DNA of 64,000 bases from an uncultured Poribacteria bacterium (GCA_951813565.1 OX638351.1:5152001-5216000), one strand, 5' to 3'. Shown: positions 1 to 64,000, counted from the stretch's first letter. The notes: a model not told the origin generated them from the sequence alone. Program-made: numbers and translations.

Positions 1-38
1 CCAACAGCAACTATTTTGACAGAATTAGGAAAACTCTG

Positions 39-1193
39 ATGAAACCCCAAGATACAGTTATAGCAAACATAATCGCAGACAGTCTTGTAGGTCGGGTAGA
101 GCAGAGCGAAACCCGACAGGCTATCCAAACAGTTCAGAAGTGTGACACACTCAACCGACGCCAATTCTTAAACCGACTCGGCACTATTAGCGGTGTTGCG
201 CTGAGTGCCCTTCCAGCTTTCGCGCAAATTGGTGGCGGGCGTGTGTTGACCCCTCCAACGGAAACAGCAGCACTTCCTCCCGTTGTGGAAGTTATCGGCA
301 AACAGGTGTGGGAAGAGGACAGACTCAACGAGGATGCTGTTGGTGAGATGGTTGACCGTGCGATGATGAAACTCACCGGTCGCGACACGGCTAAAGAAGC
401 GTGGCGAGATTTTGTGCTGCCGGACGACATTGTTGGCATCAAAATTAATCCGCTTGCGGGTCCCAAGCTAAGTACACACGCTGTCATCGTCAACAAAATT
501 ATTGAAGGATTGTTCAGTGCTGGTGTACTCAGAAAACAGGTTATTATTTGGGATCGGTTTGAAGCACATCTGCTCAACGCTGGTTATCCGATAAAGACAG
601 ATGATGGGGATGTACGAACACTTGCCTCTGATATGGACGACATCGGTTACGATGACGAAGTATTTTATGAGACCGAACAAGATAGTATTGCCAGACGCGA
701 AAATGAGAGCACTCGTTCCCGGTATTCACGAATTGTTACAGAACAGGTAGATGTGCTAATTAATGTGCCTGTCTTGAAACATCATGATATGGCAGGTATA
801 AGTGGATGTTTGAAAAACATGGCTTTCGGTAGTGTTGATAACACAAGGAGGTTTCATGGTAGGCCGCTCTACTGTAATCCTGCTATCGGAGAAATTTTTG
901 AAAATAAGGTGCTAAAAGAAAAGGTAGTCCTCAATATTGTCGACGGATTGGTAGCATCTTATGATAACGGCCCCACATATCATGCCGAAAGTACCTGGCA
1001 ATATGGGGGTTTGTTTGTGAGTGCTGATCCGGTTATCCTTGATACACTTATTCTTCAAACCGTCAATCAGAAGCGCGAAGAGATAGGGTTGAATTCTATG
1101 TCGAAATATGCTAATCACATTACAGCAGCAAGCGGACTCGGATTGGGCAGTAATTCACTGGACCAGGTTAATCTCCAAAAAATTGAGGTATAG
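39..1193 (+). CDS. DUF362-family protein with twin-arginine (Tat) signal
   Basis: LNRRQFL Tat motif; DUF362-like motifs VGIKIN, INVPVLKHH, SGCLKN, SADPV; AGGA RBS upstream of ATG 39. Confidence 0.75.
   Translation: MKPQDTVIANIIADSLVGRVEQSETRQAIQTVQKCDTLNRRQFLNRLGTISGVALSALPAFAQIGGGRVLTPPTETAALPPVVEVIGKQVWEEDRLNEDAVGEMVDRAMMKLTGRDTAKEAWRDFVLPDDIVGIKINPLAGPKLSTHAVIVNKIIEGLFSAGVLRKQVIIWDRFEAHLLNAGYPIKTDDGDVRTLASDMDDIGYDDEVFYETEQDSIARRENESTRSRYSRIVTEQVDVLINVPVLKHHDMAGISGCLKNMAFGSVDNTRRFHGRPLYCNPAIGEIFENKVLKEKVVLNIVDGLVASYDNGPTYHAESTWQYGGLFVSADPVILDTLILQTVNQKREEIGLNSMSKYANHITAASGLGLGSNSLDQVNLQKIEV
87..118 (+). repeat. GTAG-type REP-like palindrome inside the 5' part of the DUF362 CDS
   Basis: gtag-gtcggg(tagagcagagcgaaa)cccgac; related intergenic sequence at ~40699-40720. 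Confidence 0.6.
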
Positions 1194-1197
1194 TTTC

Positions 1198-1440
1198 GTG
1201 AAGTGCAATTTTATTCCCATACTTTTTCTGTTTTGTGCGTTGTTTATTACATTTGTATTTACAGGATGCACGGTGAAGTTTACACCTAACGATGCGTTAC
1301 AGTTTAATCTATCAAAACCGACCGACGAAACAGTATCCCTTGTTGCAGAATTTGAGTCGGGTGAAGAAGATAACGTTGCGGGTGATGTGACAAAAAGTGC
1401 TGGCAGTGTCTGTGCTGGTGGGGCATGCATCATCTATTAG
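1198..1440 (+). CDS. Small putative lipoprotein with C-terminal CAGGAC motif
   Basis: GTG at 1198 just after the upstream stop; hydrophobic leader ending FTGC (lipobox); acidic linker. Confidence 0.55.
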   Translation: MKCNFIPILFLFCALFITFVFTGCTVKFTPNDALQFNLSKPTDETVSLVAEFESGEEDNVAGDVTKSAGSVCAGGACIIY

Positions 1441-1516
1441 ATCATATCTGATTACTCAAAACACACTAATAGGTCCAGTCTGAAACTAAGCTGCCCCTGA
1501 GTCAATACCTTTCCCA

Positions 1517-3523
1517 TCACTTATGCCCTACTTTTCTCTTGGCAGAGATTTTATCCCAATCCCAAAGAAGGACCGTGCCATCATCGCTACCACTTGCGAG
1601 AATTTTACCGTCGTGCGAAAACACAAGTGCTTCCACAGGTTCTGTATGTCCGGATAGAATCCCCAGGCTTTTGCCTGTTTCCACATCCCATAACTTAATT
1701 GGTGTGCTCCACATATCCATTCCAGACCCAACGAGAATGGTGCCATCAGGTGAAAAAACCAATTCATTTTTAAATCCGCCTAAATTCCCTGGTATTAAGA
1801 CAGGTTCCTCTTCCGATTCTATGTCTAATTTCCATAAATGAATACCTTCACTGCTTAGTGTTGCAAGCAGTGAACTGTCCGGTGAAAATGCCAACGTACT
1901 TGTCCTTTTGATATTAGTCGGTGTGATGTCACGTTGCGTAGAAATATCCCATATTTGTAGGTTGTCAGAACGCCCGCTGGTAGCAAGTTTTTTTCCGTCA
2001 GGTGAGAACACCAATTTTCCATTGAACGAAGGTTGTTTCGCGTTAAGTTGGAATAATTCTATTCCAGTGTGCAGGTGCCATGCTTGAATTCCTTGGCGGC
2101 TGCTTACAGCAAAAATATTGTTATCTGGTGAGAATACGGCTGCAGAAGGCCAGGTGACAACGTCTTGCCAAGGAAGGGTCAGTTCCTCACCTGCCGTTAT
2201 ATCCCATAATTGAAGATTTTTAATACCTCCACCGCCATTTCCGCCACTATGTAGTCCGAACCCTACCGGATTAAACACAATCATACCTCCGCTGCCCTGA
2301 CAAGCATAAAACTTAGCATTCGGTGACAAAACGACTGTTTGTGTGTTATTGCTATGTGCAGCGGTGAAGTTTGTCAGTTCCTGCCAAGTCTTTAGGCTCC
2401 ATACATCTACAGTTCCGTTAAAGGCTGCACTTGCGAGGGTTGTGCCATTTTCTGAAAATGCGACTGCTTTTACCCATTCTGTATGTCCAGTGGTAAAAAT
2501 ATCAAGTTGCTCTCCGTTCTCTGGATTCCAGAAACGTATTGTCCCATCTGCACTCCCACTCGCAAGACACCCGCTGTAACGAGGTGTTCCCATAGGTGCG
2601 AAGGTTAAAGCGTTTATGGTGTTTTTATGACTTGTGATGTTTACCCGTTCTTTTTTTGTTTCTGAATCCCAGAGTTTGATTACGTTGCCTGCGTCACCAC
2701 TGGCAACGGTTTTCCCATCTTCAGAAAAAGCAACAGTTGTAACCCAGGCCGCATGTCCTTTAAGCGTAGCAAGTTCTGCATGGTTTTCTATATCCCATAA
2801 CACCACCGTTTTGTCCTCACTCCCACTTGCGAGGATTTTTTTATCTTGTGATAACGCCAGTGCCTGAATATCCGTGTCCTTGCCACGCCAATTCGCTTGG
2901 AAAGTTGCCTGTTGGTTACTTGTTGTTGTATCCCATAAGTGAATTTTTCTACCCCGGTCTGCAGCTGCAAAGCTTCCACCATCTTGAGAAAAGACAACTA
3001 CATCGCATGAAGCAGCTAAACTTGCATTCGATAATGTCCTACCGGTGTCTATATTCCAATAAGTTATTTCCTTACCTCTATTTATACTGATTAATGTCCT
3101 GCCATAGAATGTCAATGCAGATAATACATTGGGAACCTGAGTTAATCTTAATGTTGAGAGTTTGCTTTTAGTTTCTATGTCCCAAACTTGGATAATAGGA
3201 TTGTTAAATCCACCACTTGCGAGCATATTTCCATCTTGTGAAAAAGCAAGTGCGTTGACATGTCCAGTATGTCCTGTGAATAAAGCGGTCTCTTTACCAT
3301 CTGGTACATCGTATAACCATACCCCTACATCTGTTCCTACTGCGAGGTGCGTGCCATCAGGAGAAAACCGCATGATATTAATTCCGCCTTTCCCAAGACG
3401 TGCAATTGCACCTTCTGGTAGACCGACCTGTGTATTGTCTTGTGCGAAACTGGTTGAGAGAATTGATGCAGTCAAGAGAAAAATGATGCATAATTGATTT
3501 TTGATTTTCATTATTAAACTCAT
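1517..3523 (-). CDS. Secreted WD40-repeat protein (array member, core type A)
   Basis: Signal peptide, QDNTQVGLPEGAIARLGKGG leader, many GH...WD repeats; alternative start 3511. Confidence 0.92.
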   Translation of the reverse strand: MSLIMKIKNQLCIIFLLTASILSTSFAQDNTQVGLPEGAIARLGKGGINIMRFSPDGTHLAVGTDVGVWLYDVPDGKETALFTGHTGHVNALAFSQDGNMLASGGFNNPIIQVWDIETKSKLSTLRLTQVPNVLSALTFYGRTLISINRGKEITYWNIDTGRTLSNASLAASCDVVVFSQDGGSFAAADRGRKIHLWDTTTSNQQATFQANWRGKDTDIQALALSQDKKILASGSEDKTVVLWDIENHAELATLKGHAAWVTTVAFSEDGKTVASGDAGNVIKLWDSETKKERVNITSHKNTINALTFAPMGTPRYSGCLASGSADGTIRFWNPENGEQLDIFTTGHTEWVKAVAFSENGTTLASAAFNGTVDVWSLKTWQELTNFTAAHSNNTQTVVLSPNAKFYACQGSGGMIVFNPVGFGLHSGGNGGGGIKNLQLWDITAGEELTLPWQDVVTWPSAAVFSPDNNIFAVSSRQGIQAWHLHTGIELFQLNAKQPSFNGKLVFSPDGKKLATSGRSDNLQIWDISTQRDITPTNIKRTSTLAFSPDSSLLATLSSEGIHLWKLDIESEEEPVLIPGNLGGFKNELVFSPDGTILVGSGMDMWSTPIKLWDVETGKSLGILSGHTEPVEALVFSHDGKILASGSDDGTVLLWDWDKISAKRKVGHK

Positions 3524-5850
3524 TTCATTGCTTTTTTCCCTCCGTTAAGGACCTTGTGTTTCAGGTTACCTTCCTCATCAAACGTGAACGTACATATCCC
3601 TACACCATCTACACGAATTTCAAGAACACCGTTTCCGTCAATTTTAATATTTACATTACCGCTACCTATTCTACCTCCGCCGAAACCTGAAATTGTGGAA
3701 CTACTTCTACCGCGTGTAAGCGTATATCCTTTTGAGGTTTTCTTAACTTTATAACCGTTTTTCTGCAACCAGTTTACAATCGCTTCTGCTTCTTCTGCCT
3801 TGCTGGCGTATTCCACTGGCTCATCAGGAGGCGTTAGATTGCTGCTCAGGTTTTTTCCTATAGCATCATTTTTCGCTTTGGCGACAATTTTTTTCCAATC
3901 CCAGAGAAGGACTGTACCATCTTTGCTTCCACTTCCCAACGTTTTGCCATCTGTTGAAAATTCTAAGGTTGTAACTTTCTCAGTATGTCCTGATAGTGTT
4001 CCAAGATCCCAACCGTTGTTCACATCCCATAACTGAATTAGATACTTCCAACCTTTCATTCTTGAAGCAAGAACGACCTCTCCATCAGGTGTGAACTTCA
4101 ATTCTTGACTTGACCCAATATTAAGTATTTTACCACGCTGCTTCATGCCGGTTGGTGTGATATCCCAAAAAATAATACTATCTTGATGTCCGGCGGCAAG
4201 GAGTGTGCTGTCGTGTGAAAATGCCAAGGCTGTGGTTCTTTTCATGTAAAGCGGTGTAATTTCTTGCTGTGTAACTACATCCCATATTTGTGTTGGGACG
4301 TTAAGGCCACTTGATGCAAGTAGTTTACCATTAGGAGAAAACACTAACTTCCTTGGAGAAGGTGAATCCAAGTTAAAGTGAAACATTTCCTTACCTGTGT
4401 TTATATCCCACGAAAGAATACCACCTTTGTGACCAAACAATGCGACAAGTATTTTGTTGCTCGGAGAGATTGTTAATACGTCTACAGATCTGTTAATATT
4501 CTCCCAAGGTCCAGGAATTTGATTACCAGCGATAATATCCCATAATTGGATTTGCTGCCGAACTTTTCTGCTATTCCATGCACCGAGATATTCAAAACTA
4601 TGTGGTGCGAATGCCAATGTTTTTCCGTTGATGCCTTGGCTCACAAAATGCGTGGCATCCGCTGAAAATGCAATTCCATTGGTATCATCGCTCTGTGCAT
4701 CAGAGAATGTATTAAGTTCACTGTTAGTAATTAAACTCCATATCTCGACTGTACCAGTAAAGGAAGCACTTGTGAGAATTGTACCGTTTTCTGAGAATGC
4801 AATTGTCTTAACCCACTCTGTGTGTCCAGCTGTGAAAGTAGAAATTACTTCCCCTGTGTCTTGATTCCAGAGCCTGATTGTGCCATCGTAACTGCCACTC
4901 GCCAATGTCTTTCCATCAGGTGAAAACGCTAATACGCTGACACCATTTGTATGCCCAAAGAGCGTAGCTCGTTCCTGTTTTGTGTTTAGATCCCATAGTT
5001 TGATGACTTTATCCGTATCGCCACTTGCTAATGTACTCCCATCAGCTGAGAAGGCAACAGCTATAACCCACCCATTATGTCCTTTGAACGTAGCAAGGTT
5101 TCTACGATTATCAGTATTCCACAACCTTACAGTTTTATCTTGACTTCCACTTGCAAGCATTTTTCCGTCGTAAGAAAACGCCAAGGTCCAAATATCTTTA
5201 TCTTCTCTTTTCAGTAAACCTGCATGCCCCTTTAAACGTGCGCTTCGCCTGCCCGTTGTTACATCACATAAGTTGATTTTCCCATCGCTATACCCAATGG
5301 CAAAAAAGTTGCTATCTGGAGAAAATACGACCACCTCGCCTGTGTGGTCGTATTCTAAATCGGACGATTTAATGCCGGATTCAATATCCCAATGTCTGAT
5401 ATTTCCAAACATGTCTAAACATATAAATGTTTTAGCGTCTATAGAGAACGCTAAGGCTTTGATAGAATCACTACCATTAGTTAATGGGAAGTTTGATAGT
5501 TTAGTACCAGTTTCTAAATCCCATAGTTGAATAACGGGGTTTGAAAATCCGCCGCTTGCGAGTGTTTTTCCATCCGGGGAAAAAGCAAGTGCATTCACTT
5601 GGCCGGTATGTCCTGTGAATAAAGCGGTCTCTTTACCATCTGCCACATCGTATAGCCATACGCCGACATCCGTTCCTACTGCGAGGTGCGTGCCATCCGG
5701 TGAAAACCGCATCACATTGATCCCACCTTTTCCAAGTCGCGCTATCGCGCCTTCAGGTAGACCGACCTGTGTATTGTCTTGTGCGAAACTGGTTGAGAGC
5801 ATCGCAGCAATCAACGGGAAAATAATGAAAAATGGATGTTTCGTTTTCAT
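3520..5850 (-). CDS. Secreted WD40-repeat protein (core type B) with ~120-aa unique C-terminal extension
   Basis: Same leader and WD repeats; extra sequence after VLLWDW. Confidence 0.92.
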   Translation of the reverse strand: MKTKHPFFIIFPLIAAMLSTSFAQDNTQVGLPEGAIARLGKGGINVMRFSPDGTHLAVGTDVGVWLYDVADGKETALFTGHTGQVNALAFSPDGKTLASGGFSNPVIQLWDLETGTKLSNFPLTNGSDSIKALAFSIDAKTFICLDMFGNIRHWDIESGIKSSDLEYDHTGEVVVFSPDSNFFAIGYSDGKINLCDVTTGRRSARLKGHAGLLKREDKDIWTLAFSYDGKMLASGSQDKTVRLWNTDNRRNLATFKGHNGWVIAVAFSADGSTLASGDTDKVIKLWDLNTKQERATLFGHTNGVSVLAFSPDGKTLASGSYDGTIRLWNQDTGEVISTFTAGHTEWVKTIAFSENGTILTSASFTGTVEIWSLITNSELNTFSDAQSDDTNGIAFSADATHFVSQGINGKTLAFAPHSFEYLGAWNSRKVRQQIQLWDIIAGNQIPGPWENINRSVDVLTISPSNKILVALFGHKGGILSWDINTGKEMFHFNLDSPSPRKLVFSPNGKLLASSGLNVPTQIWDVVTQQEITPLYMKRTTALAFSHDSTLLAAGHQDSIIFWDITPTGMKQRGKILNIGSSQELKFTPDGEVVLASRMKGWKYLIQLWDVNNGWDLGTLSGHTEKVTTLEFSTDGKTLGSGSKDGTVLLWDWKKIVAKAKNDAIGKNLSSNLTPPDEPVEYASKAEEAEAIVNWLQKNGYKVKKTSKGYTLTRGRSSSTISGFGGGRIGSGNVNIKIDGNGVLEIRVDGVGICTFTFDEEGNLKHKVLNGGKKAMK

Positions 5851-5871
5851 AGGTTATTTTCCTTTGTTATT

Positions 5872-7860
5872 TTATTTTTTCTTATCAGATATTTTTTCCC
5901 AATCCCAGAGGAGGACTGTGCCATCTGCACTTCCGCTTGCAAGAATCTTCCCGTCCTGTGAAAACTTAAGCGTCTCTATCGGTTCTGTATGCCCAGATAA
6001 GTTTTCCAGACGTCTACCTTTTTCCACATCCCATAACTGAATTGGGTAACTCCACATATCACTTCCAGGACCAACCAGAATAGTGCCATCAGGTGAAAGT
6101 ATCACGCTATCTCTGAATCCATCTAATTTGCCTGGTAGATAAGTTATATTGTTAGGTTTATCGGCTAATTCTATGTCTAAATTCCACAAGTAAATACCGT
6201 TCTTGCGGATCATGGCAAGAGTAGAACTGTCATGTGAAAAAAGCGATACCCTTACATTCTCGATATTGGGCGGAGATATGTCACGCTGAGTAGTAATATC
6301 CCAGACGTTTGGACTATTACTATGACTGAAAGCAGCAAGTTTTTTCCCATCAGGCGAGAACACTAATCTCTTACTGAATTCAGGTTTTTCTATCTTAAGT
6401 TGGAACAATTCAATCCCTGTTTTAAGGTGCAACGCTCGAATTACTCGATCATCGCCTACTACCAAAATGTTGTTGTAAGGTGAAATTGCAAATACTGATG
6501 TTCTGTTGTTATCTTCCAGCCAAGGAATAGAGAGTTTCTCACCTGTGGCTATATCCCAAAATTGAAGATTGTTTGAATCTACACCTTCTCTGCTACTTTG
6601 GAATCCGAATCCACCCGGATTGAAGTAAGACATACCTTCACTGCCACGACAAGCGAAATACATAGCATTCGGTGACAAAACGACTGTCTCGGCTATATTG
6701 ATATGTTCGTCCGTGAGGGTAATGCGTTCCTGCCGAGTCTTTAGACTCCATAGATCGAGAGTGCCATTAAATGCCACACTTGCGATGGTTTTGCCATTTT
6801 CAGAGAATGCGATTTTTTTCACCCACTCTGTATGTCCAGTGGTAAAAATATCAAGTTGCTCTCCGTTCTCTGGATTCCAGAAACGTATTGTCCCATCTGC
6901 ACTCCCACTCGCAAGACACCCGCTGTAACGAGGTGTTCCCTCAGGTGCGAAAGTTAAAGCGTTTATGGTGTTTTTATGTCCTGTAAGGGTGGCACGTTCT
7001 TTCTGTGATTCTAAATCCCAGATTTTGATTGCCTTCCTTGCATCACCACTGGCAAAGATATTTCCATCATCTGAAAATGCGATGGCAGTAACCCAGGCAT
7101 CATGTCCTTTAAGCGTCACAAGTTCGGTGTGGTTTTGGGTATCCCACAACTTCACTGTTTTGTCCTCACTCCCGCTTGCGAGGATTTTTTTATCTTGTGA
7201 TAACGCCAGCGTCAAGATGTTCTTATCTCTACCATCTCCATGTCCCATGAAAGTTGCGTATTGACTGTTTGTCGTTGTATTCCACAACTGAATTTTTCCT
7301 CTTCGGTTCGCAGCAGCAAGGCGACTGCCATCTTCAGAAAATATGACATTATAGCTTGGAACAACAAAACTTTTTTCTGATAATTCTCTATCTGCGTCTA
7401 TATTCAAGTAGGAAATTTTACGTGACCTGTTTATACCGATAAGCATTCTGCCATAAAATGTCAATGCAGATAATTCATTACGCCTCTGAGTTAATGTAAG
7501 GGTAGAGAGTTTACTTTTAGTTGCTACATCCCAAACGTGAATGAAAGGGTCGTTAGAACCACCGCTTGCGAGGTGTTTTCCATCAGATGAAAAAGCAAGT
7601 GCATTCACTTGGCCGGTATGCTCTGTAAACAGGGGCGTCTCTTTCCCATCCGGCACATCGTATAACCAAACCCCTACATCTGTTCCGACGGCAAGGCGTG
7701 TGCCATCGGGGGAAAACCGCATGATGTTAATCCCGCCCTTTCCAAGCCGTGCGATGGCTCCTTCTGGTAAACCGACCTGTGTGTTGCCTTGTGCGAGACT
7801 GGGTGAAAACACCGCAGTAACCCACAACAAAGTGATGAAGTAAACGTATCTTATTTTCAT
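5872..7860 (-). CDS. Secreted WD40-repeat protein (core type A)
   Basis: Signal peptide, conserved leader, WD repeats, PRYSGCLASG motif. Confidence 0.92.
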   Translation of the reverse strand: MKIRYVYFITLLWVTAVFSPSLAQGNTQVGLPEGAIARLGKGGINIMRFSPDGTRLAVGTDVGVWLYDVPDGKETPLFTEHTGQVNALAFSSDGKHLASGGSNDPFIHVWDVATKSKLSTLTLTQRRNELSALTFYGRMLIGINRSRKISYLNIDADRELSEKSFVVPSYNVIFSEDGSRLAAANRRGKIQLWNTTTNSQYATFMGHGDGRDKNILTLALSQDKKILASGSEDKTVKLWDTQNHTELVTLKGHDAWVTAIAFSDDGNIFASGDARKAIKIWDLESQKERATLTGHKNTINALTFAPEGTPRYSGCLASGSADGTIRFWNPENGEQLDIFTTGHTEWVKKIAFSENGKTIASVAFNGTLDLWSLKTRQERITLTDEHINIAETVVLSPNAMYFACRGSEGMSYFNPGGFGFQSSREGVDSNNLQFWDIATGEKLSIPWLEDNNRTSVFAISPYNNILVVGDDRVIRALHLKTGIELFQLKIEKPEFSKRLVFSPDGKKLAAFSHSNSPNVWDITTQRDISPPNIENVRVSLFSHDSSTLAMIRKNGIYLWNLDIELADKPNNITYLPGKLDGFRDSVILSPDGTILVGPGSDMWSYPIQLWDVEKGRRLENLSGHTEPIETLKFSQDGKILASGSADGTVLLWDWEKISDKKK

Positions 7861-7863
7861 GCA

Positions 7864-9906
7864 TTAATTTCCTTTGTTTTCTTTTGCTTTGGTAATGATT
7901 TTTTCCCAATCCCAGAGAAGGACTGCGCCATCCGCAGCACCACTTGCGAGTATTTTGCCATCGTGTGAGAATGCCAGTGTTTCAATCCATTTCGTATGCC
8001 CAGACACCGTACCAAGGTTTCTACCTGTATCCACATCCCATAATTTGATGAGATATTTTCGACTTTCTGATTGAATACCAAGAAGGGTTTTCCCATCTGG
8101 AGAGAATATTGATATTGTAGCAATTGCTTGATGACCCTTAGGTGTGATTCCCTTATGTTTTTCCAAACCCGTTGGTGTTACACGCCATAGACTAACAACA
8201 GGTAGACCATCATCATCTGTATGATTAAGTGCAACGGTTGTGTTGTCAGGTGAAAACGCCAATGCATAGGTATATTTGATATTGGGAAAAGCGATTTTTT
8301 GCTGTGTATCGAGGTTCCAGAACTGTGTTTGGCCTTTGTTTCCATACATAGCAAAGAGCATACCGTTTGGTGAAAAAACCAGCTCTTGTGATCGAGAGAG
8401 TTTTATTTTAAAACTAAATATCCTAACACCAGAGTTTATATCCCACAACTGTACAACCCCTTCTTTATAAGGCACAATGGCAAAAGTATTATTATCCGGT
8501 GAAAAGGCAAGTCCTGAAGCCTTTAGTGGAAAAGATTTCAGTTCGTCACCGGTAGGAAGAATCGACAACCGAGTTTCATTGTGCGATTTCCATCTGGTCG
8601 TTGTACTTGTGCCATTTGAACTTACAATAGTGTCTACCCCGTTGCATGCAAAGAGTGTTGCGTCTTGAGAAAACGCAAAGGCATTTATCCTATCGTAATG
8701 TGGCATTGATGGAGGAGGTAATTCTTCTCCTGTTTTTACATTCCATATCTGTACTGTCCCATTCGATGCTGCACTACTAAGTATAGCGTCACTTGTACTG
8801 AATGCAACTGCTTCTACTGATTCTGTATATCCTGTAGCAACGATTATACGTTCTTTTCCGGTATTTGTGTCCCAGAAACGTACAGAGCCATCAGCACTTC
8901 CACTGGCAAGTAGTCCTTTTTCGGTAGGAGAGAACACCATTGTCTTGATACTATTCTTGTGTCCAGAGAGCGTAGCAACATGATGACCTTCGTTGGCATC
9001 CCACAACATAATTGTTTTGTCAGCACTTCCACTGGCAAGTAATTTGCTGTCAGGTGAAAAAGTAATGGTATTTATTATTTCAGAATGTCCTTTAAGATTA
9101 ACACGTTGGATTCTGGTAGCAGTATCCCACAACCGTATTATATTATCGTCGTGTGCACTCGCGATGGTTTTTCCATCAGGTGAAAAGGCTAACCTTTCAA
9201 CCCCTTTTGGGTCCTTATTCTCCTTGGTGTTTTCACCGAGTAAATTAGAGATTGTATTTCCTGATGAGCGTTTTGGTTTCTCTTTGAAAACTTCTCCAAA
9301 ACTGCCGCTTGCTGTATCCCACAAACGAATTTCATTTTTTTCAGGTTCTCCGTAGACAAACGTTCTACAGTCTGGAGTAAATGCTGCTACAAAGCCCCAA
9401 CCACCGAAACGTCTCGTTGAAATTCTTTCACCTGTTTCAATGTCCCATTCAATAACAATACCGGACACACTGAGACCGAACAGTGTATTATTGTCTTTGG
9501 CAAATACCAATTCATAAAGGTGAGCGGGGACATCGTTTAATATGTGAGCTGGTTGTATGTTAGCAGTACTAAGATCCCAGAACTGAATGACAGGATTGTT
9601 AAACCCTCCGCTTGCGAGGTGTTTTCCATCAGATGAAAATGCAAGAGCGTTCACTTGTCCAGCATGTCCTGTGAATAAAGCAGTTTCTTTTCCATCAGGT
9701 AAATCGTATAGCCATACGCCGACATCTGTACCTACTGCGAGGTGCGTGCCATCAGGTGAAAATCGCATGATGTTAATCCCGCCCTTTCCAAGCCGTGCAA
9801 TTGCACCTTCAGGTAGACCGACCTGTGTATTGTCTTGTCCGAAACTGAAAGAGATTAACACTGCCGTCAATAGAATAGTGGTGAAGGATAAGTATTTGGT
9901 TTTCAT
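7864..9906 (-). CDS. Secreted WD40-repeat protein (core type C)
   Basis: Signal peptide, leader, WD repeats, GEPEKNEIRLWD and AHDDN motifs. Confidence 0.92.
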   Translation of the reverse strand: MKTKYLSFTTILLTAVLISFSFGQDNTQVGLPEGAIARLGKGGINIMRFSPDGTHLAVGTDVGVWLYDLPDGKETALFTGHAGQVNALAFSSDGKHLASGGFNNPVIQFWDLSTANIQPAHILNDVPAHLYELVFAKDNNTLFGLSVSGIVIEWDIETGERISTRRFGGWGFVAAFTPDCRTFVYGEPEKNEIRLWDTASGSFGEVFKEKPKRSSGNTISNLLGENTKENKDPKGVERLAFSPDGKTIASAHDDNIIRLWDTATRIQRVNLKGHSEIINTITFSPDSKLLASGSADKTIMLWDANEGHHVATLSGHKNSIKTMVFSPTEKGLLASGSADGSVRFWDTNTGKERIIVATGYTESVEAVAFSTSDAILSSAASNGTVQIWNVKTGEELPPPSMPHYDRINAFAFSQDATLFACNGVDTIVSSNGTSTTTRWKSHNETRLSILPTGDELKSFPLKASGLAFSPDNNTFAIVPYKEGVVQLWDINSGVRIFSFKIKLSRSQELVFSPNGMLFAMYGNKGQTQFWNLDTQQKIAFPNIKYTYALAFSPDNTTVALNHTDDDGLPVVSLWRVTPTGLEKHKGITPKGHQAIATISIFSPDGKTLLGIQSESRKYLIKLWDVDTGRNLGTVSGHTKWIETLAFSHDGKILASGAADGAVLLWDWEKIITKAKENKGN

Positions 9907-9978
9907 ATATTAATTTCCTATCTTTTCTTTTGCTTTGGAGATGATCTTGTCCCAGTCCCAAAGAAGAACAGTGCCATC
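9785..9978. repeat. Gene-junction repeat, identical to 13921-14114 and near-identical to ~15913-16106
   Basis: Direct comparison; spans the 3' end of one WD40 gene, the 3-bp spacer and the signal/leader of the next. Confidence 0.88.
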
Positions 9979-11997
9979 CGCAGCACCACTTGCGAGTATT
10001 TTGCCATCGTGTGAGAATGCCAGTGTTTCAATCCATTTCGTATGCCCAGACACCGTCCCATGATCTCTACCTGAATCCACATCCCATAATTGGATGAGAT
10101 GCTTTCGACCTACTGATTGAATGTCAAGAAGAGTATTCCCATCTGGCGAGAACAATAAAATGCTACCAAATCCTCGGTGATTCTCAAGAGAGATCACCTT
10201 GTGTTTTTCAATACCTATTGGTGTTATACGCCATAGATCAATGCCTTCACGATATTTGAGAGCAAGCAAAGAACTGTTGGGTGAAAATGCCAATGCATTG
10301 GTATTCTGGATGTTCGGTAACATAATTTCACGCTGCTCGGTAACATCCCACAACTGTGTTTGAATGTGTGTGCCATAAGTAGCGAGAAACTTCCCATTAG
10401 GTGAGAACACTAAATTTCTCTCAAATGGATCTTTTGTGTTAAAGTTGAACAGTTCGACTCCAGAATTTATGTCCAACAAACGAATACCCTGATGACGAGT
10501 GCCGGCAGCGAGTATTTTGTTATCTGGAGAGAACGCGAGTGTTGATGTCTCTTGCGAATAAGACGTGAGTTGGTCACCTGTGGGGAGCATCCACAGCTGA
10601 ATTTCTTTATGTGATCTCCATCTGGCAGATGCGGTTGTGCCCTTTGAACTGACAATAGTATCTGCCCCGTTGCAAGCAAAGAGCGTAGCGTCTTGAGAAA
10701 ACGCTAATGCGTTAATCATATCATAATGCGGAATTGGTGGAGAAGGCAATTCTTTTCCTGTTTTCGTATTCCATATTTGCACAGTACCATTAGACGCAGC
10801 ACTGCAAAGCATAGCGTTATTTTTACTAAACGCAACTGATTTCACCGATTCTGTATATCCTGTAGCAAAGATAGCGAGTTCATCACCTGTATTCGTGTCC
10901 CAGAATCGCACAGTTCCATCAGAACTGCCACTGGCAAGAAGTCCTTTTTTAGTGGGAGAAAAAGTCAGCGCATTAATGCTGTTCTTGTGTCCAGAGAGCG
11001 TAACAACATGACGACCTTTGTTGACATCCCACAGCATGATTGTATTATCGGCACTGCCACTGGCAAGTAATGTGCTGTCAGGTGAAAAAGTAATGGTATT
11101 TATTATTTCAGAATGTCCTTTAAGATTAACACGTTGGACTTTGGTAGCAGTATCCCACAATCGGACTATGTTGTCGTCGTGTGCACTCGCGATGGTTTTG
11201 CTATCCGATGAATATGCTAACGTCTCAACACCTTTTGGGACCTTCTTCTCCTTCGAGTCTCCACCGAGTAACTTAGCAATAGTTCTTCCTAATGAGGGGT
11301 CCGGTTTCTCTTTGAAAACATCTCCTAAACTGCCGCTTGCTTCATCCCATAATCGGATTTCATTTTTTTCTGGTTCGCCGGTCACAAAAGTTTTGCCATC
11401 AGGGGCAAATGCTACGACTTTTTCTGGTTCGCCGGTCACAAAAGTTTTGCCATCAGGGGCAAATGCTACGACTGACCTTGTATCACTAAAATTTTTCGCT
11501 GAAATTTCTTTTCCAGCGTTAATGTCCCATTCAGTTATAAAACCGAATTTGCTGAGACTGAAAAGCCTATTGTTACCCGGGGAAAATTCCAATGCCGAAA
11601 CTTCAGCGAACCGATCATGTAATGTAAGAATTGGTAGTTTGTTACCAGAATTCAGATCCCACAACTGAATGACATGATTTGTAAGACTGCCACTTGCAAG
11701 TAATTTTCCATCTGTTGAAAATGCAAGTGCGCTGATCTCCTCATATTGTCCAGTGAAGAGTGATGTCTCTTGTCCATTCGGTATATCATATAACCAAATT
11801 CCAATACTCGTTCCGACGGCAAGGCGCGTGCCATCAGGTGAAAACCGCATAATACCAATCCCGCCCTTTCCAAGCCGTGCGATTGCGCCTTCAGGTAGAC
11901 CGGCCTGTGTGTTGTCTTGTGCGAAACTGGTTGGGAGTATCGTAAAAATCAATATAATCAACAGCAAAATGACGAAATATGAATGTTTTGTTGGCAT
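9910..11997 (-). CDS. Secreted WD40-repeat protein (core type C) with internal 18-aa duplication
   Basis: Start taken at MPTKHS (11997), just after the upstream stop; WD repeats. Confidence 0.9.
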   Translation of the reverse strand: MPTKHSYFVILLLIILIFTILPTSFAQDNTQAGLPEGAIARLGKGGIGIMRFSPDGTRLAVGTSIGIWLYDIPNGQETSLFTGQYEEISALAFSTDGKLLASGSLTNHVIQLWDLNSGNKLPILTLHDRFAEVSALEFSPGNNRLFSLSKFGFITEWDINAGKEISAKNFSDTRSVVAFAPDGKTFVTGEPEKVVAFAPDGKTFVTGEPEKNEIRLWDEASGSLGDVFKEKPDPSLGRTIAKLLGGDSKEKKVPKGVETLAYSSDSKTIASAHDDNIVRLWDTATKVQRVNLKGHSEIINTITFSPDSTLLASGSADNTIMLWDVNKGRHVVTLSGHKNSINALTFSPTKKGLLASGSSDGTVRFWDTNTGDELAIFATGYTESVKSVAFSKNNAMLCSAASNGTVQIWNTKTGKELPSPPIPHYDMINALAFSQDATLFACNGADTIVSSKGTTASARWRSHKEIQLWMLPTGDQLTSYSQETSTLAFSPDNKILAAGTRHQGIRLLDINSGVELFNFNTKDPFERNLVFSPNGKFLATYGTHIQTQLWDVTEQREIMLPNIQNTNALAFSPNSSLLALKYREGIDLWRITPIGIEKHKVISLENHRGFGSILLFSPDGNTLLDIQSVGRKHLIQLWDVDSGRDHGTVSGHTKWIETLAFSHDGKILASGAADGTVLLWDWDKIISKAKEKIGN
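11365..11473. repeat. Perfect 54-bp tandem duplication (2 copies)
   Basis: Encodes VVAFAPDGKTFVTGEPEK twice with identical DNA. Confidence 0.9.
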
Positions 11998-11999
11998 GG

Positions 12000-14042
12000 T
12001 TAATTTCCTTTGTTTTTTCTTGCTTTGGTAACGATTTTTTCCCAATCCCAGAGGAGGACTGTGCCATCCTTAGCTCCACTTGCGAGTATTTTACCGTCGT
12101 GTGAAAAAACCAATGTTGTTATTCGTTCTGTATGTCCTGATAGAGATCCCAAACTACTTCCATTTACCACATCCCACAACACGATTCTTATTCCCCATCC
12201 AAACGTATCAGGATCAAGGAGTATTTTCGCATCCGGAGAGAATAATAATAGGTTATGAAAATCACCCTTACTGTCCGGAATACTACTTCGTTTGTTCATT
12301 CCTGTTGGAGTAACATTCCACAAAACAATGTCCTGGTGATGATTGCTTTGAGCTACAAGTGTGCTATCGGGAGAAAATGCAATAGCGCTACATTCGCCCA
12401 TCAGTGGAGGATTAATCTTTTCTTGTGAAACAACATTCCATATCTGTGTCTGGACATAAGTCCCGTATGTAGCAAAGTGTTTCCCGTTGGGTGAGAACAG
12501 AAGAGATCTTGTAAAAGGTTCTCTAACGTCAAAGTGAGATATAAGTAGTTTTATAGGAACGTTCACGTTCCATAAACTGATTCCTTTTCCTTCAATGTTG
12601 GCTGCAAGGATATTATTGTCAGGTGAAATTGAGAGTGCGTTCGTAGTGGCTTTAATGTTTTGCCAAGGTCCAAAGATTTCATCAGAGGTGTCAACGTCCC
12701 ATAATTGAATGGTGTCACGTGATTTCCCTCCACCACGTCTACTAATACCAGATGGATTGAATAAAATTGAGTTGCTGCCTTGACAGGCTAATAACTTCGC
12801 ATCAGATGAAAGCACAACAGCATTACATGAATCATTTTGAGCATCTATAAACGTATTTATTTCTTCTCGGGACTTTAGATTCCATACATCAACGGTTCCG
12901 TTAAATGCAGCGCTTGAAAGTGTTGAATCATTTACCGAAAATGCAATAGCTTGAACAGATTCAATATGTCCCGTTGAAAAAGTGTTAATTTTTCTTCCAG
13001 TCACAGGATTCCAGAATCGGATAGTGCCATCACTACTACCACTCGCTAATGTTTTCCCATCAGGCGAAAATGCCAACGCGTAAACCCCATTTGTATGTTC
13101 ATTCAGTGTTGCACGATTTTGTTTTGTTTTCAAGTCCCAAAGTTTGATGACATTCTTTTCATCTCCACTGGCAAGAGTATTACCATCTTTTGAGAATGCG
13201 ACTGCGGTAATACCTCCCTTATGTCCTTTGAAAGTCACAAGTTTTTTACTTTTCTCAATATCCCACAATTGAACTGTTCGGTCTAAGCTGCCGCTTGCAA
13301 GCATTTTTCCGTTTGAAGAGAATGTTAATGACCAAATATTAGGATTCTGAGGCAAGTTAAACGCACCGGAAACGATAGATGGAAGTAAGCCTTTACCTTT
13401 AAAAAGACTCGAATGTCCCTTGAGAGTTTCCCTCTTACTTCTCTGGTTCACATCCCATAAATTGATTTTACCGTTGTCTTCACCTATGACAAAGATGCTT
13501 CCGTTTTGAGAAATTGCTGTTGACTTGTTTAGATACATGCTCCGTAAATTAAACAATGCTTTGCTGCCGGTTTTAACGTCCCAAAGGATAACATGACCGA
13601 ACATAACAAGACTGATAAGCGTAGCGTTGTCTTCGGAAAATGCCAATGCTGATATCGCATGTGATCTACCATCTGTTTTAAAGGTTGAAAGTTTATTGCT
13701 GTTACTCACGTCCCACAACTGAATGACAGGATTGTTAAACCCTCCGCTTGCGAGAATTTTGCTGTCGTGTGAAAATGCAAGCGCGTTTACTTGTCCAGGT
13801 TTTCCAGTAAATAAAGCAGTCTCTTTCCCATCCGGCACATCGTATAACCAAACCCCAACATTTGTTCCTACAGCGAGGCGCGTGCCATCAGGAGAAAACC
13901 GCATGATATTAATGCCACCTTTTCCAAGCCGTGCAATTGCACCTTCAGGTAGACCGACCTGTGTATTGTCTTGTCCGAAACTGAAAGAGATTAACACTGC
14001 CGTCAATAGAATAGTGGTGAAGGATAAGTATTTGGTTTTCAT
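12000..14042 (-). CDS. Secreted WD40-repeat protein (core type B)
   Basis: Signal peptide identical to that of the 7864 gene; WD repeats; HTNGV motif shared with the 3520 gene. Confidence 0.92.
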   Translation of the reverse strand: MKTKYLSFTTILLTAVLISFSFGQDNTQVGLPEGAIARLGKGGINIMRFSPDGTRLAVGTNVGVWLYDVPDGKETALFTGKPGQVNALAFSHDSKILASGGFNNPVIQLWDVSNSNKLSTFKTDGRSHAISALAFSEDNATLISLVMFGHVILWDVKTGSKALFNLRSMYLNKSTAISQNGSIFVIGEDNGKINLWDVNQRSKRETLKGHSSLFKGKGLLPSIVSGAFNLPQNPNIWSLTFSSNGKMLASGSLDRTVQLWDIEKSKKLVTFKGHKGGITAVAFSKDGNTLASGDEKNVIKLWDLKTKQNRATLNEHTNGVYALAFSPDGKTLASGSSDGTIRFWNPVTGRKINTFSTGHIESVQAIAFSVNDSTLSSAAFNGTVDVWNLKSREEINTFIDAQNDSCNAVVLSSDAKLLACQGSNSILFNPSGISRRGGGKSRDTIQLWDVDTSDEIFGPWQNIKATTNALSISPDNNILAANIEGKGISLWNVNVPIKLLISHFDVREPFTRSLLFSPNGKHFATYGTYVQTQIWNVVSQEKINPPLMGECSAIAFSPDSTLVAQSNHHQDIVLWNVTPTGMNKRSSIPDSKGDFHNLLLFSPDAKILLDPDTFGWGIRIVLWDVVNGSSLGSLSGHTERITTLVFSHDGKILASGAKDGTVLLWDWEKIVTKARKNKGN

Positions 14043-14045
14043 ATA

Positions 14046-16034
14046 TTAATTTCCTATCTTTTCTTTTGCTTTGGAGATGATCTTGTCCCAGTCCCAAAGA
14101 AGAACAGTGCCATCACTGCTGCCACTTGCGAGCGTTTTTTCGTCGTGAGAAAACACAAGCGTTTCCACAGGTTCTGTATGTCCGGACAGAATTCCCAAAT
14201 TTTTACCTGTTTCCACATCCCATAATTTAATTGGATTACCCCAACCCGCCATTGCTGATCCAATGAGGATAGATCCATCAGGTGAGAACGTCAAGACACT
14301 TTTAAATGCCTGCAAATTACCAGGAATTATTGTAGGTTCGACTTCCGATTCATTTTGAAATTTCCACAGATAGATACCTTCTTTACCTATTATTGCAAGA
14401 ATTGAACTGTCGGGTGAAAATGTTATTGAATTGGTTTTCTCAATTGATAATATAGCAGGTTCGTTGTTGGGTGCTTCAACATTCCATACTTTCGTTTTCC
14501 CAGAGCCTTCGCTGGTGGCAATCCATTTTCCATCGGGTGAAAATACTGGATTTGACCAAGGTGACCATCGTGCGTTAAGTCGAAACAATTGAACACCGGT
14601 GTTAATGTGCCATGCTCGAATTTCTCCATGAACACTTACTGCAATAATATCGTAATCAGGAGAGAAAAAGACGCTTGATGCATTTCTACCATCAGTTTGC
14701 CATGGTCCAGGGATTTCAACACCTGTGGCAATTTCCCATAATTGAAGACGAGTGCCACCCCGGAAACTGCCACGGTGACCGAAACCATAAGGATTGAACG
14801 CAATTGAACCATTTTTGCCCATTCTGGCAAAAATGGTGGCATCTGATGAAAGTGCTGCTACATCGGTAGAATCACATTGCCCATCGGTGAAGGTAAACAT
14901 TTCACGTTTAGTTTTTAGCCTCCATACATCTACAATACCGTTAAAAGCAACAGTTGTAAGTGTTGTATCGTTTTTAGAAAAAGCAACTGATTTCACCGAT
15001 TCTATGTGTCCGCTTGCAAAGGTAGCAAGTTCTTTTCCTTTGACAGGATTCCAGAATCGAATTGTGCCATCTGCACTACCGCTTGCAAGACATCCACTAT
15101 AACGTGAACCACCATACGGTGCGAAGGCTAAGGCGTTAATGGTATTTTTATGACCTGTGATGGTATCACGGGCTTTTCGTGTTTCTAAATCCCAAAGTTT
15201 AATTGTTTTATTAGCGTCTCCACTGGCAAGCGTACTACCGTCTTCGGAGAATGCGATAGCGGTAACCCATCCGAGATGTCCAGAAAGCGTGCCAAGTTCT
15301 TTGTGGTTCTGAGTATCCCACAACTTCACAGTCTTGTCTTCACTTCCGCTCGCAAGTATTTTGCCATCCGGTGAAAACGCTATTGCTCGAATTTCTGAAT
15401 CATCACCAGCCCCATGTCCCTTGAGAGTTGCCTGTTGGCTACTTGTTGTTGTATCCCATAAATGGATCCCTCCATTTCGGTCTGCAATGGCAAGGCTACT
15501 ACCATCTTGAGAAAAAGCAACAACATCGTAAGAGATGTTCACACTTGATTGCAATAATTTATTACCTGTGTCTACCTGCCAATAGCTAACATTATCATGC
15601 CCACCTATGCTTATAAGGGTTCTTCCATAAAATGTTAATGCATCTAATAAATTGGGACCTCGTGTGAATATAGGGGTTGAGAGTTTGCTTTTAGTTGCGA
15701 TGTCCCAAATTTGGATAACAGGATTATTAAATCCACCGCTTGCGAGGATATTTTCATCTTGTGAGAAAGCGAGTGCATTTACTTGGCCTGTATGTCCTGT
15801 GAACAAAGCAGTTTCTTTTCCATCAGGTACATCGTATAGCCATACGCCGACATCCGTTCCTACTGCGAGGTGCGTGCCATCAGGTGAAAATCGCATGATG
15901 TTAATCCCGCCCTTTCCAAGCCGTGCAATTGCACCTTCAGGTAGACCGACCTGTGTATTGTTTTGCGCGAAACTGAAAGAGATTAACACTGCCGTCAATA
16001 GAATAGTGGTGAAGTAAAAGTGTTTGGTTTTCAT
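14046..16034 (-). CDS. Secreted WD40-repeat protein (core type A)
   Basis: Leader, WD repeats, LTFYGRTLI and RYSGCLASG motifs. Confidence 0.92.
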   Translation of the reverse strand: MKTKHFYFTTILLTAVLISFSFAQNNTQVGLPEGAIARLGKGGINIMRFSPDGTHLAVGTDVGVWLYDVPDGKETALFTGHTGQVNALAFSQDENILASGGFNNPVIQIWDIATKSKLSTPIFTRGPNLLDALTFYGRTLISIGGHDNVSYWQVDTGNKLLQSSVNISYDVVAFSQDGSSLAIADRNGGIHLWDTTTSSQQATLKGHGAGDDSEIRAIAFSPDGKILASGSEDKTVKLWDTQNHKELGTLSGHLGWVTAIAFSEDGSTLASGDANKTIKLWDLETRKARDTITGHKNTINALAFAPYGGSRYSGCLASGSADGTIRFWNPVKGKELATFASGHIESVKSVAFSKNDTTLTTVAFNGIVDVWRLKTKREMFTFTDGQCDSTDVAALSSDATIFARMGKNGSIAFNPYGFGHRGSFRGGTRLQLWEIATGVEIPGPWQTDGRNASSVFFSPDYDIIAVSVHGEIRAWHINTGVQLFRLNARWSPWSNPVFSPDGKWIATSEGSGKTKVWNVEAPNNEPAILSIEKTNSITFSPDSSILAIIGKEGIYLWKFQNESEVEPTIIPGNLQAFKSVLTFSPDGSILIGSAMAGWGNPIKLWDVETGKNLGILSGHTEPVETLVFSHDEKTLASGSSDGTVLLWDWDKIISKAKEKIGN

Positions 16035-16037
16035 ATA

Positions 16038-18146
16038 TTAATTTCCTATCTTTTCTTTTGCTTTGGAGATGATCTTGTCCCAGTCCCAAAGAAGAACAGT
16101 GCCATCACTGCTGCCACTTGCAAGCGTTTTTTTGTCATGAGAAAAAACGAGTGTTTGTACCGGTTCTGAATGCCCGAAAAGCGTGCCTAATCTACGACCC
16201 GAATCCACTTCGAATAATTCAATTGTATCTTCCCATAAATCTGATCTCGGAAAAAGAAGGATTTTTCCATCTGGTGAGAAAATTAATATGTTTTCTCGCG
16301 CAAAGAATGCTTCTGGACGAATTTTGTTGCGTACCTGCATGCCCGTTGGTTTAACATTGTACAAATCAATGCCTTTATTATGTTTGAAAGCGATGAGAGA
16401 ACTATCTGGAGAAAATGCGATTCCGTTTACCCACTTGATGTCAGGCGGTGTAATTTCATGTTGTGTGAAAACATCCCAGACGTTTGGGGTAGATGCAGAC
16501 AGAGCCAGAAACTTCCCATTTGGTGAGAACATCAGTTTATCTTCATAGGATATTAACGTCTTTATGCGAAACATTTCAAGTCCAGAGTCTATGCTCCACA
16601 AACGTATGCCTTGCTTACGAATCGCAGCAGCAAGGATTCTATTATCTGGTGAGAATGCAAGAGAATCTGCTTCCAGTGCAAGAGAGAGAAGTTTGTCACC
16701 TGTGGGTAGGATCCATAGATGCATTCCTTTATGTGGTTTTTGGGTTGTACGCGTACTTTTTCCTATTGACCTTTCTATAGTATCTGCACCGCGGCTTGCA
16801 AAAAGCGTAGCATCTTGCGATAATGCTAAGGCTTCAGTTTTATCATGATGCACTATTGATGGTGTGGGTAGTTGTCGTCCAGTTTTTACATTCCATATTT
16901 GAACTGTACCATTAGTCGTCGCACTGGCAAGCATTTGATTGCTGGCAGTGAACGCTACTGCATTAACTTCCGACGTGTGTTCGGTGGAAAAAATAGATTG
17001 TTCTTGTCCGGTATGTGTGTTCCAGAAACGGATTGTACCATCCGAACTCCCACTGGCGAGTATTTCTTTGTTAACAGGTGAGAACGCTAATGCTCTAACG
17101 CTACCCTTATGCGCTGTGAGGATAGCCTGCTGTTGTGCTTTCTTAACATCCCACAAAAGTATTCGGTTATCTGCTCCACCGCTCGCAAGTATTGTACTAT
17201 CGGATGCGAAAGCCAACGCATCAACCTTTTCTGTATGTGCCTTAAGAACAGCACGTTCAGTGCTCGTAATCGTATCCCATAACCGTACAGTGTTGTCATC
17301 ATGTGCACTCGCAACAGTTTTTCCGTCTGGTGAGAATGCAAGCGCATTAACCCCTTTTTGCGGTATTCGCTTTTTCCATGACAGAATAGCAAATGGGGTC
17401 TTTGCTTTGAAAATAGACAGTTGATACCCTGTGACTGCATCCCATAAGCGGATTTTTCCATTTTCTGGATCACCACTTACAAAGGTTTTATTATCATGAG
17501 TAAATGCTATTAGGTCGCGATAATGTTCGCCATAATAACCGTCTTCCAGTGGCTCGTTATCAGTGCTTCTACCCTTGTGCTTCGTTATAAGTTTTCCGCT
17601 GGTAACATCCCAATGATAAATACAGCTGAATTGGTTTGGCGTAATAAGGATTTTACTATCCTTAGAAAATGTCATTGCTGACACACCATCAGAACTGCTA
17701 TATAAAGGTATGCAGAAAAGTTCATTACCCGATTCGATGTTCCACAATCGAATAACTGAGTTAGATGAACCACTACTTGCCAAAATTCGATTGTCGGGTG
17801 AGAACGCCAAGCTGTCCACATGAACGATTGTACGGACATTCCATTCTTCACGTACTACTGACTCTATTTCATGATTGTTGACACGGATTGACTGTGCGGG
17901 GAACAAAGCCTTAGCGTTACGGGTATTCATATCGTATAGCCATACGCCGACATCCGTTCCTACTGCAAGGCGCGTGCCATCAGGAGAAAACCGCATGATA
18001 TTAATGCCACCTTTGCCAAGCCGTGCGATAGCACCTTCAGGTAAACCGATTTGTGTGTTGTCTTCCGCTAAACTGGTTGAATAAAAGGAAAAACTCAGTA
18101 CGAAAATAAAAAAAGCAATAAAATGAATGTGTTGTTTCTTTTTCAT
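16038..18146 (-). CDS. Secreted WD40-repeat protein (core type C), first gene of the array
   Basis: Signal peptide, leader, WD repeats, AHDDN motif; GAGG RBS upstream. Confidence 0.92.
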   Translation of the reverse strand: MKKKQHIHFIAFFIFVLSFSFYSTSLAEDNTQIGLPEGAIARLGKGGINIMRFSPDGTRLAVGTDVGVWLYDMNTRNAKALFPAQSIRVNNHEIESVVREEWNVRTIVHVDSLAFSPDNRILASSGSSNSVIRLWNIESGNELFCIPLYSSSDGVSAMTFSKDSKILITPNQFSCIYHWDVTSGKLITKHKGRSTDNEPLEDGYYGEHYRDLIAFTHDNKTFVSGDPENGKIRLWDAVTGYQLSIFKAKTPFAILSWKKRIPQKGVNALAFSPDGKTVASAHDDNTVRLWDTITSTERAVLKAHTEKVDALAFASDSTILASGGADNRILLWDVKKAQQQAILTAHKGSVRALAFSPVNKEILASGSSDGTIRFWNTHTGQEQSIFSTEHTSEVNAVAFTASNQMLASATTNGTVQIWNVKTGRQLPTPSIVHHDKTEALALSQDATLFASRGADTIERSIGKSTRTTQKPHKGMHLWILPTGDKLLSLALEADSLAFSPDNRILAAAIRKQGIRLWSIDSGLEMFRIKTLISYEDKLMFSPNGKFLALSASTPNVWDVFTQHEITPPDIKWVNGIAFSPDSSLIAFKHNKGIDLYNVKPTGMQVRNKIRPEAFFARENILIFSPDGKILLFPRSDLWEDTIELFEVDSGRRLGTLFGHSEPVQTLVFSHDKKTLASGSSDGTVLLWDWDKIISKAKEKIGN

Positions 18147-18350
18147 CACTAAAATCCCTCAAAATTGGATGTTTGAATACTTAATATCAGAGGGCGCGGG
18201 TTACATCTAAGAGTGGGAGTAAACAGTTAATATCTGACAAAAAACTTGAGAAAAAACAGCGTTTGTGAGATACTAATAGTATATATCAAATCTTTACAGA
18301 ATTTCCACCCCAAAATCTTGAGACGTTCGTTAAAATTTAGGAGAGTGTAT

Positions 18351-18650
18351 ATGGTTGAACATATTGTCCTACTCAAGTTGAAGTCGGATGTTACCTCAGC
18401 ACAAATTGATGCTTTGCCTGATGCTTTATTAGAAATGGCTGATGAAATACCCGGCATTGAATCTATTACTGCTGGTACTAACAACAGTCCTGAAGGTAAG
18501 AGTCAGGGATATACCTACGGTTTTATTGTGCGGTTTAAAGATGAAGCTGCGCGAGATGCATATCTACCACATCCTTTTCATCGTAAAGTTGCAGGTGAAC
18601 ACATCCGACCACTTGTTGAGGACGTTCTGGTTTTTGACTATACTGCTTAA
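18351..18650 (+). CDS. Dabb family (stress-responsive A/B barrel) protein
   Basis: MVEHIVLLKLK...IPGI...GTNNSPEG...YLPHPFH...VFDY; AGGAG RBS before ATG 18351. Confidence 0.88.
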   Translation: MVEHIVLLKLKSDVTSAQIDALPDALLEMADEIPGIESITAGTNNSPEGKSQGYTYGFIVRFKDEAARDAYLPHPFHRKVAGEHIRPLVEDVLVFDYTA

Positions 18651-18704
18651 TTGAAATGTAATTGTAAAAAAATAAAAGGTTTCACAAATTTCTTTGGAGG
18701 TAAT

Positions 18705-20093
18705 ATGAGTTGGAATATTGTCGTAGTTGTTTCAGATACACTTCGGACAGCATATTTAAGCCCTTATGGTAACGATTGGGTTCGGACGCCGAATTTGCAG
18801 CGTTTTGCCGAAGAGGGTGTCCGATTTACCAATGCGCACCCTGAGTGCTTACCTACAATCCCCACGCGACGTACATTACATACAGGTAGGCGCATCTATC
18901 CATTTAGTTCTTATAACCCTGTGCCGTGGGATAACGTCTATACCCCTGGTTGGCAGCCGATGTCTTCAGATGAACCCGCAATCGCTGAATCACTTGTTCG
19001 AAATGGTTATCACACAGGTTTTTTCGCGGATGTACCACACTATTTTGTGCCGGGCATGAACTTTACACGAGGATTCCGACAGTGGCAGTTTGTTCGTGGC
19101 CAAGCCGAAGATAGATACCGTGGCGGCGCACACGCTGATCCAAGTCAAGTTGCCAGATACCGTGGTAATCCGGAACGTGTACGTTCTCATATTGTGAACG
19201 TCCAACCGGAACGCGAGGAAGAAAACTGGCCCACTGCGCGATTGTTCCGTGCTGCGATTGAATTTGTGGAACATAATCATGAAAACACCCCTTTTTATCT
19301 ATATGTTGACGGATTCACACCACACGAAACATGGGAAGCACCTATCCACTACTATGACCTCTACGGTAGCCGAGAGGATCGCGAACCGATCTGTCTCAAT
19401 CTTCCTTACGGTTCGCTCAAAGATGAAGAACTTGAAGAACGTCTGCCAAGTGTTAAAGCAAATTATGCAGGTTTAGTTACACTCGTAGATACGTGGTTTG
19501 GAAGATTAGTAGATACTATTGATCGGCTTGGATTACGCGACAACACACTGATTGTTTTCCTGAGTGATCATGGTACCAACTTTGCCGAGAATCCTGATAA
19601 AGCCACTGGCAAACCTGCGAACTTTATGTATCCCGGCACGATGGATATTCCGCTCCTCGTCCGACATCCGTCTGGTGTAAACGCTGGCACAACGTGTGAT
19701 GAATTTGTTTATACGCTTGATGTGCCTGCCACTGTTATGGCAGCAAGCCAGGTTGAACCTGCTGGCGAAATTCAAGGGCAAAGTCTACTTCCTCTCGTTG
19801 AAGGAAAAAGTGGATTCACATCACGCGAATACCTCACTTGTCGTTATGTCAACGCTGTTTGGTATAAAGACGCGAAGAGTTGGTATTTTTCAAGTGTTGA
19901 TCTTAATAGCGGTACACGCCTATTTGACCTTGAGGCAGATCCGACATGTCAAAATAACATTTCGGAGCAAGGCACAGATCGGATTGCACTTGCGCATGAG
20001 CGTATCTTAGCCGATGCAGGCGGACGTCTGCCGCACTACAAACGTCAAGGCAGAACGGATGCACTCGGCAGACCGCAGTTCGCTGAGGAATAA
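18705..20093 (+). CDS. Sulfatase-like hydrolase (alkaline phosphatase superfamily)
   Basis: NIVVVVSDTLR, TIPTRRTLHTGR, PHETW, SDHG motifs; GGAGG RBS before 18705. Confidence 0.85.
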   Translation: MSWNIVVVVSDTLRTAYLSPYGNDWVRTPNLQRFAEEGVRFTNAHPECLPTIPTRRTLHTGRRIYPFSSYNPVPWDNVYTPGWQPMSSDEPAIAESLVRNGYHTGFFADVPHYFVPGMNFTRGFRQWQFVRGQAEDRYRGGAHADPSQVARYRGNPERVRSHIVNVQPEREEENWPTARLFRAAIEFVEHNHENTPFYLYVDGFTPHETWEAPIHYYDLYGSREDREPICLNLPYGSLKDEELEERLPSVKANYAGLVTLVDTWFGRLVDTIDRLGLRDNTLIVFLSDHGTNFAENPDKATGKPANFMYPGTMDIPLLVRHPSGVNAGTTCDEFVYTLDVPATVMAASQVEPAGEIQGQSLLPLVEGKSGFTSREYLTCRYVNAVWYKDAKSWYFSSVDLNSGTRLFDLEADPTCQNNISEQGTDRIALAHERILADAGGRLPHYKRQGRTDALGRPQFAEE

Positions 20094-20107
20094 TATTTAG
20101 CCAAAGG

Positions 20108-20395
20108 ATGCATGTTATAAGTAAAAAGACACTGCGCGAATTTTGGGAAAAATATCCGGACAGTCAATCTCCGCTTAGACGTTGGTTCAAACTCATGAGC
20201 AAAAATTCGTTCGGAAGTTTTATTGAATTGCGCGCAGTGTTTCCAAGTGTCGATCTTGTAGATGATTTAATCGTGTTTAACATCAGTGGTAATAAGTATC
20301 GCTTGATTGCCTCTATCCATTTCAATCGCGGAAAGGTATATGTTCGCCATGTGTTAACGCATGAAGAATATGATAAGGAAGGATGGAAAAGATGA
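20108..20395 (+). CDS. higB: Type II toxin, HigB family mRNA interferase
   Basis: MHVISKKTLREFW...VFNISGNKYRLIA...LTHEEYDK. Confidence 0.9.
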   Translation: MHVISKKTLREFWEKYPDSQSPLRRWFKLMSKNSFGSFIELRAVFPSVDLVDDLIVFNISGNKYRLIASIHFNRGKVYVRHVLTHEEYDKEGWKR

Positions 20396-20790
20396 ACTTC
20401 ATTGCTGAAGATTTCCAAACACATTGGCACGTTGTGCAACCACTCTTTTTAATTCGTAATGAGAAAGAATACGATAAAGCCGTTATCGTCCTAAACGAGC
20501 TGATTGACGAAGTAGGGACCAATGAAAAACACCCACTCTATGGACTACTTGATACGCTTGGTACAGTGATACATGCCTATGAAGATAAACACCACCCAAT
20601 TCCCGAATGTAGCGGTGTTGAAATGTTACAATTTTTAATGGAGGAACATCAACTTGAACCTTCAGATTTGCCTGAACTCGGCACCCCAGATACTGTTTCG
20701 GAAATCCTTGAAGGTGAACGTGATTTAACAGTCAAAAACATTCATGCTTTAGCAGCAAGGTTTCAGGTTGTCCCTGTGGTATTTGTATGA
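20392..20790 (+). CDS. higA: HigA family antitoxin with HTH domain
   Basis: IRNEKEYDKA...AYEDKH...LQFLMEEH...VSEILEGERDLT; ATGA overlap with the toxin (alternative start 20383). Confidence 0.88.
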   Translation: MNFIAEDFQTHWHVVQPLFLIRNEKEYDKAVIVLNELIDEVGTNEKHPLYGLLDTLGTVIHAYEDKHHPIPECSGVEMLQFLMEEHQLEPSDLPELGTPDTVSEILEGERDLTVKNIHALAARFQVVPVVFV

Positions 20791-20856
20791 CCATTTAAAA
20801 TTCGTTTGAGAAATATACAAATGTTAGGTTAAACTTGCCTAAAAGGAGATTAAGTT

Positions 20857-22071
20857 ATGATACGTTTACATTTCCGACAATCTTCAATTGCAATGCTTGT
20901 TGTCGTCTTTGTGCTTTCCTTAACGGTCTCTTGGAACGCAACAGCACAAGAAACTATGTCGAGCCTTTCCGGCAAAGTAATAGATGAAGAAGGGAAGCCG
21001 GTTTCAGGTCTCAAACTCGCCATTAAACCTGTTAAGGTTAGCACGCAAATTGTCATGCAAGCCCGCAAGCCTTTTTTATCCTGGTTACGATCAGTGACTG
21101 ACACTGAAGGACGTTTCTCTTTTCTTAACATTGATCCTGTTTCATCACAATTTGCGATGTTTCCTGAACATGGGTCTGATTATGAAATTATATCCATTTC
21201 AATCGGCGATTTAACCTTCCATTCCATAGCGTTTCGTAGTACATTGCCAACATCGTTTGGAAAACTGACCTTTGCAGTTGAAAAAGGTGAGCACCTTGAA
21301 AATGTAATTGTTAACGTAAAAACGCCACGGACGAGGATCCGTGGACGAGTTCTGTTACAAGATGGAACACCGCTTGCTAATGCAGAAGTTCCACTCACAG
21401 TCAGTAATTATCGCCGTTCTCCAGGAGGTAGAGGCGGCGGTGGAAGTACAGGATACACTGTAAGTACAGATAACCAAGGATATTTTGTATCATATAATGC
21501 AGAAGCACCTGCAGAGAACACAGTGAAGATGAAGTATAAAGGGATGGTCTTACAGTCAGAAAAGATAATCCTAAACGAGGGGGAACGTTACGATGACCTC
21601 GTGTTTGTCCTCAAAAACATTGATAGAATGAAAGTACTACAGGGAATCTGGTTAGCGAATCCTGCCAATGGACACGGATACAAAAAAATTGAATGTGATA
21701 GTTGGGAGGATGCTAAAGCAAAAGCTGCAGCTTTAAACGCACATCTCGTCGCTATTAATGACGAAGCGGAACAGAAATGGTTGGAAGGGCTTTTTTCTGA
21801 AAAATCGTTTTTTTGGATCGGATTGAGCATGCCGGAAAACGAGGATTCATGGCAGTGGGATAATGGACAACCGCTCACCTATACAAATTGGAGAAATTCT
21901 CAGAAACTTGATTCCGCTCCCGCTGGTGAAAGCAAAGAACCTTTCGCAATGGGATTCTATTCAAAAAAATGGATGGTAATTGGACCTAAAAGTCCATTCT
22001 TGTCCTCAGTGAAGCATGCAATCCTTGAAAAAGAGGGATTAAATGTGCCTACGCCCCAAGTAGAAAAGTAA
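20857..22071 (+). CDS. Secreted protein with carboxypeptidase-regulatory-like beta domains and a C-terminal C-type lectin-like domain
   Basis: Signal peptide; SGKVIDEEGKPV, TDTEGRF; NGHGY..SWEDA..AHLVAIND.AEQ.W..FWIGL..WQWDNG..YTNW. Confidence 0.78.
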   Translation: MIRLHFRQSSIAMLVVVFVLSLTVSWNATAQETMSSLSGKVIDEEGKPVSGLKLAIKPVKVSTQIVMQARKPFLSWLRSVTDTEGRFSFLNIDPVSSQFAMFPEHGSDYEIISISIGDLTFHSIAFRSTLPTSFGKLTFAVEKGEHLENVIVNVKTPRTRIRGRVLLQDGTPLANAEVPLTVSNYRRSPGGRGGGGSTGYTVSTDNQGYFVSYNAEAPAENTVKMKYKGMVLQSEKIILNEGERYDDLVFVLKNIDRMKVLQGIWLANPANGHGYKKIECDSWEDAKAKAAALNAHLVAINDEAEQKWLEGLFSEKSFFWIGLSMPENEDSWQWDNGQPLTYTNWRNSQKLDSAPAGESKEPFAMGFYSKKWMVIGPKSPFLSSVKHAILEKEGLNVPTPQVEK

Positions 22072-22141
22072 ATGCACGTAGTCTACCGTTGCACTTATTT
22101 CTTAACAATGACTTTTAGTGAACGCTAAGGAGGAATTTATC

Positions 22142-23578
22142 ATGACTCTTTTACACATCCGCAAAAATACCTTTATAGTGTTAATAGTTCTCAGTGTGTT
22201 ATTCCTTGCTGTCGCAAATAATAGTCCTGCTGAAGAAAATCCATCAACCTTAACTGGACGCGTTATAACTGCAAAAGGTGAACCTATTGCTGAAACACCT
22301 ATTGTGCTTTTTCACGTCAAGATTAGAGACGTGGGAGGCATAGAAACTATTTACGATAAGACGCTGTATCCCTTTCTACGGCAGCGACCATCTCCACCGC
22401 CCAATATGCCAGCCCATGTCCGCCAACGTATGATGGGAAAAGTCCCTAATGAACAAGAAAAACAAACTCGCCCACCTTTTCTAAAAACTGTTACAGATTC
22501 AGAAGGACGTTTCACTTTTGCAGAGATAGCCTCTGGATTGGCCCAAATCATGGTCTTGCATACCAAACCTCCGAAGAAAAAGCCAGCACCGCCAGGTCGT
22601 GAGCATCTCAATTATACGCCGCCACCAGCGATAAAATCTATTAAGTTCGGCAAAGTTACGTTCTATCCGCATGAATTCTCTTTCTCTCCTGAAACTGGTG
22701 GCGTTACATTTGCTATCAAACCTGGGGCAAAAATAGAAAATATAGCAGTAATAATGGGAACTAATGTGAGAAATCAACTAACGGTTCAAGGCAAAATCGT
22801 ATTCAAAGATGGTACACCGCTTGCAAACGGATCCCTTAAAGTCAATATAGGAATGTTGGATGTAGGGGATACAGAAGGAGATGTCTTCAGCCGTCCGATA
22901 CAGACTGATGCAAATGGAGACTTCCGACTCTCCGTGTTCATACCCGGAATTTATTCTTTGTCAATTGAATACCTGGGCCTCTCTGCAATCGCAGATATGT
23001 TTATCCTAAAAGAAGGTGAAGAATATAAAGGTTTGGTGATAACACTGGACGGTAATGCTGACGAACTTGCTGACCCATCTCCAGAAAACGACGAGACAGA
23101 GAAGAATCGTTATCGCTACGAACCCGATATTCCAAAGGTCTGGATAGTTAATCCAGAGAATGGTCATGCTTACAAGGCAATTCGGTGCGAAAACAGGGAA
23201 GATGCACGAACCCAAGCAGAGGCTGAATCGGCACATCTCGTTACCATTACCAGTGAAGCAGAACAGGTATGGCTTGAAGTTGTCTTTAAGGACGAACCGT
23301 ATTGGCTCGGCTTGATCTATGTTCCTTTTGGAAGTAAATGGTTTTGGGAGACTGGCGAACCCCTAACATATACCAATTGGACTTTGGATGACAAGATTGG
23401 ACAGCGTCTTCCCAATTTACCTGCTAACATTCCAGGTATGGAAAGACACTACGCCATCATGTCAAAAAAAGGCGATTGGAATGCTGTTGCTTTAAAAGGT
23501 CCATTTGAAGTCAGAACGCAAACGGCAATTATAGAAAGAGATGGATTTCGCGCCAAGAAATTGGACAATATAAAATAA
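22142..23578 (+). CDS. Paralogous secreted protein with C-type lectin-like domain
   Basis: AGGAGG RBS; same architecture; NGHAY..AHLVTI..YWLGL..YTNW. Confidence 0.78.
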   Translation: MTLLHIRKNTFIVLIVLSVLFLAVANNSPAEENPSTLTGRVITAKGEPIAETPIVLFHVKIRDVGGIETIYDKTLYPFLRQRPSPPPNMPAHVRQRMMGKVPNEQEKQTRPPFLKTVTDSEGRFTFAEIASGLAQIMVLHTKPPKKKPAPPGREHLNYTPPPAIKSIKFGKVTFYPHEFSFSPETGGVTFAIKPGAKIENIAVIMGTNVRNQLTVQGKIVFKDGTPLANGSLKVNIGMLDVGDTEGDVFSRPIQTDANGDFRLSVFIPGIYSLSIEYLGLSAIADMFILKEGEEYKGLVITLDGNADELADPSPENDETEKNRYRYEPDIPKVWIVNPENGHAYKAIRCENREDARTQAEAESAHLVTITSEAEQVWLEVVFKDEPYWLGLIYVPFGSKWFWETGEPLTYTNWTLDDKIGQRLPNLPANIPGMERHYAIMSKKGDWNAVALKGPFEVRTQTAIIERDGFRAKKLDNIK

Positions 23579-23579
23579 A

Positions 23580-25430
23580 TTGATTATGGAAACACACTAT
23601 TCTCAACTTAGCAAATATCTATATGTTCATCACGGACATGTCAATACCGGTATTCTTCGTGATGGAAACAGCGCGCTTCTCATTGATCCAAGTGGGACAT
23701 CTTTTCAAACAACGCTCACTGAATTAGGAATTACCAACATAGAACAGATTTTATATACCCATCACCACAGGGACAATTTAGCGGTGTTTTCGATTCCAGA
23801 AAATACCCGTATCGGTGTTCCAGAGGCTGAGGCACAATGGTTTACAGAGGTAGATACCTTTTGGAACGATCCAAAATACAGATGGCATCTCTACAACTGC
23901 CACCCGCACAATCTCATGCTTGCCAATTCAATCAATGTGACAGATACCTACGCTGAAGGCGCACAGATTACGTGGGGCCCCGCATCCATAGGAGTGCTTG
24001 AAACACCCGGACACACCGATGGCAGTGTCACCTATCTTATTGACGTTGATGAACAACGTTTTGCTTTTTCGGGCGATCTCATCTACGACGAGGGCAAAAT
24101 ATGGGATCTTTATAGCTTACAAAAGGGACAACAGACCACCGACTATCATGGATTTTTGGGTGCGCGAGATGAACTAAAAGAAAGTCTTGAAAAGGTTCGC
24201 TATTCATCGCCAACGGTACTTGTCCCTACACACGGTGTTGTCATCAAAAATCCTGATACTGCAATTGACAAACTCATTGAGCAATTGGATTTTTGTTATG
24301 ATAAATATGTGTCAATCTCTGCCCTCCGCCATTATTTTCCGCAATTGTTTTCCGAATTTGAGGGAAACGCTGACCACATGCCTATCCGAGAGGGCAAGCC
24401 TCCACCCGAATTTCTGCGTCACTTCGGTACAACGTGGCTGATTATTTCCGAGACAGGTGAAGCGTTTGTGATGGATTGTGGTTCACCAAATGTCATCAAA
24501 CAGATTCAGCAGTTGCAGACAGACAACGAAATTTCGGAGGTTACGCAGTTTTGGGTGACGCACTACCACGATGACCACGTTAATGCTATCCCCGAATTTC
24601 AAGAAACCTTTCCGTGCGAAACAATTGCTGATACCGTTGTTACTGAAGTGATAGAAAATCCAAAGGCTTTCAGACTTCCTTGCATTTCACCTGCTGTTAC
24701 ATGCGTAGATCGTGCCACACATGATGGCGACTCATGGCAATGGAATGAATTCACGATGACTGCCTATCATTTTCCGGGACAGACCTATTATCATGGTGGA
24801 TTGCTTGTAGAGGGACGTGGCGTAAAGATGTTTTTTTCTGGTGATTCCTTCACGATGGCAGGGATTGACGATTACTGTTCTGGCAATAGGAATCTGCTCG
24901 GCAAGGATGTCGGCTACGAAAAGTGTCTGCGTCTAATTCAGGAACTCAAACCGACACATATTTTCAACTGCCATGTTGATCCCGCGTTTGATTTCACCGA
25001 CAAAGAGATTGGCTTTATGTTGGATACCCTTGCCGAACGCGAAAAATTCTATACCGATCTCTTTCCTTGGGACCACGCAAACTACGGCATGGATGATCAG
25101 TGGGTGCGATGCTATCCTTATGAACAGGAAGTCGCCCTTGGAAAAATAGCAACATTAAAAGTTGAGATAACTAACCACTCTCTTGAGTCTCACACAGCAA
25201 TCGCCCAACCGATTCTCCCGACATCGTGGGGTATTGAGATTGATCCAACGGAAACAACTATCCCACCGAAAGCAGATGGACATATCCCATTTTCTATTCC
25301 GATACCTAAAGTAGGATCCATATTTGGTAGCGAAATTTCGGAACGAATTGTAATCCCTGTTGAAATCACCTATAATAACATACCACTCGGGCAATTTCGT
25401 GAAGCGATCTTTGTTCTCACGGGAGGTTAA
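23580..25430 (+). CDS. Metallo-beta-lactamase-fold hydrolase with two MBL domains
   Basis: THHHRD, TPGHT, FSGD; second set THYHDDH, FPGQT, FSGD. Confidence 0.85.
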   Translation: MIMETHYSQLSKYLYVHHGHVNTGILRDGNSALLIDPSGTSFQTTLTELGITNIEQILYTHHHRDNLAVFSIPENTRIGVPEAEAQWFTEVDTFWNDPKYRWHLYNCHPHNLMLANSINVTDTYAEGAQITWGPASIGVLETPGHTDGSVTYLIDVDEQRFAFSGDLIYDEGKIWDLYSLQKGQQTTDYHGFLGARDELKESLEKVRYSSPTVLVPTHGVVIKNPDTAIDKLIEQLDFCYDKYVSISALRHYFPQLFSEFEGNADHMPIREGKPPPEFLRHFGTTWLIISETGEAFVMDCGSPNVIKQIQQLQTDNEISEVTQFWVTHYHDDHVNAIPEFQETFPCETIADTVVTEVIENPKAFRLPCISPAVTCVDRATHDGDSWQWNEFTMTAYHFPGQTYYHGGLLVEGRGVKMFFSGDSFTMAGIDDYCSGNRNLLGKDVGYEKCLRLIQELKPTHIFNCHVDPAFDFTDKEIGFMLDTLAEREKFYTDLFPWDHANYGMDDQWVRCYPYEQEVALGKIATLKVEITNHSLESHTAIAQPILPTSWGIEIDPTETTIPPKADGHIPFSIPIPKVGSIFGSEISERIVIPVEITYNNIPLGQFREAIFVLTGG

Positions 25431-25436
25431 AAATCT

Positions 25437-25856
25437 GTGCTAAACCTATCACACCCAACAGTTGACATAGCAATAACATGTAGTAATTTTGAGGAGTCAT
25501 TAGACTTCTATCACAACAAATTGGGCTTTGAAATTGTGTTGGACTTAGAGATTCCGGATGTGTTAGCCCAAGATATAGGACTTGCCCCAACAGGTTTTCG
25601 GCAAGTTCGCCTCAAAGCAGGCAACACGCTTATTAAACTAATGGATATTGAATCGCCACCACCCACACCAACGGACGAATTCTCCGCGGGCGTCCGATGG
25701 CTCACCTTTTTTGTTGTGGATATTCAGAAAACTGTTGAAAACTTGAAACAGAAAGGTGTTGAATTCCTGTCTGAACCGATAAGTGCACCTGATGCAGCAG
25801 GCGTCGTGTGTGCGAAAGACCCTGATGGCATTCTAATCGAACTTGTGCAGATATAA
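25437..25856 (+). CDS. VOC/glyoxalase family protein
   Basis: SLDFYHNKLGF...KDPDGILIEL. Confidence 0.88.
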   Translation: MLNLSHPTVDIAITCSNFEESLDFYHNKLGFEIVLDLEIPDVLAQDIGLAPTGFRQVRLKAGNTLIKLMDIESPPPTPTDEFSAGVRWLTFFVVDIQKTVENLKQKGVEFLSEPISAPDAAGVVCAKDPDGILIELVQI

Positions 25857-25864
25857 GAGGGACT

Positions 25865-26746
25865 ATGAAGGCATTAACCGATTCCCAAATTCATGACTTT
25901 AAGGAAAATGGCTATCTACTTATTGAAGACACACTCGCTCCGGATGATTTGAATCCGCTCATTACGGAGTTTGAAGAAATTGTAGATACAGGGGCATCAC
26001 AACTCTACGCAGACAGTGAGCTCAACTCCGAATTCAAAACGGAAGGTTTTGATACGCGATTAGCAAAAATCACTGAACAATCCCCCGTTGTGTTCCAAAA
26101 GGTGTTTAGTGGTGCACACACCGGACCTGCGCTCTTTGATCTACTCATCAATCCAAAACTACTTGATATTGCAGAGTCACTCGTTGGACCGGAGATAATG
26201 TGTCATCCGGCATATCGGGTTCGTCTAAAACTGCCAGAACATGACCGAACTCTTGTCCCGTGGCATCAAGATGCTGGCTATATGGAACCTAAATGTGATT
26301 CAGTTTTACAACTCACAATCTGGATTCCTCTGATTGATGCCACCGTAGAAAATGGCTGCCTTGAAGTTATTCCGCATGTGCATCGTGATGGTGTTTTCCG
26401 ACATCAACACTCAGAACGTTTTTATCTTGAAATACCGGATGATGCTTTGCCAGAAGTTGAACCGGTTGTCGTTCCTGTGAAGTTTGGCAGTGTCCTTTTG
26501 CTTACCAATCTAACACCGCACCGTTCCATTCCAAATGTTAGCAATCAGGTACGATGGAGCGTTGATTCACGCTATCAGGACGCTGCAAAACCGACTGGTT
26601 ATCAACCAGAAGCGGGTTTTCTGGCACGCAGTCAACTACATCCTAATGATGTTGTTACTACACCTGAAGAATTCAAGCGGGTTCGTGAAGAACATCAACC
26701 CGGTCCAGGTCCGAATAGATGGGCAAAGGAGAATAGTGATGCGTAA
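25865..26746 (+). CDS. PhyH-family Fe(II)/2-oxoglutarate dioxygenase
   Basis: FKENGYL, PWHQD, WIPL.DAT.ENGCL, PHRS..N, RWS (canonical HxD...H). Confidence 0.9.
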   Translation: MKALTDSQIHDFKENGYLLIEDTLAPDDLNPLITEFEEIVDTGASQLYADSELNSEFKTEGFDTRLAKITEQSPVVFQKVFSGAHTGPALFDLLINPKLLDIAESLVGPEIMCHPAYRVRLKLPEHDRTLVPWHQDAGYMEPKCDSVLQLTIWIPLIDATVENGCLEVIPHVHRDGVFRHQHSERFYLEIPDDALPEVEPVVVPVKFGSVLLLTNLTPHRSIPNVSNQVRWSVDSRYQDAAKPTGYQPEAGFLARSQLHPNDVVTTPEEFKRVREEHQPGPGPNRWAKENSDA

Positions 26747-27230
26747 TTTCAATTGGTTATCTCCATTCTTTATCGTTCTTGTCTTACTTATGAGCGGTGC
26801 AAAACCTGCAACCGAAGTGCCGAAACCGAAAGACGTTGAACTCCACGGCAAAATCGTCTGTTTAGCGGAAGAGATGCACACGCATTATAAGGTTGAACTC
26901 TCTGGAGAACATGAACATCTGGACGGTGTCAAGACCAAGGATGGAAAATACTATACCTTTCTACGTACATCGTTATCCGAGGCGCTGTTTGTTGACAAAC
27001 GCCTGCACGAGAAAGATCTGATTATCAATGGTCGCGTCTTTCCGAAAACACAGTTGTTGGAGGTTACGCGTATTAGGTCAATTCGCGATGGTGTTGTACA
27101 TGAACTCTACTACTACTGTGATACGTGCTATATCCGCGCAGTTGCGCCGGGAAATTGTGATTGTTGTCAAGCACCAGTAGTTTTGATAGAAAGACCGCTA
27201 AATGTTGATTCCTTAATACCCTCCCCTTAA
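26739..27230 (+). CDS. Exported hypothetical protein with C-terminal Cys cluster (putative metal binding)
   Basis: AAGGAG RBS, signal peptide, CDTC...PGNCDCC. Confidence 0.65.
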   Translation: MRNFNWLSPFFIVLVLLMSGAKPATEVPKPKDVELHGKIVCLAEEMHTHYKVELSGEHEHLDGVKTKDGKYYTFLRTSLSEALFVDKRLHEKDLIINGRVFPKTQLLEVTRIRSIRDGVVHELYYYCDTCYIRAVAPGNCDCCQAPVVLIERPLNVDSLIPSP

Positions 27231-27235
27231 TTCAT

Positions 27236-27265
27236 TTGCATCTCGCCAAAAGTGCATGTTATAAT
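27236..27265 (+). promoter_or_regulatory. Putative sigma70 promoter
   Basis: TTGCAT-18 nt-TATAAT with extended -10 TG. Confidence 0.5.
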
Positions 27266-27328
27266 AGCCATGAGTTCTTGTATAGCGTATTAACACGTCT
27301 CCGTCACCCAACGCTATCCATGACAATC

Positions 27329-27491
27329 AGGACTTACGCAATTTTCTCGACTTTGCGGTAATTATGGCAAAATGGTGTAATTTTTAGCAAAATTCTGAAT
27401 TATCAGCACGTTTACAAAACGCCAAATCAAGAAATCAACGGTATGAACGCCATTTAGGCATTCCCCGCCTACCACTTGTGTGTAAGTCCTG
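27329..27491. mobile_element. MITE-like element
   Basis: Terminal inverted repeats CAGGACTTACGCA / TGTGTAAGTCCTG (12/13 match); no convincing coding capacity. Confidence 0.65.
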
Positions 27492-27617
27492 TAAAATGAA
27501 ACTGTGTCAATCACAGATTTGTAATAATAAACGAACCTTTTCTGACAAAATCGGTCAAATATAACAAAATAGAATAAAAAACACACATAAACAGATAAAT
27601 TAAAATAGGAGAAAACC

Positions 27618-27959
27618 ATGAAAACTCAAGTTCGCGAGAAAAATGGCATCACGATTTTGGAACCCAATGGAAAAATAATGGGAAACTCCGTATCAGAATT
27701 CAAAAAAACAATCTCGCCGCAGATAGAGGCTTCCAATAAACCGCGTATCCTCATCAATCTTGAGGGAGTTGATAAGATGGACAGTTCAGGGCTTGGTGTC
27801 CTTATCGGTGCGTATGCTGCTGCGAGACAAAAGCAAGGTCGTATAGGGATTATCCATGTTGGGAAAAGCATCAAAAACCTGATTGTGATTAGTAAGCTTG
27901 TGAGGCTCTTTGAACATTTTGACACTGAGGAGGCTGCACTCTCTGCACTGGCAGCTTGA
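27618..27959 (+). CDS. STAS-domain anti-sigma-factor antagonist
   Basis: INLEGVDKMDSSGLGVL phosphoacceptor motif; AGGAG RBS. Confidence 0.9.
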   Translation: MKTQVREKNGITILEPNGKIMGNSVSEFKKTISPQIEASNKPRILINLEGVDKMDSSGLGVLIGAYAAARQKQGRIGIIHVGKSIKNLIVISKLVRLFEHFDTEEAALSALAA

Positions 27960-28252
27960 TAGACCCATCCTATTTTGGAGCGTCCATAGTTTTGCTATGT
28001 GACGCTCCAAACTTTTTAAACGCAACAGATTTTTATTTGAATGTATCGCTAACCCACACAATTACCCACCGAACTTTTCCCGAAAAACTATATCTACTGT
28101 CTGTTTCTAAATATTCTGTAGGACGGACGTCAACTTAAGCACATAATTATCGGATTATCTATTGTTGGAGGACTTTGTCCGCCCGATTTCCTTTCAGTAG
28201 TACTGCTTTCTTGTAGTGACGGTCTCTGGGACAGCCTGTTGTTTCCAAACTT

Positions 28253-28366
28253 TATAGTAAAATCCAATAATATGTTCACATTTCAATGAACAGCAATTCC
28301 CACACGCATGCGCTGGCGAGGTTTCCTAACCTCGCCAATGTAAAGGTAATTGTGAATTTTACTATA
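28253..28366. mobile_element. MITE-like element (TATAGT...ACTATA family) with a REP-like hairpin inside
   Basis: TATAGTAAAAT / ATTTTACTATA inverted ends; internal ggcgaggtt-tcct-aacctcgcc. Confidence 0.55.
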
Positions 28367-28525
28367 AAACATAGCATGTGATTGCATGCAGAAAACCAAA
28401 CACTGAATGTTTCTGTGTTTTTAGAAATGTAGCAAAATATTCTGGATAATGTGATATAATGTTGTAAAGAGTGAGTTTGGTAATGATCAGGTTTATTGGG
28501 TTCCCTGAAGTCTAAAGGAGGAAGC

Positions 28526-29719
28526 ATGCAAAAACGCCCAAAAATTGCTGCAATTGCGACAATATACCATAAATATTCACACGCGCAACACATCGTTGAC
28601 CGGTTTTTGGAAGGATACGGATGGAATAGCAGACACCACTACCCACCGATGGACCTTGTCTCGCTATACGTTGAACAGGTCAAAGAGAATGACCTTAGCA
28701 GCGACCGATTAGAACGTTTTCCCACAATGAAAGGATATCCAACTATCGCGGAGGCACTCACGCTCGGCGGCGAGGAATTGGCTGTTGACGGTGTGCTGCT
28801 CATCGGTGAACACGGCGAATATCCCAGCAATGAAAAGGGACAACGTCTCTATCCACGCTATGAACACTTCAAGCAGATGGTTGAGGTGTTTGAACGAAGC
28901 GGACGTGGTGTGCCGATATTCAACGATAAACATCTTTCATGGAATTGGGAGTGGGCGCGTGAGATGTACGACATCTCTCAAGATATGGACTTCGCTTTTA
29001 TGGCGGGGTCATCGTTACCAGTTACGTGGCGCACGCCTTCAATTGACATGCCGCTTGGTGTTCCAGTTTCAGAGGCAGTGTGTGTCGGCTACGGCGGTGT
29101 AGATAGTTACGATTTCCACGCCTTAGAAACCTTACAGTGTATGGTAGAACGGCGCGAAGGTGGCGAAAGCGGTGTGAAGTGGCTACAGGCATATCGTGGC
29201 GATGCGTTTTGGCAAGCGCATCATACCGAACTATGGCCGCGAGAACTCTTTGAATCTGCGCTCTGTCGGAGTCATACGCTTACACCATCACGTCCTGGGT
29301 TTAACAATCCGTTTCCAACGTTGGACGAAATGAAGGAGATTGTAAAAGACCCAATTGCATATCAATATGAACATAACGATGGCATCAAGTCTACGATGAT
29401 TCTGATGAACGGATTAGTGCAGGACTTTAACTTTGCCGCTTATATCGGGTCGGAAAACGAAATTCTTTCAACACAGATGTATCTGCCGATGCCACCTGCA
29501 CGGACGACGTTGGCGAACTTCTTTTCACCGTTGGTTAACAATATTGAGAAAATGTTTTTGACTGGCGAGGCAACTTATCCCGTTGAACGCACGCTTTTGA
29601 CGACAGGACTCGTTGCGGCAGGTGTTGATAGTCTCTTTGCTGATAGTGTGAGGCAAGAAACGCCGCATTTAGATATTGCCTATCAAGCCACTGAAGAATC
29701 AACCTTCTGGAGGACATAA
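28526..29719 (+). CDS. Conserved hypothetical protein, Gfo/Idh/MocA-like oxidoreductase fold (tentative)
   Basis: AAGGAGG RBS; YPTIAEAL, VDGVLLIGEHG.YP, PIFNDKHL, AGSSLP, YDFHALE. Confidence 0.7.
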   Translation: MQKRPKIAAIATIYHKYSHAQHIVDRFLEGYGWNSRHHYPPMDLVSLYVEQVKENDLSSDRLERFPTMKGYPTIAEALTLGGEELAVDGVLLIGEHGEYPSNEKGQRLYPRYEHFKQMVEVFERSGRGVPIFNDKHLSWNWEWAREMYDISQDMDFAFMAGSSLPVTWRTPSIDMPLGVPVSEAVCVGYGGVDSYDFHALETLQCMVERREGGESGVKWLQAYRGDAFWQAHHTELWPRELFESALCRSHTLTPSRPGFNNPFPTLDEMKEIVKDPIAYQYEHNDGIKSTMILMNGLVQDFNFAAYIGSENEILSTQMYLPMPPARTTLANFFSPLVNNIEKMFLTGEATYPVERTLLTTGLVAAGVDSLFADSVRQETPHLDIAYQATEESTFWRT

Positions 29720-29722
29720 GAT

Positions 29723-30943
29723 ATGAAACGAATTGCTGTTATTACAACTATCTATCGTTATCTATCGCATGCGCAACATTTTGCTGACCGTTTTCTCGTA
29801 GGTTACCCGAAAGAGGGCAGATGGCATCGTCCAAATATGAAAGTCGTTTCTTTATTTGTTGACCAGAAACCGGAGGGTGAGCAGAGTGAAGACCGTGCCA
29901 GAGAATTTGGCTTTGCAGTTTATCCTACCATTGCCGAAGCACTCCGATGTGGTGGCGATGAACTTGCTGTGGATGCAGTGCTTTTGATTGGAGAACACGG
30001 CGACTATCCTATCAATGAAAAAAGCCAAGTGCTTTATCCGCGTTATGAATTTTTCAAAGAGTGCGTCAAGGTTTTTGAAGAGGATGGGCGCGCAGTACCA
30101 ATCTTCAACGACAAACATCTTTCTTACAGTTTTGAGAAAGCGAAAGAAATGGTAGATGATGGACACCGCCTCGGTTTTGGCGTGCTTGCTGGCTCATCGT
30201 TACCTGTCACATGGCGATTGCCTGATGTTGAATTGCCATTAGAGTGTGAGATAGAAGAGGCGTTGATGGTAGGCGTTGGCGGTCCGGACCCGATGGATTA
30301 TCACGCATTAGAGGCAATGCAATGCATGGTAGAACGCCGAAAGGGTGGCGAAATAGGTGTTGCTGCTGTCCAACTGATTGATGGTGAGGAAGTCTGGGAA
30401 GCTGGTGAAGATGGGCGTTGGTCTCTGGAATTGTTGGAAGCGGCATTTTCTCGGAGCGATACACCTTGCGGTTTGACGGATGAAGATGGTAGGACACAAA
30501 ACTTACTGAATATCGTTGATAAGGCTGAGGCACAGAGACCTTGCCATACAACTCATGGTAGTGAACTACAAAGACTCGTGCAAAACCCATCTGCCTATTT
30601 CATTGAATATAACGATGGTTTGAAAGCAACCCTTCTGATGCTCAACGGAGCAGTGCGGGATTACTGCTTTGCAGCGAAACTGAGGAACGAATCGGTACCA
30701 ATATCAACCCAGTTTTTCTTAACGCCGACACCGAACGTCACCTATTCTGCGTGCCTTATTGCCAAGATTGAGGAGCTTTTTGCAACAGGTGTCGCACCGT
30801 ATCCTGCAGAACGAACCTTATTGGTAAGTGGAACATTGGAGAGTTGTTTGACTTCACGCCATCAAGGACATATCCGTTTAGAAACACCACATCTTAACAT
30901 TGAATACCGCGCACCTGCGGAATCGCAACATGCGCGTCGTTAG
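29723..30943 (+). CDS. Tandem paralog of the 28526 gene
   Basis: Same motif series; 3-bp spacing. Confidence 0.7.
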   Translation: MKRIAVITTIYRYLSHAQHFADRFLVGYPKEGRWHRPNMKVVSLFVDQKPEGEQSEDRAREFGFAVYPTIAEALRCGGDELAVDAVLLIGEHGDYPINEKSQVLYPRYEFFKECVKVFEEDGRAVPIFNDKHLSYSFEKAKEMVDDGHRLGFGVLAGSSLPVTWRLPDVELPLECEIEEALMVGVGGPDPMDYHALEAMQCMVERRKGGEIGVAAVQLIDGEEVWEAGEDGRWSLELLEAAFSRSDTPCGLTDEDGRTQNLLNIVDKAEAQRPCHTTHGSELQRLVQNPSAYFIEYNDGLKATLLMLNGAVRDYCFAAKLRNESVPISTQFFLTPTPNVTYSACLIAKIEELFATGVAPYPAERTLLVSGTLESCLTSRHQGHIRLETPHLNIEYRAPAESQHARR

Positions 30944-31006
30944 TTTGCAGCTTCAGAACTGATCGATTTTGTTGACTCATGTCTACTACAGAAAGGAATT
31001 AGTAAA

Positions 31007-31834
31007 ATGAAATTCAAGCGTGAAGAAATTTTAGAGCAATTGCGAAACAATATTGACGCGGGCAAACCGATCATTGGGGCAGGTGCAGGCACTGGCATTT
31101 CTGCCAAATGCGAAGAAGGTGGTGGAATTGACCTAATTATTATATACAATTCGGGCAGATTCCGAATGGCAGGTAGAGGTTCGCTTGCGGGGATGATGCC
31201 TTACGGTGATGCGAACCAGATTGTCGTTGAGATGGCAAGTGAGGTGCTGCCTGTTGTTAAAAATACACCTGTTCTTGCGGGTGTCTGCGGCACCGACCCG
31301 TTTCGCTTGATGGATATTTTTTTAAGTCAGATAGATGCTATTGGGTTTTCAGGTGTGCAGAACTTCCCCACGGTGGGACTGATTGATGGCACATTCCGTC
31401 AACTTCTTGAAGAAACCGATATGGGATACGGTCCCGAAGTAGAGATGATTCGGACGGCACATCAGATGGGGTTACTGACAACACCTTATGCGTTCAATGA
31501 ATCAGAAGCTGAACAGATGGCGGATGCAGGAGCAGATATTCTCGTTGCCCACATGGGACTGACGACAAAAGGCTCTATCGGCGCACAGACTGCTTTCACA
31601 CTTGAAGATGCTGCAAAACGTGTGCAAGCCATTCATGACGCTGCGAAAGGAGTCAATCCTGAAATTTTGGTAATATGTCATGGAGGCCCCATCGCCGAAC
31701 CTGAAGATGCTACCTATGTCTTGGAAAATACCAAAGGTGTTGTCGGATTCTACGGTGCCTCAAGTGCTGAGCGGTTACCAACGGAACGGGCTATTACGGC
31801 ACAAATTGAGGCTTTTAAGAAAATAAGGTTATAG
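31007..31834 (+). CDS. TIM-barrel protein, phosphoenolpyruvate-hydrolase-like (Tm-1-associated) family
   Basis: [58 protein letters not shown]. Confidence 0.88.
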
Positions 31835-31906
31835 CGCACATTTCGTTAATCCGAATTTGCTCGTTCAGAGTCTTAACCCAGCCTACAGAAAACTAAAGTG
31901 AAGGTA

Positions 31907-31937
31907 AGAGGCGCAATGAATTGCGCGACTACAAACG
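31907..31937. repeat. REP-like palindrome; copies at 40471-40501 and, interrupted, at 44234-44417
   Basis: agaggcgcaatgaattgcgcgactacaaacg. Confidence 0.75.
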
Positions 31938-32027
31938 CGTATCTTCTTAAGGAACATTTTCTTAATGAATCGGGCTAAAAACCCTCTCATAATTTTGAAA
32001 TAGACTACTCAAAGGAGATTGTAAACA

Positions 32028-32828
32028 ATGACTGATGAAGAAAAATTTAGATTTGACTTAACCGGTTTCCTCGTGCGTCCGGCTATTCTCAGCAAGGACG
32101 AAGTGGATGCAATCGTTGATCAACTTGATCGTATCAGACACAACCGCGAATCGCTGCCGCCAGAACACCGCGCTGTTCCGGGTGGTGCTTCAAGTGTTCT
32201 AATTGATCATCCGAAGGTGATTGAAGTATTGCACCAAATTATAGGGCCAGATGTTCGGATGGAAAGCACCTTTTCTGTGTGGCGTAAAAAGGGACAAGAA
32301 CACGGTGGACTCCATGGTGGCGGTCCCCGTCAGGGAGACCCAATCTTCGGTTACCGTGTCAATAATGGCAGAATTCACGCGGGAATGGTGCGCGTCGTCT
32401 TTGAACTTACGGATATATCTAAAAATGACGGTGCAACGCATTTTATTGTTGGCAGCCATAAGTCGAACTTCCCTATGCATCCAGATCACATGTCATTGGA
32501 AGAAGGAAAAAAGAGTCCGTACTTAATGACTTATGAATGTCCTGCTGGTAGTGCGATATTTTTTACGGAAAACCTTTGCCATGCTGGCCCCGTGTGGCAA
32601 CGTGAAACCCCGCGCATCGCGATTCTGAACGCTTACGCGCATCTTGCAACGCATTGGCACAGGCTCCGTATTCCGCCAGAGGTGCTAAATGGACTTTCAC
32701 GTGAGAAGCAGGCATACTTCCGTGAACCTTGGATTGCCGATTTTCGTACGAGCCCTGCTACCCGTAACACAATAGAACGTTTTATAGAAAAAGACGAACC
32801 TCCTATTAACACGAAACATAGCCCGTAA
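32028..32828 (+). CDS. PhyH-family dioxygenase with LHGG in place of HxD
   Basis: FDLTGFL, LHGG, GSHKSNF, AGSAIFFTE.LCHAG. Confidence 0.82.
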   Translation: MTDEEKFRFDLTGFLVRPAILSKDEVDAIVDQLDRIRHNRESLPPEHRAVPGGASSVLIDHPKVIEVLHQIIGPDVRMESTFSVWRKKGQEHGGLHGGGPRQGDPIFGYRVNNGRIHAGMVRVVFELTDISKNDGATHFIVGSHKSNFPMHPDHMSLEEGKKSPYLMTYECPAGSAIFFTENLCHAGPVWQRETPRIAILNAYAHLATHWHRLRIPPEVLNGLSREKQAYFREPWIADFRTSPATRNTIERFIEKDEPPINTKHSP

Positions 32829-33123
32829 GAAACGTCTTTTGTTTTTTATTTTCTTTAGGTAGAACTCCATAAAACCATTCAGTTTTTGTGTTTTCTCAAT
32901 ATTTCAGGTATGGTCGCGAGCTGGAGCTCGCTCCTACAGAAAGAGTTTTTAGGAAGAAGGAAGAAATTATTGGAGAATTGAATAGCTCTGGGAAAACCCG
33001 ATTTCACTTCTCAATTCACATAATTTATGGTAAACTGACATCACGTATGCTGAATATAATGAGGGTTCAAGGGAACTCACGCTTTCAGAGATTAGAAAAC
33101 GTCAGCGCAGTTATGGGTAGATA

Positions 33124-34242
33124 ATGGCACATATTAAATTACAAAATATTGAAAAACGGTTCGGCGATGTTGTTGCTGTCAAAGATTTTAACTTGGAAAT
33201 TGAAGATAAGGAGTTTGTCGTATTCTTAGGTCCATCGGGTTGTGGAAAAACGACGACGCTGCGATTGATCGCTGGGTTGGAGCATCCTGAAGTAGGTGAT
33301 ATTCTGATTGACGGACATCGTGTCAACGATTTGTCGCCAGCGGACCGGGATATTGCTTTCGTATTTCAATTCTATGCACTTTATCCACATCTGAGTGTAT
33401 ACGATAACATTGCATTTCCGCTTAAAGCAGTGAAGGTTGAAAAATCAGAGATTGATGAACAGGTTAAAAAAGTCGCAAAGATTTTACAGATAGCTGACGT
33501 TTTAAATCGGAAACCGAGTGTGCTAAGCGGAGGGGAGATGCAACGCGTTGCGCTTGGACGTGCAATGGTCCGCCAACCGAAAGTTTATCTGCTTGATGAA
33601 CCGATGGCAAATTTAGACGCCAAACTGCGAATTGATACACGAGCAGAAATCAAACGACTCCAACACGAAATCGGTGCAACCACTATTTTTGTAACACATG
33701 ATCAAGTTGAAGCGATGTCTCTCGCGGACCGGATTGCAGTAATCCATCAAGGCGTGCTACAACAAATTGGCGCACCTCATGAGGTATATAACAAACCGAA
33801 AAGTCTTTTTGTTGCAGGATTTATGGGTATGCCAGCTATGAATCTGCTTGATGCCGAGCTCACCTCTCATGAAGGCAAAACCGCGTTGCAACTAAGTCAT
33901 ACCGATGTGCTGTTAGAACTCTCTCAGCAACAGCAGTCTCACCTAAACGCCAATACTCAGAAGAAAGATTGTGTTTTAGGTATCCGACCTGAGCATATTT
34001 CTGCATCCAGAAAACCGATTGGACGTGAAATCGCTGCGGATGTTCATCTCATTGAACCCCTTGGTTCTGTGAACATCCTTGACCTGCTACTCGGAACACA
34101 TCAGGATACGCAAGAGTCTATCCTTCTCCGAGTTAGAACACATCCTACATTTCAGGTTGAAGTTGGGGATACAATTTGGTTGGATTTTGATGACGATCAG
34201 ATGCACCTTTTTGATCGGGAAACTGAACAGGCTATTTGGTAA
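33124..34242 (+). CDS. Sugar ABC transporter ATP-binding subunit (MalK-like)
   Basis: GPSGCGKTT, LSGGE, LLDEP, VTHDQ; C-terminal TOBE-like region. Confidence 0.93.
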   Translation: MAHIKLQNIEKRFGDVVAVKDFNLEIEDKEFVVFLGPSGCGKTTTLRLIAGLEHPEVGDILIDGHRVNDLSPADRDIAFVFQFYALYPHLSVYDNIAFPLKAVKVEKSEIDEQVKKVAKILQIADVLNRKPSVLSGGEMQRVALGRAMVRQPKVYLLDEPMANLDAKLRIDTRAEIKRLQHEIGATTIFVTHDQVEAMSLADRIAVIHQGVLQQIGAPHEVYNKPKSLFVAGFMGMPAMNLLDAELTSHEGKTALQLSHTDVLLELSQQQQSHLNANTQKKDCVLGIRPEHISASRKPIGREIAADVHLIEPLGSVNILDLLLGTHQDTQESILLRVRTHPTFQVEVGDTIWLDFDDDQMHLFDRETEQAIW

Positions 34243-34271
34243 TTTGTTTTACCGCCAGTTATATCAATAGG

Positions 34272-34404
34272 TATGGTAGAATCTAACTATTGTAAGGTGG
34301 ACTCTATGCCTTGTCCAGTGTTGTACGTGCTTTTGGCGTTGTTTAGCGTAAGCGCATTACAATGCACATCTGCAAGCAAATGTTTATATTCAGATTTCAC
34401 TATA
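34272..34404. mobile_element. Degenerate MITE-like element (TATAGT family)
   Basis: TATGGTAGAATCT ... AGATTTCACTATA inverted ends (10/13). Confidence 0.4.
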
Positions 34405-34420
34405 AATCAAGGCAACATCT

Positions 34421-35935
34421 TTAGGCGTAGGATAACCGCTCAACCCTTCTTTCCAACGTCTCCATTTCCTCAAGAATTGCGCCGATGAGTTCTGCTTTAT
34501 CAGATGCACAAGTAGGGTTATCCCACTGATTGACTCGCTCTGCAGGATCATTTTCTAAATCGTAGAGTTCACCATACGGATGTCCACAATACCATGTTAA
34601 CTTGCGTGTGTCGGTTACGATAGTTTTAAGACGTAAACCTTGTGGATCGTCCACGCATTCAACCAACAATGAATCTCGTACAGACTCCTTTTCTCCCGTA
34701 AGCATTGGCATTGCATCTACACCATCAATGTCTGACGGGATCGGCAGTCCAACAGCGGCAAGCACAGTGGCCACAATATCAACATGGCTGAACAGTCCCT
34801 TTGTGCGCTGTCCAGATGGAATGGCGGCAGGATACCTTATCAAAGTCGGTACACGGACAAGTTGTTCGTAATGAAATGGTCCCTTCATCCAAAGTCCGTG
34901 GTCACCAAGCAGTTCACCGTGGTCGGTGGTGAAAAGCACTAATGTATTTTCGCTCAATCCATATGTATCAAGACATTCCAAGATCCGTCCCATCTGCTGA
35001 TCGATAATCTTCACCATATTGTAATAGTATGCTCTCCCCAACCGAGCATCGTGTTCTGAAACTTTGCGAAAATCGGCACCGCCACCTTGCCCAGCGATTG
35101 CAAACCTGCCACGGATTTTTGACTTACTAAGTTGTCCGCAGCGCGCTTCCATAAAATGGGGCGGTTTATCGTCTAATTCACCTTCAACAAAGTCTGGTAA
35201 TGGAACGCCTGCAGGATCAACACGTTCCGCAAATTCGGTTGGCACGCAATGTGGGTGATGTGGGTCTTGAAATCCGACTGCCAATAAGAACGGCTTATCA
35301 GCAGGATGGTTAGTCAAAAAGTCTATCGTACGGTCAGCAGTCCAAATGCTGTTGTGGTATTTCAGAGGTATATCCCAATCGTGCGCCCCACCACCAAACC
35401 CTACTTGCGAGAGACGTCTCGCTTTGCTGTAGCTTGCAAATGTCTCTTCAGAAACTTGAGATCGCACCCATTCCCCGTAATGTCCGGCGATGCCATAAGT
35501 TGCATGTCCCAACGCAAGTTCTATCGTCTCAAATCCGTAATATGGACCGCGAAAATCGGGATACCGATCTGTATTGTTTCGTGTTTCAATTGATTGCTCT
35601 GGGGACGCACCGAAGGGTTGAAAGTGCGCTTTCCCAATATAATGTGTGCGATACCCGACATCCGATAACCGATGTGAGATCATCGGTTCATCGTCGGGGA
35701 CGTTCATACCGACATTCCACGCACCATGCCGACTGACATACTTTCCAGAAAAAATTGAGGCGCGGGCAGGCGTACACACTGGATTTGCACAATAAGCACG
35801 TTCAAAACAGACACCTTCTGAAGCGAATTTATCCAAGTGCGGTGTGTCTGTAAATGTTGAACCGTAGCAACTGAGACTATCTGTCCGCTGCTGATCAGTC
35901 GTGATAATGAGGATATTAGGACGTTGTGTACTCAT
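34421..35935 (-). CDS. Cys-type sulfatase
   Basis: RPNILIITTDQQR, CTPARASIFSG, GKAH, PHHP, TDHG, KGP. Confidence 0.92.
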   Translation of the reverse strand: MSTQRPNILIITTDQQRTDSLSCYGSTFTDTPHLDKFASEGVCFERAYCANPVCTPARASIFSGKYVSRHGAWNVGMNVPDDEPMISHRLSDVGYRTHYIGKAHFQPFGASPEQSIETRNNTDRYPDFRGPYYGFETIELALGHATYGIAGHYGEWVRSQVSEETFASYSKARRLSQVGFGGGAHDWDIPLKYHNSIWTADRTIDFLTNHPADKPFLLAVGFQDPHHPHCVPTEFAERVDPAGVPLPDFVEGELDDKPPHFMEARCGQLSKSKIRGRFAIAGQGGGADFRKVSEHDARLGRAYYYNMVKIIDQQMGRILECLDTYGLSENTLVLFTTDHGELLGDHGLWMKGPFHYEQLVRVPTLIRYPAAIPSGQRTKGLFSHVDIVATVLAAVGLPIPSDIDGVDAMPMLTGEKESVRDSLLVECVDDPQGLRLKTIVTDTRKLTWYCGHPYGELYDLENDPAERVNQWDNPTCASDKAELIGAILEEMETLERRVERLSYA

Positions 35936-35963
35936 AGATATTCTTCTTTTGACATTGAGAGCC

Positions 35964-36563
35964 TTAATTTTGCTGAACTGCTTTGAAAACAGAATTCACA
36001 GCACCGAATAGAGACGGTAAATTATCCAAACTAAAGTTCGTTCTGTTCCGGGTAAAGGCATCCCCTACAAGTCTACCGAATTGCCACATGATTCCATCGG
36101 TTACAATACCATACACAGGAAAATCAAGATTGTCATTCATTTTTTGTGCAGCAACCAACTCAGCCAAACATTGTCCCCACCCCTGTTCAAAGTCGTTCTT
36201 TTTTGCTTCAACCATCATTATCAAAGGCATTCCGACAACAGTAATGCCCAATTCAGACCGTGTAGCAATAAGATAATCTGGCGTACCATTCAAAATCTCA
36301 TCATAGGTAATGGTTTTCTTTACCCAAAGTCCATATTTTTCGGCGTAATCTTTGTAGACCTCTCTTAAAATAGGGAATATAACCACTTCACATCTTGATC
36401 CCTCTGATGTAAAAAAATCGATATGTTGCTGACTAAATTCAAGTTCTTTCAGAAATTGCTCTGAAGGTTTTTTCGCCTCAACACCGAAAAAATCATTATA
36501 CGAGTATTTGATGTTAAATTTTTCTTGAACTTCAGAAATTGTCTTGAAATCGCTAAAAGCCAT
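35964..36563 (-). CDS. Hypothetical protein, PD-(D/E)xK nuclease-like
   Basis: GTPDY...VEAKK...GQCLAELVAAQ...YGIVTDG..WQF; GGAGG RBS before 36563. Confidence 0.65.
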   Translation of the reverse strand: MAFSDFKTISEVQEKFNIKYSYNDFFGVEAKKPSEQFLKELEFSQQHIDFFTSEGSRCEVVIFPILREVYKDYAEKYGLWVKKTITYDEILNGTPDYLIATRSELGITVVGMPLIMMVEAKKNDFEQGWGQCLAELVAAQKMNDNLDFPVYGIVTDGIMWQFGRLVGDAFTRNRTNFSLDNLPSLFGAVNSVFKAVQQN

Positions 36564-36621
36564 GAGTGCTACCTCCCACAATTTCACGGTGAATTTAAGC
36601 GCGTTTTCAGCAAATTATAGA

Positions 36622-37443
36622 TTACGAACAAAACGGCTTTAAATACAGATAACTCTGTTCTGCGGCATCTTCAGGTTCCATGATCTCTCGGAATGCCTGA
36701 TGCACCGTCACATAACCGTCATAACTGATCGCTTCTAAACCGCGAAACACTAACGAAAAATCAATCCCACCTTCATCTTGTAGACGGATAGGATCATGCG
36801 GAACCTCGCCTTGAATCCACGTCAATAGACGTGTCTTCCCTTCTGGGCGACGAATGTGATTTTGAAGATAGACATTAAAAAGATATGGCGAAAAACGTTT
36901 GAGCGTCTCAATGCCGTAATCCTGCACACACAAATCAAGATTAGCAGGTTCATAGATAATGCCAAAGTTTTCTCTACCAACACGTTTTAGCACATCAATT
37001 GAACCTTCAACCGTTTCAAATAGGCTTTGTGTATGCGACTGATGCGCGAGACGAATTCCACGCTCTGCTGCTTCGTCGGATGCACGTTGTGCCCATTGAA
37101 TGTCTTCCTCAACCTTCATTGCGATACGAATAAGGTTAGCACCGAGAAGTTCTGTTAAATCGAGATAAGGGGTTATATTGCGAAGTCCATCAGGTCCTTC
37201 ATCGTTGTTGAGCGGCACCGGAAAATCACCAGTCACCATAGAGATTTTTAGGTTAAGCGAATCTGCCTGTTTGCGTGCAGCGGTAATCTGATCCAGAGGT
37301 GAATGGGTCCCGACTTGGGATGCACGCATACACACTGCCTCGTAGCCAAGGTTCGCTGCGAGTTCTGTTAGTTGCACAAAAGTGTGGGTGGCATCTCTCT
37401 TTGAAGCGTTCTCTGCAACACGAACAGAAAGTGATAGTTTCAT
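36622..37443 (-). CDS. Sugar-phosphate isomerase/epimerase-like TIM barrel
   Basis: AANLGYEAV, GIRLA, ENFGIIYEPAN, GGIDF, YDGYVTV. Confidence 0.75.
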   Translation of the reverse strand: MKLSLSVRVAENASKRDATHTFVQLTELAANLGYEAVCMRASQVGTHSPLDQITAARKQADSLNLKISMVTGDFPVPLNNDEGPDGLRNITPYLDLTELLGANLIRIAMKVEEDIQWAQRASDEAAERGIRLAHQSHTQSLFETVEGSIDVLKRVGRENFGIIYEPANLDLCVQDYGIETLKRFSPYLFNVYLQNHIRRPEGKTRLLTWIQGEVPHDPIRLQDEGGIDFSLVFRGLEAISYDGYVTVHQAFREIMEPEDAAEQSYLYLKPFCS

Positions 37444-37471
37444 GTAATCCTTTTCTCCAAAGTTTGTAATA

Positions 37472-37609
37472 TATGGTGAAATCTATGATTAATGAGACAC
37501 TAATTCTGCAGGAGCGATCTCCGAATCGCGACTAACCGCTTTGATAGTCGGGAATCGGAGTTCCCTCCTACAGATCAATAATGTCTAATTAATTCTGAAA
37601 TCTACCATA
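37472..37609. mobile_element. Degenerate MITE-like element enclosing a REP pair (37507-37573)
   Basis: TATGGT...ACCATA ends; internal gcaggagcgatctccgaatcgcg and gggaatcggagttccctcctaca. Confidence 0.5.
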
Positions 37610-37618
37610 AATCCACTG

Positions 37619-38470
37619 CTACAATAGAATATCGGCAATTGAAAGTGCCATTAGAACCAAACTAATCATACCATTCAGTGTAAAAAATGCAAGATTAACT
37701 CGGGACAGGTCATTCGGTTTGACGATCGCATGCTCATAGATGAAAATCAGGACGACAATTCCAACGCCAATGTAGTAGAAAAGTCCCAATTCGGTAAGAA
37801 GAGGGATGCCAAAAAGAAGTAAAACTGCAACCCCGTGAAGCACAGACGAAACCCACAATGCCCAACGGATACCGAGTCGCGCAGGAATAGAATGGAGTCC
37901 ATGTTTTCTGTCAAAATTGACATCTTGGCACGCATAGATGATGTCAAACCCAGCTGTCCAGAGCAACACAACACAGCAGAGAATTATTGGGGTCCAATCA
38001 AATCTGCCCTTAATTGCAATCCACGCACCAACCGGTGAAATGGAAAGCGCAAGTCCTAACCACAAATGCGAAAGTGCGGTGAAACGTTTGGTATACGAAT
38101 ACCCCATAATCACGGCAAGCGCAACTGGAGATAGCGCAAAAGCAAGCGGATTCAATCGCCATGCAGCAAAGACCAACAATCCTGCCGAAATGAGGGTAAA
38201 AGCCAATACCGCGCCTTTTGTGATTAAGCCAGCTGGGATTGCCCGCATTGCCGTACGCGGATTTTTGCTATCAATTTCCGCATCGGCCAGACGATTAAAC
38301 GCCATGGCGCTACTACGGGCACCAACCATCGCCATAAGTATCCAACCGAGTTTCGGTAGTGATGGAAGTCCTTCCGCAGCAATAAAAGCACTCATGATTG
38401 CAAACGGAAGTGCGAACACGGTATGTTCAAATTTGATCATCTCAAGGATAATTTTGAGTTTTCGTATCAA
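37619..38470 (-). CDS. ubiA: UbiA-family polyprenyltransferase (MqnP-like)
   Basis: IKFEHTVFALPFA, AFNRLADAEIDSKNPRT..R, YSYTKRF, FDIIYACQD..FD. Confidence 0.88.
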   Translation of the reverse strand: MIRKLKIILEMIKFEHTVFALPFAIMSAFIAAEGLPSLPKLGWILMAMVGARSSAMAFNRLADAEIDSKNPRTAMRAIPAGLITKGAVLAFTLISAGLLVFAAWRLNPLAFALSPVALAVIMGYSYTKRFTALSHLWLGLALSISPVGAWIAIKGRFDWTPIILCCVVLLWTAGFDIIYACQDVNFDRKHGLHSIPARLGIRWALWVSSVLHGVAVLLLFGIPLLTELGLFYYIGVGIVVLIFIYEHAIVKPNDLSRVNLAFFTLNGMISLVLMALSIADILL

Positions 38471-38474
38471 CCGC

Positions 38475-39065
38475 TTACTCTTTCCAACGTTGTGTTAGTC
38501 CCGAATCTATTTCAAACTGATCTAATATTTTTGTTACAACAAAGTTGATCTGGTCGTCCACCGTTTTTGGAAAATGGTAAAATCCTGGCATCGCGGGCAG
38601 GACACACACACCAACGCGTGATAATTTGAGCATGTTTTCAAGGTGGATGGAACTCAGCGGTGTTTCACGAGGCACTATTACAAGTTTGCGGCGTTCTTTG
38701 ATACATACGTCTGCTGCCCGTTGGATAAGGTTACGCGAAATACCCGCTGCAATTGAGGCAACCGTCCCCATACTACACGGCACTACAATCATCCCTTCCG
38801 TGCGGAAAGAACCACTGGCAATTGATGCTCCAATGTCGGATTCAGGGTGGTAAATGATTTCTGCTGTAGAAGTATCAATGAGTGATTCTAATTGAAAATT
38901 ATCAATATCTACTTCAATCTTTAGTTCTTCCCACAATGCACGCGCACCAGATTTTGAGATCGTTAGATGCACCTCTATATTTTCCCGCTCCGCAAGGACT
39001 TCAAGAAGGCGCACACCGTAAATGACCGCGCTTGCACCTGTGATACCGACAATCAACCGCTTCAA
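38475..39065 (-). CDS. ubiX: Flavin prenyltransferase
   Basis: VGITGAS, IASGS, VPCSMGT, RAADV.IKERRKL, PRETPL, PAMPGFY. Confidence 0.95.
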   Translation of the reverse strand: MKRLIVGITGASAVIYGVRLLEVLAERENIEVHLTISKSGARALWEELKIEVDIDNFQLESLIDTSTAEIIYHPESDIGASIASGSFRTEGMIVVPCSMGTVASIAAGISRNLIQRAADVCIKERRKLVIVPRETPLSSIHLENMLKLSRVGVCVLPAMPGFYHFPKTVDDQINFVVTKILDQFEIDSGLTQRWKE

Positions 39066-40346
39066 TTAGTGTGTCTCCGATACAAATTGTGAAAGGTTAC
39101 CTGTTACGTCAAATTCAAAAGGAAGGGTTTCACCGATAACCTCAAGACTTGAATGCAGTTTGGCATCTGTGAGAAGTGCCTCAGAAATGTCAAGTTCCGT
39201 TAATCTAAGCGTGCTCTCAATACGGATGACGCGTGCATTCTCCGGTTTTGTCAAGCCAATGGTGTCAAGGGCAACCTCAATTGCTTCTTGGTCAGTATCG
39301 TAGTAAAATGGAATCTTTGACTTCTGCGGTCCAAGCGCGGTAATACCGTTCATATAGGTTGCGTGTCGGTCAATCTGTTCAACGAGACGTGTTGTCGTGA
39401 AGTCTGCAAGACCGATACCTGTTGCATTGCCATCACTCTCTTCGGTGAGATCACGGACAAATATACGTAGAATTGCAGGTTTAAGAGGTTCTGGTTCAAA
39501 ATTCTGCATCATTCTGCCGATGACATTTGTATCCATACCTGTCCCACTGATATTTTTTCCTGCCCAATCCACAATCAACAGGTCAAGTTCATCAAAAGGG
39601 AGTTTTCCCATTAATGATTTTGCTTCAACAAGAAGTTCGCGTTCGGTTTGGAGGAGTTGTGTGGCAGGCATCGCCACGGCTTTGGCGGTCTCTTCATGTG
39701 CATTTTCAATGAGTCCCAACCCAAAAGCGATCTTACCAGTGTCAAGAATGAAACTGCCTGCCGCTGTGATAACGTGTTCAAATCCGTATTGAAAGAAAGC
39801 GCGATGATAGAAGTTTGCCCCTTGCTGTTTACCAAGACCGATAACCATCATTTTCATCAGACCACTCTCAATAGAACCGTTGAAATCTGTATGTGCCTTA
39901 ATGCGATTGAGCGGCACAACATGGTCTGCTTCTGCGGCATACCTATCCATGAAAACAGGCAAGTCATCTGCTCCTGCATGCTGTAAAGTGCCGAGTTTCA
40001 CGACCTCCATTGTCGCTTTTACTGGCGCGCCGATGGTCGCTTCAGTAATTCCGTAATGCTCCAATACGCTTCTTTGTCCTTCCGCGGTTGCCCCACCGTG
40101 GCTGCCCATTGCAGGAACAACAAAAGGTTTCGCGCCAATACTTTTGAGATAATCCGCAGTCGCCTTGACTGCGGTCGCGATGTTGGCTACACCACGACTG
40201 CCTGCAGTAATCGCAACAGTCTCACCAGGGCGAACAATAGATGCAGCGTCAATCCGATCTAATTCTGCGTGAATTGCTGCAGAAAGATCAGTGAGAACTG
40301 GTGCCTCAAAATGTTGTCGGACCCGTGCCATTTTTGGAAGTGCCAT
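39066..40346 (-). CDS. LarA-like / DUF2088 protein
   Basis: VAITAGSRG, VPAMGSHGGAT, NRIKAHTDF, ESGLMKM..IGLGK, GKNISGTGMD. Confidence 0.78.
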   Translation of the reverse strand: MALPKMARVRQHFEAPVLTDLSAAIHAELDRIDAASIVRPGETVAITAGSRGVANIATAVKATADYLKSIGAKPFVVPAMGSHGGATAEGQRSVLEHYGITEATIGAPVKATMEVVKLGTLQHAGADDLPVFMDRYAAEADHVVPLNRIKAHTDFNGSIESGLMKMMVIGLGKQQGANFYHRAFFQYGFEHVITAAGSFILDTGKIAFGLGLIENAHEETAKAVAMPATQLLQTERELLVEAKSLMGKLPFDELDLLIVDWAGKNISGTGMDTNVIGRMMQNFEPEPLKPAILRIFVRDLTEESDGNATGIGLADFTTTRLVEQIDRHATYMNGITALGPQKSKIPFYYDTDQEAIEVALDTIGLTKPENARVIRIESTLRLTELDISEALLTDAKLHSSLEVIGETLPFEFDVTGNLSQFVSETH

Positions 40347-40361
40347 TCGTTCTGTCCTTCT

Positions 40362-40547
40362 TATAGTAGATTTTGGAATTACTTGGGCACTCAGCGCTAG
40401 CGAGGTTAGTAAACCTCCAAATCAACGGTATGAATGCGCGTATGGCATTCACCACCTACTGGTGAATGTAAGAGGCGCAATAAATTGCGCGACTACAAAC
40501 GTCGCAAATGCCAAGAAAATGTTAACTTATTTTTATAATTCACTATA
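40362..40547. mobile_element. MITE-like element (TATAGT family) carrying REP palindromes and a CCAAATCAACG mini-insert
   Basis: TATAGTAGATT ... AATTCACTATA ends; lies between the promoter and start of the larA-like gene. Confidence 0.55.
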
Positions 40548-40590
40548 AATGATTAAATTCCTTGTCTTCTTAAACTCAACTTTGTTGGGA

Positions 40591-40619
40591 ATTTTATCAG
40601 AAACAGATTAGAAATGCAA
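40591..40619 (-). promoter_or_regulatory. Putative sigma70 promoter for the larA-like/ubiX/ubiA operon
   Basis: TTGCAT-17 nt-TAAAAT with extended TG on the minus strand. Confidence 0.5.
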
Positions 40620-40847
40620 GAAAAATCAACGCTGCACACAGAGTTATTAGTTTTAAGAATTATCAGTTACTGAGTGTTACTTAAAGTTTATATCGTCCGT
40701 CGGGTAGAGCTTGCGAAACCTATAAATCAACGGTCTGAATGCCTGTTGGCATTCCCCGGCATGTGCCTACTACTTTGCATCGCACATCTTTTTTCTAAGT
40801 TGAGACTATGGATAGAGTGATAGCGAAACCCACCTATGATACTATTA

Positions 40848-41172
40848 TAACGTGAGTTTGATAAAAGAATTCAATTTTGAATGTTGTGTTTCGTTTACGT
40901 TCATCTTGGCACCAAAATCAGAACAAGTGCCTTTGTTCCGTGAATCAACGCCAAATGCGCGTTTGGCATTTGGCGGGTGCGGTATGTCCGCTGAAGCCAC
41001 ATAGCACTCCTACGGAGCGCAAGAACTTGAAAACCTAACTTCTATAAACATAGCACGCCGCTGGCGTGCTGCAACATATTCGGCATCAAATTTGGATAGC
41101 CATGATATCGTGTTGGATTCCTCTAAATCATTAAGTCAAACTTACGTTAATATTATTATCAAACTCACGTTA
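40848..41172. mobile_element. MITE with perfect terminal inverted repeats
   Basis: TAACGTGAGTTTGATAA / TTATCAAACTCACGTTA; TTA on both flanks (possible target-site duplication); contains REP-like hairpins. Confidence 0.75.
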
Positions 41173-41251
41173 TTATAAAGTATTAACGTTTGTGATGAAA
41201 TACGCCAGAAAAACCGAAAACTGAATAACCCTGTCTTAACACAAAGTCATG

Positions 41252-41280
41252 TTGACCTAAGTATCATTATATTATATAAT
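41252..41280 (+). promoter_or_regulatory. sigma70 promoter immediately before the GNAT start codon
   Basis: TTGACC-17 nt-TATAAT; ATG follows after 6 nt; no SD. Confidence 0.65.
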
Positions 41281-41286
41281 ATATGT

Positions 41287-42147
41287 ATGGGTATTGAAGT
41301 TTTCTTTAGTGATGATGCAAGTTGGGTGATGAATGAAGCGCGTGTATTTCTCAGTTCAGAGCCAGTTGACCACAATCTAATTTTGACACTTTTGCACACG
41401 CGAATTGCACGCTGTGAACCTGGACGATACTGGGTGGCAACAAACAGTAATGAGATAGTCGGTGTTGTCGTTCAGTCTCCTCTAAACTCTCGTGTACTAA
41501 TCACACCTATGACATCCGAGGTGGTTTTCGCGGTAGTAAATGCCATATCAGACGCGAACATAGCATTGCCGGGGGTAGCAGGAGAAGCTGCAACAGCGGC
41601 ATGCTTCGCTGGAGAGTGGGCAGAGCGACACAAGTCCCCTGTGTTCCCATTTTTAGGACTCCGCCTGTATGAAGTCAATGGAGTACAGGAAGCTTCAGAT
41701 GTAAAGGGGCACTTTCGTAAAGCGGTTTTGGATGACCGAGAACTTCTTATTGACTGGGTTAGCCGCTTTTCGGTAGATATAGGAGAGAAAGAAAACACTT
41801 CTGACGATGACGAATTGCAAAAGCGCAAGATTACTTCCTCACATATTGTTGACAGTTACCTATCTGATGAACATCTCTGGTTATGGGAGGATACAGAACC
41901 CGTGTCAATGGTAGCGCGGACAACCGCTGTTGTCGGTGTTGTCCAAGTGAGACTCGTCTATACGCCACAAGAGCACCGAAACCGTGGTTACGCTACTGCC
42001 TGTGTCAGTAAAATCTCAAAACAAATTCGAGACGAAGGAAATCGCTGTATCCTCTACACCGATTTATGCAATCCAATTTCTAACGCTATCTACCGTAGAA
42101 TCGGCTATCGTGCTGTAGCCGAAGCGATTCAATACCGATTTGAGTGA
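41287..42147 (+). CDS. GNAT family N-acetyltransferase
   Basis: VYTPQEHRNRGYA (acetyl-CoA motif), LYTDLCNPISNAIYRRIGY. Confidence 0.88.
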   Translation: MGIEVFFSDDASWVMNEARVFLSSEPVDHNLILTLLHTRIARCEPGRYWVATNSNEIVGVVVQSPLNSRVLITPMTSEVVFAVVNAISDANIALPGVAGEAATAACFAGEWAERHKSPVFPFLGLRLYEVNGVQEASDVKGHFRKAVLDDRELLIDWVSRFSVDIGEKENTSDDDELQKRKITSSHIVDSYLSDEHLWLWEDTEPVSMVARTTAVVGVVQVRLVYTPQEHRNRGYATACVSKISKQIRDEGNRCILYTDLCNPISNAIYRRIGYRAVAEAIQYRFE

Positions 42148-42193
42148 GCCAATTGAATGGCTGTACTATTCTTAAAACTGATAAGGACAGACT

Positions 42194-44119
42194 ATGAAAT
42201 TGAAACTTTTCGTGCCAGGACGTATCTGCTTGTTTGGTGAACACAGCGATTGGGCAGGAGGGCATCGGCGGACCAATGCCGAGCTTGAGAAAGGTTATAC
42301 CTTAATCACGAGTACGAACCAAGGGGTCTATGCTGAAGTACAACCGCACCCCACAAACCTCATTCTGAAAACAACACTCAGTGATGGCACACGTCACGGT
42401 CCTTATACATTACCGATGGAACCAGCAGCATTGCTTGCGGAAGCAGAAAAAGGCAGTTTCTTCAGTTATGCTGCGGGCGTTGCTTATCAAATACTCACCA
42501 ATTACCGCGTCCAAGGATTAGAGATTGATAACTATCTAACAGATTTACCTGTTAAAAAAGGACTTTCTTCAAGTGCGGCTATCTGTGTATTGGTTGCGCG
42601 TGCTTTTAATCGGATATATGATCTTAAAATGACGACGCGCGGAGAAATGGAATACGCCTATCAAGGCGAGATTAAGACACCATCTCGTTGCGGCAGAATG
42701 GATCAAGGCTGTGCATATCAACACCCAATCCTAATGAGTTTTGATGGGGAAAACATTGAGGTTAAAGAATTTAATGTCCCAACAAACTTATATATGGTAA
42801 TTATAGACTTAGGTGCAGGTAAAGATACACGGCTTATATTAAAGCAGTTAAATCACTGTTATCCGTTTGCCGAAAATGAACTTCAAAAAAATGTGCAGTA
42901 CTATCTCGGTCCCTTGAGTAAAAAAATTACCGATTTAGCTCATGACGCGCTTCGCCAGGGCGATGCTGAAGCAGTTGGAAAGTTGATGACACGCGCACAA
43001 CAGGAATTTGATAAACATCTGATACCTGCATGTCCATCGCAATTGACTGCGCCTGTCCTTCACAAAGTTTTAAATTATGAACCGATTCAACCGTATATTT
43101 GGGGCGGCAAGGGAGTCGGTTCACAAGGTGACGGGTCAGCACAGTTCATTGTCAAAGACGAAGAGAGTCAAGGACGAGTCATTGAAATCATTGAAAGAGA
43201 CTTACAGATGTCTTGTCTAAAACTCGTTATTGAGGCAAGCAGACATGTGCGTAAAGCTGTTATCCCTGCGGCAGGGTTTGGCACTCGACTTTTCCCGGCT
43301 TCAAAGGCAATAAAAAAGGAGCTTTTTCCTATTATCGACAGCGCTGGACGCGCTAAACCAGCAATTATGGCAATTGTTGAAGAGGCTGTCAACGCTGGCA
43401 TTGAGGAAGTGTGTCTGATTGTGCAGAATAGAGATATAGACCTATTTGAGTCCTTCTTTAAAACACGCCCTCGTATTGAACACTACAACAAGCTAAGCAA
43501 AGAAAATAAGGCTTATTGCGATTATTTAGTAGAATTAGGCAGCCGCATTTCACTGGTCACCCAAGATGTTCAAGAAGGTTTTGGTCATGCTGTCTATTGT
43601 ACGCGGGACTGGGTCGGCAATGAGCCTTTTCTGTTAATGTTAGGCGACCATCTCTACGGTTCAGATGAACCAGACTCATGTGCAAAACAGGTCTTAGATG
43701 CTTATGAACGGGTGGGGCACAGTGTAGTCGGATTAAAAGAAACACCAATAGAAGAGCTGTCGAACTTTGGATGTGTTACTGGTGTATGGCAGGAAGACGC
43801 GTCAATGCTGTCTGTGACAGAGTTTTACGAAAAACCCGATCCAGAATATGCAAGGGAACATCTTCATGTTGATGGCATGGACGCTGACAGTTTTCTTACT
43901 GTTTTTGGTATCTACGTGATAGAACCGCAGATTTTTGGGTTTCTTGAGCAGAATATAGAACACAATTTCCGGGAGCGAGGCGAATTTCAACTCACCTCTT
44001 GCTTGGATGAATTACGAAAGACGGATGGATTTTCTGGTTATGTTGTGAAAGGGCGGCGATTTGACATCGGGCTTCCAGAGGAATATCGGCAAACCGTCAT
44101 CGGCTTTGGAAATGTATAG
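42194..44119 (+). CDS. Fusion of a GHMP-family sugar kinase and a GalU-like sugar-1-phosphate nucleotidyltransferase
   Basis: PGRICLFGEHSD, LPVKKGLSSSAA, CGRMDQ; then KAVIPAAGFGTRLFPASK..KKELFP, GFGHA, LGD, GEFQLT, FDIG. Confidence 0.85.
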   Translation: MKLKLFVPGRICLFGEHSDWAGGHRRTNAELEKGYTLITSTNQGVYAEVQPHPTNLILKTTLSDGTRHGPYTLPMEPAALLAEAEKGSFFSYAAGVAYQILTNYRVQGLEIDNYLTDLPVKKGLSSSAAICVLVARAFNRIYDLKMTTRGEMEYAYQGEIKTPSRCGRMDQGCAYQHPILMSFDGENIEVKEFNVPTNLYMVIIDLGAGKDTRLILKQLNHCYPFAENELQKNVQYYLGPLSKKITDLAHDALRQGDAEAVGKLMTRAQQEFDKHLIPACPSQLTAPVLHKVLNYEPIQPYIWGGKGVGSQGDGSAQFIVKDEESQGRVIEIIERDLQMSCLKLVIEASRHVRKAVIPAAGFGTRLFPASKAIKKELFPIIDSAGRAKPAIMAIVEEAVNAGIEEVCLIVQNRDIDLFESFFKTRPRIEHYNKLSKENKAYCDYLVELGSRISLVTQDVQEGFGHAVYCTRDWVGNEPFLLMLGDHLYGSDEPDSCAKQVLDAYERVGHSVVGLKETPIEELSNFGCVTGVWQEDASMLSVTEFYEKPDPEYAREHLHVDGMDADSFLTVFGIYVIEPQIFGFLEQNIEHNFRERGEFQLTSCLDELRKTDGFSGYVVKGRRFDIGLPEEYRQTVIGFGNV

Positions 44120-44240
44120 ATGGCTATACCACTAACGTTTTAATTAGATGAGGGTGTGCCTAAATAATTCGGATGTTAAATATGCGCTTAAAGGTAATAG
44201 GCACACGCCGTGGGTTTCCGTCCACAAATTCAAAGAGGCG

Positions 44241-44393
44241 CAGCATGCCACACGGGGAATGCCATAAGGCATTCGGACCCGCTGAATGACTAAAGACGAA
44301 TGCGCTTGGTAGAATACGCTTTTGGTATTCTACATGATTCGCCATGATTCATACCGTTGATTTCTTGATTTGGCGCATGCTGCGTTGATTTGG
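44241..44393 (-). mobile_element. 153-bp nested CCAAATCAACG mini-element interrupting a REP palindrome
   Basis: Flanks rejoin to the intact REP seen at 31907 and 40471; inverted homologue of the same length at 60039-60191. Confidence 0.75.
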
Positions 44394-44491
44394 CAATGAA
44401 TTGCGCGACTACAAACGCATTTCTATAAATCAAGCGGCACCTGGCGTCTGTCCCTGTCTGTGTTGATGCGCCAAATATTTATGCACACCTC

Positions 44492-47400
44492 TCAATTAGA
44501 TGTAGATAGCCGTTTGAGCACAACAAGTGTCAAGTCATCATACTGTTCAGCTTCTTGAACAAAACTCTGAACATCTTCAACGATGCGCTGAATTACCTCC
44601 TCAGCAGTGCATTCGTTAGGAATTTGGGCAGTCAATTCTTTGAAACGATCTGTTCCGTACATGTCGTGGTTGGCATTGAGAGCCTCAATCAGCCCATCCG
44701 TATGGAAGATAAGAACATCTCCTTCATTTAAATCAAATGTAATAGATTCATATTGCACGTTCTTCATACCTCCCAAGGGAAGATCACTATTTTCAATTTC
44801 AATAATTTCAGATCCTCTTTTGAGAATGGGGTAAGGCTGTCCACCGTTGGCGTAGTCAACACGTTTTTCGGATTCGTTGAGAACTGCTAAGTTGAGTGCG
44901 ATAAAACTGGGTCCATACATCCGGGGTGCCAATCCAGCATTGAGATCGCTCAAAATGACATCTGCATCTGATTTAAATCGGGCAACTTCATGTAGCATTC
45001 CATTTGTAAGCACAGCATTCATCGCCCCACGTATACCCTTTCCTGCCGCGTCTGCCACAGCAATAGCAGTTTGTCCGTTTGCCACAGTCAAATAGTCGAA
45101 AAAATCACCTCCTACCTGTGTGGCCGGAATTGACATCCCCGCAATATCAAATTCTTGTGTTTGCGGTGATTCAGGAGGCAAGAGTCCCATTTGGATATTT
45201 TGCGCTTCATCTAACTCAGCACGGATTCGTTGCATTTCCGCTTCTTCTTTTTCGCGCATTTCAAGACGTAGCTGCGCGGTTTGTCTTCGGTTCACAATCA
45301 ATCTAAAAAGCAGAGAACCTGCAGCTGCGAGTAAAATTAGAGAGGGTAGGTAATTCCGCCATCGGGTCCAAATAGGTTGATCAATAGTAAAATTCAAAAC
45401 CGCAGGTCGTTGTGTGTAGGGCCATCCTTCACGAAAAGCTTTTATCAAAAATGTATAACTTCCAGATTTTAAACCTTCATAGCGTATTCGCTGCATCCTC
45501 TTGACTGTACCAACATCTGGCGACAGAACCCTTTGCTCAAAAAATTGTTCAACGTTGTCCTTAAACGTGGTCTGATTACCTTGCATTTTGCCTGAAGAAA
45601 TAGTTGTCCATCTGTTGTTGTCGATCCCAATTAGCCTAAATTTGTACTCAACATCATCTCTAAGTGGACTAACGCCCTGAAAATGGATAGTAACATTTTT
45701 GAGCCCCGCAGGCAGTAGTTCTTTTATCTCAGTAAAGGTGCGTTTGCCGGATTCTGCCATAGAAGGTTCTGTGAAAGATTTTCCCGCATCAACCGAGATA
45801 ATACGACAAAACGGAAGCGCTCCAAGGCTCGCGCGATACTGCGTGGCACCGCCTTCCGTGCCAAACCAAAGTTCTTCCTCGTTAGATGCATGAATGCTTG
45901 ATACATTATTATGAATGAGACCATCTTTGGTCGTAACAGATTGGAAGGTATCACCATCATACCTTACAACGCCACCACCCCATGTAGCAAACCATAAGTT
46001 GCCCCAATGATCTTCATGCACATCGCGTAAATCATCAACAAGAAAACCGTCAGTTGTTGTGTAAGTCTTAACTTCATTGCCATTATAACGAATTGCACCT
46101 TGTGAAGTCGCTAACCAAAGATCGCCATTCGTTGCAGTAAGTGCACCTCTGACCTTATCAAGTTCAATAGATACAGCATTTTTCAACTCGGCACCTTGGT
46201 ATGTTTTGATACTGTCCTTAAAAACAAAAGTAATTAATTCTGATGATTTTTGAGAAGGTTCAACCACCCCGTTATTCTGTAGGTTTGATGCATCAGTAGA
46301 ATTTTGAACAGTCCAGAGCGGCAATCCACTCGCTGCCCCAGGAAGTTCGGTTAACGTCTTTCCGAGGTCAGGATTCTCCCAATACATTAACTGACCACTT
46401 ACGGAATTGTAAAACCATTTTACATCTTTTGCTTCAGTAATACCTAAGACCGGAATGACTGATTTAAATGGAAGCACCTCAACTTTTGGCTGGCTTACCC
46501 TACTACGAAGATTGGTGAACCGTTTTACTTCTCCAGTTTCAAAATAGCACCATAGTCGATCTTGGCTATCGGTATGCAGTGCTGTTATCACATCGGTTGA
46601 CGGTGGTAAAGATTCTGTGGTTTTAAACGGTATAATTTTTGATGCCCGATTTAGTGAGAACTGGTACAACCCATCGCTTCTTGGCAGAAAAAGCCATCCA
46701 CCTAAAACGATCCAAGGTTCAACTCCTGAAGACACGAGTGCTGAATCATTATAAATTTTTTCACCGCCTGGACCGATCTCAGCACTAATATAGAGAGAAA
46801 GCTTTTCAAATTCTCCATTCCTATAGCGGAAGATTCTGAAAAGGCTAAAACCATCTTGGTGCTGAATAGGTTTATCCAGAAACCAGATGTCGCCATCTGC
46901 CTCAAAAATTTTGATAATTTCAGGACGTCTATTTAATTCCTGATCATCAAAAGTGATCTCAATTTTTAGGCTTCCGATTTGCCCAGCAAAGTTTGTTAAT
47001 GGAATTTGATGAAGTATATCTGTTTTTGCATCGTATCTCGCGACACCACCAGGAATGCTCAACCACAGTCCGCCTGTACTATCCGAATACATCATTCGAA
47101 CACTGTTACTTCCTAAATTAGTACGTGTTGTATGATTAATAAATGCTGGTTGTTGTTCAAATGCCGTTACACCATTGTCATGACCAAACCAAATTTTACC
47201 ATCCATCCCTTCAAAAATAGTCAAGATATTATCACTACCGAGTCCATCGTCAACTCCGTAAACTTTGTGTGCCGATTCTAATGGTTCAGTAAGCGAGGAT
47301 TCCAATTGAAAGACACCAGCTGCGTTATTTTCAAAATATTTGTAATTGTATCGGTGTGCACCCGTTTCACTGGCAAACCAGAGTTTATTCCAAGCATCTT

Positions 47401-48403
47401 CAATTTCAAAGGCACCATCAAGATAGGGATCTTGATTTGTTTCCAGAGTTTTCTTTTTTAAACGTTGAAGATTTTGACCATCCCACCAACTCAATTGATC
47501 ACTATCGCTAAACCAGATTTTCCCGCGTGTATCACTCTTTACAGATACATTACTCGTTTGTAAATTACCAAGTGTTTGAGATGAAGTTGATTGTCTGTTG
47601 ATACCAGTTTCAGATTTTAATATTTCCTCAAATTGTGTGCCGTTATAACGAAGAAGGAATGATTGTCCACCAAACCAGAGATTGTCATCTGTATCTTGGA
47701 CAATCACTTGAATTGCGCGGTCTTTTGGAAGTTTCGGGAGGTTATCCAAACGTTGTAGGTTGGCAGTTTGCCAAACGTTTACGTCACCTTGAAAACGCAT
47801 AATAAGTGCGCCTTGGGCATCGTTTCCACCTATCCATATTGTCCCGTCTCGACTTTGGAAAATGACATTTACCTTCGCGACAGAAGCACCAGCGATGCTG
47901 AGTTGGAAAGGTTGCGGAGGATCTTGGCTACTTATTGCGGTGTATCGCGTTACAGTATTATTTCCACCTACCCAAATATCTCCTTCATTATCAACGGCAA
48001 GACAGGTGCCATCGCTAATATATTCAAATTCTGATTCTTTTTGATCTTCGGAAGTATTTCTTTTATATCTACTGACAATGCCTGTGCCTTCTGCTGGGTG
48101 TTTGCTTAAAAACCAAATATGTCCCCATTTATCCTCAACAATCTGTATAGTCCGACCACGGAAAGCCTCTGAATCGCCAGAGTAGGGGTCAAAAGTATTA
48201 CCGTCAAAACGGCTTACCCCGCCCCGATCAGAACCAAACCAAAGGACGCCTCGGCTATCTTGAAATATAACGGGAACTATCGGGCCTACTAAGCCATCTG
48301 CGACGGTATAGGTTTTCATCTGTTCAAAAGCTGCAACGTGTTCAGCAAATCCAAAGCAGAAACTTAATATTAAAATGGAGACAATTTTCTTCAAAAGGTT
48401 CAC
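44492..48403 (-). CDS. Membrane sensor: beta-propeller/Y_Y_Y-like extracellular region, TM helix and SpoIIE/PP2C phosphatase
   Basis: Signal peptide; repeated (E/Q)D..G.LWF and DGL motifs; VGGDFFD, VADAAGKG, HTDGLIE, DDLT. Confidence 0.88.
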   Translation of the reverse strand: MNLLKKIVSILILSFCFGFAEHVAAFEQMKTYTVADGLVGPIVPVIFQDSRGVLWFGSDRGGVSRFDGNTFDPYSGDSEAFRGRTIQIVEDKWGHIWFLSKHPAEGTGIVSRYKRNTSEDQKESEFEYISDGTCLAVDNEGDIWVGGNNTVTRYTAISSQDPPQPFQLSIAGASVAKVNVIFQSRDGTIWIGGNDAQGALIMRFQGDVNVWQTANLQRLDNLPKLPKDRAIQVIVQDTDDNLWFGGQSFLLRYNGTQFEEILKSETGINRQSTSSQTLGNLQTSNVSVKSDTRGKIWFSDSDQLSWWDGQNLQRLKKKTLETNQDPYLDGAFEIEDAWNKLWFASETGAHRYNYKYFENNAAGVFQLESSLTEPLESAHKVYGVDDGLGSDNILTIFEGMDGKIWFGHDNGVTAFEQQPAFINHTTRTNLGSNSVRMMYSDSTGGLWLSIPGGVARYDAKTDILHQIPLTNFAGQIGSLKIEITFDDQELNRRPEIIKIFEADGDIWFLDKPIQHQDGFSLFRIFRYRNGEFEKLSLYISAEIGPGGEKIYNDSALVSSGVEPWIVLGGWLFLPRSDGLYQFSLNRASKIIPFKTTESLPPSTDVITALHTDSQDRLWCYFETGEVKRFTNLRSRVSQPKVEVLPFKSVIPVLGITEAKDVKWFYNSVSGQLMYWENPDLGKTLTELPGAASGLPLWTVQNSTDASNLQNNGVVEPSQKSSELITFVFKDSIKTYQGAELKNAVSIELDKVRGALTATNGDLWLATSQGAIRYNGNEVKTYTTTDGFLVDDLRDVHEDHWGNLWFATWGGGVVRYDGDTFQSVTTKDGLIHNNVSSIHASNEEELWFGTEGGATQYRASLGALPFCRIISVDAGKSFTEPSMAESGKRTFTEIKELLPAGLKNVTIHFQGVSPLRDDVEYKFRLIGIDNNRWTTISSGKMQGNQTTFKDNVEQFFEQRVLSPDVGTVKRMQRIRYEGLKSGSYTFLIKAFREGWPYTQRPAVLNFTIDQPIWTRWRNYLPSLILLAAAGSLLFRLIVNRRQTAQLRLEMREKEEAEMQRIRAELDEAQNIQMGLLPPESPQTQEFDIAGMSIPATQVGGDFFDYLTVANGQTAIAVADAAGKGIRGAMNAVLTNGMLHEVARFKSDADVILSDLNAGLAPRMYGPSFIALNLAVLNESEKRVDYANGGQPYPILKRGSEIIEIENSDLPLGGMKNVQYESITFDLNEGDVLIFHTDGLIEALNANHDMYGTDRFKELTAQIPNECTAEEVIQRIVEDVQSFVQEAEQYDDLTLVVLKRLSTSN

Positions 48404-48439
48404 AACAAACCACCTATAATAGTTTGGCGATATAGAGAT

Positions 48440-49624
48440 TTATATAGTCTTACTCGAAAAATCACTTATCCGACTAATAGCTTCTTCAATCACCTCATTA
48501 GGATACGTAAGCGAAATTCGGAAATAGCCTTCGCTCCATTGTCCATATCCGAGTCCTGGGGTTACGACAACACCTGCTTCTTCAAGAAGTGCCGTAGCAA
48601 AGGCACGACTTGAACCGTTAAAACGTTCTGGCACTGGTGCCCAAACATACATTGTTGCCTTCGGTTTTTCAAGAATCCATCCGCTTTGTGTCAGCGCATC
48701 AACTACCATATCTCTACGTTTTTGGTAGATTACATTCAGTTTAGGTGTAATTTCATCAGCGATTGAAAGCGCTTTTGCTCCAGAAAATTGTAAAGCACGT
48801 AGTGAGCCGTTATCAATATTATCTTTTACCTTTTTCACTGCCTCAACAGCAGTTGGATTGCCCACTACAAATCCTAATCGCCATCCGGTCATATTGAACG
48901 CTTTGCTCAAGGAAAAGAATTCTACCGCAACCTCATCAGCTCCATCCACTTGTAGTATACTGGGTGAACGATAACCGTCATAAGTATTTTCACTATAAGC
49001 GTTGTCGTGTGCGATGAGAATATTGTTTTGACGTCCAAATTCAACTGCACGTTGAAAGAAATCCAGATCGGCGATTGCTGTTGTTGGATTGTTCGGATAG
49101 TTAATCCAAAGCACTTTTGCGAGACGTTTTACGTCGTCTGGAATAGAATCAAAATCAACATAGAAGTTGTTTTCTCTTAAAAGCGGTGCATAGTATGTGG
49201 TTGCACTGGCAAACACGTGACCAATGTTATAGGTAGGATAGCCAGGACTTGCAGCGATCCCAATGTCGCCAGGATTCAATATACCCAACGCCATTTTAAC
49301 AATTGCATCTTTGCTACCGAGCGTTGTTACGATCTGTTCTTCAGACAAAGAAACTCCATAGCGATGTTGATAAAACTCGCGTACTGCCTCAGGAAATTCG
49401 GGTACAGGGCTGTCACAACCGTAACGATGTCTATCAGGGTCTGATGTATTTTGAATTGCGTTACACAAAGTTTCCACTACCGGATCGGGTGTCGGAAAAT
49501 CTGGATCCCCGATGCCAAGGCTTATGACATCAACACCGCGTTCTTTGGCAGCAGCCATTTTTTGGCGTAAATCCACAAAAAGATACGGTGGAAGTTTCTG
49601 TAACCGTTCTGCAAGTGTAATCAA
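48440..49624 (-). CDS. dapL: LL-diaminopimelate aminotransferase
   Basis: LPPYLF, SLGIGDPD, INYPNNPT, HDNAYSE, FSLSKAFNMTGWRLG; dapB nearby. Confidence 0.8.
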   Translation of the reverse strand: MITLAERLQKLPPYLFVDLRQKMAAAKERGVDVISLGIGDPDFPTPDPVVETLCNAIQNTSDPDRHRYGCDSPVPEFPEAVREFYQHRYGVSLSEEQIVTTLGSKDAIVKMALGILNPGDIGIAASPGYPTYNIGHVFASATTYYAPLLRENNFYVDFDSIPDDVKRLAKVLWINYPNNPTTAIADLDFFQRAVEFGRQNNILIAHDNAYSENTYDGYRSPSILQVDGADEVAVEFFSLSKAFNMTGWRLGFVVGNPTAVEAVKKVKDNIDNGSLRALQFSGAKALSIADEITPKLNVIYQKRRDMVVDALTQSGWILEKPKATMYVWAPVPERFNGSSRAFATALLEEAGVVVTPGLGYGQWSEGYFRISLTYPNEVIEEAISRISDFSSKTI

Positions 49625-49696
49625 GATAGTTTTCGCTCCTTTATGTTTGAGTATTATACCATTTCTAATATATAATGTGTCATTTTCTGGAATATC

Positions 49697-49742
49697 CTGT
49701 AGGAGCGACCTCCTGGTCGCGACCGGGAGGTCGCTCCTACAG
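49697..49742. repeat. GTAG-type REP palindrome; related half-sites at ~32911-32939, 37546-37573, 49829-49854, 55943-55965
   Basis: ctgtaggagcgacctcctggtcgcgaccgggaggtcgctcctacag, near-perfect inverted repeat. Confidence 0.8.
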
Positions 49743-49918
49743 AAGAAAGGTATCTTCAGCAGACAATAACAGTTGAATTTCTTAATGAAATAGTATTTAT
49801 TAGAATTGGTATCTTAAAATTTTAGTCCAGTCGGGAATCGGAATTCCCTCCTACCGTAGAATCAACTCAGTATCACGACCTATAACACAAAATGGTTGCT
49901 TTTGTCATTTCATAATCC

Positions 49919-51817
49919 TTAATTTCCGAACGCATTTGCGACAATCACTAAATCTTGTATATTCACAACGCCATCACCATTCACGTCTACCCTCGGATTG
50001 CTGGGCTTTTCTATGCCGATATGTTGTGCCACCATTACCAGATCCAGCACATTGATGATGCCATCAACGTTGACATCGGCTAGGACCTCCATACCTACTA
50101 TATCTATGTTCCACGTCTGTTCCCAACTCTGCCCTTCTCGGACACTTTTCAGGAATCCTTGTGTTTTAACCATGAGTGGATCCCTCAACATCCAACGCGC
50201 GCGGATCCGAATGGTTGGTAAGACACCCCATACTATATAAGCCTCTTGAAATGCTTGGTAGCGTTCAGGTTCTCCATCTGGGTTTGGCACATGAAAACCG
50301 TAGGGGATCGTCCAAGGTGAAAAGAGAAAAGAACTGATGGGATGTGGCTGTTTGTTCCGATAAATTCCCTGTTGCGCTAAGTTCGTATTGAAGAATGTGC
50401 CTTCATGAATACCTTCGCCACCGAGCACAATCCCCGGCATCGCCTCCCTTAATTCCTGATGCATCAGGATGTTTCCTTCTGGAAAGGTTAATCCGTCTAC
50501 AAGCCCATTGGGATCATTTCTAAAAAGTGTATTGATATCCAAGTGGAATCCGTCTATCGGATAGGCTTCGTACACTTTTTTATGTTGCGTAACGGTATAT
50601 TTTCTAAATGCTTTTGACGCTGGATTGATATAAGCCACAGAGTCCGGGTATGACGGATCATCCCATCTGTAGCCGAGTTTGTGTCCTCTGAATGGATGTC
50701 GAAGGTGAAACTTCTCAAACTCTGGATAGAGTGGATCCTCCGGTGACATCACGACAACATTTGTATAAGGCATAACCCGAAACCCATAGGCATGTGCCAT
50801 CTTGAGAAAATCACCAAATTCGGGTCTGGGTGTAGGGAAATTCGCCTTCTCTGCCCTTTGCCAACCGAGTAGATATATCAAGGTCGTTGACGGATTTACA
50901 TGTTCTACTAATTTCGGTAAAATATCCATCTGCAAATTCAGGTAAACAACCAATTCAAGTTCTTTGACCCATACGGGGGGTTGCTTGGGTTGGAAAGCAG
51001 TTTCCATCCAGTCTCGATAAATCCGTGCGGGCACTTGCCAGTCGCCTCGGTAGGCGTTCAAACGCCACTCAACCGATGTAACCTCATTCTTATCTCGGAA
51101 GGGTGCGAAATTGTCTGTCCGAAAACTGATGCCAAAATGTTCGGCAGTTGGATTATAACCGACACCTTTGAACCGAAATGTTGTATCCGTGCTCCGCACA
51201 AAGAACCCGCCATCTCCACCTTGTAGTATGGCGAGTTGTGCCGCCCATCCCTCTGGATACTCAAAACCCCTATGATCGGTATCAGTGGCGGCATCAATGA
51301 TTTCACCACCACTGGCAGGTAATATGATATCCATTTTCTGGCTATTGAGGTATCCGCATCCCCACATAATGCTTACAACACGTTCTGAGGTGCCGTGCTG
51401 TCGAATAACGAGTTCCCCTGTATCGGCATCTATACTGATGCGGATCCGAACCGTTTTATCTACTCTATAATCAGAATAATACGCAACTTCTACACTCAGA
51501 GGGGTCAACCTTTTCGATTCTACTACTTCCCAATGATCATCTATGAGGATATACTTTCCATATTCTCCTTCGTTATATTGTATTGAGATACCACTTTGCT
51601 CATTTGAATCGCCTTGCTGTGGGAGTGTATAAGTCTCCTGTGTGAGTTTGTTGTGGAAGTGCACCAGCACGCCATGTTCAAAGCGCACCTGATACCGATC
51701 CGTCTCCGCGAGGACATTTCCCGCTTCATCAACCGTCAAAGTGTTTGACAACGCAGCAGGTATTAAAACAAACTGTAACAGCAAGATACAAGCACATTTA
51801 ATCCAGAAATCTCTCAC
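49919..51817 (-). CDS. Secreted glycoside-hydrolase-like protein with C-terminal dockerin-like domain
   Basis: Signal peptide; AHAYGFRVMP, DGFHLD, GGEG; twin DVN.DG..N..DLV.VA repeats; AGGAGG RBS. Confidence 0.65.
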   Translation of the reverse strand: MRDFWIKCACILLLQFVLIPAALSNTLTVDEAGNVLAETDRYQVRFEHGVLVHFHNKLTQETYTLPQQGDSNEQSGISIQYNEGEYGKYILIDDHWEVVESKRLTPLSVEVAYYSDYRVDKTVRIRISIDADTGELVIRQHGTSERVVSIMWGCGYLNSQKMDIILPASGGEIIDAATDTDHRGFEYPEGWAAQLAILQGGDGGFFVRSTDTTFRFKGVGYNPTAEHFGISFRTDNFAPFRDKNEVTSVEWRLNAYRGDWQVPARIYRDWMETAFQPKQPPVWVKELELVVYLNLQMDILPKLVEHVNPSTTLIYLLGWQRAEKANFPTPRPEFGDFLKMAHAYGFRVMPYTNVVVMSPEDPLYPEFEKFHLRHPFRGHKLGYRWDDPSYPDSVAYINPASKAFRKYTVTQHKKVYEAYPIDGFHLDINTLFRNDPNGLVDGLTFPEGNILMHQELREAMPGIVLGGEGIHEGTFFNTNLAQQGIYRNKQPHPISSFLFSPWTIPYGFHVPNPDGEPERYQAFQEAYIVWGVLPTIRIRARWMLRDPLMVKTQGFLKSVREGQSWEQTWNIDIVGMEVLADVNVDGIINVLDLVMVAQHIGIEKPSNPRVDVNGDGVVNIQDLVIVANAFGN

Positions 51818-52146
51818 AAATTTACCTCCTTACGTTTTCTCCAGCTTTTATTCCGATAAACAATTCTAAATTGATTTATGTTACTTCGTGTTTCCTATAA
51901 GATTTTAAACACAGAGTGCCATTTTTAATAGAGAACAGTTCGTTATTGGTGAAATATTGTAGCGCAAACTTTCAATTTGCGTCGTTTTATGCACAAACTA
52001 AATGAAGATTAATTTATTTATTCGGTAATTTTATGCCATGCACGAGGCAGTTGTGCCTCCTGCTGGCAAGGTTTCCTAACCTTGCCACATTACCGATTTA
52101 TTTTCTTAATCTTCATACAGTTTGTGCTACTATGTGGCAACTTAGG

Positions 52147-52890
52147 TTATTTCAGTTGAAGAATCGCCTGTTGTGCCTGATTGAGTTGATTCATTATGTT
52201 TGGACTAAAATGCAATCCTTGACCGCCCCAATCCGGCATATAACCGATGCTATAGCAGTAGTAAAGCGTTCTACGCGGTTTTCCTGAGACATTGATGACA
52301 GAACCATGCGTGAGTGCCTCTGTGAAGATGATAGCGTCACCTGCCTTAGCAGGAATCGGTGCCAACACAGGATTTTCATCGGGATGGCTACCCCACGGCT
52401 TCGGAAAATTGCTCTTATGCGCACCAGGGATTACTGCAAAACATCCGTCCTCAACATCGCAGTCAATCATTGGGAAAACGGCTTTTGTCAATGTGGAAAC
52501 CATTTCTCCATTTTTACAATGATACTGACACTTAGGAATAATCGGTGTTCCGTGCATGTGTAAACCGGTATAACCACCACCCCAACGATAAATCGTGTAG
52601 GTATGATTGAGACGATATGGCCCACCAGTCACCCCTTCAACCACGTCCAACACCTCTGGAATATCAACGAGGGCATTAAATACGTTATCTGCCTCCAATA
52701 TGTTGGAGATATAGAGTTCTTTCTCCGTTTTTTCTGTGCCGAGACATAACGGCTCTGGATAATCGCTGGGATTCATATTTTCATACGAATCAAGCACAGC
52801 ATTACATGATTCGATCACTGTCTGAGGAATAACATCTTTCAAAACGATGAAGCCTTGTAAATCAAATAAATACTTTTGTTCACCTGTCAT
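52147..52890 (-). CDS. PhyH-family dioxygenase lacking the HxD acid (LHMHG)
   Basis: KYLFDLQGF, LHMHGT, PGAHKSNF, KAGDAIIFTEALTHG. Confidence 0.82.
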   Translation of the reverse strand: MTGEQKYLFDLQGFIVLKDVIPQTVIESCNAVLDSYENMNPSDYPEPLCLGTEKTEKELYISNILEADNVFNALVDIPEVLDVVEGVTGGPYRLNHTYTIYRWGGGYTGLHMHGTPIIPKCQYHCKNGEMVSTLTKAVFPMIDCDVEDGCFAVIPGAHKSNFPKPWGSHPDENPVLAPIPAKAGDAIIFTEALTHGSVINVSGKPRRTLYYCYSIGYMPDWGGQGLHFSPNIMNQLNQAQQAILQLK

Positions 52891-52901
52891 AATTCACATC
52901 C

Positions 52902-54980
52902 TTATTCAGACTCAATAACCTCATATTTTAGAATTGTTCCACCTTGTCCTGCCACTAAACCACTGTGAGAGCTGCTCATGTGGATTGACGTTAAATCTGT
53001 TCGCGTGTCAGTTCGCTGCGGTCTCCAGTTTTTACCACTATCCTTCGTATGCAGCACAAGCCCATCTTTTCCTACGATCCAACCTTCGTCCTTAGAGATA
53101 AAAAACACGTCATAAAGGAAATTTTGAGTATGGGTCTCTTGACGAGACCAACTTTTTCCACCATCATCGGTATGAAATACCGTTCCGTTTTCACCAACTA
53201 CCCATCCTATTTGGGGAGAAACAAAATAAACAGCGTTTAACCAGATATTCTTGTTTATATCCATTTTTGAGAGTTGACGACTTAGTGTTGAAAGTTGCCA
53301 CCGATTACCGCCATCAACCGTATATAATAGTGTTCCAAAAAGTCCAACAACCCACCCTTCTTTTTTTGATGTAAAGTGAATATCAAACAGGTTATAGGGA
53401 ACACCGCTTTGTTGTCGAGACCATGTTTTGCCACCATCGGAGGTATGGACAATTTCACCTGCGCTTCCCACGCACCAGCCAGTTTCTTCATCTATAAAGA
53501 AAACAGCGAGCAGGTCCTGTTTCGTATTTGAGGTTTGTTGCTGCCAAACGGCACCACCGTTTGTTGTGTGCAGAATAACACCTGTCTCCGCGACCGCCCA
53601 CCCTTTTTGAGGTGACACAAAATGTGTAGCACCGAAGCATTCTGCAGTACGGCTATCCTGCGCTTGCCACTTTGTTCCGCCATCGTCGGTTTGTAGGATC
53701 GCGCCTCGGTCACCGACAACAAACCCCTTGTCCTTCCCGACTATACAAACATCAAAGAGCAAGTGAGTTGGACTTGATTGTGCCTCCCACGTTACGCCGC
53801 CGTTACGCGTATGTAGAATCGTGCCGTTTTCACCAACCGCCCAACCAAGTTTTTTAGATACGAAGTCAACGCCTAATAAGAGACCGTCAGCACTGTTATG
53901 AAAACGTGGACCGCCGCGCTGATGTTTCCATACGCTACTACCATCTTTCTTGATTCCAGTCGTAGTATGCAGGATAACACCCAAGTCTCCTACAATCCAG
54001 CCATGCTTATTGTCTGCGAAGTCAACATCATAAAGAGTAAACGTATGTAAAGGTTCTTTGCCGAGATAATCAGGTTGTCCGTATTCTTCTTTGTGGCGTT
54101 GGTTGCTTCCGTCAGTGATGAATTTCCACGTTTTACCGCTTTCAGTTGTAACATAAAGGCTGCGCTTATCCCCAACCGCCCAACCTGTTAACTTGTCAAC
54201 GAAATGTAGACTAAACAGTGCGGATTTTGTAGCGAATTGTTCTTCCCATGTCTTTCCACCATCCGTGGTGTGATAAATGTACCCTGAGTTTTCACTGTCA
54301 TTAGGTGTGCTGTAGGTAATGATCCAGCCATAAGTATTGTCAACAAAATGAATATCTTTTAATGACTTTTCTCCGAAGGCACTTCCATCAACTTTTTGAA
54401 ATGTCTTTCCGCCATCTGTTGTTTTGAGTAGGGTCCCCCAATCACCAACTATCCACCCTGTGACTTTACCCAAATATAGACTGTGCAGATTATATTCTGT
54501 GTCTGTTTCAATCCGTTGCCAGGTCTTTCCACCATCGGAAGTGTGTATGACAATGCCTGCTTCCCCTACACACCACCCTTCAGATGCGTTGCGAAAATAC
54601 ACCTTTTTCAAAGGTTTTCCAAAAATTCCGCTGTTTTGCCTATTCCAACTCTCACCGCCATCTGCTGTATACAGGATAATGCTCTCTGCACCTTCAGTGT
54701 AAGATCGGTCTGTTTCATCAACCTCAGCAACAGTATGAGCAGAGATCATTCCCACCGAATTCCCAACTGTCCATCCCTGCGTTTCAGAAATAAAGTGAAC
54801 ATCGTATAGATGTGCACTCCAATCTCCTTTCAATACGGTTTTCCACACACCTATCGTATTTTTTGGTGTGTTCGAACAACCCAGAAAAGACAAAATTGTT
54901 ATAAGATGAAAGAGAAACAGATACGGAAGTGCTCGATTTCCGTAACTATTTACTATTTCCAAAAAGGACTTCACTAACAT
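52902..54980 (-). CDS. YCF48/BNR-repeat beta-propeller lipoprotein
   Basis: Many GW.VG..G.ILHT.DGG.TW repeats; FLGC lipobox; start uncertain. Confidence 0.82.
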   Translation of the reverse strand: MLVKSFLEIVNSYGNRALPYLFLFHLITILSFLGCSNTPKNTIGVWKTVLKGDWSAHLYDVHFISETQGWTVGNSVGMISAHTVAEVDETDRSYTEGAESIILYTADGGESWNRQNSGIFGKPLKKVYFRNASEGWCVGEAGIVIHTSDGGKTWQRIETDTEYNLHSLYLGKVTGWIVGDWGTLLKTTDGGKTFQKVDGSAFGEKSLKDIHFVDNTYGWIITYSTPNDSENSGYIYHTTDGGKTWEEQFATKSALFSLHFVDKLTGWAVGDKRSLYVTTESGKTWKFITDGSNQRHKEEYGQPDYLGKEPLHTFTLYDVDFADNKHGWIVGDLGVILHTTTGIKKDGSSVWKHQRGGPRFHNSADGLLLGVDFVSKKLGWAVGENGTILHTRNGGVTWEAQSSPTHLLFDVCIVGKDKGFVVGDRGAILQTDDGGTKWQAQDSRTAECFGATHFVSPQKGWAVAETGVILHTTNGGAVWQQQTSNTKQDLLAVFFIDEETGWCVGSAGEIVHTSDGGKTWSRQQSGVPYNLFDIHFTSKKEGWVVGLFGTLLYTVDGGNRWQLSTLSRQLSKMDINKNIWLNAVYFVSPQIGWVVGENGTVFHTDDGGKSWSRQETHTQNFLYDVFFISKDEGWIVGKDGLVLHTKDSGKNWRPQRTDTRTDLTSIHMSSSHSGLVAGQGGTILKYEVIESE

Positions 54981-55755
54981 CGTGTAATCCTCGGGAAGCA
55001 TTCACCACCCATCTTGCCGCTCGAATAGCACCTTTAGCAAATGCTTCAGGGCTATGTGCGCGGTGCACAACACTTAACGTTTCACCTTCAGTCGCAAACA
55101 TGACAGTGTGATCACCAGCAATGTCACCACCGCGAATTGCGTGAACGCCGATCTGCTTTTTAGGGCGAGGACCGATAATACCGTGCCGACCATAGACACC
55201 TACTTCATCCAAATCGCGTCCAACGGCATCGGCAACCGTTTCTGCTAATCGGAGTGCAGTGCCGCTCGGTGAATCTGCTTTATGGTTATGATGCGCTTCT
55301 ATTATTTCTATATCATAGTCATCGCCGAGTGCTTTTGCAATTAATTCCAGTGCTTGGATCATGACGTTAACACCAAGACTCATGTTCGGTGCCATCACAC
55401 AGCGGATCTTTGAGGCAAGTTCTCGGACTTCAGCTAACTCTTCAGTGCTAAATCCAGTCGTAGCAATTATCATAGCTTTATCTGCATCTACAACTTGCTG
55501 CAAATGCTGTAATGTGGCGTCCGGTTTTGAGAATTCGATGACAACATCCGCGCTTGCAATAACATCGTTGAGTTCACTGGTGATTAAAACACCCAATTCA
55601 CCTATACCTGCAACGACACCGACATCGTTCCCCATTTCAGGGTGGGAGGGAAACTCAATCGCCCCTACAAGTTCCATATCATCTTGTTGTGCAACGCCTT
55701 GGGTAATCAGTCTTCCCATACGTCCACATGCGCCATTCACTACTACATTGATCAT
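54946..55755 (-). CDS. dapB: 4-hydroxy-tetrahydrodipicolinate reductase
   Basis: GACGRMG, ATTG, APNMSLGV, EAHHNHKADSPSGTA. Confidence 0.95.
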   Translation of the reverse strand: MINVVVNGACGRMGRLITQGVAQQDDMELVGAIEFPSHPEMGNDVGVVAGIGELGVLITSELNDVIASADVVIEFSKPDATLQHLQQVVDADKAMIIATTGFSTEELAEVRELASKIRCVMAPNMSLGVNVMIQALELIAKALGDDYDIEIIEAHHNHKADSPSGTALRLAETVADAVGRDLDEVGVYGRHGIIGPRPKKQIGVHAIRGGDIAGDHTVMFATEGETLSVVHRAHSPEAFAKGAIRAARWVVNASRGLHDVSEVLFGNSK

Positions 55756-55843
55756 TGTTTTTCCTTTTGCCGCTGTTGCTGTTTACTTTTGATAACGAAG
55801 GATTTGGATACCTTTCGGTATTGAAGTATGTGTTTTTATTAAG

Positions 55844-55999
55844 TAACCTAAGTTGCTACGGACAAGATTTCAAGCTTGCAGACATTGCTTTTTACTGAAA
55901 AACAAGGATTTCCAGCTAATTCTTATGCTTTCTTTTCTAAATCGGGGTTAGAAACCCCTCCTACAAGAGCATTCGCGATATAGGTAGCAACTTGGGTTA
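55844..55999. mobile_element. MITE-like element with REP cargo
   Basis: TAACCTAAGTTGCTAC / GTAGCAACTTGGGTTA (15/16); lone related end at 52134-52149. Confidence 0.65.
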
Positions 56000-56063
56000 A
56001 GTATATCATATTCAAGGAAAATTCACACAAAATTCTATTTCTAAAGTGAGTCTGACCTATACG

Positions 56064-56975
56064 CTACAACAAACTTGATAGTTGCAACTGTTCACCTGCA
56101 TGGTAGGAACTTCGCACTAATGGACCCGACTCCACATGCCGAAAGCCCATCTCAATACCAGCCTCTTTGAGTTCATCAAATTCGTCTGGTGTATAGTAAC
56201 GTTGAATCGGTAGATGGCGTGGAGAAGGTGAGAGATATTGCCCAATAGTAAGAATATCACAACCCGTCCTTTGAATGTCTTGCATCGTTTCTAAAAGTTC
56301 AATTACTGTCTCTCCTAACCCCACCATTAGACCAGATTTTGTTAGCATTTCTGGATTCAGTTTTTTGCCGATTTTGAGAAGTGTGAGCGTTTGTTGGTAA
56401 TTTGCGTACGGACGCGCGCGGCGGTATAGACGTTGAACTGTTTCTGTATTGTGATTGAGCACCTCCGGACCCGCTTGCACGATTACTTTAAGCGCATCCC
56501 AATTGCCTTCAAGATCGGGAATAAGAACCTCTATAGTACAACCCGGGCGGTGCTTTCGTGCTGCTGTAATACAATCTGCAAATATACCCGCACCACCATC
56601 AGCTAAATCGTCCCGGTTAACGGAGGTAATGACAACGTGGTTTAGCTTCAAGTGTGCAACTGCTTCACCCAACCTTCGCGGTTCATCTGTATCTACGACA
56701 TTAGGATTGCCTTTCTTCACTGCACAGAACATGCACCTGCGTGTACAGATATCCCCTAATATCATAAAGGTAGCCGTGCGACTGTTCCAGCATTCCCCGA
56801 TATTAGGACACCGTGCTTCTTCGCAGACAGTGTGAAGATCAAGATCACGCATTAATTTTTTAAGTTCTGTGTAGTTCCCTCCGCCGGGAATACGTGCCTT
56901 AATCCATGATGGATGCCTACGTTGAAGGGGATCAGGGGAAAGTATCGGAAGGGTTTTAAACATACTATTTTCCAT
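56064..56975 (-). CDS. lipA: Lipoyl synthase
   Basis: CEEARCPNIGEC, CTRRCMFC, TKSGLMVGLGE, RSSY; start placed downstream of tRNA-Sec (56975 or 56963). Confidence 0.95.
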   Translation of the reverse strand: MENSMFKTLPILSPDPLQRRHPSWIKARIPGGGNYTELKKLMRDLDLHTVCEEARCPNIGECWNSRTATFMILGDICTRRCMFCAVKKGNPNVVDTDEPRRLGEAVAHLKLNHVVITSVNRDDLADGGAGIFADCITAARKHRPGCTIEVLIPDLEGNWDALKVIVQAGPEVLNHNTETVQRLYRRARPYANYQQTLTLLKIGKKLNPEMLTKSGLMVGLGETVIELLETMQDIQRTGCDILTIGQYLSPSPRHLPIQRYYTPDEFDELKEAGIEMGFRHVESGPLVRSSYHAGEQLQLSSLL

Positions 56976-57003
56976 AATCAGGGAGGCAAAATACTGTATA
57001 AAA

Positions 57004-57097
57004 TGGCGGGAGAGGGTGGGAGTCGAACCCACCTATCCACTTGCATGGACAAGCCGGTTTTGAAGACCGGTAGGGCCACCGGACCCTATCCTCCCCC
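57004..57097 (-). tRNA. selC: tRNA-Sec (anticodon UCA)
   Basis: 8-bp acceptor stem GGGGGAGG/CCTCTCCC, anticodon loop CTTCAAA, long variable arm, GTTCGACTC, encoded G-CCA end; next to selB. Confidence 0.93.
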
Positions 57098-57202
57098 ATA
57101 AGTTAGAAGCATGTTTGATAGTTATGGTAAGCTAAAGAACAATATATTTTTATTTGGGTTGACAACGTTGGTAGTCGCCAAATGTCATACGCGCATTCAG
57201 CA

Positions 57203-59137
57203 CTAATTTTGTCTTGATGACAATCTGCGGACGTTACCATCTCGAATTGTGACATTTTGCGTGTCACAGTACTCCAAGAACGGCACTGCATATTTACGTG
57301 AAGTTTGCGCCAATTCCCGAAACTCCCCAACCGTTATTGTCCCATTTTCTCGGAGATAATTGGTTAATAATTCTTTTATTTCTTCAAACACCTCTCTGTG
57401 GATAAAGAAATTATCGGCTGCTTTGATAAATTGCCCAAGGTTTAATAAAGCGAAAAACGTTGATTCAATCACTTGGGGGGTATACTCTGGAAATAGCGTT
57501 TTCAGTTCATTAAGTCCAGGAGAATTGATTCCCACATCCAAAAATAATTTTTCAAGTGTTTCTTTAGCAGTTGACTCTTCTGCAGAGAATTGAATTTCAT
57601 GTGAAGCTAACCGTATTAGATTTCCATCCTTAACTAATTGCTTCGTTTTAATCAGTTCATTCGTAAGTTTTTCAAAACCTATCTCATCAAGTTCAAGTTC
57701 ACGGCTTAATTGCGATGCATTCTGCCCAGCGAGAAGCGGTTCTTTTTTGTGAAATTCTGACAACACTGTTAAAAGTTTCTCTGTAAATTCTGCAGTACGC
57801 GCAGCATCTGAAACAAGAGGCGTTTTACCCGATGTATCCCATCTTACAATTTTTTTTTCGGATGCCAAGGTTTCTAAAATGTTTCCGACTTCTGCTTGTG
57901 AATACGGCATATAATAATAGAGAAATGATTCGGCAACACATAGTGAAGGACTATTTTCTAAAACGGCATTTACAACTTGTGTGTCGTCCGCTTCTTCCCA
58001 CTGTGCTAAGGTTGTAATAGTTTCTTGTGTAAACCGCTTGTGCTTTGGTGCAAATGGGTTGATTACTTCACCACCACCAACAGTATGTTGTGCGGAAAAA
58101 TCTCGCAAAATGATGCGATCACCTCTAAATGTTAAAATCGGCTGCTCTAAGCGGAGTTGGACTTGGACTCTGTCCCCAGGTAGAATTGCTTCGTCAACTA
58201 ATAAAATCAATCGACAAAATATCTCACGCGTCCCAAGGTACGCACGAAAACGTCCCCAATGTTCAAGCATCCTTGGAAATGAGGATAAAACCTGCAACGA
58301 CACATCAATATTATCAGTAACACGTGAGAAGTTAATCGGACATAACACATCGCCACGTTGAATATCATGGACAGTAGTACCGGATAGGTTAAGCGCAGTT
58401 CTTTGTCCAGCTTGCGCAACATCAGCATGTTCGTTATGCACCTGTATACCTCGCACCCGTACCACATCATCTTGTGGTAGGATAACCATCCGCTGATCCC
58501 GATTTACTGAACCACCTATGAGCGTTCCTGTAACTACTACGCCAAAACCTTGAACAGTAAAAACACGGTCAACATACAACCGCGGAATGCCATCATGTTC
58601 TTGTGCTTTCGTTGCCAGATCAACCTGTTCAACGATCATCTGCTTTAAGGTGTCAATCCCTTCACCGGTTATAGATGAAACACTAACGGAAGGAATTCCC
58701 TCAAGCGATGTGCCAACTAACATTTCCTGTGTCATTTCTGTTGCTTCAGTTAGTTCTTCACGGGTTGCCAAATCTGACTTCGTCATCACAAGTATGCCAT
58801 TTGAGATTCCAAGCAGATCTAAAATTGCTAAGTGTTCAAGCGTCTGTTCCTGAACACCTTCCTTGGCATCAACAACAAAAAGCACAATATCCATCCCATA
58901 AGCACCGGACAGCATGTTCCGGATGAATTTCTCATGTCCAGGCACATCAACAATCCCTGCGCGTGAATTATCGGGAAGGTCAAAATAAGCAAAACCTAAC
59001 TCAATAGATAAGCCGCGCTCCCGTTCTTCTTTGAGTCGGTCTGTCTCAATGCCTGTGAGTGTGCCAACCAGGGCGGTTTTTCCGTGGTCCACATGCCCTG
59101 CTGTCCCGATGATAAGGTGTCGTCTATCTTGATGCAT
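57203..59137 (-). CDS. selB: Selenocysteine-specific elongation factor
   Basis: GTAGHVDHGKT, TDRLKEERERGLSIELGF, DVPGHE, C-terminal TSRKYAVPFLEY. Confidence 0.95.
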   Translation of the reverse strand: MHQDRRHLIIGTAGHVDHGKTALVGTLTGIETDRLKEERERGLSIELGFAYFDLPDNSRAGIVDVPGHEKFIRNMLSGAYGMDIVLFVVDAKEGVQEQTLEHLAILDLLGISNGILVMTKSDLATREELTEATEMTQEMLVGTSLEGIPSVSVSSITGEGIDTLKQMIVEQVDLATKAQEHDGIPRLYVDRVFTVQGFGVVVTGTLIGGSVNRDQRMVILPQDDVVRVRGIQVHNEHADVAQAGQRTALNLSGTTVHDIQRGDVLCPINFSRVTDNIDVSLQVLSSFPRMLEHWGRFRAYLGTREIFCRLILLVDEAILPGDRVQVQLRLEQPILTFRGDRIILRDFSAQHTVGGGEVINPFAPKHKRFTQETITTLAQWEEADDTQVVNAVLENSPSLCVAESFLYYYMPYSQAEVGNILETLASEKKIVRWDTSGKTPLVSDAARTAEFTEKLLTVLSEFHKKEPLLAGQNASQLSRELELDEIGFEKLTNELIKTKQLVKDGNLIRLASHEIQFSAEESTAKETLEKLFLDVGINSPGLNELKTLFPEYTPQVIESTFFALLNLGQFIKAADNFFIHREVFEEIKELLTNYLRENGTITVGEFRELAQTSRKYAVPFLEYCDTQNVTIRDGNVRRLSSRQN

Positions 59138-59916
59138 CAGTTGAGTCCATGTTGTGAGTGGATTAGTTTTCCGATTCGATTGAACCGTATATTACCAATA
59201 AGTTTCCACACCTCCCATATCTTCGCGGGGCGATCCTTAAAGGACCAGTATACCATGAAGGCTTGTCCCTTAATATCATCAACATCAACAGGTCCCCACG
59301 TGCGGCTGTCACTACTCTGATCACGGTTATCTCCCATCGCAAAAACCTTGCCTTTTGGAACAGTAAACGGTTTGCCATCAGGAAATTCCCGTTTAAATTG
59401 GTTGTCTGTCAGGATAAAATCATCGTAAATTTCATTATCTTCCATGTATTTCTCTGGCTGGCGGAAAGGAGGGAAGTCACCACGTCTAATAAAACGACCC
59501 CCTACGTGCTTAGTGTAACTGCTTTCTTCAACAGCTTTACCGTTAACATATAGCGTTTTGCCCTCTGTGTGAACCGTATCGCCTTCAGCGGCTACAATAC
59601 GCTTAATGAAATTCCGATCAGTTTCGTGTGGTGGAATAAAAACAAAAACGTCTCCTCGGGCAGGCTTATGAAAATCGAAGACTCTCATATCTGTTCCAGG
59701 AATTTTAAACCCGTAAATAAACTTGCATACCAGAATCCGGTCTCCAATAAGAAGTGTATCTTCCATTGAACCGGATGGGATTTTAAATGCTTCCACAACA
59801 AAGGGACGTATAAACCCAAAAACAAGAATAAGTGCAACTACAATAACTTGGGTATATTCCCAGACGACCGTTTTCCGAAATTTCTGCCATTTTGATAATT
59901 GGATATCAGTACTCAT
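59137..59916 (-). CDS. lepB: Signal peptidase I
   Basis: IPSGSMEDTL..GD, FIKRI, MGDNRDQSSDSR. Confidence 0.93.
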   Translation of the reverse strand: MSTDIQLSKWQKFRKTVVWEYTQVIVVALILVFGFIRPFVVEAFKIPSGSMEDTLLIGDRILVCKFIYGFKIPGTDMRVFDFHKPARGDVFVFIPPHETDRNFIKRIVAAEGDTVHTEGKTLYVNGKAVEESSYTKHVGGRFIRRGDFPPFRQPEKYMEDNEIYDDFILTDNQFKREFPDGKPFTVPKGKVFAMGDNRDQSSDSRTWGPVDVDDIKGQAFMVYWSFKDRPAKIWEVWKLIGNIRFNRIGKLIHSQHGLN

Positions 59917-60038
59917 GATGTTTGAACCGCCGTAATAAGACGGTATCCCTTTCTTACTTTTACGACTTGTGTTAGTTAACTATTTGTTTGTATTCTTTTC
60001 ACACATATTGAACTCATGTTATACACATATCGTCCCTA

Positions 60039-60191
60039 CCAAATCAACGCCAAATGCGCCAAATCAAGAAATCAACGGTATGAATCATGGCGAATCATGT
60101 AGAATACCAAAAGCGTATTCTACCAAGCGCATTCGTCTTTAGTCATTCACCGGGTATGAATGCCTTTTGGCATTCCCCGTATGGCATTTGT
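60039..60191 (+). mobile_element. 153-bp nested CCAAATCAACG mini-element in a gtccc-tac-gggac palindrome; simple 34-bp version at 60243-60276
   Basis: Direct comparison of the two adjacent copies and of the inverted copy at 44241-44393. Confidence 0.75.
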
Positions 60192-60397
60192 CGGGACTAA
60201 AGATAGGGTGTTCAACGTTTTTCTATAAACATATCGTCCCTACCAAATCAACGTCAAATGCGCTTATGGCATTTGTCGGGACTGAAGAAGGAATCAACTA
60301 ATGATAAAAACTAACAAAACGTCATGCAATTGTGAGACAATATTTTACAAATAGTTATTTAGCACAACTCGTTACTTTTAGATGATTTTTCATTTTT

Positions 60398-61162
60398 TTA
60401 ACGGATGAGTTTGCCTATGCGATTCAAACGGATATTACCTACTATTTTCCATATCTCCCACATTTTTGCAGGTCGGTTGCGAGTTGACCACATAACCATA
60501 AAAGCTTGTCCTTTAATATCGTCTACATCCACAGGTCCCCATGTGCGGCTATCACTACTTTGGTCACGGTTGTCTCCCATAGCAAAGACCATGTTCTTTG
60601 GAATAGTAAACGGTTTACCTTCTGGAAATTTATGTCTGAACTGACTTTCTGTCAAGGTGAAATCGCTGTATGTTTCATCTTGAGAAAGATATTCAGAACT
60701 ACGGAACGGTGGAAAATCCTTCCGAAAATGACTATAAGGTAAGTGTTTCGTATAACTTTGTTCGTCAACCCGCTGACCATTAACATACAGTCTCTCGCCT
60801 TCAGTAAAGACTCTATCTCCTGCAACGGCAACAATACGTTTGATGAAATGGAGATTTCTCTCATGTGGTGGGATGAAAACAAAAACATCTCCACGGGCAG
60901 GTTCATGAAAATCAAAAACCTTGATATCTGTGCCTGGAATTTTAAACCCATACATAAACTTACAAACTAAAATCCGATCGCCTACGAGTAGTGTATCTTC
61001 CATAGAGCCAGATGGAATTAGATAGGCATCTACTATAAATGGACGAAAGAATCCAAAAACAAAAATAAGCGTAAATATAATGCCTTTTAATTGTTGAAAT
61101 CTGGACAATCTGGACTTGGTTGGCTGATTATGATTTTGTGTATTGCGATCCATAATTGACAT
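60398..61162 (-). CDS. lepB: Signal peptidase I, second paralog
   Basis: Same Ser/Lys catalytic motifs. Confidence 0.93.
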   Translation of the reverse strand: MSIMDRNTQNHNQPTKSRLSRFQQLKGIIFTLIFVFGFFRPFIVDAYLIPSGSMEDTLLVGDRILVCKFMYGFKIPGTDIKVFDFHEPARGDVFVFIPPHERNLHFIKRIVAVAGDRVFTEGERLYVNGQRVDEQSYTKHLPYSHFRKDFPPFRSSEYLSQDETYSDFTLTESQFRHKFPEGKPFTIPKNMVFAMGDNRDQSSDSRTWGPVDVDDIKGQAFMVMWSTRNRPAKMWEIWKIVGNIRLNRIGKLIR

Positions 61163-61221
61163 CCTTTGGAAAATCGTCCTACTTTAGGGTTATAGTAGTG
61201 TCAATTTCTATGAAATTTGTA

Positions 61222-63027
61222 TTATTCATCAGTTGCCAACATTGCTGTAAACGCTTCTTGCGGAACATCAACACTGCCAATCTGTTTGAGTCGTTTTTTG
61301 CCTTCTTTCTGCCTTTCCAACAATTTCCGTTTTCTGGTAATATCGCCACCGTAACATTTTGCAGTAACGTTTTTCCGAAGTGCTCTGACACTTTCACGGG
61401 CAACAATTTTGTTTCCTATCGCTGCCTGCACAGGAATTTCAAACATCTGCCGAGGAATTAACTCTCTCAATTTACTAACTAAACTTTTTCCACGCGTCTC
61501 CGCCATTTCGCGAGGCAAAATAGTTGAGAGCGCATCTACCGACTTCCCATTGAGTAAAACATCTAACTTTACAAGATCCTCTGTTTTGTATTCACCTATA
61601 TCGTATTCGAGTGAGGCATATCCGCGAGTAAGCGATTTGAGTTTTGGGAAAAAGTCCATCAACATCTCACTTAGCGGCAGTTCATAAAGTAGCTGCACCC
61701 GTGCAGCATCAAGTTGATTCATCCGTTTATATATACCCCGCCGCTTCTGACAAAGTTCCATCGCATTTCCGATATACTCTCGTGGAACAATTATATCTAT
61801 ATTGACATACGGTTCCTCAATTCGTTCGATATTCTGTATTTCAGGAAGATGGGCAGGATTGTCCACTAACACATGGTCACTCGATTTTAGAAATACCTTA
61901 TACATGACACTGGGTGCTGTCCGAACAAGTGAGAGTTCGAATTCACGCTCAAGTCGTTCATGGATAATTTCCATGTGAAGTAAACCTAAAAATCCACACC
62001 GAAATCCAAAACCGAGGGCGACAGAGGTTTCCGGTTCATAAGTGAAAGAAGCATCGTTGAGGCGAAGTTTATCAAGAGCCTCGCGTAGTGCATGAAATTG
62101 ATTGGTGTCTGCTGGATAAAGCCCACTAAATACAAGCGGTTTTATCTCTTGATATCCGGGAAGTGGTTGTGCGGTAGGCTGTAGATGATGTGTAATTGTA
62201 TCCCCAATTTTTGCGTGGTCTATTTCTCGAATCCCAGCAATGATATACCCAACTGCGCCCGTTTGGAGTTCAGTTGTTGGTTGCATCTGGGGCGTAAAAA
62301 TGCCGACTTCTTCTATCTCATAGGAACGTTTCGTCTGCATCAGTTGAATTTTCTCTCCCGGTGCCACACTCCCATCAAAAATGCGGGTATACATAATCAC
62401 ACCGCGATAGTTATTATAGACTGAATCAAGCACAAGTGCTTTTAGGGGAGCATTAGATTCGCCGGCAGGTGGTGGAATTCGTTTGACAACCGCCTCTAAT
62501 ATCGCTGGAATTCCGATACCGGCTTTAGCACTTACGAGGAGCGCATCATCGGCAGGGATGCCGACTACCTCTTCAATCTGTCGTTTGACTTCATCAGGTT
62601 GTGCAGCTGGCAGGTCAATTTTATTGATAACGGGGACAATCTCAAGTTCATTTTCAATTGCAAGGTATGCGTTTGCTAAGGTTTGTGCTTCAACACCTTG
62701 TGCTGCATCAACAATTAAAATTACCCCTTCGCATGCTGCGAGGCTTCGAGATACCTCATAAGTAAAATCAACATGTCCAGGAGTATCAATCAAATTGAGT
62801 TCATAGAGGTTTTCATCTTCAGCACGATATTTCAGTTTTACTGCAGTAGCCTTGATCGTGATCCCACGTTCCCGTTCCAAGTCCATTAAATCAAGCACCT
62901 GTTCCCGCATCTCTCTTTCAGCAAGCGTGTTCGTCCGCTCTAAGAGTCGGTCACTCAGTGTGCTTTTTCCGTGGTCAATATGTCCTAAAATACAGAAGTT
63001 GCGTATGTTTTGAAGTTCGGTTGACAT
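61222..63027 (-). CDS. lepA: Translation elongation factor 4
   Basis: [46 protein letters not shown]. Confidence 0.97.
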
Positions 63028-63035
63028 GATATAAT

Positions 63036-63065
63036 AGTATACCACAATTTAGGTCAATTTATCAA
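63036..63065 (-). promoter_or_regulatory. Putative lepA promoter
   Basis: TTGATA-18 nt-TATACT with extended TG; ATG follows after 8 nt. Confidence 0.45.
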
Positions 63066-63133
63066 AAAATTGTGTATGTGCATCTTGTAGCAACACATTG
63101 CTTGTTGCGTCCCTGTCAATTCTATCTCAAAAC

Positions 63134-63165
63134 AAAGAGGCACAACATGTTGCGCCTCTTTTCTA
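63134..63165. terminator. Hairpin, possible terminator or REP, downstream of the DUF1080 gene
   Basis: aaagaggcacaacatgttgcgcctctttt. Confidence 0.45.
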
Positions 63166-63238
63166 ATTCGGTATTCAATTATCTGAACAAGGATTCCCAG
63201 GATTAGTTGGATTTCGCATGCTCAGGCCAACGGACGAA

Positions 63239-63841
63239 CTACAAAGGCTTAACCTTGATATTCCGGAACCAAAGTTTCCCGCCATGGTCTTGAAGACCGA
63301 TATGTCCTTTCCGCGGAAAATCCTTGAGGGCAATACCAAATTTGTTCCTGCTGCCATCAGGATTCTGGTGCGGTGTATCCCACAAATCCAGATCGGCACG
63401 GACAATCTCTTCGCCGTTCATTTCCACTGCAACGATGCTACCGTCGCAAGTGATTATCATCTCATTCCACTCACCTGCCGGTTTACACACGTTCCGAGTC
63501 GGTTCAAGTGCATCATAGAGTGCACCACAACAGTGTTTCGTAGCGGGTTCTCTACCGTGCGTGTCTAAAATCTGGATTTCAAGTCCTGTTTGCACGGGGC
63601 GTTGCAGGTCTTCCCAACGAATAAAAACACCACTATTCACTGTCGGCTCACTCATATACTCTAACGACAAAACAAAGTTGTCAAATTGTTCTTCTGAATA
63701 GAGCATCTGACCACCTTTGACAGTGCAGAGAATAGCACCATCATCAACAACCCAACCTTCTTCTTTACCAGTGGCACCCCATCCGTTTAGTGTTTCACCA
63801 TCAAAGAGGGATTTCCAGCCATTATTTTGATTTGCTGCCAT
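63239..63841 (-). CDS. DUF1080 (3-keto-disaccharide hydrolase-like) protein
   Basis: GWKSLFDGETLNGW, NSGVFIR, EIQILD, GEWN, GHIGLQDHG..WFRNIK. Confidence 0.9.
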   Translation of the reverse strand: MAANQNNGWKSLFDGETLNGWGATGKEEGWVVDDGAILCTVKGGQMLYSEEQFDNFVLSLEYMSEPTVNSGVFIRWEDLQRPVQTGLEIQILDTHGREPATKHCCGALYDALEPTRNVCKPAGEWNEMIITCDGSIVAVEMNGEEIVRADLDLWDTPHQNPDGSRNKFGIALKDFPRKGHIGLQDHGGKLWFRNIKVKPL

Positions 63842-64000
63842 ATTTATATTTTCCTTTCTCAAAGTGTAATACGATCTAATGCAAACTTTCCAAAAAAAGT
63901 CTACCAACATCAAGATTATATTCAAAATCTGTTGCCGACCACGGACTGTTATATCCAATAATCGGCACATAACTCTCGTGACGCGAACCGTGTGAACGCA

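What the first reader, a model, noticed from the sequence alone, without database searches (positions are those of the whole stretch)
60025..60285. Nested ~34-bp mini-elements (CCAAATCAACG + hairpin) that insert before CG, including into each other
Seen: two adjacent atatcgtcccta|cgggact palindromes each carry an insert at the same position. The second has a simple 34-bp unit, ccaaatcaacg-tcaaatgc-gcttatg-gcatttgt (60243-60276). The first has the same unit (60039-60191) with another ccaaatcaa...ggcattccc unit (60059-60177) in its hairpin loop. That unit appears to be split at its own CAA|CG by a third (g)aaatcaacggtatgaa...cattcac unit, which holds further hairpins. Related units lie at 27422-27465, 40417-40452, ~40722-40756, ~40941-40973 and 44241-44393. 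Nearly all are followed by CG, with no TIRs and no consistent target duplication. Inference: an ultra-short, site-selective non-autonomous element, or an enzymatic insertion scar, that parasitises REP hairpins and itself. I do not recognise it as a described family. Lack of TIR/TSD plus a hairpin would fit an HUH/Y1 (IS200/IS605, RAYT) type enzyme acting in trans, but none is encoded here.
Basis: partly seen in the sequence, partly recalled or inferred. Interest (0 to 1): 0.85.

Follow-up and report, generated by a model that had tools for sequence, protein, structure and literature searches.

The report
Nested 34-base hairpin repeats inside a MITE
This stretch holds real copies of a tiny (34-35 base) tag-plus-hairpin DNA repeat that slots precisely into other hairpins and into its own copies in sponge-symbiont Poribacteria, but here the whole nest arrived ready-made inside a larger 411-base mobile element, and the enzyme that moves the tiny units is still unknown.

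Summary
Two copies of the palindrome ACATATCGTCCCTA|CGGGACT each carry an insert at the same point: a 34-nt unit (60243-60276) and a 153-nt composite (60039-60191) with a 119-nt block (60059-60177) in its hairpin loop. Removing each in silico gives sequences that exist elsewhere in the genome.

The claimed third level, a clean split at CAA|CG, has no empty counterpart.

The family is real. CCAAATCAACG occurs 519 times in this genome, is enriched in 36 of 36 same-genus genomes and is near background in 24 genomes of sister families. Units are followed by CG in 164 of 260 sites that have a paralogous empty site, and by another unit in 75. Targets are hairpins.

New here: the whole block 59962-60372 is a 411-bp MITE with terminal inverted repeats and a 7-bp target duplication. 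It is absent from the orthologous site in five relatives. The 153-nt and 119-nt composites occur 42 and 63 times, so the nest was not built at this spot.

No enzyme could be tied to the units. RAYT and IS200/IS605 genes exist in the genome, but the evidence linking them is weak.

The scan reported this family before, in other windows of this genome and in other Poribacteria genomes.

The parts
59955..59961 (+). Left copy of the 7-bp target-site duplication TACTTTT of the carrier MITE
   Evidence: the same 7 bases follow the element at 60373-60379. Relatives have this stretch once at the orthologous spot.
59962..60372 (+). Carrier MITE, 411 bp. Imperfect terminal inverted repeats of about 25 bp: ACGACTTGTGTTAGTTAACTATTTGT at the left, and the reverse complement of the right end reads ACGAGTTGTGCTAAATAACTATTTGT. 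No ORF of 60 aa or more lies within it.
   Evidence: 7 long copies at 80-97.6% identity; 19 left and 18 right ends; 12 complete copies listed, 10 with identical 7-bp flanking repeats; absent between the two signal-peptidase genes in G029, G002, G006, G061 and G012. ORF list.
60373..60379 (+). Right copy of the target-site duplication TACTTTT
60025..60038 (+). Left half of host palindrome 1 (ACATATCGTCCCTA). The right half, CGGGACT, is at 60192-60198.
   Evidence: GTCCCTACGGGAC (the empty form) occurs 21 times in the genome, and TCGTCCCTACCAAATCAAC (the filled form) 25 times.
60039..60191 (+). 153-nt composite. An outer 34-nt unit (tag CCAAATCAACG, stem CCAAATGC/GCATTTGT) is split by the 119-nt block in its loop.
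   Evidence: excision restores the empty palindrome (found 4 times); 42 near-full copies, with outer stems that differ by paired changes; folds as nested hairpins, z -3.48, 0 of 200 shuffles fold as well.
60059..60177 (+). Inner 119-nt composite. It begins with a doubled tag, CCAAATCAAGAAATCAACG, and ends with the hairpin GGGTATGAATGCC-TTTT-GGCATTCCC. It sits at G|CG of the outer loop.
   Evidence: excision gives GCG|CGTATGG (found 4 times); 63 near-full copies (lengths 95, 119, 120, 129, 130), 61 followed by CG, 30 immediate contexts.
60077..60152 (+). 76-nt segment inside the inner composite, holding two further small hairpins. It is flanked by the 9-nt direct repeat GGTATGAAT (60077-60085 and 60153-60161), so its start is ambiguous over 60077-60086.
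   Evidence: 76-nt excisions, up to 44 matches. (paralog series: versions without it, with a 36-nt form, and with 24-25-nt additions).
60229..60242 (+). Left half of host palindrome 2. The right half, CGGGACT, is at 60277-60283.
60243..60276 (+). Simple 34-nt unit CCAAATCAACG-TCAAATGC-GCTTATG-GCATTTGT
   Evidence: excision gives the empty palindrome (found 2 times); hairpin fold, z -2.13, 7 of 200 shuffles fold as well.
27422..27465 (+). Doubled-tag unit with a single hairpin (44 nt), inserted before CG inside the 3' arm of a GTAG-type REP
40417..40452 (+). Unit with a bulged hairpin, inside the REP GCGAGGTTAGTAAACCT|C(A)CCTAC. This is the REP family that flanks one RAYT gene.
40722..40756 (+). 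Unit with a degenerate start (AT instead of CC), followed by CG
40940..40973 (+). 34-nt unit of the GTGAATCAACG subtype, followed by CGGG
44241..44393 (-). Second copy in the window of the 153-nt composite, with a different outer stem (CAGCATGC/GCATGCTG), inside another multi-copy repeat
   Evidence: 94.6% identity over 149 nt.

Best explanation
The 34-35-nt units belong to a Poribacteria-restricted family of very small, non-autonomous mobile DNA. Each unit has a fixed 5' tag (CCAAATCAACG) followed by a 7-9-bp hairpin.

Shown:
- Units are discrete blocks with exact ends and no target duplication.
- They sit immediately 5' of a CG (equivalently, inside a C^G step). That CG lies in the loop or at the foot of another hairpin: a REP, a palindrome inside a MITE, or the loop of another unit.
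- Repeated use of the CG left at the 3' junction gives head-to-tail arrays. Use of the CG in a unit's loop gives nests.
- Whatever lies between the tag and the terminal hairpin travels with them, so composites of 119 and 153 nt spread as single elements.
- At this locus nothing was built in place. The nested composite and the simple unit are passengers in a 411-bp MITE that inserted between two signal-peptidase genes with a 7-bp duplication.

Inferred, about 0.3:
- The units move as single-stranded DNA through an HUH-type tyrosine enzyme acting in trans (a RAYT or an IS200/IS605 TnpA).
- One half of the dimer would hold the unit's hairpin and the other half the target hairpin, which would explain why targets are hairpins.
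For: Boundaries:
- Of 2358 AATCAAC sites, virtual excision gives a sequence present elsewhere most often for a start at C or CC of the tag with length 34 or 35 (144, 134, 123 and 106 sites), against 31-49 at the off-register starts +1 and +2.

Junctions:
- The 3' flank is CG at 164 of 260 sites, the next unit at 75, GG at 20 and TG at 1.
- In other Poribacteria genomes, 110 of 120 units are followed by CG. For the 119-nt composite the figure is 61 of 63.

Targets:
- 35 of 37 distinct empty sites lie in or against a perfect hairpin of 5 bp or more, against 746 of 3000 random intergenic CG positions. In the loop: 16 of 37 against 291 of 3000.

Structure:
- Stems vary by paired changes. Pair 2 is A-T 88 times and G-C 84 times; pair 3 is A-T 84, C-G 58 and T-A 37 times.
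- Folds.

Mobility:
- 13 to 519 tags per genome in 37 of 37 genus genomes, against 4-12 in 24 genomes of three sister families, with controls at 0-11.
- Only 10 of 519 tags lie in long ORFs, which cover 74% of the genome.
- A 100% identical 153-nt composite sits in an unrelated REP host at 4774652-4774804.
- One MITE backbone occurs with the palindrome empty, +34, +35 more, and so on.

Carrier MITE.

For the HUH idea:
- No inverted-repeat ends and no target duplication.
- On the other strand a unit reads as a hairpin plus an 11-nt tail.
- 10 Y1_Tnp matches over the cut-off in this genome. One RAYT scores 116 bits against a cut-off of 80 in NF047646.
- Genomes with a strong RAYT match carry more tags: median 101 against 46.5, Mann-Whitney p 0.0025. 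This is uncorrected for kinship and assembly quality.
Against: Against independent mobility at this locus:
- Both inserts here came with the MITE. Many other copies also ride in larger repeats. For example, 10 of the 63 inner composites share one wider context.

Against an HUH enzyme:
- 5 of 36 genus genomes have no Y1_Tnp match at E <= 1e-5, yet carry 33-104 tags. These are G001 (4 contigs, 97% complete, 102 tags), G023 (1 contig, 104 tags), G010, G024 and G030.
- RAYT relatives are present in sister families that lack the units: g3 4 of 4, g5 8 of 8, g6 4 of 4.
- All 6 RAYT loci read in relatives, and the 3 in this genome, are flanked by GTAG-type REPs and not by the units.
- The ends of the IS605-type copies do not resemble the units.
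- No gene flanked by units looks like a transposase.

Other gaps:
- No orthologous filled-versus-empty pair was found for a single 34-nt unit. At 13-30% divergence the intergenic regions are too rearranged.
- GC skew is too weak to test a replication-strand bias. Orientation is 342 against 307.
- The deeper layers (76, 36 and 24-25 nt) are not clean tag-plus-hairpin insertions.
Confidence: 0.7

Rival explanations
1. The units are not mobile by themselves. They are modules of REP/BIME-like mosaic repeats that spread only by riding in MITEs and other larger repeats, and by recombination, gene conversion or slippage between similar hairpins.
For: - At this locus the units are passengers of a MITE.
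- The 76-nt segment is flanked by a 9-nt direct repeat, as unequal recombination between two similar hairpin arms would leave.
- Many composite copies share wide flanks.
- MITE forms with one or two palindromes could arise by recombination between the two palindromes.
Against: - The same unit types occur with exact boundaries in 37 distinct empty-site contexts, and the 119-nt composite in 30 immediate contexts.
- Arrays mix different unit subtypes, which simple tandem duplication would not give.
- Excision in register beats out-of-register excision about 3 to 4 fold.
- A 153-nt copy that is 100% identical ends exactly at the unit's 5' boundary in an unrelated host.
Confidence: 0.15
2. The units are mobile, but they are moved by something other than a Y1 HUH transposase. 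Candidates are an unrecognised nuclease or recombinase that acts on hairpin loops at CG, or a host repair or replication process.
For: - Five genus genomes have 33-104 tags and no Y1_Tnp match.
- RAYTs keep their own GTAG REPs.
- No IS end resembles the units.
- The palindromic 2-bp target CG is unlike the 4-5-nt one-sided targets of IS200/IS605 (recalled knowledge).
- For the cyanobacterial small dispersed repeats, cutting at a palindromic site was also proposed without a transposase (passage in PMC4390886).
Against: - No candidate gene was found. There are 115 multi-copy ORF families of 200 aa or more; I checked the 25 largest for nearby tags and only one stood out, a TnpB-only element whose 'tag' is an internal motif.
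- The 7 unit-flanked ORFs scanned are housekeeping genes.
- Units in Y1-free genomes may be relics.
Confidence: 0.35
3. The tag-plus-hairpin is a selected functional motif, such as a terminator, a protein-binding site or an RNA element, kept by selection and not by mobility.
For: - Stems are kept by paired changes.
- Tags lie almost entirely outside long ORFs: 10 of 519 inside.
- The tag holds an ATCAA core like the first half of the IHF consensus (recalled; the second half does not fit).
Against: - No Rfam family is matched in the window apart from tRNA-Sec.
- Units sit inside one another and inside other repeats, which breaks the host hairpins.
- Copy number varies 40-fold among species of one genus.
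- Orientation shows no overall bias.
Confidence: 0.05

Closest known systems
Small dispersed repeats (SDR1-8) of Nostoc punctiforme and relatives (Elhai et al. 2008, Genome Res 18:1484). The paper is not held. I saw only mentions of it in PMC3116915 and PMC4390886; the rest is recalled.
   Same: - Very small dispersed repeats with near-identical copies.
- Precise insertion into palindromic sequence. SDR5 inserts between the 3rd and 4th base of GCGATCGC (passage).
- Copies found inside other copies (recalled).
- No known enzyme.
   Different: - 34-35 nt instead of 21-27 nt (recalled).
- A fixed 5' tag plus the unit's own hairpin.
- The target is a CG in or at a hairpin.
- The host phylum is Poribacteria, not cyanobacteria.
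- Composites of 119-153 nt propagate as units.
- Sequence relatedness could not be tested.
REP / BIME / REPIN elements with RAYT (TnpA-REP) transposases (Bertels and Rainey 2011, PMC3116915, abstract and passages; Di Nocera et al. 2013, PMC3733652, passages)
   Same: - A 20-40-nt extragenic hairpin with a conserved tag at one end, in high copy and in arrays.
- Some REP families sit inside target palindromes (PMC3733652 passage).
- A RAYT is present in the genome.
- A poor match between the presence of tyrosine transposases and of repeats is also reported there.
   Different: - The tag is CCAAATCAACG, not GTAG or CGTC.
- The RAYT genes here are flanked by GTAG REPs, not by the units.
- Units are single and head-to-tail, not inverted doublets.
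- The units use the GTAG REPs as landing sites.
IS200/IS605 family (IS608 model) and its palindrome-associated miniature derivatives (recalled knowledge)
   Same: - No inverted-repeat ends and no target duplication.
- Hairpin-dependent ends.
- On the bottom strand a unit reads as target CG, then hairpin, then an 11-nt tail. This resembles a right end whose cut lies about 10 nt beyond the hairpin.
   Different: - Only one hairpin instead of one at each end.
- A 2-bp palindromic target.
- The ends of the IS605-type copies in this genome are unrelated.
- Five genus genomes have units but no Y1 gene.
Bacterial MITEs (for the carrier element only)
   Same: 411 bp, about 25-bp imperfect inverted-repeat ends, a 7-bp target duplication, no coding capacity, multi-copy, and an empty orthologous site.
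   Different: - No autonomous partner was found in this genome. None of the 14 end pairs is longer than 409 bp.
- Copy length varies from 204 to 411 bp, largely because of which micro-units each copy carries.

Membership tests
REP / REPIN-RAYT system | Short extragenic palindromic hairpin, 20-40 nt, in high copy | tested here: met
   519 exact tags. 180 sites fit a 34-nt hairpin geometry with at least 7 of 8 pairs (34 of these are an internal part of the composite), and 123 fit the 35-nt geometry. 10 of 519 tags lie in long ORFs.
REP / REPIN-RAYT system | GTAG or CGTC tetranucleotide tag at one end (PMC3733652) | tested here: not met
   The conserved end is CCAAATCAACG (GTGAATCAACG in a subtype). 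GTAG REPs are a separate family in the same genome.
REP / REPIN-RAYT system | The cognate RAYT gene is flanked by the repeat | tested here: not met
   3 RAYT loci in this genome and 6 in relatives are flanked by GTAG REPs. A unit lies about 100-170 nt upstream of 2 of the 3 in this genome, but not at the relatives' loci.
REP / REPIN-RAYT system | Co-occurrence of the repeat family and a RAYT across genomes | tested here: inconclusive
   Tags are found in 36 of 36 genus genomes and a RAYT match in 26 of 36. RAYTs are also present in sister families without tags. Tag counts are higher with a strong RAYT match, p 0.0025, uncorrected.
REP / REPIN-RAYT system | Inverted doublet (REPIN) as the replicating unit | tested here: not met
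   Units are single or in head-to-tail rows: 75 of 260 are followed by another unit in the same orientation.
Small dispersed repeats (SDR, Elhai 2008) | Unit of 21-27 nt in heterocyst-forming cyanobacteria (recalled definition) | tested here: not met
   Units are 34-35 nt. The host is Poribacteria: 78 of the 80 rows shown are titled Candidatus Poribacteria.
Small dispersed repeats (SDR, Elhai 2008) | Precise insertion into palindromic sequence and into other copies, without duplication | tested here: met
Small dispersed repeats (SDR, Elhai 2008) | Sequence similarity to SDR1-8 | not testable with these tools
   The paper and its sequences are not held.
IS200/IS605-derived miniature element | No inverted-repeat ends and no target duplication | tested here: met
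IS200/IS605-derived miniature element | Ends match those of an autonomous IS200/IS605 copy in the genome | tested here: not met
   The IS605-type copies have left ends with a CCCC...GGGG hairpin, and in the TnpB-only family the right end finishes ...GTATGTCAA. Neither resembles the units.
IS200/IS605-derived miniature element | A Y1 HUH transposase is available in every genome where the element is active | tested here: inconclusive
   There are 10 matches in this genome. There are none in 5 of 36 genus genomes that carry 33-104 tags. Whether the units are active in those genomes is unknown.
MITE (carrier, 59962-60372) | Terminal inverted repeats, target-site duplication and no coding capacity | tested here: met
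   10 of the 12 listed complete copies have identical 7-bp flanks.
MITE (carrier, 59962-60372) | Empty orthologous site | tested here: met
   G029, G002, G006, G061 and G012 have 20-40 bp between the two signal-peptidase genes, with the target stretch present once.
MITE (carrier, 59962-60372) | An autonomous partner with the same ends | tested here: not met
   The 14 end pairs are 204-409 bp long, none over 700 bp. Other genomes were not searched.

The most novel reading that the evidence does not exclude
A hairpin-to-hairpin single-strand DNA transposition system whose whole substrate is a 10-11-nt tag plus one terminal hairpin. It would carry more than 100 nt of cargo between the two, choose its targets by their hairpin shape and a CG, and be driven in trans either by a RAYT/IS200-type enzyme used outside its usual REP specificity or by an enzyme class not yet recognised. 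That would make it the smallest cargo-carrying transposon known.
Probability: 0.25. Interest if true: 0.8.

Novelty: new variant of a known kind. Interest (0 to 1): 0.58.

Why it matters
- How DNA of only a few dozen bases can move has been open since the cyanobacterial small dispersed repeats were described.
- This family gives a second, independent case in another phylum, with unusually clean anatomy. It has a fixed tag, a hairpin kept by paired changes, an exact CG junction and hairpin targets. It also has a MITE family whose copies preserve a graded series from empty to five-fold nested.
- The observation that composites of 119 and 153 nt spread as units suggests that only the tag and the terminal hairpin are recognised. 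That is a testable minimal-substrate hypothesis.
- In practice these units inflate and scramble intergenic DNA. They also break short-read assemblies: contigs of three public runs stop about 30 bases inside the MITE on each side.

Tried and rejected
1. **Strain-level empty sites in public runs.** In X1, X4 and X9 (three studies) contigs run to 59991 and resume at 60345. The MITE ends are joined to the flanks there, but the interior is not bridged. X10 has no cover past 58746. The joints inside 60084-60146 come at depths far above the local one, so they stem from other copies. No polymorphism could be read.

2. **Orthologous filled or empty single units.** Intergenic regions of G029, G036 and G006 are too rearranged. 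A simple unit in the same REP family in G029 proved not to be orthologous to the composite at 4774652.

3. **Replication-strand bias.** Cumulative GC skew has no clear turning points. Orientation is 342 against 307.

4. **Units inside genes.** The top candidates from ORF restoration were chance CAAATCAAC words without hairpins.

5. **An autonomous partner.**
   - The three IS605-type copies with a tag at a fixed distance carry it inside tnpB.
   - A TnpB-only family has tags near 5 of 5 copies, but the 'tag' is an internal AT-rich motif.
   - 8 ORFs are flanked by tags on both sides. The 7 that I scanned are housekeeping or restriction genes; the eighth, a 3641-aa ORF, was not scanned.

6. **Y2_Tnp (IS91).** No match in this genome, but the control rang in no genome, so this says nothing.

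7. **CRISPR- or integron-like recording.** Rejected, because the units are a few conserved sequences and not unique spacers or cassettes. The hairpin does not include the tag.

8. **The palindrome motif alone.** At up to 1 mismatch it is not enriched in the window: 3 matches against 2.64 expected. Its reality rests on the genome-wide copies.

Full report
**The locus**

The stretch lies in the 481-bp spacer between two paralogous signal-peptidase genes. These are 59137-59916 and 60398-61162, both on the minus strand and both Peptidase_S26. LepA and SelB are their neighbours.

The sequence shows ACATATCGTCCCTA...CGGGACT twice, exact at 60029 and 60233. Each copy is interrupted after CCCTA.

**Check of the observation**

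I removed every possible segment of 12-174 nt in 60020-60295 in silico. I then asked whether the joined 11+11 bases exist elsewhere in the genome.

| Segment removed | Length | What remains | Found elsewhere |
|---|---|---|---|
| 60243-60276 | 34 nt, ±1 | the uninterrupted palindrome | 2 times |
| 60039-60191 | 153 nt | the uninterrupted palindrome | 4 times |
| 60059-60177 | 119 nt | a plain unit loop, GCG\|CGTATGG | 4 times |

The third level is different. The only supported excision is a 76-nt segment whose start is ambiguous over 60077-60086. It is flanked by the 9-nt direct repeat GGTATGAAT. No excision corresponding to a split at CAA|CG has an empty counterpart. The tag-tag junction reads CAAGAAATC and not CAACCAAATC, and one extra G follows the inner hairpin.

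An equally good reading puts a unit at the 5' foot of a CGGGTATGAATGCC...CCCCG hairpin. Such hairpins follow units elsewhere. I leave this layer unresolved.

Single-strand folds give the nested hairpins:
- The composite has z -3.48, and 0 of 200 shuffles fold as well.
- The simple case has z -2.13, and 7 of 200 shuffles fold as well.

**The family**

The genome is a single 5.43-Mb contig with 43% G+C.

- AAATCAACG occurs 9 times in the window against 1.02 expected and 817 times in the genome. CCAAATCAACG occurs 519 times.
- Over all 2358 AATCAAC sites, virtual excision finds a paralogous empty site most often when the block starts at the C or CC of the tag and is 34 or 35 nt long. The counts are 144, 134, 123 and 106 sites, against 31-49 at the off-register starts +1 and +2.
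- Of the 260 sites with an empty counterpart, the 3' flank is CG in 164, the start of another unit in 75, GG in 20 (a GTG-start subtype with 36-nt blocks) and TG in 1.
- In 115 stretches from other genomes, 110 of 120 hairpin-forming units are followed by CG.
- Stems differ between subfamilies by paired changes.
- Only 10 of 519 tags lie in ORFs of 200 aa or more, which cover 74% of the genome.
- Of 37 distinct empty target contexts (arrays left out), 35 have the insertion point in or against a perfect hairpin of 5 bp or more, against 746 of 3000 random intergenic CG positions. These 37 are not fully independent, because several are variants of one host family.

**Distribution**

The tag is enriched in G000 and in all 36 other genomes of the genus that were searched. 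Counts run from 13 to 519, against 0-8 for the reversed control word. It is near background in 24 genomes of three sister families, at 4-12 against 1-11.

Of the 80 rows shown, 78 are titled Candidatus Poribacteria.

BLAST of the spacer shows that 59959-60380 is one copy of a longer repeat. The best match is 97.6% identical, at 700248-700669.

Orthologous spacers in G029, G002, G006, G061 and G012 are 20-40 bp long and lack the whole block.

The element is 59962-60372, 411 bp. It has imperfect inverted ends of about 25 bp and the 7-bp duplication TACTTTT. Of 12 complete copies listed, 10 have identical 7-bp flanks. No copy longer than 409 bp between paired ends was found. It is therefore a MITE.

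Its copies carry the first palindrome in a graded series:
- empty (5142587);
- with one 34-nt unit (2404268);
- with a 35-nt unit added in that unit's loop (2818451, 260137);
- with three further states up to the one seen here.

The states follow MITE similarity, so the nest grew in a MITE lineage and was then copied.

**Composites move as units**

The 153-nt composite has 42 near-full copies. The inner part is conserved, while the outer stem changes type: CCAAATGC/GCATTTGG, CAGCATGC/GCATGCTG, CTGAATAC/GTATTCAT.

The 119-nt inner block has 63 near-full copies in 30 immediate contexts. These include the loops of at least eight stem types and the loops of unrelated REPs, and 61 of the 63 are followed by CG.

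One 153-nt copy is 100% identical to this one but sits in a different REP, and the similarity starts exactly at the unit's first base.

The simplest reading is that only the 5' tag and the 3' terminal hairpin matter for propagation.

**The enzyme**

The window has no HUH gene, but the genome has 10 Y1_Tnp matches over the cut-off. These are IS605-type tnpA-tnpB copies, an IS200-like gene, and three RAYT-like genes. One RAYT scores 116 bits against a cut-off of 80 in NF047646.

None could be tied to the units:
- RAYTs here and in six relatives' loci are flanked by GTAG REPs.
- IS ends are unrelated to the units.
- 5 of 36 genus genomes carry 33-104 tags without any Y1_Tnp match. Two of them are in 1 and 4 contigs.
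- RAYT relatives occur in sister families without units.

In favour, genomes with a strong RAYT match carry more tags: median 101 against 46.5, p 0.0025. This is not corrected for kinship or assembly quality. It may simply reflect more REP targets.

No unit-flanked or multi-copy gene looked like a dedicated enzyme.

**Mechanism**

Shown:
- exact blocks without duplication;
- a CG junction;
- hairpin targets;
- arrays and nests consistent with re-use of the CG at the 3' junction and in the loop.

Inferred:
- Transfer as single-stranded DNA by an HUH-type enzyme. One hairpin site would hold the unit and the other the target hairpin. I put this at about 0.3.
- An unrecognised enzyme or process is at least as likely.

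**Comparison with known systems**

The kind is known. The cyanobacterial small dispersed repeats are one case. That paper is not held, so I rely on mentions and on recall. REP/BIME elements are the other, and some REP families sit inside target palindromes (PMC3733652 passages).

This family fails the defining tags and the RAYT-flank test for REPs. It also fails the size and host of the SDRs.

My searches found no paper on such repeats in Poribacteria. These searches cover open-access text only.

**Earlier notes of this scan**

The same family was reported in at least eight other windows of this genome and in other Poribacteria genomes, each time without an enzyme. I re-derived independently the boundaries, the CG rule, the genus restriction and the 'copied as ready-made blocks' point.

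New here:
- the MITE carrier, with its target duplication and empty orthologous site;
- the hairpin-target statistic;
- the Y1-free genomes;
- the RAYT count comparison.

Noticed in passing
window 57008-57097 (-) and 57203-59137 (-): A tRNA-Sec gene (Rfam RF01852, 78 bits) lies next to a SelB elongation-factor gene, so this organism has selenocysteine machinery. The spacer between them is about 20 bp in G036 and G006, about 110 bp here and longer still in G029, where it holds a unit.
   Followed up: partly
genome C1:242044-242490 and about 350 bp downstream (outside the window): The second RAYT-like gene is followed by about seven tandem copies of a ~49-nt GTAG-type REP module (GTCGCGAGCTGGAG...CTACAAG...).
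   Followed up: no
genome C1:159945-161102 and 4 other copies; a 31-copy family starting at 107245: There is a TnpB-only IS605-type element in 5 copies whose right end finishes GTATGTCAA. A much larger tnpB-like ORF family has 31 copies. Both are independent of the micro-units.
   Followed up: partly
G009 (relative), many places on C1: This relative has 20 Y1_Tnp matches. Many are split by the same TAG stop, which looks like a burst of one broken IS200-type copy. Yet it has the fewest tags in the genus (13).
   Followed up: no
window about 49640-52147: Synteny with G029 and G006 breaks over this stretch. Public-run contigs show very high summed depth and many joints here, so another repeat-rich or mobile insert probably lies between conserved genes.
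   Followed up: no
genome C1:1861327-1864377: A Type ISP restriction-modification gene (Type_ISP_C, 326 bits) has micro-unit tags within 250 bp on both sides. This is probably chance, since its neighbours are REP-rich spacers.
   Followed up: partly
genome C1:3098010-3098354 and 71 copies of AGCCCCAGCGGGGC: An IS200-like Y1 gene is flanked by its own REP family (TTAGCCCCAGCGGGGCGAAAGGTGTAT). That REP is also a landing site for the micro-units, including the 100% identical 153-nt composite at 4774652-4774804.
   Followed up: partly
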